From the NCBI GenBank assembly GCA_951406725.2, contig OX597819.1:22940001-23004000 (forward strand): a DNA stretch of 64,000 bases, written 5' to 3'. A program made the position numbers and the translations under genes. This document shows, piece by piece, positions 1 through 64,000 of this stretch. This stretch comes from Octopus vulgaris. Taxonomy: Eukaryota. Positions within the stretch are counted from its first letter, which is position 1. Each line of letters opens with the position of its first letter. The notes under the pieces are model-generated. The model was not told the DNA's origin, did no database searches, and saw only the letters and a program-made list of their open reading frames with translations.

Positions 1-1298
1 AAATGTAACCTTTAGAATATATACATGTATAAACGCCCTCGCTTAGGTTGTATGGTGCACGTACATTCACTCGTACAAGCTTGCACAAAGTTATAAGTAT
101 ACGCACAGGCGTTGTTTGGCGCACATACGTTCACACAGCGAGTTAGATAAATACTTTGTGTTTATAAGAATGGGTCGGTTACAATTAATTCATCCATACT
201 GCAAAGTAAATTATGGCTATTAATTTTGTTAAGAAATACTCAAATTCATTCTCACTGTACTGTGCGAAAGTGCATTTATAAGCATACAGACATCTTGACA
301 AGCTTTCAGAAATCGTATTAATGACCATCTCAGTGGTCCACATAAAAGACAGGGATTCTTGGGAGCATAGTCTGCATATCCTGCAAAGGGTATATACGGT
401 TGTACATGCCTAATTATGGAACAAGTTACATCACATTTCATTTGTTCCCCCTTAGGTCGTCACACAACGTCAACAAAAGACGTCGAATGCCTCTTGTTGA
501 TGTTCTTGAAGCTGGCGAGATGATTGCGATAATGATTCTTGAATGAATCAACTGTTGCCTCAGTGTAAACGTACGGTCCTTCCCTTGTGTGTACGGTGCA
601 TTTATATACAAGATTCATACTCATACAGAGGGTCATCACTGGGCATTTTGTTTTTTATCTGCATGAGCATTTATTAGATTTAGTAGTGTGTGTGCCAGTG
701 CTGACTTCAATTTCTCACGTTGTTACCATGTCGGCTCTGTCACTATTATTTGTACTATCAAGATGTAGCCGTAGCGGTTACTTTTCATTCTGGTTGGTAT
801 TTCCTTTCATTAGATTTTGATGTATATATTTGCAGCCTTTTCTGTTTATCGAGGCGAGAGTAGTTGGCCCATAAGATATAGTTCCAAGAGATGGGTCACT
901 GAACTGTTGGTTCATTTTACTGTTATTAATGGGGTGTATATGTGGCTCTAATTTAGCGCTTGATTCCTTCATAATGTGTTTATAGAAAATAGCATGATAT
1001 CTATTTGATTTTGGGAATTTTGTCTAAAGCGACAAAACATATCCTAGCGATCCTCGTTGAAACATTACAACCGTGGATTTGGTTGTACCAGAGTACATCA
1101 TGATTCTCATATATATATATATATATATATTTCTCTCCTTTTTCTCTCCTTGTTTCTCCCCTTTTTTCTGTGTCTCTTTCTGTAGAAGAGCGTAGACTCG
1201 AAACATAAAAGACTTTGTCTATTCCTGAGCGTTATATTAATACATCTGAATGTTTTGTATACCACCAGTCTTCGTCTTTTGTTTTTCTAGTAAACTCT

Positions 1299-1383
<85 letters not shown>

Positions 1384-1520
1384 AAGTTGAAAAGGAACAC
1401 ACGAGTTAATATATAGAGGTAGAAAATGCTAAAATGATTCTATAAAAATCATTTCAATACCGGTTTCAGTCATTGAGACTTTTTCAACTGTAAGTATGGA
1501 AAACAATTAAATTTTGGAAA

Positions 1521-1716
1521 AATTAAAAGAAAACATTTTAAAAGAATATTTGTATAGTATTCAAATACAAGAGGCATTTTCCTTATTTCTGCCTGTTACT
1601 GTCTTTCTTGCTTACTCTTGTGTAAACAAGAGAGACAGAGACAGGCAGAAACAAGGAAAATGCCCCTTGTATTTGAATACTATATAAATATTGTCTTAAA
1701 AACTTTTCTTTTAATT
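1521..1716. repeat. Imperfect fold-back, about 95-bp arms
   Basis: tatagtattcaaatacaagaggcattttcctt pairs with aaggaaaatgccccttgtatttgaatactata; almost no loop. Confidence 0.85.
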
Positions 1717-2426
1717 ATTAGCGTATCCGCATCAGTTGAGAGAGGACAAGCTTATTTGTTACTGCATTATGTCGAATAATTTGTGATAAATTGTCGAGTA
1801 AATCGTAATAATGAAATGAAACAAAATGATGATATTTAAAAGCATTTAATACGTATGTTTCAGATCTTCAGTTAATAATACATTTTGGTATTTTGATCTA
1901 TATTAACTGAAGATGATGTGGCGAAAGTGGAATATTTCTAATTACATATGTCACAGATCTAAAACGCATGTATTAAATTCTACGATAAACATATACATAG
2001 ATAATACACACATACATAATATATAGATAATATATAGATAATATATAGATAATATAGAGATAATACACACATACATACACACACGCGCGCGCGCACACAC
2101 ACACACTCACACACACACACACACACGCACACATATATATATATATATATAAAAGGTGGATGCAGTCAAATGACTGAAACAAGTAAATGAATAAAAGAAT
2201 GTATATATGAATGTATGTGTGTGTATGTATGCGTACATGTATGTACGTATGTTTGTATGCATGTATTTATGTATGTGTATGTATTTTTTCTTTAATTTAA
2301 AGAAATTAAAGAAAAATATATATATACAGAAATATATATATATGTGTGTGTATGTATATATGCTATCAGTTAACGGTTTATAGCAGTCATCTCAACATTT
2401 ATTCTAATCGGTATATCTTACTACCC

Positions 2427-2511
2427 CTGAAGAGATTCATCTTATAATGATTTTAATTTTATAAATTAATTATCTAAAGTTTACAGAATCGAAACAGCTC
2501 TCAGAGCTGTT
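2427..2511 (+). ncRNA. Hammerhead core with long stem III, stem I lost
   Basis: CTGAAGA, GATTC/GAATC, GAAA, ACAGCTC-tca-GAGCTGT, T; no convincing stem I. Confidence 0.55.
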
Positions 2512-2733
2512 GTCATATTTTATGATTAATAAATAATATTTAATTAATTACCTCGCCATTTCCTCTTTATTCTTTAACTATATAAATATGTAAACCACGG
2601 CTTATATGGGTACCATATAGTTCAACTTTCTATGGATTGCTAACTAACCAGTATTTTCATTGGATTTATTATCCCTTAATGTGGTTTATAACCTTTACTT
2701 GAATTTATTGTATATATATATATATATATATAT

Positions 2734-2768
<35 letters not shown>

Positions 2769-3411
2769 GATTGCTTTATCTTGAGAGATGATACCTGTCC
2801 CTTCAACACACATCACACACCATCACACAGCACAATCACTCCGTTCATAAGCCCTTAGGTGACTTTTAAGAGAAGCTGCTGACTGACAGGGTCTAAAACA
2901 CAAGTGACAGGTATTATTCAAGTTTCTTCTTTATCTTTGACATTTGGAATCTGATTCTGAAGGAATATTTTTGTGACTTAGCATATGTCTTTTTTTCCAG
3001 ATATTGTCTTTTCCAGATATTGTCTATTACGCAAAAGTGTCGCAGGTCCAAAACATTGCACTTTTCGAAAATGAAAAAAATAGCTTCACTACTCCATAGC
3101 AAAACCGTTGTACTACACTTTGACAATTGTTGTTATCTTGGCATCTGAAGCAGCTGGGAATACAATAGTTTGACCAAACGAACTGGCTCTTAGAAGCGAA
3201 AAAAGATATTTATTTCGTTATTTCCTACAGGTGCTAATCATAGAGGGTGCAAACAGCGCGTAACTGGTACTTTTTTAATCGACCCTAAAGTATTATAGGT
3301 AAAGTCGACATCGGCGGAATAAAAAAAAATGAATATTGAAAATTTCGCATTTCGCAAAATCTGGACATGCGACAGTTTAACATAATAGCAATAAAAGATA
3401 CATATATAGAT

Positions 3412-3495
<84 letters not shown>

Positions 3496-3497
<2 letters not shown>

Positions 3498-3657
3498 GAC
3501 GGGCTTCTTTCAGTTTCCGTCTACCAAATCCACTCACAAGGCTTCGGTCGATCTGAAGCTATAGTAGAAAACACTTGCCCAAGGTGACACGCAGTGCGAC
3601 TGAACCTGGAACTATGTGGTTGGTAAACAAGCTACTTACTACATAGACAATCGTGTG

Positions 3658-3660
<3 letters not shown>
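3496..3660 (-). mobile_element. SINE family A, 5' half
   Basis: Reverse complement of 4357-4515. Confidence 0.8.
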
Positions 3661-3717
<57 letters not shown>

Positions 3718-3820
3718 TCAATAATAATATAGGGTGAAATCAATTAATTTGGAGTAATCATTAATTTCACCAAGTAGATTTCGGCATGTAAAAGCCCCAT
3801 TCGAGGAACGTTTAAGTAAT

Positions 3821-4154
3821 ACTAAGTAATTAAGGGTTTAGCAACGATTTGCCAATACACAATTATCTATAATTGTAGAGTCCTACGCTGAGGAGAAAAG
3901 TAGTCGGGTAAGACATAATTATTAAATTTTTATGCTCTCCTACGACTTAATTTCGAAACGTACGTCCGTAGGTGACTTAATATGTAATGATTGTCGTCAT
4001 TTCTTTCTCTTTTACCTGCGTTGTTTGCCTTTTAAGTGCTGTGGTTTTACTGAGATCTCTCTTTTAAGTAGAAAGAATAGCCATAACTATTTGACTGCTA
4101 TTTCTAAATTCGGTGTGTGGTGAGGCAAATCGTTGCTAAACCCTTAATTACTTA

Positions 4155-4156
<2 letters not shown>
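3821..4156. repeat. 33-bp perfect inverted repeat flanking the 3882 hammerhead
   Basis: actaagtaattaagggtttagcaacgatttgcc (3821-3853) and its reverse complement (4124-4156). Confidence 0.9.
3882..3972 (+). ncRNA. Type I hammerhead ribozyme, complete core
   Basis: Stem I cctacg/cgtagg; CTGAGGA; stem II GAAA/TTTC extended by agtcg/cgact and cataa/ttatg; GAAA; palindromic stem III ACGTACGT; GUC site, predicted cut after 3966. Confidence 0.88.
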
Positions 4157-4188
<32 letters not shown>

Positions 4189-4356
4189 TGAATTCAATTT
4201 GTAAAGCATATATTTTTTGTTTGTTTGTTTTTCTAAACTAAAGCCTGAAACTCGCGTGCTGATTTTTAGCCCCTGTTTTATCTGAAGGTATTGGTAGCAT
4301 GAAACTCAGTCACGAGACAAAATTAAGCAATAGTTGCGATAAAAACGACATAACGA

Positions 4357-4745
4357 CAGGAGTGGCTGTGTGGTAAGTAGCTTGCTAACCAACCACATGG
4401 TTCCGGGTTCAGTCCCACTGCGTGGCATCTTGGGCAAGTGTCTTCTGCTATAGCCCCGGGCCGACCAATGCCTTGTGAGTGGATTTGGTAGACGGAAACT
4501 GAAAGTAGCCTGTCGTATATATGTATATATATATGTATGTGTGTGTGTTTGTCCCCCTAGCATTGCTTGACAATCGATGCTGGTGTGTTTACGTCTCCGT
4601 CACTTAGCGGTTCGGCAAAAGAGACCGATAGAATAAGTACTGGGCTTACAAAGAATAAGTCCCGGGGTTGATTTGCTCGACTAAAGGCGGTGCCCCAGCA
4701 CGGCCGCAGTCAAATGACTGAAACAAGTAAAAGAGTAAAGAGTAA
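4357..4745 (+). mobile_element. tRNA-derived SINE family A, full length
   Basis: A box tggctgtgtgg, B box ggttcagtccc, internal (TA)(TG) microsatellite, tail gactgaaacaagtaaaagag; many copies in the window. Confidence 0.9.
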
Positions 4746-5410
4746 CTCTTACAACATATATTGGGCACTCTCTTCTCGATCATTCAACATAAAGCAACAC
4801 ACATATCCATGCATAATCTCTCGCACACACACACACACATACATACATGTGTGTGTGTGTCCATAATTAGAGGTTGGTAGCAGCAGCATCCACAATTTTC
4901 CTCATTTATTAATACATAAATTAAATAAAATCATATGAATTTGTTATGCTTTCGATAAATAGCACTAAAAAAAGATGCTGATAATCATCAATTGATCCGA
5001 AAACGTTCGTCCACTGAGGATCATTGCAACAATGATATCGGGAACGTCGTCCCAACTGATTTTCATTAATGTATGATTAAAATAAATAACAAATATATAA
5101 CCTACAAAAAATTATACATTTGTTTGGAAAACTTTTATTTTTACATATTTTTTTAAACATGATTGTATTCATTTAAAATATTTTTTTCCAAATGAATTAT
5201 TTGTCTAATTAGGAAAAATGTGCAATGTCTATTCCGGTGGTGGGGATATAGAATGTCCTTAACTCTCCCCAAAATATATAGAAGGTATAAGAATCTGTAC
5301 AATAGCCAAAGTCCGGAGCCAAGAGGACGTGAGCACCCCGTTAGACACTTCAGTTAACTAAGTTCGAAATTATGACCTAGGAATTCAAGTAACTCAAGCG
5401 ATATAGCGTC

Positions 5411-5538
<128 letters not shown>

Positions 5539-5951
5539 GAAAGAATGGAGTCGAACGAAGATGTTAACAAAATTCCTCAAATTTCTGCACATGACCCCAG
5601 AGTTTCTACCCTTGACAGGTCGCTTCAACCGTGTTTCTGACGTGAATTTGCTACCCAGGTTTCGGTTAAACGAATTTTCCATGCTGACGATAAACATAGG
5701 ATAATTCATTCACCTACTTATATATGTATATATGTATGTACGTATGTCATTATGCAGTTTATTTCAACATTTCTTGCCAATAGACGAAAAACCGGTTTCT
5801 AACCTAGATCCAAGGCTCCTTCATTAGAATTTCAACATCAGCAACAGGGTACATTTATATGTATGTATGTATCTATGTATGTGAAGATTTGTATGTTTTA
5901 TGTATGTATTCCCATGCATATATTTGCATATCAAGACATGCTCATATATAT

Positions 5952-6355
5952 TTAATTGATAAACTTCTGGAAAGTTTTACAGATTTTTACAGTTCCAGTG
6001 ATTGCTTGGATATGTAGTCTTCAAATTCGCTTTCTCATTTCTGGCTTTGAGAAACGTCACTTTTCAAGACTGGCATTTAGGTAGTGTGTTACATATCCCA
6101 GGGCTCCAATAATTACAGGTATAAACCTGAACTTATAATCTGAATAGACTAACTGCAGATTTCTCAATAGTTCAGCACAAGTGTTCTCTTTTTCACTGAT
6201 CTTCAACTTCATGTTCACATCCGCTGGGCAGCTAAATTACACGACTGTGCACAGTTTCTCTTCTTTATTCCAAATCATTATATCAGGTCTTTTGTGCTTA
6301 CATCTTATTGAGGTCTTCACTAGTATTCCTTTTTATTATGAGTGGCTGTGGCTTC
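5952..6355 (-). mobile_element. R4/Dong-type non-LTR retrotransposon relic, restriction-like endonuclease C-terminus
   Basis: Hand translation: KHKRPDIMIWNKEEKLCTVV*FSCPAD...EKENTCAELLRNL...FIPVIIGALG...TVKICKTFQKFIN*, with in-frame stops; probable 3'UTR to about 5750. Confidence 0.8.
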
Positions 6356-6459
6356 TTATGTATGAAAGTATGTATGTATTATGTATGTATGTGTATGTAT
6401 GTGCGTGTGTAGGAATATTTATATATATGTGTATGTGTATATCTTTTATCTTTTCTGTT

Positions 6460-6640
6460 TTATTTATTTCAGCCACTGGACTGCGGTCATGCTGGAGCAA
6501 CGTCTTGAAGGGTTTTAGACGAAGTGATCCAACTGAGTACTTGTTTATTGAACTTCTTACATATTCTGTCGGTATCTTTTGTCGACATAAAGGAACCAAC
6601 ACCCGTTTTCAGGCCAGGGTTGGGGCGACAAACACTTACA
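6460..6640 (-). mobile_element. SINE family A, diverged 3' half
   Basis: ctgcggtcatgctggagca..gtacttg..accaacacccgtt matches the family A tail. Confidence 0.65.
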
Positions 6641-6933
6641 AATACGTACACATGTCTGTGTATGTGAGTATGTCAATGTGCGTGTATGTATGCATGTATC
6701 TATATGTCTGTGCAAGTATGTATTTATGAATGTATATATATATAAATATATATATACGTAAATTAGTTATCTGTATCTTAATATAAGCGTTCCCTGATGA
6801 TCTGTTGTAGTTGAGCATCTGAATGCACTTGGAACACCTTTTGCAGAGTACTTAACAATCCAAATGGTGAAACGTGCGTAGCAACTATAACATAACCTTA
6901 TGGTTATCTTTATTTCCCTCATATATATACATA

Positions 6934-6992
<59 letters not shown>

Positions 6993-7009
6993 ACATCTAT
7001 CAATATATG

Positions 7010-7054
<45 letters not shown>

Positions 7055-7680
7055 TATGTAATAAACACAATATATATTTTTATATGCTACTATCAATTTC
7101 ATGTGCTGAGAGAATGCGAGACAGCATTTCCAAACACGTCTGGTGTCCTAGCACAATCATCAGGCACTGCCCACATGGCATTTCGCACTATAAATGTGAC
7201 GATAAGATAACAGAAAATCTAGAAAATGCGAGAAAGAAGTAGATATAGAAGATGGAAGATTTTTCAGCCTTCCGCATTTTATATATATATCTATTTCTTT
7301 ATCACACACAAATTTGAAATTGAAATTTAAGTACCTTATCATCAGGAACTTAAGCGGAAATTCTAATGTAAAGGAAATTCTAATGTCCACAATGAAGGGA
7401 GAGAACATTCGGTATTTTAGAGATGTTGATACTAAGAGGAAATTGTGGAAATATATTAGGGGAATTAACTGTAAGCAGGTTACAATAAAATGATATAAAA
7501 TGAACTATGAGTGTACAAATTCCTCGTACACTCATTTTGTAGGATAATGATAGATTTGATAAACCAACTGTGTAGAAATGAGGACGTGGAAATAAATTGA
7601 GGTATATGAAAGTGATATGAAAAATGGGCAAATATATTTTAAAAAGTTACGAAGATGCCATCATATGATGTCTAGATTTC

Positions 7681-7890
7681 AGGCAGCGAACTGGCAGAAA
7701 CGTTCGCGCGTCGGATAAAATTCTTAGTGGCAATTCCTCCGGCTCTTTACGCTCTGTTTTGTTCATATCCTACCAAAGAAGACCTTACTTTTTGTCGATG
7801 GTCGATAGAATATATACCAGTTTAGCACTGGAATCGATGTAATCGGCTAAGGCACTTCCCACTGGCCTAATGCCAAAATTTGAAACCATA
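7681..7890 (+). mobile_element. SINE family B, diverged
   Basis: aggcagcgaactggcagaaacgtt head and tail similarity. Confidence 0.65.
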
Positions 7891-8269
7891 TGATGACTAG
7901 ATTTCAAACGTAGCTTGGAAAGAGAATGAACGCATAAATGAATGTAAAACAAAACCTCATTTCTATCGGGAAGCCACAAAGGAAATTAAGGGAATGAAAC
8001 TCTATTGCAATTTCTGTACGTATCAATCACTGCCAGAAGAGTAATTCAATTTGTTTGTTCGTTCGTTTATTTGTTTGTTTTGGCAAATATTTTCCAAAAC
8101 ATTCAAGAAAACTGGAAGAGAAACTAACTAAAAATATTTGAACAATATTAGGTGACAGAATGACTGGAAGACGAATTAATCAAAACAGATTCAACGTGGA
8201 TACTTTGAATGGGATAAGACACTTCTGATAAATTATGATCTATTACTAGATGTAATTTTTTTTTCTCAT

Positions 8270-8450
8270 TCTGAAACAAGACCAGTAATTTTGAGGGGAG
8301 AGATCAGGTTGATTAGATCGACCCCCCAACACTTGACTAATGCTTATTTTATCGTCCATGAATGAATTAAAGTCAAAGTCGACGTGGGGAAATCTGAACG
8401 CCACTACACATTTTGTCCGACGCCGGAATGATTCTACAACGTGTAATAAT
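8270..8450 (-). mobile_element. SINE family B, diverged
   Basis: tcgaccccc..ttgactaatgcttatttt..caaagtcgac. Confidence 0.6.
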
Positions 8451-8469
8451 TATTTCTACCGTCGTCGTG

Positions 8470-8848
8470 ACCCTTCGTCGGTTACAACGACGAAAGTTCC
8501 AGTTGATCCGATCAACGGAACAGCTTGCTCGGGAAATTAACATGCAAGTGGCTGAGCACTCCATAGACACATGTGCCCTTAACGTAGTTGTGGGGGAGAT
8601 TCAGCGTGACACAGAGTGTGACAAGGCTGGTCCTTTGAAATACAGAAACAAGAGAAACAAGAACAAAGAATGAGAGAAAGTTGTGGCGAAAAAGTACAGC
8701 AGGGTTCGCCACTACCCCTTGCCGGAGCCTTGTGGGGCTTTAGGTGCTTCCGCTCATTACACACTCGCGAGGCCTGGTCTGGGAATCGAAACCACAATCC
8801 TACAATCGCGAATCTGCTGCCCTAACCACTGGGCCATTGCGCCCCCAC
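8470..8848 (-). mobile_element. tRNA-derived SINE family C
   Basis: Head gcgcaatggcccagtggttaggg..ggtttcgattccc; matches 42311-42686. Confidence 0.88.
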
Positions 8849-8859
8849 CATTCTACACT

Positions 8860-9270
8860 GCAGGATGCGGGCTAATTGATTTCATAGACCTCCCCACGCT
8901 CCAGTATTCAAATGGTATTTCGTTCATCGACGTCGAAAGGGATGAAGGGCAGTGAACATCGACGGAATTTGAACTCAATGACGGACGAAATGTCGCAAAG
9001 CATTTTGTCCGGCGTGCTAACGATTCTGCTAGCTCGCTGCCTTATTTTAGTATCAAATTTTCGCGCAAGACCAGAAATTCTGGGAGAGGGAATAAGTACT
9101 TATATCAACCCCTGATCTCGACTGGTGCTTGTTATCTCAAACCCGAAAGGATGAAAGGCAAAGTCGACCTCGCGACCTCGGCGGAATATGAACTCAGAAC
9201 GTAGAGATGAATGAAAAGCCACTCAGTGTTAGGGCTAGGATTCCGGCGTACCAAAGGAATCTGCCAGCGC
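8860..9270 (-). mobile_element. Two tandem SINE family B copies
   Basis: Two successive cgaaaggatgaa..ggca..gcggaat..gaactca blocks, with heads at about 9042 and 9270. Confidence 0.75.
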
Positions 9271-9544
9271 GTCATATAGTTAGTTATTAAATATGAAAGT
9301 CATTAAATATTAAGGAAATGTGTTTGAATTTGACTATGTGGAGTAACAGTCTGCGTGCTTGTTTATAGTGGATACTGAGTTCGATCTAGAGTGATACCAC
9401 TGCACTGGTACCACTGGTATTCTCTCTCTTTCTCTCTGTGACACACACACACACACACACACACGCACGTGTGTACATATGCATACAAAGAGACAGAAAG
9501 TTGATGTAAAACCTAAATTTGTTTCTCCATCTTCTTATTTGTAT

Positions 9545-9577
<33 letters not shown>

Positions 9578-9683
9578 TTTCACATATTCTAACTCATAAT
9601 TTTGCCGCGTGGTGTATACTGAATCTCCAGTATTTTTGGTCCTTTTATATATATATACATTCATACATACATATATATATATC

Positions 9684-9946
9684 ATCATCATCATCATAAT
9701 CGTTTAACGTCTGCTTTCCATGCTAGCATTGCTAGGACGATTATGACTGAGGGCTTGCGAATCAGATGGCTGCACCAGGCTCCAATCTTGATCTGGCAGA
9801 GTTACTACAGCTGGATGCCCTTCCTAACGCCAAGCACTCCCAGAGTGTATTGGGTGCTTTTTACGTGCCACCGGCACGGGAGCCAGTCAGGCGGTACTGG
9901 CAATGACCTCGCTCGAATCTTTTTACACGTGCCAGTGAAACGACGT

Positions 9947-9947
<1 letters not shown>
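9684..9947 (-). mobile_element. SINE or LINE-tail fragment ending in (GAT)n
   Basis: Minus strand ggcgttaggaagggcatccagc..gacgttaaacgat(gat)n, an RTE-type tail (recalled, not searched). Confidence 0.55.
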
Positions 9948-10033
<86 letters not shown>

Positions 10034-10065
10034 TGTATGTATGTATGTATGTATGTTTGTATGTG

Positions 10066-10117
<52 letters not shown>

Positions 10118-10129
10118 TGTGCGTGCATG

Positions 10130-10343
10130 TGTTTGTGTGTCTGAGTTTGTCCCCAACATTGCTTGACAACCGATGCTGGTGTGTTTACGTCCCCGTAACT
10201 TAGCGGTTCGGCAAAAGAAACTGATAGAATAAGTATTAGGCTTACAAAGAATAAGTTCTAGAGTCGATTTGCTCGACTAAAGGTGGTGCTCCAGCATGAC
10301 CACATTCAATAGACTGAAACAAACAAAAGAGTAATAGTAAAAG
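10130..10343 (+). mobile_element. SINE family A, 3' half
   Basis: Matches 4545-4745. Confidence 0.85.
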
Positions 10344-10376
<33 letters not shown>

Positions 10377-10396
10377 TACTTACATGCATATATATA

Positions 10397-10445
<49 letters not shown>

Positions 10446-10598
10446 GCCTGGCATTAGAATTTTTTTCCTTTGCCCTCATTTATGAATTGTTTATAAATTT
10501 AACCGTTAAAGGTATTTTTTAATATGCTGGCCATTGATAAAATTTTTTTCGAGAAAATATTTTTTTCGAAAAGAATTTATCACTCACATTTGATATAT

Positions 10599-10647
<49 letters not shown>

Positions 10648-12599
10648 GATACATACATACATACATATCTTCAAGATATGTTAAAGTTATACGTTATAGA
10701 TAATTACACGTATTCGCATGTAGGCACACACAAACACCACCACCACCATGCGTACACGTTTTTCATTTGTTCATCAGTATCTGTGCACTTCTTTTCGTGT
10801 CTTTCAATAGAAATATATAAGCGGGATACCTATTAATGTCTACTGCATTGCGTAAGATGAAGAAGGACCATTAAAACGAACAGAGACCGTATATTTCCTT
10901 CAATGACATACACTAAACATACGCTAGCAATTTAGCGCTGCAATTCTCGCAATTTACAGATATATTTATTATCTATTAACTTACCAATGTATCCCTATCA
11001 GTTTGTCAACTGTACTTACAGATCCAATTAATGATGATGATCATTTAGAATCGTGCATAGATTTCAACTGTTGATTCAAACTTCAAAGATAGTGCAATAT
11101 TCAAGAACGATATTTTTTTTTACTGTTTTGATCTGTTGAAGCACCACTTCATGCAATTTTCACAAATCATTAGAAGAAAATGTCCTCTACGTATTCTATA
11201 CATCTTTCTTTATTTGTGATTGTTATTTTATCCAGTTTACGCTTGTTATTTTTATTTGTAGTTCGTCTCTCTTGCATCTTTTCTCTTAATACTTCGATGC
11301 TTCATTCAGAATAATCTTGTCCTATATACGGCATTTCCTTCTCGTTAACTATCCCAGATAGCAGGCATTGGTGTGATGTACTAATTTCATAGGTCTTGTG
11401 TTAATGTATGACTTGATATGGATCTAATATATGCAACTAAACTTGTTTTCGCTTTTGTATTCATTACATTTTGTGTTCAAATCACGCTGTCTTTTGTATT
11501 CGCTATTTCTCTTGCCAAGAACGACATAGAAACAGCCAAAAGCCTTCGGAAAATAAACAATATAACTTCAGTCAACCAGAAATGCTTCCCATCAATGCCT
11601 GATTGTGGAATTTCTCATGAATAAATCAATATTCACAAAATTTCATTAAAATTAGCAGTTAATCTCGAACACCCTTCACCTTTTTATTATACAAATGGCA
11701 ACTTCCTTAATGCTTTTTTTAAATGAGATACAGGTCAACAGCTGCAGTTTATACAATCTAGGATTTGAGACAGTGAAAAATCTTCTACGTGGTTGCTCGG
11801 CTTACAAGAAATACCAGCTACGTTTCCTTCAAAGGACACCCTCTCATCTTCAAAACAGAGTTAAATACACTAATGCGATCAAACTTATATAACATCTGAA
11901 AAAGACAGTATAGTAATGATTGGTCTGGACCAAAACCAAGAGCTATTAATATCTATGTGCATCAAAGTAGAAATTGTTTCCTCTTATAGTAGCCGTGAAA
12001 ATATAGAAGTGTACGTAAATACTTCGGGATAGCGGTGATGTTAGGAATAGAAACAAGTATTTCAAATTATTAATTGTCCATAAATGTAAGAATTAGGCAT
12101 TCAACATTTCATGGTACAAAGCACTTCTGGAAGCATATATTGTCGATTATATTTTTATAATTTGCTTCTTATAACAAACGATTTGCAAGTATCTGGAGCG
12201 AAGGGATACATATATGGATGGCGCACGAGGCAGTGGTGTAAAAATAAACGAAGCTTAGATAAGTTCAAATATGTGTGGAACATATACGGGCGATTAAGAC
12301 GTATCATCACTGCGATTTTCCATAGAGAAAAATTCTTGCTTCAGACAAAAGGGGTTAAAAACACCAAAGTCAGTGTTTTTAACACTAAAGAGGCAGTTAA
12401 AATGTTTCTCTACAGGTCAACAGTGTCTCAAACATATTTGGACAGATTTGAAATATGTTTTCACACAATACATTATTGGATATTGATCTTACATTCATCT
12501 CATAACAATGCTGTCAGTGGAGATGCCAAGTTGTTTGCTTATCTTGAGATTTTAGCAATTAATTCCATCCTCTTCTCATATTCCCGACTGATAAATAGA

Positions 12600-14720
12600 C
12601 ATTCCAAATAACATTGCTCTCTTTTGTCCCCTCAAAACTTAACATCAGCCAAAATGTGACTATCCATGTTCCTATTGGGTCATTCCACCACTATTTCATT
12701 TTAACTGTCCAACACAATATTATCACATTACCCTCAGAATCCATGGCACTCAAAGTCAGCCAATGGATAGGATCTTCGCCATTTCTATGCCAACTATACC
12801 TCGTAGAACGTGATTTACTCCTGACCCATCAAACTCTATTATTATTTGCGTAATCTAAGATATCCATTCAGCCATGTAACCTCACATTCGCGACACAAAA
12901 TCCAAATTAGCGAAGTCTCGCAAACGGTTTAATCGTAGATGTGTTGCAGTTGTTCGGAGGAAAGACAAGGCTTACAATGTCAAAGAAAGCTAACTCTCTT
13001 CCAAAAACTGTGATAGCCATCAGTAGCGCTACTCGATAAGACTATTAACCAATGTGGAACTGAGAAGTTTTCACTACACATGGCACTTAACGTTTGTTGC
13101 CTCCCCAACTGTATCCAGTCTTTCTGTTCCCTCAGCAAATTAATACCCACCAACATGTCAGAATCCTTTCTGCCCAGCCTTCTAAACAATTATGTGGATT
13201 TCAGCGGTTCTTCACTGGAGAAAACATCTACTTTTGCTCTGCTTGTTTTGCATCCAACTTCATTCTAAGCATCCTTAACCATTGCTCTCCATATCAACAC
13301 CTTTCCACATCATCAAGCATCTCACCTCAAATCCAAACACACCAAGTGAGGAATTACCTTCGCGTTGCTTCAGACCACTAAAGCCGGTTGTCTAGATGAG
13401 CTACAGCAATCCTTCTAATGCACTCAAACACCACAACCCACGCAACATACCGCTATGCGCATTAAATATTTATATCCTCTCTCTCTTTGTCTGTGTCTCT
13501 CTCTTTCTCTCTCTCCCTCTCTTTCTCACTACTAGAGCATATATATCTTCACATTTGGGAGCATGTTTTAGTGTATCTCATCCGAAAGAATGGCAACCTA
13601 ATTAAATCGACCAACAGTAGTACTATCGCACTTACCCTTAACCATCTCTAACAAGGACATTCACCGCCATCTCCCATCTATGTCGCCCCTCAGTGAACAA
13701 CCAATGGGGATTCCGCAGAGCTGGATCCACTGGACAATCACATTCTTATGTCACTTGCCAGTGTGTTTTCCCTTTAGCACAGGAATGTTGTCCCTGTAGA
13801 TATCTATGCTTTTGACGATGTCTGAGACTTGAAATTCCTTTCAAACCTGTCCACCTACAGGCTGGACCCACCTCTCTCAACTCTTGGATCTGTAGCTGTC
13901 TCTCAGATTACGTCATCACTACTCGCTTCAATTTCACTGAACTATGGTGACACCCACGTGTCAGTTTTGTTCTGCCCTCTTTTTCTTCTATACAGTAATG
14001 ACCTACTTGCCACCACATTCAATATTACCCATCATTTTTATGCAAATAATACGAACCTTCAGTACCTCATAACCTTACCCAACCATACACAACCAATAAA
14101 CCACGCGTCGAACCTGATTTGATTCCATGAAGGGTGACCTTGAGAGTATATTTCAGTGGATCTATTCCAAATCGTTTATCTTTTAACGGCTAAACTCTGG
14201 AATATTACACAATTGAGGGAAACACCATCGCATTCCGCATTAAGTATGAGTGGTACTTAAAAAAACCTTACGTTAGCCCCAAAGTTCAACATTTGCTGAC
14301 TCTACAAGGATGAAAAGAGGCCCGCATTGAGACACTAGTACCATATCTAGGACAGTAATCCAGCAATGCATACAAGTATTTTGTACAGTAATCAGAGAAA
14401 GGGTTTTCGATTGGATGACATTCATTTACAACCGGACACAGTCCATTCTCTGATGCTCAAGAATGTTGTTTCCTCTCTGTCATTACCATCGCTCTTTTAA
14501 TGGTTTCTCTTCCTCGGAACTGCATGGTATCGAGCTACTTCAGACTCCTACAGTACCAACTTCACTCCATTTCTCATGGCCCTTGTTGTGTCCACCACTG
14601 ACTCCACCCCTCATTCACCAGTATACCCAATCTAGAAAAATTCGCCCGCTCATGCATGTCTTATAGTCACTCACCTCCTACCACTTCAACGAGAACTTAC
14701 ATCGGCCCCACAAGTCTGGA
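12600..14720 (+). mobile_element. Highly decayed CR1/L2/Jockey-group LINE (RT domain)
   Basis: Degraded RT motifs in the correct order: PKNGNL..STIALTLTISNK, QWGFRRAGSTG, VDI.AFDDV, NYGDTHVSVLFCPLFLLYSNDLL (GVPQGSVL-like), FYANNTNL (YADD-like). Confidence 0.7.
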
Positions 14721-15314
14721 AGGCCTCCCAAAAGGTATGGCAGATGTTCTTTCTTCGGGTTCCAGGAAGTAAAAGATATTACCCACTTATTTGTTTATTT
14801 ATTCATATTTAAATTTTCCATGTATTTTTTTTCTTTTGGCAAAAACTCAGAACCTAAGAGAAGCTTCAGTGGCGTTTAAATAAAACATTTTGCAAGTTGT
14901 AAGCAAATTTTGAACAATAAATACACATATGCAGGCAATATTCCCTCCAGCCGGGCAAGTAATGGTCAACTACACGCTGAAAATAACTGACCTGGTTGCT
15001 AGGGCTACTAATTTGGTCTCCTTTGCAACCGATGTGACTTGACTGCGATGAAGATAAGAGATGTAAATTCTTTCTCGATTTTATTCATTTCTGAGATCGA
15101 TTGATAAATGCAATTTTTGCTTTAGAGAAAAATGATTCTACAACTTTATCACGGTATGAATATTTATACATTTTATATCATTTATAAAATGATATCAAAT
15201 GTATAAATATTCATACTGGGAACCTCCTAAGATTCAGCCATGTCTGTTTCAAATAACGAGTTCACATCAGAGATGAGCTGAGGGATTTCATGTATAGTAG
15301 TGTTTCTAATATTA

Positions 15315-15521
15315 GTTTCAAAGTTTGGCTCAAGGCCATCAACATTAGAGAATGGTTAAGTCGATTACATCGACCCAAGTGCTCAAGTGATTTTATCGAC
15401 TTAGAAAGTAGGAACAGCAAAGCCGGGATCGGAGGAGTTTGAATTTAGTTCGCAAAGATGGGGCTAAATGCCGCTAAGTATTTCACTCAGAGTGCTAACA
15501 ATTCTGTCAGTTCACCGCCTT
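15315..15521 (-). mobile_element. SINE family B, diverged
   Basis: aagtcgattacatcgaccc..gtgctaacaattctgtcagttcaccgcct. Confidence 0.7.
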
Positions 15522-15733
15522 AAACAGTGGTTTTGATATCAACAAAGGGTTAAGCATGAAGCTAGGAAAATGTTTTAATATCGTAAGGTTAAGCATTTCC
15601 TCCTTTTGTGGTTAAGTCTTTTTGAAATATATTTAGACACTCTCCAGATGGCGCACCTAATCGGTTTTGGTGCAGGAAAGGTGATTCACGTTTGCGAGAC
15701 TATATATATATATCACTGTTTATTTCTGTGTTC

Positions 15734-15769
15734 CTTTCTGTTGAAGAGCGTAGGCTCGAAACGTAAAAG
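15734..15769 (+). ncRNA. Minimal hammerhead-like motif with CUGUUGA variant core
   Basis: cttt CTGTTGA A GAGCgtagGCTC GAAA CG TA aaag; related copies at 1175-1212 and 21651-21685. Confidence 0.55.
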
Positions 15770-15930
15770 ACTTTCTCACTTCCCGAGCGAGCGTTAAACT
15801 AATACATCTGTTTGTTATTTACACACCCGTCTTCGTCTTTTGTTTTTTGTTTTGTAAATTCTCACTATATTTATGTATGTATATATGTATGTATGTATGT
15901 ATGTATATGTACATGTATATGTTTTGTTGT

Positions 15931-16280
15931 ATTTCGGGAGGGTCATTTTTTCTTTTGCCAAATAAACACACCCACTATATATTCGTCCTTCATTCGTTTA
16001 TTACTATTTTTATTTTAACTCATGTGAATTGTCTGAAAATATTTCGTCATACATCTATGACGTCATCAGCAACACTTTCCGATAAAATAATTGAATAGAC
16101 TAAGCGGAGCAGGAGCACACACGATGATGGAATGTGTCGGTGCAGGGGTCACAAATGTGTAACGAAAGATTTCAGGAGAATGGACATGAATTAAAATAAG
16201 AACAGTAATAAACGAGTGAAGAACGAATATATAGTGCGGATGTTTATTTGGCAGAAAAAAGAAAAATAGCCAACCGAAAA
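15931..16280. repeat. Imperfect inverted repeat, about 150-bp arms
   Basis: gccaaataaaca..cactatatattcgt pairs with acgaatatatagtg..tgtttatttggc. Confidence 0.85.
16033..16072 (-). ncRNA. Hammerhead-like core in the arm of an inverted repeat
   Basis: Minus strand: ttg CTGATGA c GTCATAgatgTATGAC GAAA tatt TT cag; stem I only 3 bp. Confidence 0.4.
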
Positions 16281-16714
16281 TTAAAAAATCAGCTTCAACA
16301 CACGGTTTCACATCAGGAATCTTGCAACATGAAGTCATAAATGTGCGCGCGCGCGTGTGTGTGTGTCTATATATATGAAACCAAATAATGTGCTTCTCCA
16401 CTTTCTTATTTGTAATATAAATTAATGGTAAAATATTTCTTTACCTTCACCCTTTTAATACAATAAGTAAGTTTATTGCATTGCAATTAAAAACACATAT
16501 GTATTAATAATTATGTATTATACCAGCAGTGTATTGGATAAGTATTATCCTTTAGTGGGTTGGATCCACAACCTCTAACTTACTTGATATATATGTATAT
16601 ATATATATACAAAAGTATACACATATATGTGTTTGCCTGTGTGTGTGTGTGTGTGTGTATAATTAAGATTGGTTTCAGCCATACACACACACATATATAT
16701 ATATATATATATCA

Positions 16715-16777
16715 GACTTCGGCTGATGAGCAATCACGCGTCTAGGTGGCGCTAAATTTCGAAACCGGTACCGAGTT
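16715..16777 (+). ncRNA. Type I minimal hammerhead ribozyme
   Basis: Stem I tcgg/ccga (extendable); CTGATGA; G-C closed stem II with inner gcgtc/ggcgc hairpin; GAAA; palindrome ACCGGT; GUA site. A truncated second copy lies at 17161-17206. Confidence 0.8.
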
Positions 16778-17847
16778 GAACAGCATTTGCTTGTTCTGAC
16801 CCATTTGAGGTAAGACATTATTATTGTTTACTGATATTTTTTCCTATCTTGTCTGTAATAGATTTGTGACTTTTCGGTGGTACAGAAGTATTTTTTGACT
16901 TCTCTCATGAGCGATAAAGGTACTCATTTAGTACCCTTATGTATATATGTACATATTTAATATTGTATGTATATATTTTATTAATGTGCCTGTACGGCTG
17001 ATAATTCGCTCACCACTTGTGATGGTATTTTAATAATACCATCCCTATATTTATCTATAAAGGATTTTACGCATTTCGTTTGTTCGTACGGTGCTTGGTC
17101 ACTTCAAACGAACTTTCGCAGGCATGATGGGGGAGAATGTTAGTAGTTATTTATCTGGCGGACTTCGGCTGATGAGTAATCACGCGTCTAGGTGGCGCTA
17201 AATTTCCGCAACTTCCCGCATACACTTTCCGCAACTTTGCGTAGGCATCTGGGCAGGTATCGCCATAACAGCTTTCTCACTCATGGTTAATGCGACGATC
17301 ACACGCTACACACCTTCCTTCCAAGCACTGCTGTAAACAGAGGAAGTGAGCTAGAACGTTAAAACTTAATGCGCATTCACAGCAGAGTCCAAGGTCAATT
17401 TGTGTCCAGCAGCTACACTATTTATGTTGAAGAAGCTGAACATTAAAAGGACAATATTCTGCAATCAACAAACACACATTTGTCCAATCTCAAGCAAAAT
17501 TCGATATCATCATTCCTATAGCATACCTATAATGATTTCAAAGCAAAATTTTTACCTAGGTTCAAATTACATGCAGGCATTCATCGCAAATTGATGCTGC
17601 TTCTTTTACTTTACGTTTTTTTAAAAATCTTTTCCTTTACACATTCATGCTTCGAATCGACGGGAGTGGCCATCATGATAAGCATATTTTCATAAGGAAT
17701 ACTATTATCATAGCACTTCTTCATTCTCCTTTTCGAGATCCACTTTTCTTTATTGTTATTTTCATTTTTTCACTTATTGTCAATTGATTATTGTTGGTCT
17801 TGTTGCTAGTGTTGAAGTGGTTTTATTATTAGCTCTCTTTATATACT

Positions 17848-17978
17848 CTTCCTCGTCGTCGTCGTCGTCTTCTTCGTGTTCTTCTTGTTCTTCTTCTACT
17901 CTTTCTTCTTCTTCTTCTTCTTCTTCTTCTTCTTCTTCTTCTTCTTCTTCTTCTTCTTCTTCTTCTTCTTCTTCTCAC

Positions 17979-18009
<31 letters not shown>

Positions 18010-18198
18010 GTTGTTATTATTATTATTATTATTATTATTCAGTAGTTTTATTTTTATAGCGTGCTTTCACTTCACTACCGAGCCCAGCTCTGTGTGCCTT
18101 GGGTATGTGCTGTGATTTGTTGTGATGCTCTGATGGTTATTGTATGGAAAGTGTTATTGTATGAGTGCAGTGCCTAGTAGTGCGATTTTCTGTATGTT

Positions 18199-18257
<59 letters not shown>

Positions 18258-18271
18258 CATCATTATTATTA

Positions 18272-18344
<73 letters not shown>

Positions 18345-18415
18345 CATCATCATCATTATTATTATTATTATTTTTATTATTATTATTATTATTATCATCA
18401 TCATCATTATTATTA

Positions 18416-18463
<48 letters not shown>

Positions 18464-18483
18464 CATCATCATCATCATCATCA

Positions 18484-18535
<52 letters not shown>

Positions 18536-18561
18536 CATTATTATTATTATTATTATTATCA

Positions 18562-18595
<34 letters not shown>

Positions 18596-18603
18596 CATCA
18601 TCA

Positions 18604-18670
<67 letters not shown>
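17848..18670. repeat. Compound (TTC)n/(TTA)n/(TCA)n microsatellite
   Basis: Direct reading; source of the poly-S/L/Y/I ORFs. Confidence 0.98.
18040..18199 (-). mobile_element. 3' end of an R4/Dong-type LINE embedded in (TAA)n
   Basis: Minus strand NIQKIALLGTA...TLSIQ* plus 3'UTR; (TAA)n on both sides. Confidence 0.75.
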
Positions 18671-18671
<1 letters not shown>

Positions 18672-19005
18672 TTCTTCTTCACTCGTTCTATCTTTATCTA
18701 TTACTACACTATTTCATCTTTTTTTATTCCGATCCTTTTTTTTTTGATTTTTACTTTTTATTTCTTCCTTATATAACCAACACAAAAACTCTCATCAGAT
18801 ACACTGTGTCAGATCTCACTCCCTTGATGCAAATCTGATGAACTATAAAATGCATAGAACTGCAATTATTAAGTAACTTCTCACGTGGAAATCGTGTATG
18901 CAGTACAATTAAAGACAGGGCGGTGCTGAAACAAATGTAACCGGGTATTAAATGTATTAACTTTTTTCTTTGTCTTCTTATTTTGATTATATATACTCAC
19001 ACACA

Positions 19006-19089
<84 letters not shown>

Positions 19090-19456
19090 TATATATCAAT
19101 ATATCCAGAGGTAATGCAGTTTATATGAATATATATGCATGTATGTTTGTGTGCATGCTTGTGTGTCGAGGGTTCGTGCGTATATAAGTGTATATAGAAA
19201 TGGGAAGTGCGTGAGAGAGAGAGATACAAATATCGGATACATCAGGTGATGAATCACCAACATTTGTGGCATAATAAAGAAATAAAGACAAGTTTAATCG
19301 TAATTAGCACCAACAACATAATCTTTATGACAAACATATATTGGATATTCTAAACCCAAATATATCATATATTAGAGGACTCACACACAGACAAACACAC
19401 ACACACATATAAACATATGCACAAATGCATATATACATATACATATACAGAGACGA

Positions 19457-19509
<53 letters not shown>

Positions 19510-19528
19510 TATATATGAATATATATGA

Positions 19529-19566
<38 letters not shown>

Positions 19567-19613
19567 ATGTGGTTATATATATATATGAATATATATGAAT
19601 ATATAAATATATA

Positions 19614-19740
<127 letters not shown>

Positions 19741-20505
19741 CAGTAATGTAGGTAAATGATAATTTAGAATGACTAAATGATTACCAACCTTCAGAAGATT
19801 TTGCTTTTATTGAACTATTGAATATGTTAGAGTTTATGTTTATAAACAACATTAATGGAAGTATTCTTCAAATATTATCCAATTACTTTCGGAAAATTAT
19901 GATATTGCCAACGATAATCATATTAATGAAATCAATTAGGTGATAATCACTGAACTCATAAACTTCATGTAAGAACAATAATTAACTATGCAGTAAAAAT
20001 ATTATAAATAGTTATTGATATTCATCGATGTAGCTTCCCATCTGGAACACGTTATCAGAAAGTCTTTCATTTTAGTTGATAATTATATTTCAAACATGAA
20101 ACTGATGGAGCTGTTAGCATAGTTATAACATAAGATAGAGTTAGTAACAAGTGTTGATATAGATCGTGGGTGAAAAAGTACCGCCTCGCCAAAAAGACAA
20201 AAACATCTAGTATGAAGGAACAATGCTTCTTTTTATTACAATAAAATTATAGACCAGAATACAGCATGTGTATGTGTGTGTATATATATATGTATATATA
20301 TATGACGTTTGTGTGTGTAAATGCTTTTCAATGTATATATGTATGTACCTATGTATGTTATACTTACGATATATTTGTATGTACAGCAAAAGATTTTATG
20401 TTTCATTCTTTACATGATTTCCCCTGCAAAACTGAACGCCATCAGACATAACACATACCGAAAGTCCTTTGGTGGGTAAAATGAGCATATTGACTATTTT
20501 CTTTC

Positions 20506-20550
<45 letters not shown>

Positions 20551-21007
20551 TTGTTTATGCGTGTGCATGCGTGTGCATGCGTGCGCATGAGTGCATGTGT
20601 TTTAAAAGAACTACTTGAAATAATGTTCAAATTATACTACGCACATTACAGTAGCATGGCTATGTATTTCATTATGTGTTCATTAAAATATCGTAGTACA
20701 ATAACATGGCTTACATAGTCAAATCGCTTATAGCAATTGACTCAACCGGAAGATTGCAGGGCTTTGTACTATTTGATATATGTATGTACAACTATGTGTG
20801 TGAGTGTGTGCGTGTACATATACATATATATTAATGAAAAGTAATTTTCGGAGAGGAAATTCATAAAACTTAAAGGCATTGCTACGTACGTTTCCACAAA
20901 CACCATGCTTTAGTTGATGTATTCACCATCCATAAGGGATTCCAAATATGGTTTGCAAGATCCATGGATTTTAACAGGAATATTAATACATATATATATA
21001 TATATAT

Positions 21008-21307
21008 ATCTTAGAGAGTGTAAATATACTTATAAAGTTATAGATGTGAACTCCAGGAACTTGAAGCAAGATTCCAAGCAGACCATTTATGCCTTCCAAC
21101 AATACAAATTCTGACGGCTTTCAGTTGAAAGCTAGGGGTGGTCAACCTTACATTTCTCTTAAGAATTTAAGATTCCTTCCACACTGACTTAGATTTTCTG
21201 TCACCATAGAAATAGACTGACCTTTCTTTTTAGTATCTTGGAATCTTGCTTCAAGTTCCTGGAGCTCACATCTATAACTTTATAAGTATATTTACACTCT
21301 CTAAGAT
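21008..21307. repeat. Near-perfect inverted repeat, 71-bp arms
   Basis: 21008-21078 versus 21237-21307, one mismatch seen. Confidence 0.9.
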
Positions 21308-21328
21308 GTTTGGAAAACCTATATGAAA

Positions 21329-21411
21329 TTAACTGAAGATTACTTAACATTATATTTGCTGTAATATTTGCAGCTTTAATAAATTGTTATAGTATGAAAC
21401 AATTGTACTAA
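21329..21411 (+). ncRNA. Near-complete type I hammerhead motif
   Basis: CTGAAGA; tact/agta and taaca/tgtta stem II; GAAA; palindrome ACAATTGT; GUA; stem I ttaa/ctaa is weak with one mismatch. Confidence 0.6.
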
Positions 21412-21545
21412 ACTACCGATCCATTCTTGTTGCTTATTTTTTGGTTATAATCACCCCACATAATTTCATGGGTAATACCATAAAAAAATTCTGGTGCATC
21501 TAAGTTAAGTACCATATTAATTTGAATCTAAGTTGTTTTGCTGAA

Positions 21546-21599
<54 letters not shown>

Positions 21600-21766
21600 T
21601 GAACCACAAGTGTTTTCTTTTGTTCTCTGTCCGTTTATTTTCTTGTGTCCTTTTCTGTTGAAGACCGTAGGCTCGAAACGTAAAATACTTTCTCACCTTC
21701 CCGATCGTCAAACTAATACACCTGCTTAATCTTTTGTTTTTCTGCAAATTTCAACTATATATGTAT

Positions 21767-21865
<99 letters not shown>

Positions 21866-21902
21866 CGTATATATATATATATATATACATATATATTCAT
21901 TT

Positions 21903-21952
<50 letters not shown>

Positions 21953-22378
21953 CGTATCTGTGTGTGTGGATGTATATTTGTGAACCTCTGTATGCTTGTA
22001 CATTTGAAATTTTAAGTTTTCATGCAATCATTGAATGTAATAAGTAATATTCAGTGAAATACATTTCGTGTGGGGAGCATTCGTATACACTAAATGTTAT
22101 ATCTGTGTTTTCAAAGATTCAATGGAAATGTTTCTTCAGACATTTAGAGAATAAACTTACTAAATTGTAGAGGACAGCAGATAATAATAAAGGTCAGAGT
22201 TCAAACTGTATGCCAAGAAAATTAGGATTTTCTAAACGAATGATGCGAAATAATTCATTTACAAAATAAAACATTAAAAATGAGTAGATTCAAAGAAGTA
22301 TAACAAAAAAAAGGACATAGTTATAGACAATGCATGACAGAAATATTAAACTAGATACAACCACTTCTGTGTTGCCGA

Positions 22379-22439
<61 letters not shown>

Positions 22440-22546
22440 TATATACATATATGTGTTTGTGTGTGTGTGTTTGTAGGTACGTACGTATGTATGTATGTAT
22501 GTATGTATGTATGTATGTATGTGTGTGTGTATACATATACGTATGC

Positions 22547-22577
<31 letters not shown>

Positions 22578-22783
22578 TACCAACGTATGAATGTATGTAA
22601 TGTACGTACGTACGTGAATTTAATATACAGTATTATACAATCATTTCTGCCGATTTTAGCTATCGGCTTCGCACACGTGACTTAAGACATATCGAAATAC
22701 TGGTGGTCATCAGAAGTGTTGGGATGATTATCTTGTCGACGACTGTCTTTGATATGTAAATATACATACATACATATATATAT

Positions 22784-22829
<46 letters not shown>

Positions 22830-22864
22830 GTATACACATACACATGCACATATAAAGATCTCTT

Positions 22865-22929
<65 letters not shown>

Positions 22930-22989
22930 GTAGATATATCTGATATATACAAATATACAGGTAGATAGATATAGGGATATATAGAGAGA

Positions 22990-23032
22990 GATAGGGAGAT
23001 AGATAGGTAGGTAGATATATAGATAGATAGAT

Positions 23033-23115
<83 letters not shown>

Positions 23116-23137
23116 GGATGGATGGGTGGATAGATAA

Positions 23138-23231
<94 letters not shown>
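22990..23231. repeat. (GATA)n microsatellite
   Basis: Direct reading. Confidence 0.98.
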
Positions 23232-23705
23232 GTGTAGATGATGGTGTACGAGTGTGAATCGATCAAAATACGCAATAAAACTATATACACATGACATTAT
23301 TTCAACCTGTTTGGTATGAACTATCAAAAATGTGGACATACTGCAAAAGTGACATCTATATTTTGTTATAAATAGGAAATTTGTGTGTAAACAGCGACCA
23401 TTTCATACTTAGTACAAGATACAACGATAGAACATTTAAGAATAACGTGTGAGTAAATATCTATAATAATAATAATAATTGTAGACCATGCGTGAATGGG
23501 TCGCAAATTGAAGGCAATAGGAAGCATGTAATACACATACACACACATACATATACTCGTATGTAGATATATATATATGTATCTATATGCAATGCATATA
23601 TTAATATATATATATATATATATACATTTATGTATATATATATATGTGTGTGTGTGGGTGTGTGTGTGTGTGTGAGTATATATATATACATATATATATA
23701 CATTC

Positions 23706-23751
<46 letters not shown>

Positions 23752-23913
23752 TGCTTGGGCATTACGAGACTAAAAACCTGGTGTAGAAATCAATATACGT
23801 ATTCTTCAGATCGAAGTGTCAGATGAGTATAGAGCAGAAATGAAAGAAAAAGGGAAAACAAAGGAAAAAGATATATATGCATGCATATATATATATATAT
23901 ATATATATGTATA

Positions 23914-24462
<549 letters not shown>

Positions 24463-24599
24463 TAGCCACTCGTGGTATGTATGTATGTATGTATGTATGT
24501 ATGTATGTATGTATGTATTTATGTATGTATGTAAACATGCATGGTAGCACGTATATTGATGGATGGATATCTGTATGTTTGTATATTTGTCTGTATGTA

Positions 24600-25025
24600 T
24601 AGTTGTACATACTAATGCTTCATTTGATGTCAATATATATGTACAAGAAAACGCACCCCCCTCCCTTCCAATGGACGATGCTGAGTTGTCAAACATTTAA
24701 ACCAAATTTTCTCAAAACAACTTGTCCGGCCGTTCCAATAGGCCTCCCTTTTGAGAATCTAAAATTTGAGACACCGTGCATTTATCTCGCGTACGCGTGG
24801 TATCGCTCGCAACAGCTGAAGTACTTGCGCGCACAAATGCACGTTCCCACGGCTTTATCGATCACATTTTCACCTGGAATCGATTTTTTCAACACTTATA
24901 CACGCCCTGATACCATCGGTATCTATATATCAAATTTGAGCGCAATTGGATGGAGGATGCCCGAGATCCGAAATAACACACACACAGGCAGATATACATA
25001 CAGAATGGATTTTATATAATAAAGA
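24600..25025 (-). mobile_element. Probable non-autonomous Helitron-like element
   Basis: Minus strand starts TCTTTATTATATAAAA, then a ctgtatgt-type microsatellite and catccaatt..ctcaaatttg, as in the 34750 element; 3' end unclear. Confidence 0.5.
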
Positions 25026-25406
25026 ATTATATACCAATTTAGTCTTACTTCTAAAAGAAATATTAAATAATATTGATACGTTTATATATGTGAGCATGAA
25101 TATGTATATATGTGGATACATGTATATATATGTGTGTGTACATATTCAAACATATATGTATGTATGTATGTATGTATGTATATAAATGTATGTATGCATG
25201 TATGTATATAAATGTAATAAGTATAATATGAAATTTAATGTATGTGTGTAAATAAATGCTTACACATTGTATTTCATACTCAGTTTTTCTATGCAAATTC
25301 ATTCAAAGATTCACTTTTCTGGACATTTCGTTTTGTTGGAAATTTTTAATGCTTCATTAATATATGCATAATAATTAATGTATGTTACTGAACTACGTCT
25401 CTGATT

Positions 25407-25470
<64 letters not shown>

Positions 25471-25674
25471 TACACACACGCAAACACTCACAATTACAAG
25501 TCTTCATTCACGTTCACACACACACCTACACACCCACTAACACCCACGCATACATAAGCGAGTCATAATGCATCAAAGCACAATACCATACTACTATGAA
25601 TTTTAAAATACTTTTTACTCAAGTAGAATATGCTCAGGGACATGAGAATATAGATCTTCATATATATATATATA

Positions 25675-25781
<107 letters not shown>

Positions 25782-25855
25782 CATACATATATACATACAT
25801 ATATATATATATATATATACTCATACATATATATATACATACATATATACATACA

Positions 25856-25908
<53 letters not shown>

Positions 25909-26039
25909 TATATATATATATATATATCTATATATATATATATATATATACAGATATTTACATATTATATACATAGATGATGATAATCATAATGCGCGTA
26001 TGTGTGTACGTGTGTGTGTGTGTGTGAATGTGTACTTAA

Positions 26040-26244
26040 TTTTACTCGTTTCAGTCATTTGATTGTGGCCATTTCTGGAGCACCGCCTTTAGTAGAGCAA
26101 ATCGACCCCAGGACTTATTCTTTGTAAGTCTAGTACTTATTCTATCGGGCTCTTTTGCTGAACCGTTAAGTAACGGGGACGTAAGCACACCAGCATCGGT
26201 TGTCAAGCGATGTTGAGGAGACAAACACAGACACACGAATATAT

Positions 26245-26290
<46 letters not shown>

Positions 26291-26453
26291 GACGGGCTTC
26301 TTTCAGTTTCCGTCTACCAAATCCACTGACAATGCTTTGCTCGGCCCGAGGCTATAGTAGAAGACACTTGCCCAAGGTGCCACGCAGTGAGACTGAACCC
26401 GGAACCATGTTGTTCGTAAGCAAGCTACTTACTACACAGCCACCCCTACGCCT
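26040..26453 (-). mobile_element. SINE family A, full length
   Basis: Reverse complement of the family A sequence. Confidence 0.9.
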
Positions 26454-27048
26454 ATACATTGTCTTTGTCTTCGTTATTTCGACAACGAATAGAACGTTGA
26501 ATAAATAAAGATAAACGGATACTATAACCACTGCATCTACCGAGCCTCAAATTTGAACTTTGTGGGCAATTGTTTTTGCAAGCCGCGGGAAGCACTGAGG
26601 CAAATGAGGGACGCAAACGAGAGAAAGTCATGCTCAGGAACCATGAAGAGCCGACGACGAGGATATATAGAGAGACGTGTAAGCCTTGAGAAGAATGGTT
26701 GGATAGTCAGTTGCTCTCTAGTTCTAGCATAATCGACCAACGGAAGAATCGATTGTGTATGCAAAGTGCAAAGTGCAACTGTCGCATTGGGGCGAACCAT
26801 TTGAAACATCTGACAGCTAATTGGTAGTTGATAATACATCTTTAATTATAAAACCCTGCTAGAGTTAAGGAAAGAAAACTGGTCTGTTGACGATGCGTAT
26901 TCACGCAGAAATGCATCTCCACAGCTGATCTGTTCTCTCCTGTTTATTGGACAGCGTTTACATTACTGACATGTCAAATAATCAATTGTGGAAAATAATT
27001 TATTCTTGATATTATCTTGCCGACGACTTCGGAGTTGGAACTTCTTGC

Positions 27049-27088
<40 letters not shown>

Positions 27089-27162
27089 CCTTTCTTTCTC
27101 TTTCTCTCTGTCTCCCTCTTTCGCTCTCTACCAATCTCTCTCTCTCTCTATCTACATCTATC

Positions 27163-27201
<39 letters not shown>

Positions 27202-27781
27202 GCACATATACATACATATGTATATATATCCACACACACATTACACACGCATATACACATACATATTTGTATGTATATAGTTATGTAACAATGTAAACAA
27301 TTACATTCATATATGTGTATATGTGCGTGTCTTCTTCATAATACATATTTATGTATGTGTGTGTGTATGCGTGTGTGTGTATGTGCGTGCGCGTGTGTGT
27401 GTGTGTGTGTGTGTCTGAATATTCACTGTCTTTTTCTTTCTTTGAAATATTTATCTGATTTTAGTTTTTCTTTTCTTTTTTTGTTTCCTATTCTATCAAT
27501 TTGTATTCGGTCTGTATGAAATAACAGATTACAATAAAACTAATAATAGTTTTAAACTTTCGAATTATGCATAATTTCTTAAATTTCGAATATGTAAAGG
27601 TGAATTTATTGAATTAGATGTTAAAAGATACTCGATACGCAGATTGTTCAAATTATGCAAAATCAATCGGAATACTTCGACACCAATGCATCATTTTCTT
27701 TTTATCTGTATTTGGTTTTCAGTCTTTAATGATGGCAGTAGATTTGCACAATGGTTAGAGCGATATTTGTTGCGAATCAAA

Positions 27782-27985
27782 GGCGGCGAGCTGGCAGAAT
27801 CGTTAGCACGCCGGGCTAAACGTTTTGCGGTATTTCGTCTTGTCTTTACGTTCTTAGTTCAAATTCCACCGAGGTCGACTTTGCCTTTCATCTTTTCGGG
27901 GTTGAGAAATTAAGTACCAGTTGTGTACTGGGGTCGATTTAATCGACTGGCCCTTTGCCCCAAAATTTCTGCCCTTGTGCCTAGA
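27782..27985 (+). mobile_element. tRNA-derived SINE family B
   Basis: ggcggcgagctggcagaatcg..gttcaaattcc..gaggtcgactttgcctttcatc..taagtaccag..ggggtcgat; repeated many times in the window. Confidence 0.85.
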
Positions 27986-28149
27986 TTTGAAAAGGATATT
28001 TGTTGCGGATCTTAATGCTCTGGTTTCAATTCCCGATATTATCAGTTATGCATTTTTTTATTCCAGAATCCTTAAGTACCACTTATATACTGTGGTTGTG
28101 ATGGTTAACTCTTACATTAACCACCAACGTCTGGCCTTGTGTCTATGTT

Positions 28150-28301
28150 ACAAAGGATGCTCAAGAAGCCGCTTTCAGGTCACATTGCCTTGGGTTCAGT
28201 GCCGCTGTGCGGTATATTCAACAAGTGCCATGTACTATTCTACGGGCTGGCCAATGTCTTGTGAGTTAATTTAGTAGACAAAAACTTGTATGGAAGCCTA
28301 A

Positions 28302-28335
<34 letters not shown>

Positions 28336-28530
28336 TTTGTAGCTGTGTGTGTATGCGCACACGTGTGTGTGTTGGTGTGTAGCTCTGTGTCTGTGTTTTT
28401 GCGGGATCGTGCTTTTGCATTTGTCACTCCTTTAAACTTTGACAACCGGTATTGGTTTATTTATGTTCAAGTTACTAAGCGATTTAATAGAAAAGACATC
28501 TATACAATATGTGCCAATCTTTCTTAAAAA
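28150..28530 (+). mobile_element. SINE family A, old diverged copy
   Basis: gggttcagtgccgctg..caagtg..cttgtgagt..gacaaccggtattggtttatttatgt. Confidence 0.6.
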
Positions 28531-29003
28531 ACGGTGGGGTAATGTTAGGTAATGGATAGAACCAACTGCATTCGCAAAGGGAACGCTCATTGTCCAACCC
28601 GAGTGTGAGAAGGAATGGAAGTATAATCAAAAAGTGAGAACAGAAGCAAAATTCGTGTAACTGTTAGAAGTATTTGGTCCTCTCACAGAATACCATCGTC
28701 AGATGTTTCAAGTTTACTTTGATCTGAAAGTATTTTCCATTTTTGAAGTGATTTTGATGAAAACAAGAGATTTTCTTGAAAACATGCTTACCGTATCTCT
28801 ACACCTGAGCTGGCCGGCATCCCCAGTGCAGAGCCACATTGCATGAATGTTGCCCAACGGGACGGGACTTTAGCCAAATATCTCTTCACTATGCTTCTAA
28901 AGTATAGTGGACAGATCTTCCTCAGTTTTTGGCTCTTCAATTAGAACAGATTTGCACCGGCGTCGAAACAGGGCACTAAAAACAACCATAAAGATATGAG
29001 ATA

Positions 29004-29168
29004 GGCGCAGGAGTGGCTGTGTGGTAAGTAGCTTGCTTACCAACCACATGGTACCGGGTTCATTCCAACTGCGTGACACTTTGGGCAAGTGTCTGCTACT
29101 ATAGCCTCGGGCCGACTAAAGCCTTATGAGTGGATTTCGTAGATGGAAACTGAAAGAAGCCCGTCGTA

Positions 29169-29223
<55 letters not shown>

Positions 29224-29440
29224 GTATGTATATGTTTATGTGTCTGTGTTTGTCTCCCCAACATCGCTTGACAACCGATGCAGGTGTGTTTACGTCCACG
29301 TAACTTAGCGGTTCGGCAAAAGGGACCGATAGGATAATTACTAGGCTTGCAAAGAATAAGTCCTGGGGTCGATTTGCTCGACTAAAGGCGGTGCTCCAGC
29401 ATGGCCGCAGTCAAATGACTGAAACAAGTAAAAGAGAGAA
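29004..29440 (+). mobile_element. SINE family A, full length
   Basis: ggcgcaggagtggctgtgtgg to gactgaaacaagtaaaagag. Confidence 0.9.
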
Positions 29441-29639
29441 AAAAACATATAAAAGGCCGAGTACACCGAACATGCAGCCTTTCACTCTAACGTCAATATA
29501 GTTAATAATCTACGTTCAGAAATAATGCGGGAGACATCGTATAACATTCATACATCTAGTTAGTATTTCAAGGTCATTGACCCTAATACATTGCAAGCAT
29601 CTGTGCAACATTTTTATCACGTTTTCATGGGATTTGAGT

Positions 29640-31151
29640 ACAAGATACTGCAGTTTACTTCCTTGATGCTCCTAATGGAGCTGGAAAAACCATTCGTGGT
29701 CTCTATTTTGCTTGCCAAATTTTTATAGTAATAAAACCATAGCTATTGCAGGTGTCTTTTAAGATATTGTTTTCTACTCTAGCACAAGGCCAGAAATTTT
29801 TTGGGGAGGGGGCTAGTCGATTAGATCGACCCCAGTGCGTAGCTGGTACTTAATTTATCGACTCCGAAAGGAGGAAAAGCAATCTCCAAACGTAAAGACA
29901 GATGAAATACCTATTTCTTTACTACTCACAAGGGGCTAAACACAGAGAGGACAAACAAGGACATACAGACGGATTAAGTCGATTATACCGACCCCAGTGC
30001 GTAACTGCTACTTAATTTATCGACCCCGAAAGGATGAAAGGCAAAGACGACCTCGGTGGTATTTGAACTCAGAACGTAGCGGCAGACGAAATACCACTAA
30101 GCATTTCGCTCGGCCTGCTAACGTTTCTGTCAGCTCACCGCCTTTTCAGATATTGTCATCGCATTTCTTCTTGAGGGTTTTATAGCAGATTGTGCTTTGA
30201 AAGTTTCTATTTGGCTTGGAAACAATTTTCTGCAGCATAGCCAAGTAGTAGAGAAAGATACATGTCTCTAAGCGATGCTAAATATTTATCTAGGATTAAT
30301 GGAGGCCCTCACCTGCACATTGCGGAACTTGCGAGACGGTAGATCTTAGATGGGTGGAGTTTCAATGATGTCACATGTTTTCTGTCAGACCATGTTACTG
30401 ATTCCAAAAGAAATATCTTTTGGAAATCCACGCTTGCAATAAATCGTCATCGCTTTGGATAAAATTAAAAACTACAAACTCTCTACGAACATGAAACAAA
30501 CGGTCCGGTCTGAGACGGAGAAGATTTTTCCATCAATATTGGTATCATTACCCCCAGCACCTTTAATATGATTGGTTAAGCCTGTTGATGAATTCTAACG
30601 AAAGTGTTCCTCAAACCAAACCGTCATTACACAACACATAATGGCTATGAAAAAGATCTATAACTGCACCCAAATATGCTGTAGTCACCAAAATAAGTGG
30701 CAACGATTGCATGCGCCGCGTTTGGTTTATTATTGTACAATCTTCACCTAGACAAGGATTCCCAATAACACTTGCATGATTTAAAACACCCGCAAGGTAA
30801 TGCCAGAAAACTAATTGTGAAGAAGCCTACGCCACATGTGATCAAGCCTGCTGTTCTTTGTGGGTGAACAGAGGTAGAAGATGCAATTATATTCAGAATT
30901 TTAATCATACTAAGAGGTGTGCCGTTTCGATTGAGAAGAATCCAATTGTTATTACACCTACGCTATTTCATGCCATTAAATACATCTCAAATACAAACAT
31001 TAACAGTTTCTGGTCTGTATCTTCAGGAATTCTGCTTTGTTTATGGCCAATTTATGTAGCATCATTAAGCGCTGGAAAACCCCATAAGCGTTATATATAT
31101 GTTCCTGCTCACAAATACAAAAATGTTGTATATCCTAAAATCGTGCTATGA
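29640..31151 (+). mobile_element. Helitron Pif1-like helicase relic, interrupted by a SINE pair
   Basis: YFLDAPNGAGKT (Walker A), RKLIVKK..PHVIK, VPFRLRRIQ..MPLNTSQIQTL, YGQ.YVA, KYKNVVYPKIVL*. The element may extend from about 28560 to a decayed hairpin near 31700. Confidence 0.8.
29780..30143 (-). mobile_element. SINE family B dimer inserted into the Helitron relic
   Basis: Duplicated tcgaccccagtgcgta.ctg.tacttaatttatcgac blocks; splits the helicase reading frame. Confidence 0.85.
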
Positions 31152-31738
31152 ATATTCAAAACTGAGATGCCAACATGAAATTTTAAAAGTATCAATTTAT
31201 AATGTTTTCATATCTAATATATAGCAATATAACCTGAGGCTCATCGCAATTATTAATTACTTTATCAGTGCGTCTATTGTATTTCTAATATGTGGATGTA
31301 TTGGTTCCTCTAGGCACTCCGGTTGCCACACGTTATAACAATTGTATTATTTCCATGACTGATTCATCCCCCCAAAACCAACTTTCGATTCATTTCTCGA
31401 ATTATTTTAAGAAATAGAATTTTAAGAATAAAAGATATATATGTCCAATAATAATTTCCAATAGAATAAAGCAATTTTCGCTTTCATTTAATCCTTTGTT
31501 AATAATTAATATATTGAATTAGCTGTATCTCAAATTACCTAATCAAATTACTAAATATGCAATTAGTATTAAAAGCGAATTTCTAGCACAGTGCATTGGA
31601 TACGAAGCTGGAAAAAACACAGAGAAAAACGATTCCATTCCATACATGGACGGTAACTTTTCAGAAAAAAACCCATACTCTTACAGCTATTTTACAGCCT
31701 GGGTAATGCCGTTTTTGTTTTGTTTACAACTGCAATCG

Positions 31739-31772
<34 letters not shown>

Positions 31773-31809
31773 TACAAACACATAAATGAACATGTATGTG
31801 TGTGTGTTC

Positions 31810-31945
31810 TTAATTTCTCGATCCCAAAAGGATGAAAGATAAAGTCCTCGGACTCGGCAGCATTCGGATTAAGGATGCAAATTTCGGAGAAATGCCGCTA
31901 AAAAAATGAGTCCGATGCGGAAATAATTCTGCCAGCTTGCTACGT
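31810..31945 (-). mobile_element. SINE family B fragment
   Basis: aaaggatgaaagataaagtc..aattctgccagcttgc. Confidence 0.6.
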
Positions 31946-31950
31946 CTTTT

Positions 31951-32255
<305 letters not shown>

Positions 32256-33590
32256 TGTGTTTCCAGAAGAGAAATATGGTAGGATAGAAAACTGAACTGA
32301 CATCTTACGGAGAAAGCTTGCGCACCCTGGGTATCAGAAGAGTGATTTTCAAGGATGACAACTTATCTCCGCTGCTTTTTGCCCTCTGCATGACACCCCT
32401 GACCTTGATACTTAGGAAAATGAACCTGGGGTGCCAACTAAAGGGACAATCCTAAACAATCGACCACCTCCTCTTCATGGATGATTTGAAACTGTTTGGC
32501 AAGAATGAGACACAAATGAGTTCCTTGGTGAACACAGTCCACTGTTTTAGTGCTATTATTAGAAGGTAATAAGTGCAGAATAATCTACCTAAAAAGAGGC
32601 AAGGTACAGTCCATAGCAGGGATGGAATTACCGAAAAGAAACTTGATTAAACAAATTGAAATGGAAGGCTACGAATACCTTGGTGTATTACAGTTCAACG
32701 ACTTAATGGAGAAGGAAATGAAACAGCAGCTGAGGACGGAATATTTCCGAAGACTAAGGTTGGTGTTGCGCTTAAAATTGACCGGGTGGAAGAAAACCCA
32801 AGCCGTTAAAACGTTGGCGATAGCATCACTTCGGTATGGAGCGGGAATTATCAAATGGCAAAAGAGAGAAGTGATGAAATGCATAGCCATACCAGAAAAA
32901 TGTTGATAGTTCACGTAGCCTGCCACACCAAGAGTGACACCGATGGTCTGTACTTGTCCAGAAGAAATGGTGACAGGGGTTAGATCAGTTGCCATGACTG
33001 TATCAAAGCGGAGGAAAATAGCTTGCGGTAGTATCTAAAAATGCCGTTGAGCCATTGTTAAAACATACGAAGGCCGGTGTCATCGAAACTGAATATTGTG
33101 TAATGAAAGAAAAATTTAAAGAAAAAAGTGAACGCAAAAAAAGAAAAAGCACGGAAGAAAAATTGCATGGTCAGTTTGCAAGAGATATGAACGCCAAGAC
33201 AGATACAGAGGACGGGTGTCTATGGTTGAGGAGAATTGAACTGAAAATAGAGACAGAAGTACTAATATGCGCAGCTGAAGAACAAGCGTAAGGAACAATT
33301 ATATGAAGTGCAGAATTGACAACACTACCGAGAGCGACAAATGCAGAATGTGTGTGGTAACAGGGGTGAAATAGCGAATGCCCGAAATTGGCACAACGCG
33401 AATACAAAAGTGCCCATGGCAATGTGGCAAGGATTATCCACTTGGAGCTCTGTGGAAATTACGGCCTACAAAGAGCAAAGACGTGGTATGAACAAACCCT
33501 ACGAGACACCGAGAATGAGAATTGCAAAAGAGTAGGCGTGATACCAATAGCAATTGGTGTACTTGGAAGTATCAGTACTCAACTACCAAC
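32256..33590 (+). mobile_element. R4/Dong-type non-LTR retrotransposon fragment (RT, zinc knuckle, part of RLE)
   Basis: IFKDDNLSPLLF, HLLFMDDLKLF, YEYLGV, HPKSD, LHGQF, CRMC..CPKLAQREY..HGNVARIIH, VIPIAIGVLG; frameshifts and stops; begins directly after a long (AAT)n tract. Confidence 0.9.
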
Positions 33591-34330
33591 ATGACCCTAA
33601 TGTCATTGCAATTACCATCATTCTTCTGCAATGAGCAAGGGTGCCATAGTTTGCCCTCATTTCTCACATCAACTCTAGTTTCAAAGTGTAACTATACTAT
33701 TTTATACGAGCTACTCCTATTAATAAATATATATCCTGCCATACACCGTCATGAACTTCCTTTAAGCATTTATTTGAGGGCATATAAAGTCACCTTCCAG
33801 CCTTCACGAAGAAATTTATACCATTTCCTCCTTCGTTGAGCAATTTCCTCTGGTAAATATATTTTTTGACATACGATTGTCACGATTTTTTCTTGACTTC
33901 TTTTGAGCTACACCTAAAATTGTTCCTTTGGCTTATATTAGCAAAGAAGCTGCTGTTACGAATTATTGTTAATATATTACAATCTTATATTGTTCTTTCC
34001 ATCTAATGCCATAAATTCGTGCTTTGGGGAATTTAAACGTGACGAGCTGTCGTTATAAAGTATATTTATTTAATTATAATTCTTCCGTTTAACCATTTTC
34101 CTTCCAGTTTATACGTTTGATTCGTTTCTAATTACTGCTGCTGAACAAATCAAATGATACAGAATTTTTTCAAATATTCTCATTGACAAACCAATGAAAG
34201 AGCCATATTGAAAATATGAAAGCACAAGGAAAATTTAACAAAACATTAAATTTCTGTAACTTAAACCGTTCGTCTACACCAGTGGGTGCCCCAACCTGTT
34301 GACACTAGTTCCCAGTACTGTTTATAATGT

Positions 34331-34425
34331 TTGCGGCTGAAGAGAGCTTTAAACCATCTTTTATATCAATAATACACTGATGTAGTAACAGATTGTTGAT
34401 AAAGCTTGAAACACGTGTACCGCGA
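34331..34425 (+). ncRNA. Type I hammerhead ribozyme, complete core
   Basis: Stem I ttgcgg/ccgcga; CTGAAGA; stem II GAGCTTT/AAAGCTT plus atcaataat/attgttgat; GAAA; palindrome ACACGTGT; GUA site, predicted cut after 34419. Confidence 0.85.
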
Positions 34426-34749
34426 TATCCTTTGTGTTCTGTTTTTAATTTATATTTGATATATATACTCTCTCACTTCTGCCACTATCTGGCATTTACA
34501 GGTGCTTACAATTATCAAGTATTCACTCTAAATTTACAGTACCTACTATATATAATGTTTAATTCGTATATATAGAAGTAATTTTTAGTGACAGAACCAC
34601 CTTCAACACAATCAACACTGAAAGGTCTTATACCCAACCAGTCCATCTGGAGTGATTTTCATTGAGAGATGTTCATTTTAGTACATCTAATTTGAATGTC
34701 TTTTTCCTGTGTACTCGGAAGTAATATTCCCTAATAATTATAATATATA

Positions 34750-35131
34750 TCTCTCTCTATATAAACGGCAGTTTGTCTGTGCGTGTTTCTGTGTGTCTGT
34801 TTGCTTGTACCCTCACCCTGACCACGGCTTTCAACCGATTCTGATGAAACTTGACACACACATAGCCCAATGTCATAATTCAAAACTAACGCAGCGAAAA
34901 TTTTGAAAAGTTCCCCCAGTTCTGAAAAAAATCGATAAATTCGACATGGGGTCGAGAATCAGAAACACAAACCGCAAACTGTCTAGGGGACGCAACTCCA
35001 CCTTTTTTAACTAAAAAAAAATTTACCATCATTTTTTTCCATCTTTTTGCTATTTTTTGGCTATAACTCTCTAAAAATGCTTTATAGTTATTTCCCTTAC
35101 AAACCTGAGCAACGCCGGGCGATACTGCTAG
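34750..35131 (+). mobile_element. Non-autonomous Helitron
   Basis: A|TC start, subterminal GC hairpin cctgagcaacgccggg, CTAG|T end. Confidence 0.8.
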
Positions 35132-35180
35132 TATATATATATACACACACCCAAACACACACATACAAACACACACACAC

Positions 35181-35300
<120 letters not shown>

Positions 35301-35476
35301 ATCTACATATGAAATTGTGAATTTAGTTCATGGACCCCAATACTACTTTTGCAGACTACCAGGGGTCCGCGGAACCTAGGTTGGGAACCACTGATCTACA
35401 CCATGCATTGGGATACAGTTACCAATGTTGCAAAGCAGGAATCATTAGAAGGCGGCCTTCTAATAATAATAATAAC

Positions 35477-35535
<59 letters not shown>

Positions 35536-35537
<2 letters not shown>

Positions 35538-35760
35538 CCCTGGCGCAGTACCAGGAAGCACCTCTCATGGCTCCTGATCCTAATTGATTGGAAGTGTTAT
35601 CATGTACATGTCTTGGTATAAAAGATGGGCCACAGCAAAATATTCTGCTCAATACCACAGATTTGCTTGTCGATTGCTGGACCATAACCAGTTGAGCTTG
35701 TCGGTTGGTAGGCACGCCGGGTGGGATGCTTAATGGCATTTCGTCCGTCTTTACGTTCTT
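35536..35760. mobile_element. SINE-like fragments between (AAT)n and (TTC)(TTA)n tracts
   Basis: Non-coding block bounded by triplet repeats; 35712-35758 resembles the family B head. Confidence 0.4.
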
Positions 35761-35776
35761 CTTCTTCTTCTTCTTC

Positions 35777-35819
<43 letters not shown>

Positions 35820-35842
35820 TATTATTGTTGTTGTTGTTGTTG

Positions 35843-36020
35843 TAAAAGACTCTCGGATATAGCAGGCAATAACCAATCACCAAAGGTTCCAAGTAGTACC
35901 CTCTCCGCTGACTCAAAGTGACAATACTCTCCTTAAATTGCGGGTTGTACCCAACAATGCTGTCTGCTGTATCACCTCGAGCCTGACAGCAGCTCCTATA
36001 TTCTTAATATGCTTTTCAAA
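35843..36020 (-). mobile_element. 3' end of another R4/Dong-type LINE with (CAA)n(TAA)n tail
   Basis: Minus strand FEKHIKNIGAAVRLEVIQQTALLGTTRNLRRVLSL*, short UTR, then triplet repeat. Confidence 0.75.
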
Positions 36021-36568
36021 GCAAAGAAACACGTCCCTACCGAAGAAATATCGAACAGAACTACATAGATAAGAATGAGAAATTCAAGCAATAAATAATT
36101 TCACAAGAGGCACATAAAAAGAATGACCATATTTCATGTAAACTTTGCCAATTTGTGTGATAATGCTATCAACAAGAGAATATATGTAGCAAGCGAACAA
36201 ATTAGCGTTATTTTTTACGACTGTAAATGTTGTTTGTTTGTATAACACAAAATATTGACATATATATTTAAGAGCATTGTTATAAAGAAGAGATGATTAT
36301 GACTGAAATAATAGATTATTTAAGTCTATGTGGCAGAGATATATAACCAAGGGAAAAACATCTTTCCCCGACGTGATTATTCGCGTGTGAACCAAGAGAG
36401 AGATATGTGTCTCTGGAAATACATAAGAAAATTTATTATGCACTCAAAGAAAAAAGAATGAAAGTACCCTGAACTGATACGTGGAGCTATACTTTCATAA
36501 TGAATAGGAACATATCTATAAAACAATTCCGAATTTAACACATTGCGAACTGAAAATATAGCTAAACA

Positions 36569-36735
36569 GACGCAGATATGGTTGTATGCTGAAGAAGGTC
36601 GCTTTGCAACCGTGTGGCTCCATCTTCAGTCTCACTGTGCGACACCTTGAGTGAATGTCTTCTGCTACAGCTTCAAACCGATCAGTACCTTGTGAGTGTA
36701 TTTGGTAGACGGAAACTATGTAGAAGCCCGTCCTG
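36569..36735 (+). mobile_element. SINE family A, diverged 5' half
   Basis: ccttgtgagtgtatttggtagacggaaact..gaagcccgtc. Confidence 0.7.
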
Positions 36736-37360
36736 TATACATGTATGTTTATAGAGTATAAAGTAAACGAAAACACAACGAGAGTTGCGAAAGAAGAAAC
36801 ATTTCTTCCCTCTCATTATATAGTTATACATGTATATGCGGAGGCATACACACACACATACACACACATATTCTTATATGCGTATATATGTACTTATACG
36901 CGTATGTACACAGGTATAGATACATGTGTACGTGGACACAGATTGCCTATAATAATTGAACTTCAATTAATGCTTCAAATTATTTTTCGAAAATAAAAAT
37001 AACGAGACATTATCACATACATCCATGCATGATGAAAATTATTTGGTATCATTCGATATGTCCCATTCATCCTTTGAACTGTGGTAATGGTGTTTATTAC
37101 AAGAACTTACTTAGCAATTTTATGGTTACTTATATTGTGGTTTATGTAATTCATTCCGATATCTTTGTAAATGAACGTGCGTTTGTGCCTACATACGTCT
37201 GTGTGTACGAGTGTTTGTTTGTATATGTGCGCCACATGCATTTCTGTAAATATGTAGATATGTGTATATATTTGTTTCTGCGTGTGTGTGTGTGTGTATG
37301 TTTACGAATACATAAATATATACATGTGTATGTGTGTAGATACATATATGTAAATGTATG

Positions 37361-37424
<64 letters not shown>

Positions 37425-37434
37425 TATATACACA

Positions 37435-37504
<70 letters not shown>

Positions 37505-37872
37505 GTTAAATATATGTAAGTCTATTTATACATATATACAGATATACGTATATATGTATGTACATATTATTCATGTTTTTTTCTAATGGCTATTGTCAGT
37601 TTATAGTCTAACCACTTTCCTCATATTTAAATGATGATTCTGAAAATTATTATCAACAACTTTGAATGCCATGCCAAGTAATTCTTTCATATACATTATA
37701 TTTTTTCAATTTATTTCATTTATTTGAATTTAATTTATATCATTATATCTATAATATTGATAGACGTTTGTATTAGGTTCCAATTTCCTCTCTATTCCCC
37801 AATATATATATATATATACAGAGAAAGAGAGAGGGAGAAAGAGACAGACAGACAGACAGACAGACAAACAGT

Positions 37873-37941
<69 letters not shown>

Positions 37942-38827
37942 GGGTATGCATGTGTGTAAATATTTTTCTATGTATACATATGTATTTATATATTAAAAAT
38001 GGCGTATTTTGGTCTCCTCTTCTGATATTCTTTACCAACATTTGACATTCCCATTGCTATGATTAGTGATAGCCCAACCAATTTCAATCTGTTGTCTGTT
38101 TCTTTTCATTTTTATTTTTTGTCTCGTTCTAAATGTCATCTATTTTAGCACCATTCCGTTTCTTTTCCCACCCCAATTCCCTTCACACACAAAAATTCAA
38201 AAGTATATTAAACAGTATTGGATAATCATATTTTATTCACCACTCAATCCACATCATCACTCCCACATATAAACCCTGAATTTAATCATTCCGTCTGGAT
38301 TCTAATGATTTTCCAAATTCGAAAGAAACATGACTGGTCTTTGGAGTATTATAAAATTTTTGCAATATCAATTTGAATAACTTTACTTCTATATATGGTA
38401 GATATAATCTGTGAAAGGATTAAGGAAACAGTTTTCTTACCTTTAATGGCGATATTCATTGGAACACTAATTTTCAGCACAGTTACTATCGTTATCTATA
38501 TTAATAGTAATGCGATTGTGAATATCTCGAAATAAGCTTTGTACTAATTTCCCGTTATATCTTGAATCCCATTAGATATCCTCAATTGAATTTATTTGAA
38601 TAAAATTTGTTTTTACTATGGCCATAAAATAAATTAACAGTAACAATTAATATAGTTTTAATTAATAGCTATTTTATAATCAATATCTTCATGACGACGC
38701 TAATATTCAGCATCAAGCTTAGCAAGTTCCTTTACAGATTAATTCTACCATATATAGAGCTAAAAGTTTTGCAAGTACAAATTTAAATGACAAGAAGGAT
38801 TTTAAAAATGCGCATGTACTATATATA

Positions 38828-38874
<47 letters not shown>

Positions 38875-38980
38875 GTATTTATATATATACGATATGGCTA
38901 TGTGCTTACGGCCATTTGCTAAGCGCTTTAGTGGTGCGAAACCAAAGGTCACTCTTTGACCGGCCATAACAATCATCTTC

Positions 38981-39033
<53 letters not shown>

Positions 39034-39107
39034 ATGTATATATATGTATACATATATACATATATATACATGCATATATATATATAATATATACATACAT
39101 GCATATA

Positions 39108-39138
<31 letters not shown>

Positions 39139-39214
39139 GCATATATATACATTTATATATATATATATATTTACATATATTTATTTATATATATATATAT
39201 ATACTTATATATGC

Positions 39215-39251
<37 letters not shown>

Positions 39252-39312
39252 CTTATATATGCATATATATACATATATATATATATATTTATATATATAT
39301 ACTTATATATGC

Positions 39313-39355
<43 letters not shown>

Positions 39356-40376
39356 TACATGTGTGTTTGCGTGTATGTATAAAGAGAAAGGAACAAAGAC
39401 AGGCAGAAAATGTAAAAGTCATAGAATGAGGTTACGTTAAATATGCATTGCTCCAATATTATATTCATTACTAAAGTGATTCATAAAGCAGCGAGAATGT
39501 AACAAATATAACTGTATAAATATCCCTGATATGTAAACAACTAAACAGTTGCTACATGTTCAAATCTGCTGTTGAACAATAAACCGATCAGTATGCAGAA
39601 TATTTTAGTGCAGTCTCACTGTCATGGAGGAGTCGCCGTCTAGTTAACATGATAAGGAGTTTCCAACTAGACACAGGTAATATGATATTATACGCAAATA
39701 TAACCGATGTGTATTGTTTATCTTTGTTAGTATCTAAATTCTGTTTGTTTGTTTTTTTTTCTTCCAAGTTTTATTCTGATCAATTTTGGCTCTCGAACAT
39801 TCTCGAAGAATATTGTTTATACAAAATGAATCATATTATATTATCTTCTCAAACCTCAATTATATACATAATTTTAGATTTTGAATTCCATGTTAATATT
39901 TCACACAAGGATACTTTTTTTTTTTTTTGGAATATTAACTGTTTATTTGGTAGCCCATATTTATATAAATTTTAAAATGAAAGTGAAAATGTATAAAATA
40001 TTCATTAGACGAAATATATGTAATGTTCAAAGAGCGTATTTTCGAGTTTTGTACCCAAAATTTACTGTGGAGACTCGAAATTAGAACCATTTCTGTTGAT
40101 AAAAGAGGCAAAAATCTGTGATGTGAAAAGATTGGGTTTATAGAAAAAAGTGTCCCGAAATATTTTGTAGATAGAAAATAGCACGTTAACATGTGTGTAG
40201 ACAATAACATTTACAATAACATCTATTGTAACAGCTGAAACTAATATAACATCATCTCGTTTGTAAAGTTGAACTTAAAAGTTTACAAAAGTGCAAGAAC
40301 CAGAGTAAAAGTGGTTGAGGCTTTACTGATCCAATCTCAAAAGAAGGCGGAAATAACTTGCAATGATGAGAGTAGT

Positions 40377-41084
40377 TCAAGATATACCACAATCATTTTT
40401 ACCGGGGCGTCCAGATCTTTTGATCTTCGGTTTACTACCCCTTCTAATTAAGCTTCGACTTCTAAGAAATTTTTTTTTCTCCTCATCTGTGTCGCCTTGT
40501 TCTTCTGCAGTGTGATCCAATGACAAACGGCGTTTCAGGAACGGTTCCAACTGCCTAACAGAAGGAATATTTGCTTGAATTAAAAGGATACGGAATATAT
40601 CATTTATACATTCGCCAGTCTTAGCAGAAACTTCAACAAATTTTCCTTTGAGCCCATCATTATTGACCCAGTCCAATGCGTCAAATTTTTCGATAATACG
40701 GTCATTTTCTAAATCAACTTTATTGCCAACAATGACCACAGGGATCTTTTCATAATCTCGCCTCTCCTCCTTAATTTGATCCCAAAGTTGTTTGACTTCT
40801 TTATATGAGGCTTCGTTAGTTATCGTATATACCAAAGTAAAAGCATGTGCCGTAGAAATGGATAAACGCCGCATAGCAGGAAATGGAATGTTTCCAGCCG
40901 TGTCTAAAATATCAACTTTAATAAGGCTACCACTGATATCGTACTGTCGGCAGAACAAATCTTCAACAGTTTCGTGGTATTCGGATGTAAAGGCCCCGAA
41001 CAGAAATCGTTTAATGATGCTACTTTTACCCACCCCACCGGCTCCTAGAACCACAACACGGTGCCGTTGGTCAGTGTCATTCAT
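40377..41084 (-). CDS. Ras-family small GTPase, RASD/Rhes/DIRAS-like, 235 aa, single coding exon
   Basis: Intact ORF with G1 GAGGVGKS, G2 ETVED, G3 DTAGN followed by FPAMRRLSI (RASD/DIRAS-type), G4 NKVD, G5 SAK, polybasic tail and CaaX (CGIS). Confidence 0.96.
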   Translation of the reverse strand: MNDTDQRHRVVVLGAGGVGKSSIIKRFLFGAFTSEYHETVEDLFCRQYDISGSLIKVDILDTAGNIPFPAMRRLSISTAHAFTLVYTITNEASYKEVKQLWDQIKEERRDYEKIPVVIVGNKVDLENDRIIEKFDALDWVNNDGLKGKFVEVSAKTGECINDIFRILLIQANIPSVRQLEPFLKRRLSLDHTAEEQGDTDEEKKKFLRSRSLIRRGSKPKIKRSGRPGKNDCGIS

Positions 41085-41258
41085 ATTGTAAATAAATGTT
41101 TGTTTAATTCAAAACATGAAACCATCAAGCATTGGTCGACACACTTATCCTTCAGTTGGTAGATAATTAAATCTTGTTCCTCATAAAACAATTAATACTG
41201 CAGATGCAACTCTGAATTTTCTTTTCTGTTTTCCTTTATGATATTCCAAACGCACAAA

Positions 41259-41282
41259 TCTGTTAAAAAATAAAATAAAATA
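41259..41282 (-). promoter_or_regulatory. Probable splice acceptor of a 5'UTR intron of the Ras-like gene
   Basis: Minus strand reads ttttattttattttttaacAG|atttgtgcg, about 175 nt upstream of the ATG; the upstream exon was not identified. Confidence 0.6.
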
Positions 41283-41454
41283 TCATTACTTTAAACATTA
41301 ACAAATATAGATAAAATATACAAACTTATTACATCAATATCACAGAATTGGCAGAATAGTATTAAAGGTACTTTAATGGTAGTAGAATATAAAAGGTAAC
41401 TTTCAAATTATTCTTGGCTGATATAGATTTGTGTTTCCATACATCATTTTATAA

Positions 41455-41520
<66 letters not shown>

Positions 41521-41813
41521 GTGTGTGCGCGTGCGTGTGTGTGTGTGTGTGTGCATTTCGTGAAATATTTAAGATGTGTCTATCTGCTGAAACCTCATTA
41601 TATTTAAAAGGTATTCTATTATTCTTGAAAAGCTTGTTATTTTTAATGGTGTTGAAACAGCTGTGATTTAAGAGATGTGTCATTTGTTTGTATAGAATGA
41701 TGAAATTGTATTCAATTTAGCATATAATGATAAGATTATTTAATTGTTCAATCAATTGTTTTGGTTTCCATTTCGAATTTATATATACATATATACATAC
41801 ATACATACATACA

Positions 41814-41913
<100 letters not shown>

Positions 41914-42310
41914 ATATATTTATATATATATCATATTGTATCTGAGATGATACAATATACTAAAGATACTACGGTACATAATTAGCTTTTTAAAAACTTT
42001 ATTGTGTAAAAAAACAAGATTTTAAAATTTTGAAAAACAAGGATAGATACATTTATTGTACGACCTTTCCGGTTTCGCATTTGTGCCTTATTTAACACAA
42101 TCACCGGTTCGATTTCCACTCATTTACTTAATCATTTTCTCTGAAATTTTCCTTGCTTCTTGCAATCTTTTCAATAGAAGTATGTATATTGGGAAACGTT
42201 TTCAATATGCAAATGAAGTTTCTATTCCATTATGCCGGCCTTTGTCTAATGATGTTGGCTAGTGAACCAGTTTATAAGCGTTGTACCGATATAACGTACG
42301 ATGAATGGAT

Positions 42311-42686
42311 GGAAGCACTCCGTCGGTTACGACGATGAGGGTTCCGGTTGATCCGAATCAACGGAACAGCCTGCTCGTAAAATTAACGTGTAAGTGGCTG
42401 AGCACTCCACAGACACGTGTACCCTTAACGTAGTTCTCGGGGATATTCAGCGTGACACAGAGAGTGACAAGGCCGGCCCTTTGAAATACAGGTACAACAG
42501 AAACAGGAAGTAAGAGTGAGAGAAAGTTGTGGTGAAAGAGTACAGCAGGGATCACCATCATCCCTGCCGGAGCCTCGTGGAGCTTTAGGTATTTTCGCTC
42601 AATAAACACTCACAACGCCCGGTCTGGGAATCGAAACCGCGATCCTACGACCGCGAGTCCGCTGCCTTAACCACTGGGCCATTGCA
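42311..42686 (-). mobile_element. SINE family C
   Basis: Matches 8470-8848 over its length. Confidence 0.88.
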
Positions 42687-43139
42687 ATGTACGATGAATA
42701 TGATAATAACAATGTACGATGAATATAATAATAATAACAATCCTTGGAGGGAATTTGAAACCTAGTGGAACCCTTCCCTCTCTAGACAACTGATTTCTTC
42801 CGGGGGTGGGGAAGAGGGAGAAAAAGAAAGAAAGAAAACAAACAAGCAAACAAATGAGCAGACAGGCAAATACTCAGATACACTGGTTCATTATCAACCC
42901 TTCTGGACGGAAAAACTTAAATGTGTACAAAAATCCTCATTTCTCTTGTTAATGAAATATTAAAATAATTTCAATCAGATTCGCTTTAACATGTTGAAAT
43001 AATTTTAACGTGATTGCTAATTCTCTGTGTGTCAAATACTGTCTTTGTTTTCGTATGCTCTATCCAACCTATATAATATAATTATATAGGAATTATATAG
43101 TCCAGACGTTATATAGTCCATATAATTATATAGGAATTA

Positions 43140-43431
43140 TATAGTCCAGACGTTGCTCAATCTGACTACCGGTCTTCCGATCAATGCAACACTTTATGAA
43201 AGGTCAGTAATTTGAGTCATTCGATGATGTTGAAGAAGCCTGTCAAGAATTTTTCCATTCAAAGCCGACGGATTGGTACTTTGACCAAATTCGAAAGATT
43301 GCAGATCGTTAGGAGAAGGTCGTGAAAAATGATGGTCGTTATTTTGAAGAATAGTTGTTGTTTTTGAATAAATTCTTGCATTAAAAATCATTATTTTCAC
43401 ACGGCGCACGAACCTTTTCCTCAACCTAGTA
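43140..43431 (+). mobile_element. Mariner transposon 3' fragment
   Basis: YSPDVAQSDY..FRSMQHFM..FESFDDVEEACQEFFHSKPTDWY..NDGRYFEE*, then a mariner-like TIR ending caacctagTA. Confidence 0.85.
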
Positions 43432-43465
43432 TTTATTGATTTATATCGATCGATCAAGCAATAGA

Positions 43466-43940
43466 TATACATACATACATACATACATACATACATACAT
43501 ACATACATACACATGCATACATACATACATACACATACATACATACATACATACATACATACATGCATGCATACATACATACATACATACATACTTACAT
43601 ACATACATATATACATACATACATACATACATACATACATACATACATACCTATATACATACATACATACATGCACAATACATACATACATACACATACA
43701 TACATACATACATACATACATGCATACACACATACATACATACGTACATACATACATATATACATACATACATATATACATACATACATACATACATACA
43801 TACATACATACATAAATGCATACATACATACATACATACATACATACATACATACATACATACATACATACATACATACATGCATACATACATGCATGCA
43901 TACATACATACATACATACATACGTACATACATACATACA
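43466..43940. repeat. (CATA)n microsatellite
   Basis: Direct reading. Confidence 0.98.
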
Positions 43941-44003
43941 AAATAGAAAGCTCTGCAAAAAATCTAATTAATTTAGAGAATTGAATTATATTTTCACATT
44001 ATA

Positions 44004-44424
44004 GGCGCAGGAGTGGCTGTGTGGTAAGTAGCTTGCTTACCAACCACATGTTTCCGGTTTCAGTCCCACTGGGTGGATCTTAGGGAAGTGTCTTCTGCTA
44101 TATCTCCGGGCCGACCAATGCCTTGTGAGTGGATTTGGTAGACGGAAAATGAATGAAGCCTGTCGTATATATGTATATATATATATAAGTGTGTGTGTGT
44201 AATTGTTTGTGTGTCTGTGTTTGTCCACCTAGCATTGCTTGACAACCGATGCTGGTGTGTTTACGTCCCCGTCACTTAGCGGTTCGGCAAAAGAGAACCG
44301 ATAGAATAAGTACTGGGCTTACAAGGAATAAGTCCCGGGGTCGATTTGCTCGACTAAAGGCGGTGCTCCAGCATGGCCGCAGTCAAATGACTGAAACAAG
44401 TAAAAGAGTAAAGAGTAAAGAGTA
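44004..44424 (+). mobile_element. SINE family A, full length
   Basis: Close match to 4357-4745 and 29004-29440. Confidence 0.9.
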
Positions 44425-45172
44425 TTATAAAACATTTTGTGGCACAAAATGATTTACTGCTGACGTTGAATCATTCTTGCTCATCAGATTTCATGTGTCG
44501 AGTCACGAACAGCAAATAAATTATACACGCTTTGAAATATATATTAACGTAAGAAATTTAGAAATGTTAGCATAACTATATGTAAACATATACGCAGAAA
44601 AATAACAACTAGAATGTTAAAGTACCTTATAGTTCTTAAAGTACCTTATATTTCTTACTAGTTTTAGGTATTCTACGGTTAAGCTAATTACTCCCTTGAA
44701 TAAATTCACGCCTCATTTTTATGATTTTTTATATCAACTACTTACTTTATCGTTATCTTTGACTTAGTGGGACGTACACGAACCTACATCGGTGTTCCTG
44801 CAGGGTTGTGACTACCAAATTCCATTCACATCAAAGAAGAAACATTAGAAACGCACAATGGGATCAAATTCAAATGTTCACGACGAGGAACTAACAGTCT
44901 TATTTACAGTTGTAAATCCATTTAGTAGTTATAATATTAAAACTCTTTTGTGCGTTGTATTCTGAGGACAGAGGTATGATATGGGATCAATATTTACCCG
45001 TAAACTCACAATGAATGATCAGCTGTTTGCAATGATCAACTTTCACACGCTTCTAAACTGAATTACTTACAAATCAAACAGTGGAAACCGCCAGTATGAA
45101 TACAACCAAGCGTACAGAAACAATATACATACATACATATATACATACATACATACATATACATATATATGC

Positions 45173-45303
<131 letters not shown>

Positions 45304-46021
45304 CATATATACATACACACATACACACACACATATATATATATATATATACTCACACAAGGACATATGTACACAATGGCAGCCACACACGCGTATGAAT
45401 ATATTTATCTGTCTTAATTTGTGTCTCTATACATAATATGTGCTTCCATATATGCGTTGGTGTGGAAGACGAAAAGCAGATTACGCCGGGTTTTTTTGGC
45501 ATACAGCATAAGCTATGAATGGTTACTTTGAGTGAGTGAAAGATAGTTAGAAATCGTCTTTTTGTGGTTATATTTTCTTCTGTGTTGTGGTGACAACATA
45601 ATCACCTTTTACAAGGAATAACGTTAGCTCTGGAGAAGTATATTTCGGGCGGTGTCATCATAATATAAGCATCGATGTGAGAAGCTTACATTTTCTATGT
45701 GAAAGAATAAAGCTGTTATTTAGTTTGCATATCAATAGAGGTCAGAGGAATGAGAAACATATGGAAATATTACACCGAAGTCCATAATGTGGAGATATGA
45801 ACGGCATCGGCTTTTATTTCCTACTGTGTTGAAAGTGTTTTACCTTTTTTTAAGGTATTTCATATTGTTGCAGTCATAAATAGGCATGATGCACCCAACC
45901 GTGCCTCACCGGCATGAAGATGCATGATAACCTTCGTTTCCATGCATTAAATGAAATTTTTCATTCATATAAGGACGCACGCATACACATACATACATGC
46001 ATACATACATACATATATACT

Positions 46022-46087
<66 letters not shown>

Positions 46088-46089
<2 letters not shown>

Positions 46090-46407
46090 GGAGTAAACAC
46101 ATAAATGTGAAACAAGGTGGAAAAAAAGAGTACTCAAATACCAGTGGTAGAGTTATATGTGTTTTATTTAAAGGAGCAGAAATATAAAATATCTGTTTCA
46201 ACACGACCACATAAAAAATCTGCACAACAAAATTCAACGGAGTAAACACATAAATGTGAAACAAGGTGAAAAAGAGTACTCAAATCATGGTAGAGTTTTG
46301 CCGTTGCCGTTCATCGGACAGTTTTTGCTAGAAAAAACTGTCCGATGAACGGCAACGGGAAACTCAGAGTGACAGGTTTTGTTGAATTTTCTGCTGCTTT
46401 AAATAAA

Positions 46408-46441
<34 letters not shown>

Positions 46442-46668
46442 TTTATTAATGAAGCTGCAAGGACATCACAAAAACCGTTGCTCAAAGTTTCACGTTCCCG
46501 TTCGTCGATAGATCGCCAAACTAAAGCTGTCCGACAAACAGAAACATGAAACTCTGAGCAACGGTGTTTGTGATGTCCTTGCAGCTTCATTAATAAAGCA
46601 TATTACTCTACCTCCGATATTGAAGTACTATTGAAGTATTTTTTCACCTTATTTCACATTTAAGTGCT
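46088..46668. repeat. Cluster of direct and inverted copies of one short element family
   Basis: Direct repeat starting at about 46088 and 46238; perfect 26-bp hairpin 46301-46358; about 70-bp inverted repeat 46441-46598. Confidence 0.85.
46338..46375 (+). ncRNA. Minimal hammerhead-like motif with CCGAUGA variant core
   Basis: ctgt CCGATGA a CGgcaaCG g GAAA CTCaGAG TG acag; three related copies in both orientations within 46301-46565. Confidence 0.5.
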
Positions 46669-47005
46669 TCTACGACCCCCTTCGGTCACGACACAGACCA
46701 TGGGATTGCACCAAGAAAGTTACCCTCCCAGGCACAAGTCCGGGCAAGGTTGTTTATGGAAGACCAGCAGTCGCCCATCCATACCGGCCTCCTCTCTCCA
46801 CGCCAACCGTGTTATCCAAGGGAAAAGCAAAGGCCAATACAGCTTGGCACCTGTGACCTCGCAACTCATTTCTACAGCTGAGTGAAATGGAGCAACGAGA
46901 AATAAAGTGTCTTGCTCAAAAACTCCACATGCAGCCCGGTCCGGGATTCGAACTCACAACCTCACAATCGTAAGCTCGACGCTCTAACCACTGAGCCATG
47001 TGCCG
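46667..47005 (-). mobile_element. tRNA-derived SINE family D
   Basis: A box tggctcagtgg, B box gttcgaatccc, then ttgagcaagacacttt..gctcc..cactcagctgta; decayed relatives at about 48490-48700 and 48760-48920 (+). Confidence 0.8.
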
Positions 47006-47048
47006 TCACTTTAAGTGCTTTAAGTGAGTACTCTGGTATATATGGATA

Positions 47049-47085
<37 letters not shown>

Positions 47086-47359
47086 ATTGATAGATAAATG
47101 CATGGATGGGTTGGCAGGATAGATGGATGGATTGTATAAATATGGATGCGTGTGCATTTATAGATATGTTTCTTTATTAGCCACACAGGGCTGCACACAG
47201 ATAGAACAAATTACAAGGTAGAGCTTTTCTTTTGGGGGTAAAAAAAAAAAACGAGTGGTGGTGGTTTTCGATCAAAAGGGATCGTAAAAGGAAAGAAAGA
47301 GGACAAAAAAGGGGGGGTTTATAGATAGATAGATAGTTTTGCTTATAAGCTCACTTTTC

Positions 47360-47712
47360 CAACAGATTAGTTCTGTCGACACCAAAAGGATGAAAGGCAA
47401 AGCGGCCTCTGGTGTAATTTGAACCGAGGACATACAGATCAGGAAGACATGCCGCTATGTGTTTTGTCCCACTCGCAAATGATTCTACTTTTAAATACTT
47501 CTTTCTATTATAGGCACAAGGCCTGAAATTTTGGGGGAAGGGAATAGACGATTTCATCGACCCCAGTACTTAACTGGTACTTATTTAATCAACCCCGAAA
47601 GGATAAAAAGGCAAATTCGACCTCGGCGGAATTTGAACTCAGAACGTAACGGCAGACGAAATACCGCTAATCATTCCGTCGGACGTGCTAACGTTTCTGC
47701 CAGCTCGCCGCC
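47360..47712 (-). mobile_element. SINE family B, two adjacent copies
   Basis: Full copy 47505-47712 plus an older copy 47360-47490. Confidence 0.8.
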
Positions 47713-47845
47713 GATAACAAGACACAACATATTCATTCACCACCTACTCAGAAACCTTAATATCCACCAAGATATTCGAGGCTGTGTGCCCCAAAACTTT
47801 GCATAATTTTCGTGTATGCAAATTAGCAATTGTTTTATGCTGCTG

Positions 47846-48011
47846 TCTTCTTCTTCTTCTTCTTCTTCTTCTTCTTCTTCTTCTTCTTCTTCTTCTTCTT
47901 CTTCTTCTTCTCCCCCTCCTCCTCCTTTCTCTTCTTCTTCTTCTCCCCTCCTCCTCCTTTCTCTTCTTCTTCTTCTCCCCCTCCTCCTCCTCCTCCTTCT
48001 TCTTCTTCTTC
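47846..48011. repeat. (TTC)n/(TCC)n microsatellite
   Basis: Direct reading. Confidence 0.97.
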
Positions 48012-48057
48012 CAATCAGGACTCACGACGTTAGCCACAAAGAATAATTTCTAATTCG

Positions 48058-48193
48058 AGCCTACCCTAAGCTACTAAGAATGCGTGTGGCAACTTGGAGA
48101 TCCACCCACCACATGTGATAGACTGGCGGTTGTACGGGCGCGAAAGCTACGTTGTTATCCTCATTCCGTAAACGGTGGCTTTTAACGGGTGGA
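48058..48193 (+). ncRNA. Degenerate HDV-like ribozyme fold
   Basis: Elements in HDV order: P1 agcctac/atagact (2 mismatches), P2 tccacc/ggtgga, P3 cac/gtg, GG, long P4 (gtt..tacgg/ccgtaaac), taac linker; L3 is short. Confidence 0.45.
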
Positions 48194-48299
48194 GAGCTGA
48201 ACCATCCTGGGATACAGAGGATTCGCAATCTAGACTAGGGTCTGAAAGTTTACCACACCATAGTGGGTTACACAATGGTTCCTCTGTTTTGTTGCAGAT

Positions 48300-48476
48300 G
48301 TAGGAAGAAACAGTGAGAGAAAGTAGTGGTGAAAGAGTACAGTGGGGTTCCCCCCACCCTCGTGGAGCTTAGGTGTTTTTGCTCAGTAAACACTCACAAT
48401 TCCCGGTCTGGGAATCGAAACCGCGTTCTTACGTCCGCGAGTCCGCTGCCCTAACCACTGGGCCATTGTGCCTCCA
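48300..48476 (-). mobile_element. SINE family C head and body
   Basis: Same tRNA-like head; the tail of the 8470/42311 copies is absent. Confidence 0.8.
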
Positions 48477-49159
48477 CCTTATGCTGCTGTATAGTACATG
48501 TTGAGTAGAAGTTATAATGCTGCAGCCATAATCGCAAGATTATAGTTTCGATTCCCGGTCCAGGAGCGGTGTGTTGTATTCTTTAGCATAAGACTCATTT
48601 CACATTTCTCCAGACGCTCACTTATAAATAATTAACACTGCGATTAATTGCTTCCCTGGTGACGAAGAATGTTGGTGATCCCTGTCACTTACACATTATG
48701 GTAACTGAGCAACTGGCCCTATATGTCCTACGACTCGATACATTAATATGCAAGTGAAGTCTCGTAGTCCAGTGGTTAGGATGGTCACTTACGCATGATC
48801 GTAGTTTTGATTCTCCGACGGAACGGGGAAACAGTGAACAAGGTAAGTGCGTTGTGTTCTTGATCAAAACACTTCATTTCAGCTATAACTGTGTAATCCT
48901 GCGACGGAATGACGTCTCGTTCAGTGGGGAATGATTTGGGTCCGTCATCACATATTCGCTATGGAAGCTGATTAACTGACCCTTAACTGACCCTATGGGC
49001 CTTAAAACTCGGGACAGTGCATTTTCTTTTATCCCTTTGCCTCATCTTTACTACTATTTTGACAACAGTTTGGTGTCGGACACTAAATATTTTCCCCACA
49101 TACGCATCTTCCCGTAGGTACTGTCCGAAGTACAAAACACTACCCTACTCACGAACATA

Positions 49160-49230
49160 GCCAGATTACTGCCAAAAGGTTTGGCCTCCACGCGGTCTGA
49201 CGAGCTACTAAGAGTAGTAGCCAAATCTCT
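49160..49230 (+). ncRNA. Compact HDV-like ribozyme candidate
   Basis: GCC-TCCACGC-GGT (P3/L3-like), gccag/ctgac P1-like pairing, gctacta/tagtagc hairpin, CAA, aggt/atct P2-like pairing. Confidence 0.4.
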
Positions 49231-50394
49231 CAAATTATATTACTTGCATATAAAAATAAAAGAACGAACGAAAACATACATCAAGTGTTATCATATCTCT
49301 GGATGTATTATGTCCAGAATGAAAATGAAGTGATCAGAGTTTGACCACATTTATGAATGTTCTGCTCAATCAGAACTGACCTGCGGTTAAACAACAACAT
49401 CTACTACTACAACTACAACTACTATTGATGCTGCTACAGCTGCTGCTGCTGTTACTACTAATGCTACTTGACAGTAATAAAAATAAAAGATAAAGATCAC
49501 AAATGTTTAAGTGTCTAAACTTATCTGATGTATAGATCAAGAGTGGGAACAGGATAAATGTAAATTGAAGGATTTTGTAGTCTCTATATTCAAAAGTAAA
49601 TGAGCGTTGAATATTTGCAAGAATTTAGTGGTTTCCAATGGCAACAAGATTCCAGGAAGCATGCCAATATTTCTCCAATTTTGCATTTCATATTAGATAA
49701 GGCCTGATCGTTAAAATTAAAAACTCAATTATTAACGAAGGAATTAACGAAGGACATCGTTAAACAAAAGGGATTGCTGCTGTGCGGTATAGAATCGCAC
49801 CTGAAACCATTATTCTTCCGGTTGTAATTTGTATTCATCGTGAAATTAAACTTGTCTTTAAATTGATAACAAGATACAGGATTATGTACAATATGAGAGA
49901 AGTGTCGTTGTCGGGATGAAGCGTGTAAGACATAGCTGTATTAGTGGACTCTTGAGAAGATTAAACCACGTTGGATTAACATCAGCGGAGTTAACCTCAA
50001 AGCAACTTAACAGATTTTCTTCCATGCTCTTCACTCGCCAGTATCGAAATATTACTTCTTTCTACATAATGCGTGCATACTGAACTGATGCCAAGAGATT
50101 CTGCGCTCAGTGTCTTGTTATTTATTGCCTTTTAATGTGGTAAAACAGAATTGAATTTATGTATACTGTTATATAGAAGTGTAAGACAAAACTTGATATA
50201 TGGTTCTATAGGGTTCAGATAAGAACAGAAATATATTAAATAAATTCTAGAAGAAAAGTAAATATAGTGTTTGATACATATAAAAATGGTCTTACGTTGT
50301 TCATCATTTATTTAAAGAAGAATATATATATAAACTGACGAATAAATAAGACGGCATAAATGTCTGTATAGATACCAACACACACATACACGCG

Positions 50395-50434
<40 letters not shown>

Positions 50435-50595
50435 TATGGATGTATGTATATATACATATATATATGTATGTATATATATATATATATACATATAGATATA
50501 TACATACACATACATGCATATATGTGCGTGTTTGTATCTATATAAGCATATATGCCGTTTTATTAATTTAATTTATATATATAAATATATATATG

Positions 50596-50635
<40 letters not shown>

Positions 50636-50747
50636 TGTGTGTGTGTGTGTGCGTGTGTGTATGTATGTATGTATAAAATGTAGGAGGGGAGGAAGAGGAG
50701 GGAGAGAAAACGGAGGATGAGGATGAGGAGAGATGAAGAATAGCAAC

Positions 50748-50779
<32 letters not shown>

Positions 50780-51056
50780 TTAGGTATCTTTTCTATTCTG
50801 TAGTTTAAATACTAAATTCAAATTTTGTAGAATGCAGTGCTGTGAGCTATTTACACTCAAAAAATGTAATCCGAAATGAAAGTTATATTTAGTCTGAAAG
50901 TTTCACTGAACGCCTTGGTTTTGCCTTATGGACATTATGTAAACGAATATATTCAAAGAGCGTTTTTTTTATGGCCTGATAAATAGCAAATCTAATGTTC
51001 GCAATGTTAGAGTACATTTAGGTGTATAACTCTATCAGAAACGTAATTGTGCAATG

Positions 51057-51128
<72 letters not shown>

Positions 51129-51311
51129 ATGTATTGCTCATTTTGGCTTCAATTGTTAGTATCTTTCTTAAATATACTCATCTCGCTAGTGAAAAGAAGT
51201 CCCACGACTCCCTTCAAGTGGCAGGCTGTGCCTCTCATTCCAAGCAACAGCATAGACAGATCAACTAAGTTAGGTCGAGGGCAACATTACTCTCTCTTTA
51301 CTCTTTTCTTC

Positions 51312-51686
51312 TTTCTTTTGTTTTAGTCATTTGACTGCGGCCATGCTGGAGCACCGCCTTTAGTCGAGCAAATCGACCCCGGGACTTATTCTTTGTAAGC
51401 CCAGTACTTATTCTATCGGTCTCTTTTGCCGAACCGCTTAGTGACGGGGACGTAAACACACCAGCATCGGTTGTCAAGCAATGCTAGGGGGACAAACACA
51501 GACACACAAACACACATACGCATATATATATATACATATATACGACTTTCGTTCCGTCTACCAAATCCACTCACAGGCATTGGTCGGCCCGGCTATAGCA
51601 GAAGACATATACATGCCACGCAGTGGATGAACCCAGAACCATGTGGCTGGTTAGCAAGCTACTTACCACACAGCCACTCCTGCGCC
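51312..51686 (-). mobile_element. SINE family A, full length with small deletions
   Basis: Reverse complement of family A. Confidence 0.9.
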
Positions 51687-54600
51687 TATTACTCGCTTCT
51701 GTGTGTTCCATTTCAAACGTCTTGTGTAACCTGATCTGGGCAGGGCAATACCTTGTCTTTTATTGACTGTATCTTTTAGAGGAGCCCCGTAACTGCTCTT
51801 GTAAAATGCGCTTTCACCGGTTTCTTTTCATGAAATGATCCACTGTGTAGGTTAACTTGTATAGATGTGTATATGGATAAGAAAGCCTTCAAAACAGCGC
51901 CGTATAAAAATAAAAGTGTGTGTGTGTGTGTGTGTGTATGTGTGTGTGTGTGCGCGTGTGTGTGTGTGTGTCTGTGTATGTGTGTGTAATTTCAGTGCAA
52001 GAAATATTGTGGTGGTTGCCATGTAGTAACGCCAACAATTCAAGCAGAGGAATAAATTCTTGTTCTGCAGCAAAGAAAATGTCTAACAAATCCGGTCGAA
52101 CACTTGGCCCTAGAGATATGAACTGTTTACTTCCGTTACTCGATAAAATTTTGGGTGTTGTAAGAAAGAAGAAAATTCAATATAAATGCGAGAAGTAATG
52201 GAGGAGAGACAGGTAATTGTAAGAAGATGATTCTTATGTCGTGAAGAGAATTAATGTTTGGAATTGATTCTTTGTTTTGGCGCCAGTCCAACTAAATCTC
52301 CATTCTTTTTCTTTGTAATGTTATCATAAAAACTTTGAGTTGTTAAAGTACATCTTTTATATAGATGACATATTAATAATATTCGATATCTAAATTTTGT
52401 ATAAGATACAAATTTGTTTGTTTGATTTGTACATGAAGCATTAAGTATGTTCTGACTCCATAGTGGTTAGGTTTAGTTGATTCTAATATGTCTACACCCA
52501 GTAGCATGAGATATAAGAATTTTACTTCATTAATATTGAGTCCATTAGTCTGATACCATTAATTTGATACTTAATGTGAATCTATGTATAGCGGACGAAA
52601 TAAGATTATTAGGAAAAGGATAATAGCATGTTCAGATGACATATGCTCTTTATTTAAATTACACCTAGCTCCCAGTACTTATGCTTCGTTTTAACTTAGT
52701 TTTTATGATATAAAATAAGATTAAGTTCTATTATAACTTCATTCTATTACTGAAATAAATTTCGACAAACGACTAGCACATTTCACTGATACCGTGTCCC
52801 ACTCACAGCCACATACTGTTATATACTTATGAACAATTGCTACTCAATGAGGGCGAGAGCAGTATTCTATTTTCGTTTCTCTTTAGCATGAATAATTCAG
52901 CTAAACACGGCGATTGTGAATATATCAGAAAGCTATCGGCTGAATTCATCGAAAAGTTATCAATAGGTGCGTGACATCCTACAGGTGTCAAGTGTGGAGC
53001 TAAGAAGAAGTAGATAAGACAGATTATGAACCAGTCAGTCATGTTGGCCATGTTACAATTACTATATGTGATAGAGAATGTATGTTAAGCAGATGATTTG
53101 TGGACACCTGTCAGCATAAAATACTTTGGTATTTCGCGCAGATCAATCATTTCAAATCTTCTTACTGCTAAAAGGCCACTTTTAACAACAAAGTTCTGTA
53201 AACATTTTAATTAAGTTATCTGATTACCTCTAGACATTCTGTCATTATTTTGATAAAGAATCTTTCCTCAGCAAGGAAGATTGAAGTAGAGATGACTGTA
53301 TGAATGTGCTATTTTCTCCCTCTAGTTTTCTTCTTTTTTTTTTTGGCTTTTAATATCTTACATTTTTGTCGATTTAAATTTATCTCACACGAGAGTTTAG
53401 TCGGTAAGGTGTACCAACACAACTGCGTTCTCGTTTTGTAGCAGGTTTATTCAAAGATTAAGAGATAATAACTTACATTATCGAATGTAACCGAAAACAA
53501 TGAGTAAATGCCAAAACAAAAGAATAGTTAAGTTGGTAGGATAGAGGACATACACCACACATATATATGCGCAAATGCTTAACACACATACACACGCAAC
53601 AAGCAACATGTACACATACACTACAAATATACACTCACACACATATATGAATATTATGTATTATGTATGTATGTATGCATGTGTATGTATATTAATGCTA
53701 TAGAAGTTTCACATCCAGAATCCTGGGTACAGGTTAGACGATAAAACATAACCGCAAACGAGCTGTTATCAGAAAGTTTCCGTCATGTTATCTATTAGGT
53801 GTTGATTGTGTAGATGATGTGTTGCATTATACTGCTTAGTATTGATTAATTACAATATGTGTTGGGCAAATTCTGTTGTTTTAACGGCTGATTATTTCAT
53901 AGAGTTTGTGTGTAGATCTATTATTTAAATAATGCTATTGAATTGAAAGTTTCTTGCGTAAGACGTAGGAAGTAGATTGTACCTAACAAGGCTATCTTTT
54001 GAACTGTGTATAATGTCGTCAACCCCGGAGTGTTTTCCATATTTTTCTTCATAATCTTTTTTTAATTACACTTAGTGCTCCAATTATCATATGATAGCTT
54101 TTTATTAATTTTAAATGTTAAGCCCTACTTCTTGCTTATTTCAGACGCAAGGCGTTTATAACCGAATACTTTCTATACCTCGACACGGACAGTATTTTTG
54201 GTCAGAAGAAACCCTGTTGCCTATAAGCGTACAAGCATTTTTTTTTTATTCTTTCATTATTTTGCCAGGATCTTTCCCCTAAATTTACTTGTCTATTTGG
54301 ACTGTGTGACCAGATAATTGTGACTGCGTTGTTGCTATGAATCGGGCTTGGTACGTGTCTTTACCATTTCTCTGTCTTTACGCTGGAGTGCGAAGGTAAT
54401 AGCAGTATCATATTTCTGACTAAACCAGAAATAAAATGGGAAACCACTTCATTGTAGAATGAGCATACAAATGCTCTTTGCACACGTTCTGAAGCTGGCG
54501 AGAATGATGCAACTGATGTTCTTCTTGACTATTTGTAAGCCAGTACCGTGTGAGAAATATATATGAGAACTCAAGAAATATCTGAACAATATTTTAGCTT

Positions 54601-55500
54601 GAAAATTAAGTTTGAATGGAAGAACTCTCATTATAATATCTAATTATATTTTACATTATAAACGATTATTGCATTTTTCCAAATTACTGTATTAGTCACC
54701 TCTGTGTGCTCCATTTCTAACGTCTCGAGTGCCAAAATCTGGATCGAGTAATTCCTAGTTTTTATTCGGATTGTATCGTTTAACGAAGTCCGTTGTTGTT
54801 CCCTTAAAATTTGCTACCATCGCATTCATTTCATGACTTTCTACTTTACAAAATAGCAATAATGATTAGATTTTGTTCTGAATCATTGAGATATTCTTAA
54901 TTAGGCATCGGAATATCATTATTCTATACTGGGTTGTTTTTTTATCGTTATATGTAACACCCTATCCCTGTTATTATTTTTATTGTGGGCAATAGTATAC
55001 ACTACGGGTATTATGAGCTTAGAGGTGACAATTTTCGAACAGGTGCTGTATGTTTAGAGGGATTGGTATCTTTCTTAGCAATAAATTACTTAAACCAAAT
55101 CAAAATACAATTTTACAACATCATTTTAATATACTGTTTACAATATAAATTCATATACATTTAAAAATCTTTCGCCGAGATTACAGTCTGAATAGTACGT
55201 TGTCTTATCAGTGACCATAAACATGACTGACTTCCAGTACAGTATTTTCCATAAATAGAGTGTACAAAAGGCCACCAGCTCGTGCAAACATCTAAAATAT
55301 GTCGCACACTGGTTCGAACAGAATAAGAACATAATAATTAACCAAACCTCAAAATTGATTTCTGTTTGGTTAAATTAATGCGCTGTTTTGGGCGGGTCTT
55401 TTTATTGTATGTTACAATTCGTTAAAATCTTAGCGGAAATGTTTTTTATGTAGTGTTTAGAAGTTTTTTACTTGGCTGAAAATATCTACATTTTGTTAGG

Positions 55501-55543
<43 letters not shown>

Positions 55544-57069
55544 CATGCATGCATGCATGCATGCATGCATGCATGCATATTGTCTTTGTACGTATATATA
55601 CTAGCACCTACCTATTTATCTATCAAAGTACGTTCCGATTTGCCTACTTATAACTTTAGCCACCCTTTTCTAGCTACCAAACGAAAAGAGCTATTTTCTG
55701 TCGTTGAACATTTTACTACGGAGTACATGGTTGAGAAAGCCTATGAAAACACTGATAATAAACCATTGTACCAAAATAACTTCTGTTTGATTAAAATAAT
55801 CTGCATTTTTATCGTTAGGCATGCGCAGAAGCGCTATTTTCTGACTGGGGAAGAAGAGCTACAAAAACGTTGAGAACTTCTACTCTCTGACCTCCCTACG
55901 GTATATTAGTGACACCATTTCGCCGTTCTATGTATTCTAACTTTTTAATTCCGTACATAGTCGTTTATATCCTTAATGGTCAACGCTGACAGGATCAATG
56001 AGCCCTTAGATAATATTCACCGTTGCAACTCCCATTTACTTTATTAGTTATTAACACCTCTCACAGTTTTATCTCAAAGCATTCTTAAAACTCACGAGCG
56101 AGTTGATATCATCTCTAATACCTTTTATCTCGTATTTAGTCTGAATCGCATTAAATTAATGCAAAACACATTTCATCGAAAGTAAATCCCGAATGACTGC
56201 TTCGTTTGTAATCTCAGTTTTGTATTCACTGCATTCTCACATCAGGTATTTATCACTTATCCCATACACGATTTCGACCACGCCCTAGTTTCCATATCCA
56301 CTCTAACAGAAGCGCTCTATCTTTCTTTTTTCATTCAAAATGAAAGGCATTCAACAAAAAATGTTTTCGGTAACCACTTTAAGCCTCGACAAATCTATAT
56401 TACTGTATTCCTAATATTGAAGCTTTAACAAAAGTTACATTTTCATGTTGAATAAGGTTTTCTAAAACTATGCAAGATGCAAAGAAAAACATTTCAACGT
56501 AAATGTTGGCAAATTTAATCATATAATAGTAGTTATATAATGATTTGGCATGGAAAACATACGTTTTATAAGCTTTTATATATTTCATTGCTGAAATATA
56601 ATGTCACTATTTCTTATTTAATGGCTTGCGTAATGTATTATAGCTGAACAGCTTCAATACATGTAGGCGTTTGTTTGTGTTCGATTTGGTTTCTGTTTTG
56701 TATTAGAAGATTTCTCTTAAAACTACAGGCAAGAGGAAAATAAGTCAGAATCTCAAATTACTGTTAAAACATTCGTATAGATGAAGTAAAGATATGCTGT
56801 CAGAAAAGCAGAAAAGGCGACTTTGCGACTGAAGACGACCACAAAAATAAATTAAATCTATATAAGCCCACCACCGTAACACCACTCAAACAGAAGTAAT
56901 CGATTAATGTTACACTGAAAATAAATACGAAATTTCAAGATTGAAAATTATTTTTATGATAAGCTCTGCAATAGGTAAAATACTAAAATGTACAGACAGG
57001 TTTACATTAAAAATATAATTTTTCCTTTTTCCTTTTATGGAAATTGTATAAAGCTTTCTTTTATTCTTT

Positions 57070-57190
57070 TCCTTATTTCAGTCATTAGACTGCGATCATG
57101 CTGAGGCACCGCTCTGAAATGTTTTAGTCGAACGTAAATATACCAACACCGGTTTTCAAGCGGTGGTGGGAGCAGACACAAGCACAAAGG
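57070..57190 (-). mobile_element. SINE family A, 3' fragment
   Basis: tttcagtcattagactgcgatcatgctg. Confidence 0.65.
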
Positions 57191-57247
57191 CACACACACA
57201 CGCACACACACGCGCGCGCGCGCATATATATGTGGGTGTATGTGTGA

Positions 57248-57913
57248 GTTGAATAAAGTTGAAACATAGTCTGGTTTTCACGGTTTTTATTACGGTATTT
57301 TAACAAAATTAGCGCTTACATACATAGTGCACTCATAAGATTTCAAATGTGTTTAACTGACAGTTGAGTTCTTGACAACTTTAATACCTCTTAGAACGTT
57401 CCGACCAGGTGAATTTTCAGAATACCTTTTTGATCAATCCGCATTGCTCTTAAACATCACAGTTTGTCAGGCGACGCGATATTCTGTAACTTGTTTATAT
57501 TCCTTAATCCACCTCATTAACTAGTTGTTATATAATTGCTGTTATTTCCATTCAGAACAGGTTTGAACATCTTAATAAACCGTTTTTATTTTATCTTTCT
57601 TCCAACCTCACTTGTGTCATGTACTTTGTAGAAAGGGAAAATTAGTAACAATTTCAGGCCACCTGTCTTTATATGTCCGCTCAATGGAATTTGGCGCACA
57701 TTGGTCTTCCGGATTTGTTGTCTATGGACTCGTTAACGTTCCGATAATGCATTTCATGTCTCGCCTATATATAGTTGGAGCGTTCTAAGAGGTACTAAAG
57801 TTGTCAAGAACACAACTGTCAATTAAATATGAGTACACTATGTATGAAAGCGCTGATTTTGTTAAAATACCATAAGAAACGCGAAAACCAGACTGTTTTA
57901 ACTTTATTCAACT
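57248..57913. mobile_element. MITE or internally deleted DNA transposon (Tc1-like) with about 150-bp TIRs
   Basis: 57248-57405 is the imperfect reverse complement of 57774-57913; the superfamily call is weak. Confidence 0.7.
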
Positions 57914-57952
57914 TATATATTATTCTATACACATTCACACAATTTCGAAACA

Positions 57953-57998
<46 letters not shown>

Positions 57999-58051
57999 TA
58001 TTTGTTGTCTACACCACCTGTCTTCGTCTTTTTTGTGTGAATTCCCCTTAT

Positions 58052-58124
<73 letters not shown>

Positions 58125-58170
58125 TACATATATATATACATATATATATATGTATGTATGTATGTATATA

Positions 58171-58313
58171 TACGACGGAGTGCTTTCAAGTCGACAAGGC
58201 TTTGATCGGCCCGAGGCTATAATGGAAAACATTTTCCCAAGGTGCCACACGTTGGGATTGAACCCGGAGCCATGTGGTTGGGAAGCAAGATTCTTACCAC
58301 ACACTCTGCACCT
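58171..58313 (-). mobile_element. SINE family A, 5' half
   Basis: cccaaggtgccac..gggattgaacccggagccatgtggttg. Confidence 0.8.
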
Positions 58314-59147
58314 ATAAAACATTTTAAAAGTAGATTTATGAAACTTTCCATACCAAGAGGATTTTATCTACGTCACTAGTTTAACCTAGAGGAAAGGGAA
58401 TACTTTTTTGACATCGAAAGCCCCCCGAAAACTTTGGGGTCAAAGCGATTACGTTCTTGGTGGAAACAATTGTAAGTTAATGATTGCAAGTAAAACATGA
58501 GCAGAGGGTAATTCTAGAGTGATTTGATTGGGACAAGAATACACGCAGCTTAAGTGAAAAGAAATCAAAAGTCGACAGAAGGATATGTGAGCCTGGCGGA
58601 AGGCATCACTCTAACAGACAAATACAAATAGCAAAACTCAGCAAAGAACAGTAGGAAACCCCAGATTAGAGGCCAACACAAATGTAGCCCAGAGCTAGAG
58701 TGTGGTGGGGAGTGAGTCTGTAATGAAGAAGCTAAAAGTGGTTTACAGATGAAGCATAGAAGAGGCCTGTGTTTGTAGCCATATTATCATTCCAGATTTG
58801 AGAGTAATATCCTATTGTGAGATCACTGAAGTTTTGAAGAAGTTAGCAATCGTTGAGAACTGAAGAACTGTCTGGCCTTAAAGGTCGAGACCTTTTGTTT
58901 TCTCCGTTGTTAGAGTGTAATAATCTCATGACATATATAGTGAGGGCGAGGGCTATAATTCGTAGTGACTTTGATGATGTATATGCATACATGCATGTAT
59001 GCGCATTTCAGTGCACACGCACACTCACATATACATAAATATACCTATATATATATATACACACACATACATGTATGTATAAAATATGTATTTTTTATTC
59101 ATTCGGAGTACGTCACGTCTGCACTTTTGCTTATATATATATATATA

Positions 59148-59445
59148 TCGCGTGATCACGTGACCGACCAGACCATCAGATGTTGTTACACATCGTTGGT
59201 CACAATGCGTTCGCATTGTTTTTAGCCTTCGAATGACGCCACCCCGGTGGCTAAGCGAGCAGGCCAACAGAAGAAAGAGTGGGAGAAAGAGTGGGGAAAG
59301 AGTACAGCAGGGATCACCACCCACTGCCGGAGCCTCGTGGAGCTTTAAGGTGTTTTCGCTCAATAAACACTCACAACGCCCGGTCTGGGAATCGAAACCG
59401 CGATCCTGCGACCGCGAGCCCTAACCACTAGGCCATTGCGCCTCC
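59148..59445 (-). mobile_element. SINE family C with an alternative 3' tail
   Basis: Head and body match family C; 59148-59270 is different and ends in (TA)n. Confidence 0.8.
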
Positions 59446-60766
59446 ACATACATATATATATAAAGTTTAAATTGAGCAGAAAATAGAGAAATCTTGATCA
59501 ACAACAATTGACTAACATTAATTATTAGTTTTTAATACAGAACTTTATCCCACCTAACAGCTGTTTGTGCTTCCAATGTCCTGCAATATTGCCAAAGAAA
59601 ATACTGACAATAATATTCGTCATATTTTGTATCACATCCGATCTGGAACATAGAGTTTTATGAGAGAGAAAACAATACATAAAATAATACAAAAGAAAAG
59701 AAGAGCCTTGAGAAGAGGAATTAAAGCTTGATATATTCAAATCATATCATTTTGCAGTGTAATGCTTCAAGTGGTTTCAAAGCGACGAAAATATATTGAA
59801 AAATTAATTTTAAATGTTGAAGAGAATCTAACGATTTTTGTGTGCTTTTAAATGGCTTATAAACACCTTCCACGCTGCAATTGTTTTTGTTGCAGCACAC
59901 GATTTTAGATCAGGTCACTTGCTATGCAAGTACATGTCCGTAATGATATATATATATATATGTTTTTATACGTACATATACACAGAGACAGACACACCTA
60001 TGATCTCAATCTATCTATCTAACGACTTATCTATCAAAACGATCCTGCACTGACAAGCAGCTAAAACATTTACTATAGAATTGGTGCTTGGGTTGTATAC
60101 TATAGGAAAATAGAGATAATAAATCTTTGCACAAAATTTGCATATATATAGTTTGGTTTTGCTTATGACTAAATGTCGAATACTCATTTGTTATAATAAA
60201 CCCGAAATATGCATTTAAGTATTACAATATCCTTCAGGAAGTGAATTATGATTTGTTTTTCCGGTTTGCTAGATAATATTCTTCCGCATTTTGCACCACA
60301 GGATATCGTTAAAAAAGCAACAGAAGCCAAACGATCCATTTCTGAAAGGAATATATTTCCTTGAAACACTCAGATCCCACCTCCCGTTTACCACTTTCTG
60401 TAGCAGTGGCGTTGCTTCAATAATGAGGTACACATTTTGAAGTCGTCGCAAAAACAAAAATGGGTTAAATATATAATGTGTATGTGTCTTTGGGTGTGCG
60501 TGTACGCCTACCTAACAAAAGGGACCCACCTAAATATGCACACTTACAAAGTTTTACACACATGAGTAAATTTTAAACAATAACATAGCCCCAAATATAA
60601 ACAATAAAAATGCATAAAAACCCACCCACAGATCTAAGTTATCATTACACTCAAACCTCAAACCCTCATACTTAAGGAATATTTTAATTTAAAAGAAACA
60701 TCACAGTCTGAAGCTTGTTTATGTGGCCGAAACGTTGAAGTCTTTGTCAATAATATTCTTGCTTAA

Positions 60767-60811
<45 letters not shown>

Positions 60812-62095
60812 TTAGATGACGTATAAAATTTAGGTGGCAGATCAAATTTAGGCAATGAATCAACCTTAAATAATTACGTTTAGATGATGGATCGTGTTTA
60901 GAAGATCGATCAAGTTTGGTTATCAAGTTTAGATCACAAATTCAGTTTAGGTGAAGGACCACGTTTCTATGTCGTAGAAAATATTATATTTCACTTATCC
61001 AAAAAAAAAACATAATAAACAGTAACTATCACCATTTCACCCTCCCTCTCAGGATGGTCAATACCCAAATTTAAGCAATCTTAATTAACGTTTGTAGGGA
61101 AATATTCGGTGGGGAAGCTCCGATAAAGGCATACAAAGTTTTGTTTTAAATATGGAGGTGTTAAATATGGTGGTTCTTTTAAACATGGGGGTGTTATGGA
61201 GGTGATATACCTAACACCCCAAGTGAGGCACAACATCGAAATTAATTCAAGGTAATGGATTATATATTAGTTAATGTGTTATTACTTCATTGAGAAGACA
61301 AGATTTAATTAGTTGTCCTAATGCTGTTATCACAGTATTATATTTTCTCTAAGTAACATCCACAAAATGAATTCAGATGTGCAATAACAATCTTATGAGT
61401 GACGCGGTAAGATGATTTAAAATGTGCAGATGCAAAATAACTGGAAAATGGCTTACTTTTGAGTAATCTCTCTTAAACGATGAAGGCAGAAAGACGGGAT
61501 GACTTTTGAATTCCTTTTGAATATTGGCCCATAAGTTAGTTTCCAGCAATTTCAGTTCGTTTTAGCTGAAAAGGAAGAACAATTTCCACATTAAGTATGT
61601 GTCTCACAAATACAAACAAAATATCCTATGATTTTCTGTAAGAAATTCCAGTGAAACGTAACATGTAATTATTTTGCTGATCGTGGAAAATATGATTTTA
61701 AAATATGAATAACCTGCATGTATGTTTAATGTAGACTTTATAGACTTTATAACAGAACAAGTAAATAGAGTTTCTTTATCAGGAGGATTATTATGAGTGG
61801 GAGAAATCTACGAAGTTAATGGACAATCAGAAATTTATTTCAATATAATTTAGAATGCAAACCGACATCTCTCTAGTTATAAGCTTTTGGATAATCGTTG
61901 CCTTGATGCTATACACGTACGTACATGTATGCACATATATACACACAAACATCCTTTACATACATACATACATATATATAATTACGGGGACGTAGACACA
62001 GCAGCAACGGTTGTGAAGCGATGGTAGGTGGGGGACAAATACACACACACACACGCCTTCACACACAAACACACACACACTCACACGCGCGGGCA

Positions 62096-62181
<86 letters not shown>

Positions 62182-62184
<3 letters not shown>

Positions 62185-62840
62185 TAATATAGGATGGAGT
62201 TTTTTTACAGAAAAAAATTTCAGCAAAAAATGTGGCAGCATATCAAAATACCTTTAAAAGTTAAAATTATAAACAACTTATCAACTAGGGAAAAAGAAAA
62301 TTATTTCTATGCCAATATGCTGATAACAGACTTTTAAATCGTCAAGTTCCACATATTATTATATACCCACTACAGAAATACGTTGTGCTGAAATCGAAGA
62401 AAGCTAGCCAAAAGAATTTTTTAAAAAAAGTTCGTTATTTCTATATTGAATCAATTTCGGAATTAATCTCATAATAGATTTTTTCCTCGTCAGTAGAAAA
62501 TACGAATAGAAATAAATGAAACACCTACATGCGCGCATAAAAAAAACGCCGAAGCAAAAATCATGAATATACATAAGCACCCCAGATATATCTAAATATA
62601 AAATCCTTTGGTTAGTCTCAGCACATGTGTGAACCGTTCTCCACTACAGCTTATAGTAGTTACCAGTTCCTATAGCGAATAGTAATAAATCTACTACTAA
62701 TATAGGATGAAGTTTTTTACAGAAAAAAATTCCATCGAAAGGTGTGGCAGCATATTAACATACCTTTAAATGTTAAAATTCTAAACAACTTATAAACAAG
62801 GGCAAAAGAAAATTATTTCTATGCCAATATGCTGATAACA
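62182..62840 (-). repeat. 513-bp unit plus partial tandem copy containing a hammerhead
   Basis: 62182-62328 is repeated at 62695-62840; a related inverted fragment lies at about 10449-10530. Confidence 0.85.
62438..62499 (-). ncRNA. Type I hammerhead ribozyme, complete core
   Basis: Minus strand: tttcta CTGACGA GGAAaaAATCTattatgAGATTaaTTCC GAAA ttgattcaa TA tagaaa; 6-bp stem I, two-part stem II, stem III ATTG/CAAT, AUA site. Confidence 0.88.
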
Positions 62841-63605
62841 CCTACCTTGGCAGCACACTCTCTAGAAATGTTGTCGTTGATGACAAAATCAACGCCAGAC
62901 ACGCCAAGGCAAGGGTTGCATTCGGCAGGCTACGCAGGACTGTCTGGGAAGGAGGAGGATCACCATCATGACAAAGATCAAGGTGTACCGGGCTGTTGTT
63001 CTCACAACGCTACTGGACGGTCTACCAGCGTCATGCCAGGAAGCTGAACCACTTTTATACAATACGCATCAGAAAACTTCTCAGCAAGACAGGATATCGG
63101 ACACCGAAGTACTAATACGTGCTAACCTGCCCAGTATCCAAACCATCTTGAGGCAGTCTCAGCTTCGCTGGGCAGGGCACGTAGCTCGCATGTCAGACGA
63201 TCTGTTACCAAAAAGATTGCTCTTTGGCGAGCTGCAAAAGGGAAAGCGCTCACAAGGCGGTCAACCGAAGCGCTTTAAGGACACCCTAAAAGCCTCACTG
63301 AAAGCCTTCAACATCTACCATAACACTTGGGTGCAGTCTGCTCTAGACAGATAATGGTGGCGATCAGCTGTCCACAAAGGTGCCAACACATGCCAGACCA
63401 ATAGGATCACTGCTGCAGAAGACCGCAGACAAGCCAGGAAGATAAGAGCTAACAACCCTGTAGCAGGTGCTACCGTTCACTGTCCATACTGTCAAAGACT
63501 CTTTCGGACGTAGATTGGCCCCACTAGCCATCTGCAGACTCAGAAAAACAAGCCCACCCCTACTCCAAGATGACTAGATGGTCTTCGTCGCATCGGCGGA
63601 CAAAC
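62841..63605 (+). mobile_element. 5'-truncated RTE-clade LINE
   Basis: YLGSTLS..INAR..KA..AFGRL, TKIKVYRAVVLTTLL, QLRWAGHVARM, LPKRLLFGEL..GKRSQGGQPKRFKDTLK, terminal CPYC..H finger remnant. Confidence 0.92.
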
Positions 63606-63755
63606 TACCGCGTATGTGTTTGTGGGTGTGTATGTGTGTGTGAGTGTGTTGTATTTATCAGGGGTTCTGTGTGTGTCCGTGTGTGTTTGGTTTATCCGGG
63701 TGGTGTGTATGTGTGTGCGTGTACGTTCTGTACATGCTGGTACTGAGTATGCGTT

Positions 63756-63838
<83 letters not shown>

Positions 63839-64000
63839 ATATGGTTTATGTAGTTTCCGGGTGTGTGTCTGCTGTATTTGTGAGTGGTTTGTTTTGTTTG
63901 TATTGTTAGTGCAGTGTGTGTGTATACGTGTGGGTGTGTTTGAGTGAGTGTGTTTGAGTGAGTGTGTCTATGTGTCTTGTATTTGTCGGGGAGGTGCGTG

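What the first reader, a model, noticed from the sequence alone, without database searches (positions are those of the whole stretch)
3713..4157. Intact hammerhead bracketed by a perfect 33-bp inverted repeat, inside (TA)n
Seen: a roughly 445-bp non-coding island between two (TA)n tracts, holding a GUC-site hammerhead with a long stem II and an exact inverted repeat. Inference: the perfect repeat and intact core suggest a young insertion, making this the best candidate for an active ribozyme. The transcript could fold into a rod with the ribozyme in the loop.
Basis: partly seen in the sequence, partly recalled or inferred. Interest (0 to 1): 0.75.

Follow-up and report, generated by a model that had tools for sequence, protein, structure and literature searches.

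The report
Truncated two-armed hammerhead retrozyme insertion
This island is one truncated copy of a roughly 580-base non-coding repeat, present in many hundreds of copies, that carries a hammerhead-ribozyme motif and is likely pasted into TA microsatellites by Penelope-type jumping genes; the inverted repeat is the overlap of two back-to-back partial copies, and self-cutting is untested.

Summary
In detail: a 444-bp island between (TA)n tracts, an exact 33-bp inverted repeat (3821-3853/4124-4156) and a canonical type I hammerhead core with a GUC site at 3966. The island is a less-than-unit copy of a 581-nt tandem-unit non-coding element (975 exact matches to a 19-nt tag). It is made of two 5'-truncated arms joined head to head, one ending at fixed site A and the other 107 nt further at site B. 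The 33 bp are their overlap. Half of 67 insertions are two-armed, and 24 of 25 scorable pairs are one A plus one B. A perfect 33-mer is expected in about 75% of copies, and the island RNA is predicted to sequester the ribozyme, so this copy is not a special candidate. Sister families share a covarying 3' RNA structure (12,454 motif matches) and carry different hammerheads at the same place. An active Hydra-clade Penelope element shows the same insertion pattern and is the likely, unproven, mobiliser. Verdict: a new member of the animal non-LTR retrozymes. The scan noted the same pattern in other families of this genome.

The parts
3660..3713 (.). Left (TA)n target tract
3714..3853 (-). Inverted 5'-truncated arm, 140 bp, unit position 158 to long end B (about 297)
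3714..3820 (-). 107-bp 'tail' between end A and end B, present on this arm only; holds the 3' strand of the conserved helix and the terminal hairpin
3821..3853 (-). Left copy of the 33-bp inverted repeat (unit 158-190); the head-to-head junction is at 3853/3854
3854..4156 (+). Direct 5'-truncated arm, 303 bp, unit position 469 through the cut site to short end A (190)
3882..3972 (+). Type I hammerhead motif: 6-bp stem I, CUGAGGA, 60-nt stem II, GAAA, 2-bp stem III with palindromic loop; predicted cut after 3966
4101..4156 (+). 5' half of the RNA structure shared by the sister families (motif starts at 4101), ending at A
4124..4156 (+). Right copy of the 33-bp inverted repeat
4158..4186 (.). 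Right (TA)n target tract; the G at 4157 interrupts the TA run and shortens the repeat from the 35 bp matched in many other copies

Best explanation
The island is a truncated, two-armed genomic copy of a 581-nt non-coding tandem-unit element with a type I hammerhead motif (a non-LTR retrozyme), likely copied into a (TA)n tract by the enzyme of a Penelope-like retrotransposon. Shown: the unit, its copies, the two fixed 3' ends, the head-to-head arms, the (TA)n targets and read-through across the cut site. Inferred: tandem copies are transcribed; the hammerheads cut the RNA into units (probably best as dimers) that may circularise; a Penelope-type RT-endonuclease binds the conserved 3' structure, nicks both strands of (TA)n and primes one cDNA at A and one at B using 2-4 nt of UA pairing; both cDNAs stop early and are joined head to head. 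Here they were 303 and 140 nt long, leaving a 33-bp overlap. A Hydra-clade element is the leading candidate enzyme. This copy is probably a dead end.
For: Unit of 581 nt between two cut sites in a natural tandem; 583-nt units in others; an array with 6 direct plus 1 inverted ribozyme (listing). 67 insertions: 33 single-armed, 34 head-to-head, no other order; 101 arms end at A 54, B 35, elsewhere 12; 91 of 101 are followed by (TA)3; 24 of 25 A/B pairs are one of each (p 7e-7). 31 of 101 arms exceed one unit. 889 of 975 post-cut tags continue into the five bases before the cut; 28 of 30 inspected read through an intact core. Signs of selection on the ribozyme: 121 of 133 copies keep CUGANGA while N7 is U 54, G 40, A 27, and a stem II pair changes A-U to G-C. 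Sister families carry different hammerheads 118-146 nt upstream of the shared motif: 164 of 236 arms against 12 of 255 antisense controls. Circular units fold better than shuffles, z -4.5 to -7.2 in 8 of 8 units (20 shuffles each). A 778-codon Hydra-type ORF family has the same short-end/long-end pattern in 16 of 16 two-armed copies with both ends visible, and one insertion joins its endonuclease fragment directly to this element (L119). PMC8557442 describes the inverted 5'-truncated copy, the one-ended tail and Hydra's (TA)n bias; PMC11167929 shows that tail ends are the two RT start sites.
Against: No cleavage, RNA or circle was shown. No autonomous element sharing sequence with the unit was found: the Hydra family's terminal region gave only hits with E 0.8 or worse, and 70 further Hydra-like loci and the GIY-YIG loci gave none in a terminal-repeat position. 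The one composite (L119) has two long ends, against the A/B rule, and could be a later insertion with deletion; another copy abuts a Neptune-like element. The 107-bp tail is longer than the published 30-40 bp. Stem III has pair probability 0.003-0.017 and the active fold lies 2.6 kcal/mol above the minimum. In PMC11167929 the ribozyme was not needed for insertion in vitro and priming was not homology-based. The partner arm was strictly the closest arm in only 6 of 25 insertions, so a single template molecule is not shown.
Confidence: 0.85

Rival explanations
1. The copies are only short terminal-repeat fragments of an autonomous Penelope-like element whose full-length copy I did not sample.
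For: 5'-truncated, inverted, tailed fragments are the normal debris of such elements (PMC8557442). Only a fraction of the copies was inspected.
Against: Arms run past B into non-coding sequence that closes a 581-nt loop back to the ribozyme; 31 of 101 arms exceed one unit with no ORF.
Confidence: 0.06
2. The element moves through uncut multimeric RNA, and the hammerhead is a conserved passenger or acts only at another step; no circle is involved. (This is a variant of the best explanation, not an exclusive rival.)
For: Read-through across the cut site fits uncut multimers as well as circles. Ribozyme mutants still inserted in vitro (PMC11167929); 8 of 9 Xenopus dimers did not cleave (10.64898/2026.07.22.740005).
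Against: Core conservation with a free N7 and covarying stems across families argues for selection on the fold. Circles are documented for mussel, coral and axolotl retrozymes (PMC7229834).
Confidence: 0.3
3. One reading: a young unit in which the 33-bp inverted repeat is a functional stem that closes a rod and presents an active ribozyme.
For: The repeat is exact and would pair; the isolated 116-nt fragment forms stems I and II with P 0.46-0.89.
Against: Overlap length varies from 0 to 581 bp and 33 of 67 insertions have a single arm. The ribozyme stems have P about 0 in the island RNA.
Confidence: 0.04
4. A miniature inverted-repeat DNA transposon that inserts at TA.
For: Short, non-coding, inverted repeat, TA flanks.
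Against: The repeat is not terminal on the left; copies have variable 5' ends, fixed 3' ends and tandem units.
Confidence: 0.01

Closest known systems
Animal non-LTR retrozymes (Cervera and de la Pena 2020, PMC7229834, parts 2-3 of 6 read; Li, Clavereau and Pollet, bioRxiv 10.64898/2026.07.22.740005, parts 1-3 of 5 read; supplements not seen)
   Same: Non-coding tandem unit, one type I hammerhead per unit with a 2-bp stem III and palindromic tetraloop, GC below 50%, highly paired predicted circle, dispersed monomers to multimers, proposed dependence on Penelope-like elements.
   Different: The unit is 581 nt, above the 170-400 nt tested in PMC7229834 but within the 51-972 bp of the preprint. 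Stem II is 60 nt instead of 4 bp plus a loop. Insertions show two fixed ends and head-to-head arms in (TA)n, which the parts I read do not describe. RNA and cleavage are not shown here.
Hydra-clade Penelope-like elements (Craig et al. 2021, PMC8557442; passages and section 11 read, supplements not seen)
   Same: (TA)n targets, canonical hammerhead, inverted 5'-truncated arm, tail at one end only. A family in this genome with DKT and CxxC/CxH motifs has the same end pattern and a long-stem-II hammerhead.
   Different: This element has no ORF and no detectable sequence similarity to that family's terminal region. The tails are 107 bp (this element) and about 152 bp (the Hydra family) instead of 30-40 bp.
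Poseidon element of Anolis, PAc (Frangieh et al. 2024, PMC11167929; parts 1-2 of 4 read)
   Same: Two internal RT start sites that bound the tail; both target strands cut and extended; AT-rich targets; predicted dimeric enzyme.
   Different: PAc starts in an AC-rich stem-loop without homology to the target and with no strand difference in vitro. Here the starts are at UA in AU-rich loops that match the (TA)n primer, and the two arms almost always use different sites.
Rfam Hammerhead_1 (RF00163)
   Same: Core and stem I match.
   Different: 24 bits against a gathering score of 34, probably because of the long stem II.

Membership tests
Type I hammerhead ribozyme | CUGANGA / GAAA / NUH core with three stems, stem I open | tested here: met
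Type I hammerhead ribozyme | Self-cleavage at the predicted site | not testable with these tools
   No bench data; the active fold is predicted 2.6 kcal/mol above the minimum for the isolated fragment
Animal non-LTR retrozyme | Short tandem unit with one type I hammerhead per unit | tested here: met
   581-583-nt units, arrays up to 6 direct ribozymes; the window's own copy is less than one unit
Animal non-LTR retrozyme | Non-coding, no LTRs, low GC | tested here: met
   Longest stop-free stretch 54 codons; GC 0.36-0.37; variable 5' ends. PBS and PPT were not searched for.
Animal non-LTR retrozyme | Highly self-paired predicted circular RNA | tested here: met
   z -5.0 to -6.3 for 4 of 4 units of this family; a prediction only
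Animal non-LTR retrozyme | Expressed as linear and circular monomers | not testable with these tools
   Only assembled contigs were on offer, which cannot show ends, strand or circles
Non-autonomous derivative of a Penelope-like element | Insertion signature: 5' truncation, inverted upstream copy, tail at one end, microsatellite target | tested here: met
Non-autonomous derivative of a Penelope-like element | Sequence shared with the terminal repeat of an autonomous partner | tested here: inconclusive
   None found among the families sampled; the sampling was partial
Autonomous Penelope-like element | ORF with RT and GIY-YIG endonuclease | tested here: not met
MITE / DNA transposon | Terminal inverted repeats of fixed length on every copy | tested here: not met
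   Overlap 0-581 bp; 33 of 67 insertions single-armed

The most novel reading that the evidence does not exclude
This genome holds a radiation of 560-595-nt ribozyme circles (over 12,000 tagged arms) that share a conserved RNA module, not a ribozyme sequence, for recruiting a Hydra-clade Penelope enzyme. The enzyme dimer primes both strands of one (TA)n break at two different structure-defined sites about 107 nt apart on circular RNA. That would be a general two-site priming mechanism for Penelope-type inversions and would name the enzyme that integrates animal retrozymes.
Probability: 0.35. Interest if true: 0.68.

Novelty: new member of a known kind. Interest (0 to 1): 0.37.

Why it matters
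The island itself is an ordinary truncated copy. The family matters as a test system. How animal retrozymes get into DNA, and why Penelope-like elements leave tandem and inverted copies with a one-ended tail, are open questions. Here the two start sites, the RNA structure around them and an apparently active candidate enzyme with intact ORFs can all be read from one genome, so the in vitro assay of PMC11167929 could be applied directly. Other windows of this scan reported the same pattern in other families, so this one adds a family and a shared structure rather than a first sighting.

Tried and rejected
Rfam gathering search of the window: no match. Folding of 3870-3985 is no better than shuffles (z -0.25). 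Expression: no RNA holder listed; contigs of guessed-RNA runs cover parts of the unit but cannot show transcription, ends or circles. Insertion polymorphism: contigs of 4 runs left the right flank uncovered and no joint skipped the island; uninformative. Partner search: a Pfam accession recalled from memory is not in the library; GIY-YIG hits were dominated by a 781-codon family with no similarity to the unit; 30 plus 20 motif loci showed only non-coding families; 30 plus 40 Hydra-like loci gave only short weak hits. Single-molecule origin of both arms: not shown; the arms are closer than the median other arm in 24 of 25 cases, but rare variants were shared in 41 cases and unshared in 123. 5' ends at the cut site: 0 of 101 in a set biased against them, and 1 of 30 in an unbiased set (L408). 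Rows dropped: 3 duplicate loci before the count of 67; 3 of 34 two-armed insertions gave no arm-to-arm alignment; 9 of 34 were not scored. Literature: searches listed no paper on a cephalopod retrozyme or on a strict short-end/long-end pairing; one search was swamped by unrelated papers, and Repbase, Dfam and subscription journals were not searchable. (tertiary contact) was seen as a listing only and is not used. A look-up of earlier notes by sequence found nothing.

Full report
Observation. The island, the exact 33-bp inverted repeat (3821-3853/4124-4156) and the hammerhead motif are present as described. All core positions are canonical and the predicted cut is after C3966. Stem III is two pairs round a palindromic loop, the form that PMC4209133 (parts 1-2 of 4 read) calls the canonical metazoan type I motif, which works best as a dimer. 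PMC7229834 reports that some such motifs also cut as monomers. Rfam gives a sub-threshold match (24 bits, E 0.0024). The genome is 2.8 Gb; my guess that it is an octopus rests on recall of the flanking SINE and is not tested.

What it is. Matches to the island fall into two blocks of opposite orientation. Mapped on a natural tandem copy, the element is a 581-nt unit measured from cut site to cut site. The window holds unit 158 to about 297 inverted (3714-3853), joined to unit 469-581-190 direct (3854-4156). The 33 bp are unit 158-190, copied in both arms. A 19-nt tag occurs 975 times and an exact 24-mer of the core 278 times, against 0 for both controls. No reading frame exceeds 54 codons.

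Insertion anatomy. I examined 67 insertions that carry the exact core 24-mer, drawn from the first 100 listed matches (loci; 3 duplicates removed; 12 were picked because they had neighbouring matches, so two-armed and long copies are somewhat over-represented). Of these, 33 have one arm and 34 have two, always head to head with the 3' ends outward. Of 101 arms, 54 end at A (about 190), 35 at B (about 284-298) and 12 elsewhere; 91 are followed by at least (TA)3. Of 25 pairs with both ends at A or B, 24 have one of each (p 7e-7 against independence). Junctions are near blunt, from -12 to +6 nt. Ends fall at TA in the unit, giving a few bases of match to the target. PMC8557442 describes an inverted 5'-truncated copy and a tail at one end only; PMC11167929 shows that the tail lies between two RT start sites. 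The island therefore has the Penelope signature, with a longer tail (107 bp).

Template. 31 of 101 arms exceed one unit. 889 of 975 post-cut tags continue into the five bases before the cut. Of 30 inspected, 28 read through an intact core, one into a rearranged copy, and one starts at the cut. The template was thus uncut multimer or re-ligated circle; these data cannot tell which.

Is the ribozyme under selection? Among 133 distinct copies, 121 keep CUGANGA, and position 7 takes three states; a stem II pair covaries (the 3' half of the core was partly fixed by how loci were chosen). Sister families of 558-594 nt share the region round A and B at about 65-83% identity. A motif from that region occurs 12,454 times against 1 for the control. 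Of 236 arms long enough to test, 164 have a hammerhead cut site 118-146 nt upstream, against 12 of 255 antisense controls. Two families supply 160 of the 164; four other stem I sequences, two with the U3-A8 core variant, are single examples. A 14-family alignment gives a 21-pair structure with 95.6% of cells paired and 6 pairs changed on both sides; 0 of 500 shuffles reach the covariation score, but 22 of 500 reach the pair count. One helix strand was fixed by my search pattern, and relatedness inflates such scores. Site A lies in an unpaired AU-rich loop of the predicted circle in both families whose folds were printed.

Is this copy special? No. It differs from the majority of 28 comparison loci at 8 of 443 positions, 4 of them private and two of those in stem II. 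Arms of two-armed copies differ by 0.87%, so a perfect 33-mer has probability about 0.75. In the isolated fragment, stems I and II form (P 0.46-0.89) but stem III hardly does; in the island RNA, stems I and II have P about 0. The isolated fragment may well cut in a tube, but one ribozyme in less than one unit cannot yield a monomer or circle.

Which enzyme? Not identified by sequence. One insertion (L119) joins a Hydra-type endonuclease fragment to 1.9 units of this element at a short shared sequence, head to head with the Hydra 3' end. That family has intact 778-codon frames with DKT and CxxC/CxH motifs (the CxCX5C linker is not evident), many copies identical at protein level, a long-stem-II hammerhead, and ends at 52 and 204 nt after its cut site; 16 of 16 two-armed copies with both ends visible pair a short with a long end. 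Against this: no sequence similarity of its terminal region to the unit, two long ends in L119, and a second copy abutting a Neptune-like element. I put the Hydra clade at about 55% as the mobiliser.

Comparison and verdict. It works like, and meets the testable criteria of, an animal non-LTR retrozyme mobilised by a Penelope-like element, a link argued in PMC7229834 and bioRxiv 10.64898/2026.07.22.740005. Expression, cleavage and circles are untested. My searches listed no description of this family; repeat databases and the papers' supplements were not seen and may hold it. Earlier notes of this scan describe the same short-end/long-end pattern in other families of this genome; I had measured it before reading the note that states the rule, and those notes are not independent support. 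New member of a known kind; interest 0.37.

Noticed in passing
window 34330-34430 (+): A second type I hammerhead-like motif with long stem II and GUA site; a near-identical copy turned up in another fetched locus, so it is a different repeat family.
   Followed up: partly
window 62444-62493 (-): A third hammerhead-like motif (CUGACGA core, AUA site).
   Followed up: no
window 1180 and 15738 (+): Minimal hammerhead-like motifs of the kind found at the 3' end of the Neptune-like element in L267.
   Followed up: no
window 3474-3656 and 4356-4538: Two SINE-like copies in opposite orientation flank the island (183 nt, 86% complementary), so a read-through RNA could form a second, outer stem.
   Followed up: no
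window about 32260-33590 (+): Degraded non-LTR reverse transcriptase remnant after an (ATA)n tract; read by eye, family not tested.
   Followed up: no
L119 (G000:C4:97756500-97760500): Composite insertion joining a Hydra-type Penelope fragment to 1.9 units of this element.
   Followed up: yes
L300-L303: Young Hydra-type family: 2863-bp unit, 778-codon frame, tail of about 152 bp, hammerhead core with C at position 4.
   Followed up: partly
G000:C5:140709900-140715900: Palindromic array of about ten 558-560-nt units of a sister family whose hammerhead has a GUU site.
   Followed up: partly
L206 (G000:C16:20834500-20841500): Penelope-like element with a 781-codon RT and GIY-YIG frame preceded by a separate 359-codon frame; many copies have the same frame length.
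   Followed up: partly

What the first reader, a model, noticed from the sequence alone, without database searches (positions are those of the whole stretch)
16715..17206. 446-nt unit bounded by one complete and one truncated hammerhead
Seen: gacttcggCTGATGAG..aaatttc occurs at 16715 and again at 17161, where it stops just before GAAA. A GAG|GTAAGA donor-like site lies at 16810. Established: retrozymes are monomers delimited by repeated hammerheads and can yield circular RNA; Penelope pseudo-LTRs occur as partial tandem repeats and can contain an intron. Inference: cDNA of a roughly 446-nt monomer or circle with terminal redundancy.
Basis: partly seen in the sequence, partly recalled or inferred. 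Interest (0 to 1): 0.75.

Follow-up and report, generated by a model that had tools for sequence, protein, structure and literature searches.

The report
Decayed Penelope-type hammerhead retrozyme copy
This is one damaged copy of a protein-less jumping repeat that carries a predicted self-cutting RNA motif and is scattered through this animal genome next to TA repeats; it was likely pasted in by a Penelope-type retrotransposon, and its second, cut-off ribozyme is likely the scar of a later deletion rather than the end of an RNA circle.

Summary
In detail: a complete type I hammerhead at 16715-16777, its first 46 nt repeated 446 nt later, and a GT donor-like site at 16810. The 446-nt unit belongs to a dispersed ORF-less family (93 exact ribozyme-core matches, 872 candidates). 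Of those 93 copies, 81 end at one of two fixed internal sites, 79 are followed by (TA)n, 27 have an adjacent inverted arm and 25 exceed one unit; none is fused to a Penelope ORF. This is the known Penelope insertion footprint, so the element is a non-autonomous Penelope derivative (non-LTR retrozyme type). The ends of this copy do not mark a monomer: the left end is an ordinary 5' truncation; the right end is not a family end and abuts an internal mariner-like fragment, likely a later deletion in a former dimer. The remaining ribozyme has a private helix II mismatch and has lost its dimer partner. No RNA circle, cleavage or splicing was shown. This scan earlier reported the same mechanism for younger 360- and 485-490-nt families in this genome; this sequence itself had no look-alike there. 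New member of a known kind; modest interest.

The parts
16683..16712 (.). (CA)n(TA)n microsatellite, left flank and likely insertion target
   Evidence: 79 of 93 family copies are followed by TA runs
16713..17160 (+). First unit: u1-446 from 16715, plus 2 nt (CA) read as the end of the previous unit; 5'-truncated start
   Evidence: differs from the family majority at 12 of 339 sites, family median 4.0%
16715..16777 (+). Complete type I hammerhead: core CUGAUGA 16723-16729, long helix II 16730-16760, GAAA 16761-16764, palindromic ACCGGU 16764-16769 in place of a stable helix III, predicted cleavage after 16770; private C at 16731 breaks one helix II pair
16810..16885 (+). Intron-like stretch: GT donor 16810, branch-like CTGAT 16831-16835, pyrimidine tract, AG at 16860-16861 or 16884-16885; splicing not shown
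   Evidence: no splice joint
16830..16855 (+). 5' arm of a predicted 26-bp G-U-rich helix (pairs with 17119-17144)
16968..16985 (+). Family end site A (u254-271), TA-like; inferred reverse-transcription start
   Evidence: 26 of 93 direct 3' ends
17021..17059 (+). Hairpin (17021-17043) and family end site B (u336-345, 17050-17059); inferred main reverse-transcription start
   Evidence: 55 of 93 direct 3' ends; fold
17119..17144 (+). 3' arm of the predicted 26-bp helix; in tandem or circular form it lies just upstream of the hammerhead
17161..17206 (+). Start of the second tandem unit (u1-46), cut off before GAAA
17203..17237 (+). Junction: a 12-nt word at 17203-17214 recurs at 17226-17237 and overlaps the last 4 nt of the element; read as microhomology with templated filler from an end-joining deletion (inferred)
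17219..17419 (-). Internal fragment of an abundant mariner-like DNA transposon, lacking both ends
   Evidence: 2372 candidates; relatives extend on both sides; ORF of relative L032 hits Pfam HTH_48

Best explanation
This is a decayed copy of an ORF-less, hammerhead-bearing 446-nt repeat family that was likely inserted by a Penelope-like retrotransposon enzyme, and its right end is likely a later deletion. Shown: dispersed family, two fixed 3' end sites beside (TA)n, variable 5' ends, tandem read-through across the unit junction, inverted arms, no fused ORF, shared variants between units of one insertion. Inferred mechanism: a multimeric or circular RNA of the unit is bound in trans by a Penelope RT-endonuclease (Neptune or Hydra type, both present), which nicks a TA microsatellite and starts cDNA at one of two internal sites; when both strands prime, one arm starts at each site; cDNA runs back through the uncleaved or religated ribozyme into the previous unit until it truncates. 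This copy ran about 1.6-1.8 units, then lost about 220-300 nt of its second unit, its TA flank and the start of a neighbouring mariner fragment. With one helix II pair broken and no partner ribozyme in cis it is predicted not to release a monomer.
For: 872 candidates, 40 scored; 93 exact core matches, control 0. In all 93: 3' ends u336-345 in 55 and u254-271 in 26, TA after the end in 79, inverted arm in 27, longer than 446 nt in 25 (a few inflated by TA runs), longer than two units in 1. Of 34 loci with an inverted arm, 19 had both outer ends at the two sites and 17 of these used one site each (binomial p 3.6e-4; a hand count gave 13 of 17). Tandem units within an insertion share 152 of 173 diagnostic variants against 0.56 background, inverted arms 121 of 141 against 0.59 (66 loci). 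Upstream of u346 none of 30 loci showed anything but more unit, truncation or inversion; Neptune-like ORF hits lay in 4 of 93 loci, none fused. Depth in three large contig runs falls from the 3' site towards the 5' side. TA targets, inverted 5' copies and one-ended tails are described for Penelope-like elements (PMC8557442, passages); two internal RT start sites, both-strand nicking and no need for ribozyme cleavage for PAc (PMC11167929, parts 1-2 of 4). Intact Neptune-like ORFs of about 753 aa exist in this genome. Right junction; contigs from runs of two organism labels bridge it (X1, X2; X9), so it is not an assembly slip.
Against: No autonomous partner sharing sequence with the unit was found among 45 Neptune-like loci and 25 Hydra-like loci; those are only the best hits of two queries. 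The undeleted allele was not seen, so the deletion is inferred from family comparison. Ends at site A could partly come from later recombination between TA-like stretches. Covariation in the ribozyme is weak (2 pairs with two-sided change, not above shuffles). Nothing here separates a circular from a linear multimeric template.
Confidence: 0.85

Rival explanations
1. One reading: this copy is the direct cDNA of one 446-nt monomer or circle, and the two hammerheads are its terminal redundancy.
For: Period is exactly one unit; the two 46-nt copies both depart from the family A at u17 (C and T; family A in 110 of 111 segments, a set partly anchored on that A), which fits one template; the unit folds as a stable circle (z -5.5, 60 shuffles) with a helix that would bring cleaved ends together.
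Against: Neither end is at the cleavage site; no 3' end near u46 among 93 copies (nearest u74 and u105); no TA flank on the right; junction enters the middle of another transposon. By hand tally, about 30 of 81 copies have a 5' junction in u27-83 and only about 5 at u57-60.
Confidence: 0.07
2. The family is only shed pseudo-LTRs of an autonomous Penelope element, with tandem forms made by template jumps or later unequal exchange; no independent small RNA exists.
For: 68 of 93 copies are no longer than one unit and only 1 exceeds two units; hammerhead followed by a donor-like site resembles a pseudo-LTR; no RNA circle was seen.
Against: 25 of 93 copies read unit-to-unit across the place where an ORF would have to lie, and none is fused to an ORF; the bracketing helix is strong in this and the 359-nt ORF-less family but absent in 4 of 4 ORF-bearing Hydra-like copies.
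Confidence: 0.08

Closest known systems
Metazoan non-LTR retrozymes (Cervera and de la Pena 2020, PMC7229834, parts 2-4 of 6 read; Li, Clavereau and Pollet 2026, 10.64898/2026.07.22.740005, parts 1-3 of 5 read)
   Same: ORF-less unit of a few hundred nt, GC below 50%, type I hammerhead with weak palindromic helix III, tandem copies, highly self-paired predicted circle, co-occurrence with Penelope-like elements.
   Different: Unit slightly longer than the 170-400 nt circles reported; mostly sub-unit or 1-1.7-unit dispersed copies, no long arrays; long two-part helix II; intron-like stretch; no RNA shown. This copy fails Li et al.'s 'active' criterion of two consecutive complete hammerheads.
Pseudo-LTRs of EN+ Penelope-like elements, Neptune and Hydra clades (PMC8557442 passages; PMC4209133 passages; PMC11167929 parts 1-2)
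   Same: (TA)n targets, partial tandems, inverted 5' arms, two internal end sites giving an optional tail, hammerhead with palindromic helix III, retained intron-like sequence.
   Different: No ORF; the two end sites are about 75 nt apart (published tail 30-40 bp) and are TA-like, whereas PAc starts at a site not homologous to the target; intron-like stretch lies downstream of the ribozyme, while in D. virilis Penelope the intron end abuts helix I.
Younger 359-360-nt hammerhead tandem family in the same genome
   Same: Same ACCGGU helix III palindrome, direct plus inverted arrays, end beside (TA)n, helix bracketing the ribozyme.
   Different: No sequence similarity to this unit, near-identical copies, up to 5 direct plus 2 inverted units at one locus, short helix II, no GTRAG donor.

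Membership tests
Type I hammerhead ribozyme | Core CUGANGA, GAAA and NUH cleavage triplet in order | tested here: met
   16723-16729, 16761-16764, GUA 16768-16770
Type I hammerhead ribozyme | Helices I and II can form; helix III stable or palindromic for dimer use | tested here: met
   90.6% of 663 cells pair in 39 distinct copies against 19-48% when slid; palindrome self-duplex -10.3 kcal/mol; this copy has one C-U mismatch in helix II; single-sequence MFE does not give the active fold
Type I hammerhead ribozyme | Match to an Rfam hammerhead model | tested here: not met
   0 matches at gathering scores in the window; E-value mode not run
Type I hammerhead ribozyme | Self-cleavage | not testable with these tools
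   needs in vitro assay; only contigs were available
Metazoan non-LTR retrozyme | Short ORF-less unit with a type I hammerhead, low GC, no LTR or PBS layout | tested here: met
   446 nt, GC 0.37, no ORF above 52 aa within the unit
Metazoan non-LTR retrozyme | Tandem copies with a complete hammerhead in consecutive units (family level) | tested here: met
   L003, L004, L016 and L065 carry consecutive hammerhead-bearing units; rare in the family
Metazoan non-LTR retrozyme | Two consecutive complete hammerheads at this locus | tested here: not met
   second copy ends at 17206 before GAAA
Metazoan non-LTR retrozyme | Expressed as linear and circular monomer RNA | tested here: inconclusive
   no holder on record as RNA; contigs cannot show ends or circles
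Autonomous EN+ Penelope-like element | RT plus GIY-YIG ORF between pseudo-LTRs | tested here: not met
   no fused ORF in 93 hammerhead-anchored loci or 30 loci anchored on u346-446
Penelope-mobilised sequence | Partial tandem, inverted 5' arm, optional tail, (TA)n target | tested here: met
Penelope-mobilised sequence | Retained spliceosomal intron | tested here: inconclusive
   signals present; none of 114 segments spanning u80-185 lacks it precisely; proximal AG lost in 25 of 129 segments; no splice joint
Penelope-mobilised sequence | Sequence shared with an identified autonomous partner | tested here: inconclusive
   none in 45 Neptune-like and 25 Hydra-like loci; most families not sampled

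The most novel reading that the evidence does not exclude
The family's RNA is a circle closed by a 26-bp G-U-rich helix that both holds the cleaved ends together and hides the branch point and pyrimidine tract of its own intron, and a Penelope RT-endonuclease dimer copies it from both cut DNA strands, one arm from each of two fixed start sites. That would give a structural reason why Penelope-type templates keep their introns and a genomic read-out of the two-site priming seen in vitro.
Probability: 0.15. Interest if true: 0.7.

Novelty: new member of a known kind. Interest (0 to 1): 0.3.

Why it matters
The copy itself is a dead fragment. The family adds one more case in which an ORF-less hammerhead repeat carries the Penelope insertion footprint, a route proposed in print (PMC7229834; 10.64898/2026.07.22.740005), and its two-armed insertions use two different fixed start sites far more often than chance, which makes the two-site priming model of PMC11167929 testable on a small RNA. 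It also warns that 'one full plus one cut hammerhead' at the ends of a copy need not mark a monomer.

Tried and rejected
Rfam scan: 0 hits. First core pattern had a wrong gap length and gave 0, corrected. A Pfam accession recalled for a Penelope domain is not in the library. Sequencing runs: no RNA holder listed; contigs of four guessed-RNA runs showed no joints and no shared start or end; gaps in cover are no evidence. Pile-up of 5' ends at the cleavage site: not seen (hand tally). Pile-up at a transcription start: not seen; a slight excess at u441-u7 is partly a mapping artefact. Continuation of the second unit elsewhere in the window, as an insertion into it would leave: none. Intron-less retrocopies: none. 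RNAalifold on 53 junction copies did not recover the long helix, and direct counts show no consistent two-sided change, only one mismatch repaired in 17 of 63 copies; one search used a register off by one and is superseded. The bracketing helix was weak or absent in most of 11 copies of other hammerhead families with longer helix II (z +0.6 to -3.1). Autonomous partner: not found. A Penelope endonuclease fragment abutting copy L082 and ORFs near L021, L146, L172 and L129 were read as chance nesting at TA targets. Paper searches 'retrozyme + cephalopod', 'hammerhead ribozyme + octopus' and 'Penelope-like + octopus + hammerhead' (listings only) gave no description of this family; the host group is my guess from the repeat landscape and from labels. 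Repbase and Dfam could not be searched and may hold it; supplements were not read.

Full report
Observation. The window has a full type I hammerhead layout at 16715-16777 and a repeat of its first 46 nt at 17161-17206, 446 nt on, stopping before GAAA; GT of GAG|GTAAGA is at 16810. Below, u1 is 16715 and the unit is u1-446. Predicted cleavage is after u56. Helix III is only the palindrome ACCGGU, which pairs with a second copy (-10.3 kcal/mol); PMC4209133 (passages) describes such ribozymes as working in dimers. Helices I and II pair in 90.6% of 663 cells over 39 distinct copies, but covariation is not above shuffles for two-sided changes, the copies were anchored on the core, and Rfam gave no hit. 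This copy has a private C at u17 that breaks a helix II pair; the second copy has T there.

Family. A DNA search of the 2.8-Gb own genome gave 872 candidates, 40 scored; the u346-446 part gave 133; an exact core pattern gave 93 places, control 0. I mapped all 93. Direct 3' ends fall at u336-345 in 55 and u254-271 in 26; 79 are followed by TA runs; 27 have an adjacent inverted arm; 25 exceed 446 nt (a few inflated by flanking TA) and 1 exceeds two units. 5' ends are spread over the unit. In 81 copies anchored at u83-106, a hand tally finds about 30 5' junctions in u27-83 and about 5 at u57-60, so most templates crossed the cleavage site intact or religated. Two subfamilies differ in loop II. 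Family divergence is about 4% (median of 108 segments) and this copy differs at 12 of 339 sites, so the family is older than the near-identical 359-nt hammerhead family in the same genome. Related sequence is in large contig runs of three organism labels, with depth falling away from the 3' site.

No ORF. Upstream of u346 the 30 loci show only more unit, truncation or inversion. Neptune-like ORF hits lie in 4 of the 93 loci, none fused. Intact Neptune-like ORFs (about 753 aa) and many Hydra-like endonuclease copies exist in the genome (clade names from motifs in PMC8557442 and recall), but 45 and 25 such loci share no sequence with the unit beyond nested copies. The driver is therefore inferred from the footprint, not identified.

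Mechanism. TA targets, partial tandems, inverted 5' arms and one-ended tails are described for Penelope-like elements (PMC8557442, passages). PMC11167929 (parts 1-2 of 4) reports for PAc two internal RT start sites, nicking and extension of both strands, and insertion without ribozyme cleavage. Here, of 34 loci with an inverted arm, 19 had both outer ends at the two sites and 17 of those used one site each (p 3.6e-4; hand count 13 of 17). Units within one insertion share 152 of 173 diagnostic variants (background 0.56) and inverted arms 121 of 141 (0.59), which fits one template variant but does not separate a circle from a linear multimer. The sense strand folds better than shuffles (z -5.9; antisense -3.6; circular -5.5). 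A predicted 26-bp helix joins u116-141 to u405-430: 1471 of 1616 cells pair in 63 junction copies against 45-55% when slid, median -26.7 kcal/mol sense and -7.6 antisense. It brackets the ribozyme, as a similar helix does in 3 of 4 copies of the 359-nt family, and none was found in 4 Hydra-like copies. Against it: no compensatory support, and RNAalifold missed it. Its 5' arm is the branch-like and pyrimidine-rich part of the putative intron, so the intron signals may be masked by the helix or may be a by-product of it. No intron-less copy was found in 114 segments and no splice joint in four contig runs.

This copy. The left end follows a TA run like other 5' truncations. The right end at u46 matches no family end, has no TA flank, and joins 17219-17419, an internal piece of an abundant mariner-like repeat, through a 12-nt word repeated 23 nt further on. 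The rest of the second unit is not elsewhere in the window. I infer a later end-joining deletion in a former dimer of about 710-790 nt. Contigs from three runs guessed to be RNA, three studies and two organism labels, bridge the junction: the junction is real and probably old; expression is not shown.

Comparison and verdict. It works like, and at family level meets the sequence criteria of, a metazoan non-LTR retrozyme (PMC7229834 parts 2-4; 10.64898/2026.07.22.740005 parts 1-3), with circular RNA untested; this locus fails the two-complete-ribozyme criterion. It is not an autonomous Penelope element. Three paper searches found no description of the family. Earlier notes of this scan report the same footprint for younger families in this genome (8 of 249 shown) and none for this sequence; I had reached the two-site result before reading them. 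New member of a known kind, interest 0.3.

Noticed in passing
window 15720-15920: Remnant of another repeat with a minimal hammerhead-like motif near 15740-15770 after a TA run; similar stretches at 1162-1358 and 21633-21808. Read as a Penelope pseudo-LTR remnant.
   Followed up: no
window 15947-16266: Imperfect 320-nt palindrome, 71%.
   Followed up: no
window 40380-41108 (-): 243-aa open frame with a strong Pfam Ras hit, E 2.3e-39; apparently a single-exon small GTPase gene.
   Followed up: partly
L183-L189 (G000:C1:20002278-20004542) and others: Young 359-360-nt hammerhead tandem family, 5 direct plus 2 inverted units at one locus, ending beside (TA)n.
   Followed up: partly
L190, L197-L199, L204, L205: Further hammerhead families with a GTRAG donor 3-4 nt after the cleavage site and a TTTCTGTAG acceptor-like site about 70 nt on.
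   Followed up: partly
window 16742-16754: Loop II of this subfamily reads TAGGTGGCGCTA, which resembles the CTCF binding motif as recalled; the other subfamily lacks it. Untested.
   Followed up: no
L082:1111-1490: A Penelope-like endonuclease frame breaks off just before its GIY motif where a family copy begins; chance nesting or template switch.
   Followed up: partly
L181: A hammerhead-like core at the centre of a near-perfect 75-bp inverted repeat.
   Followed up: no
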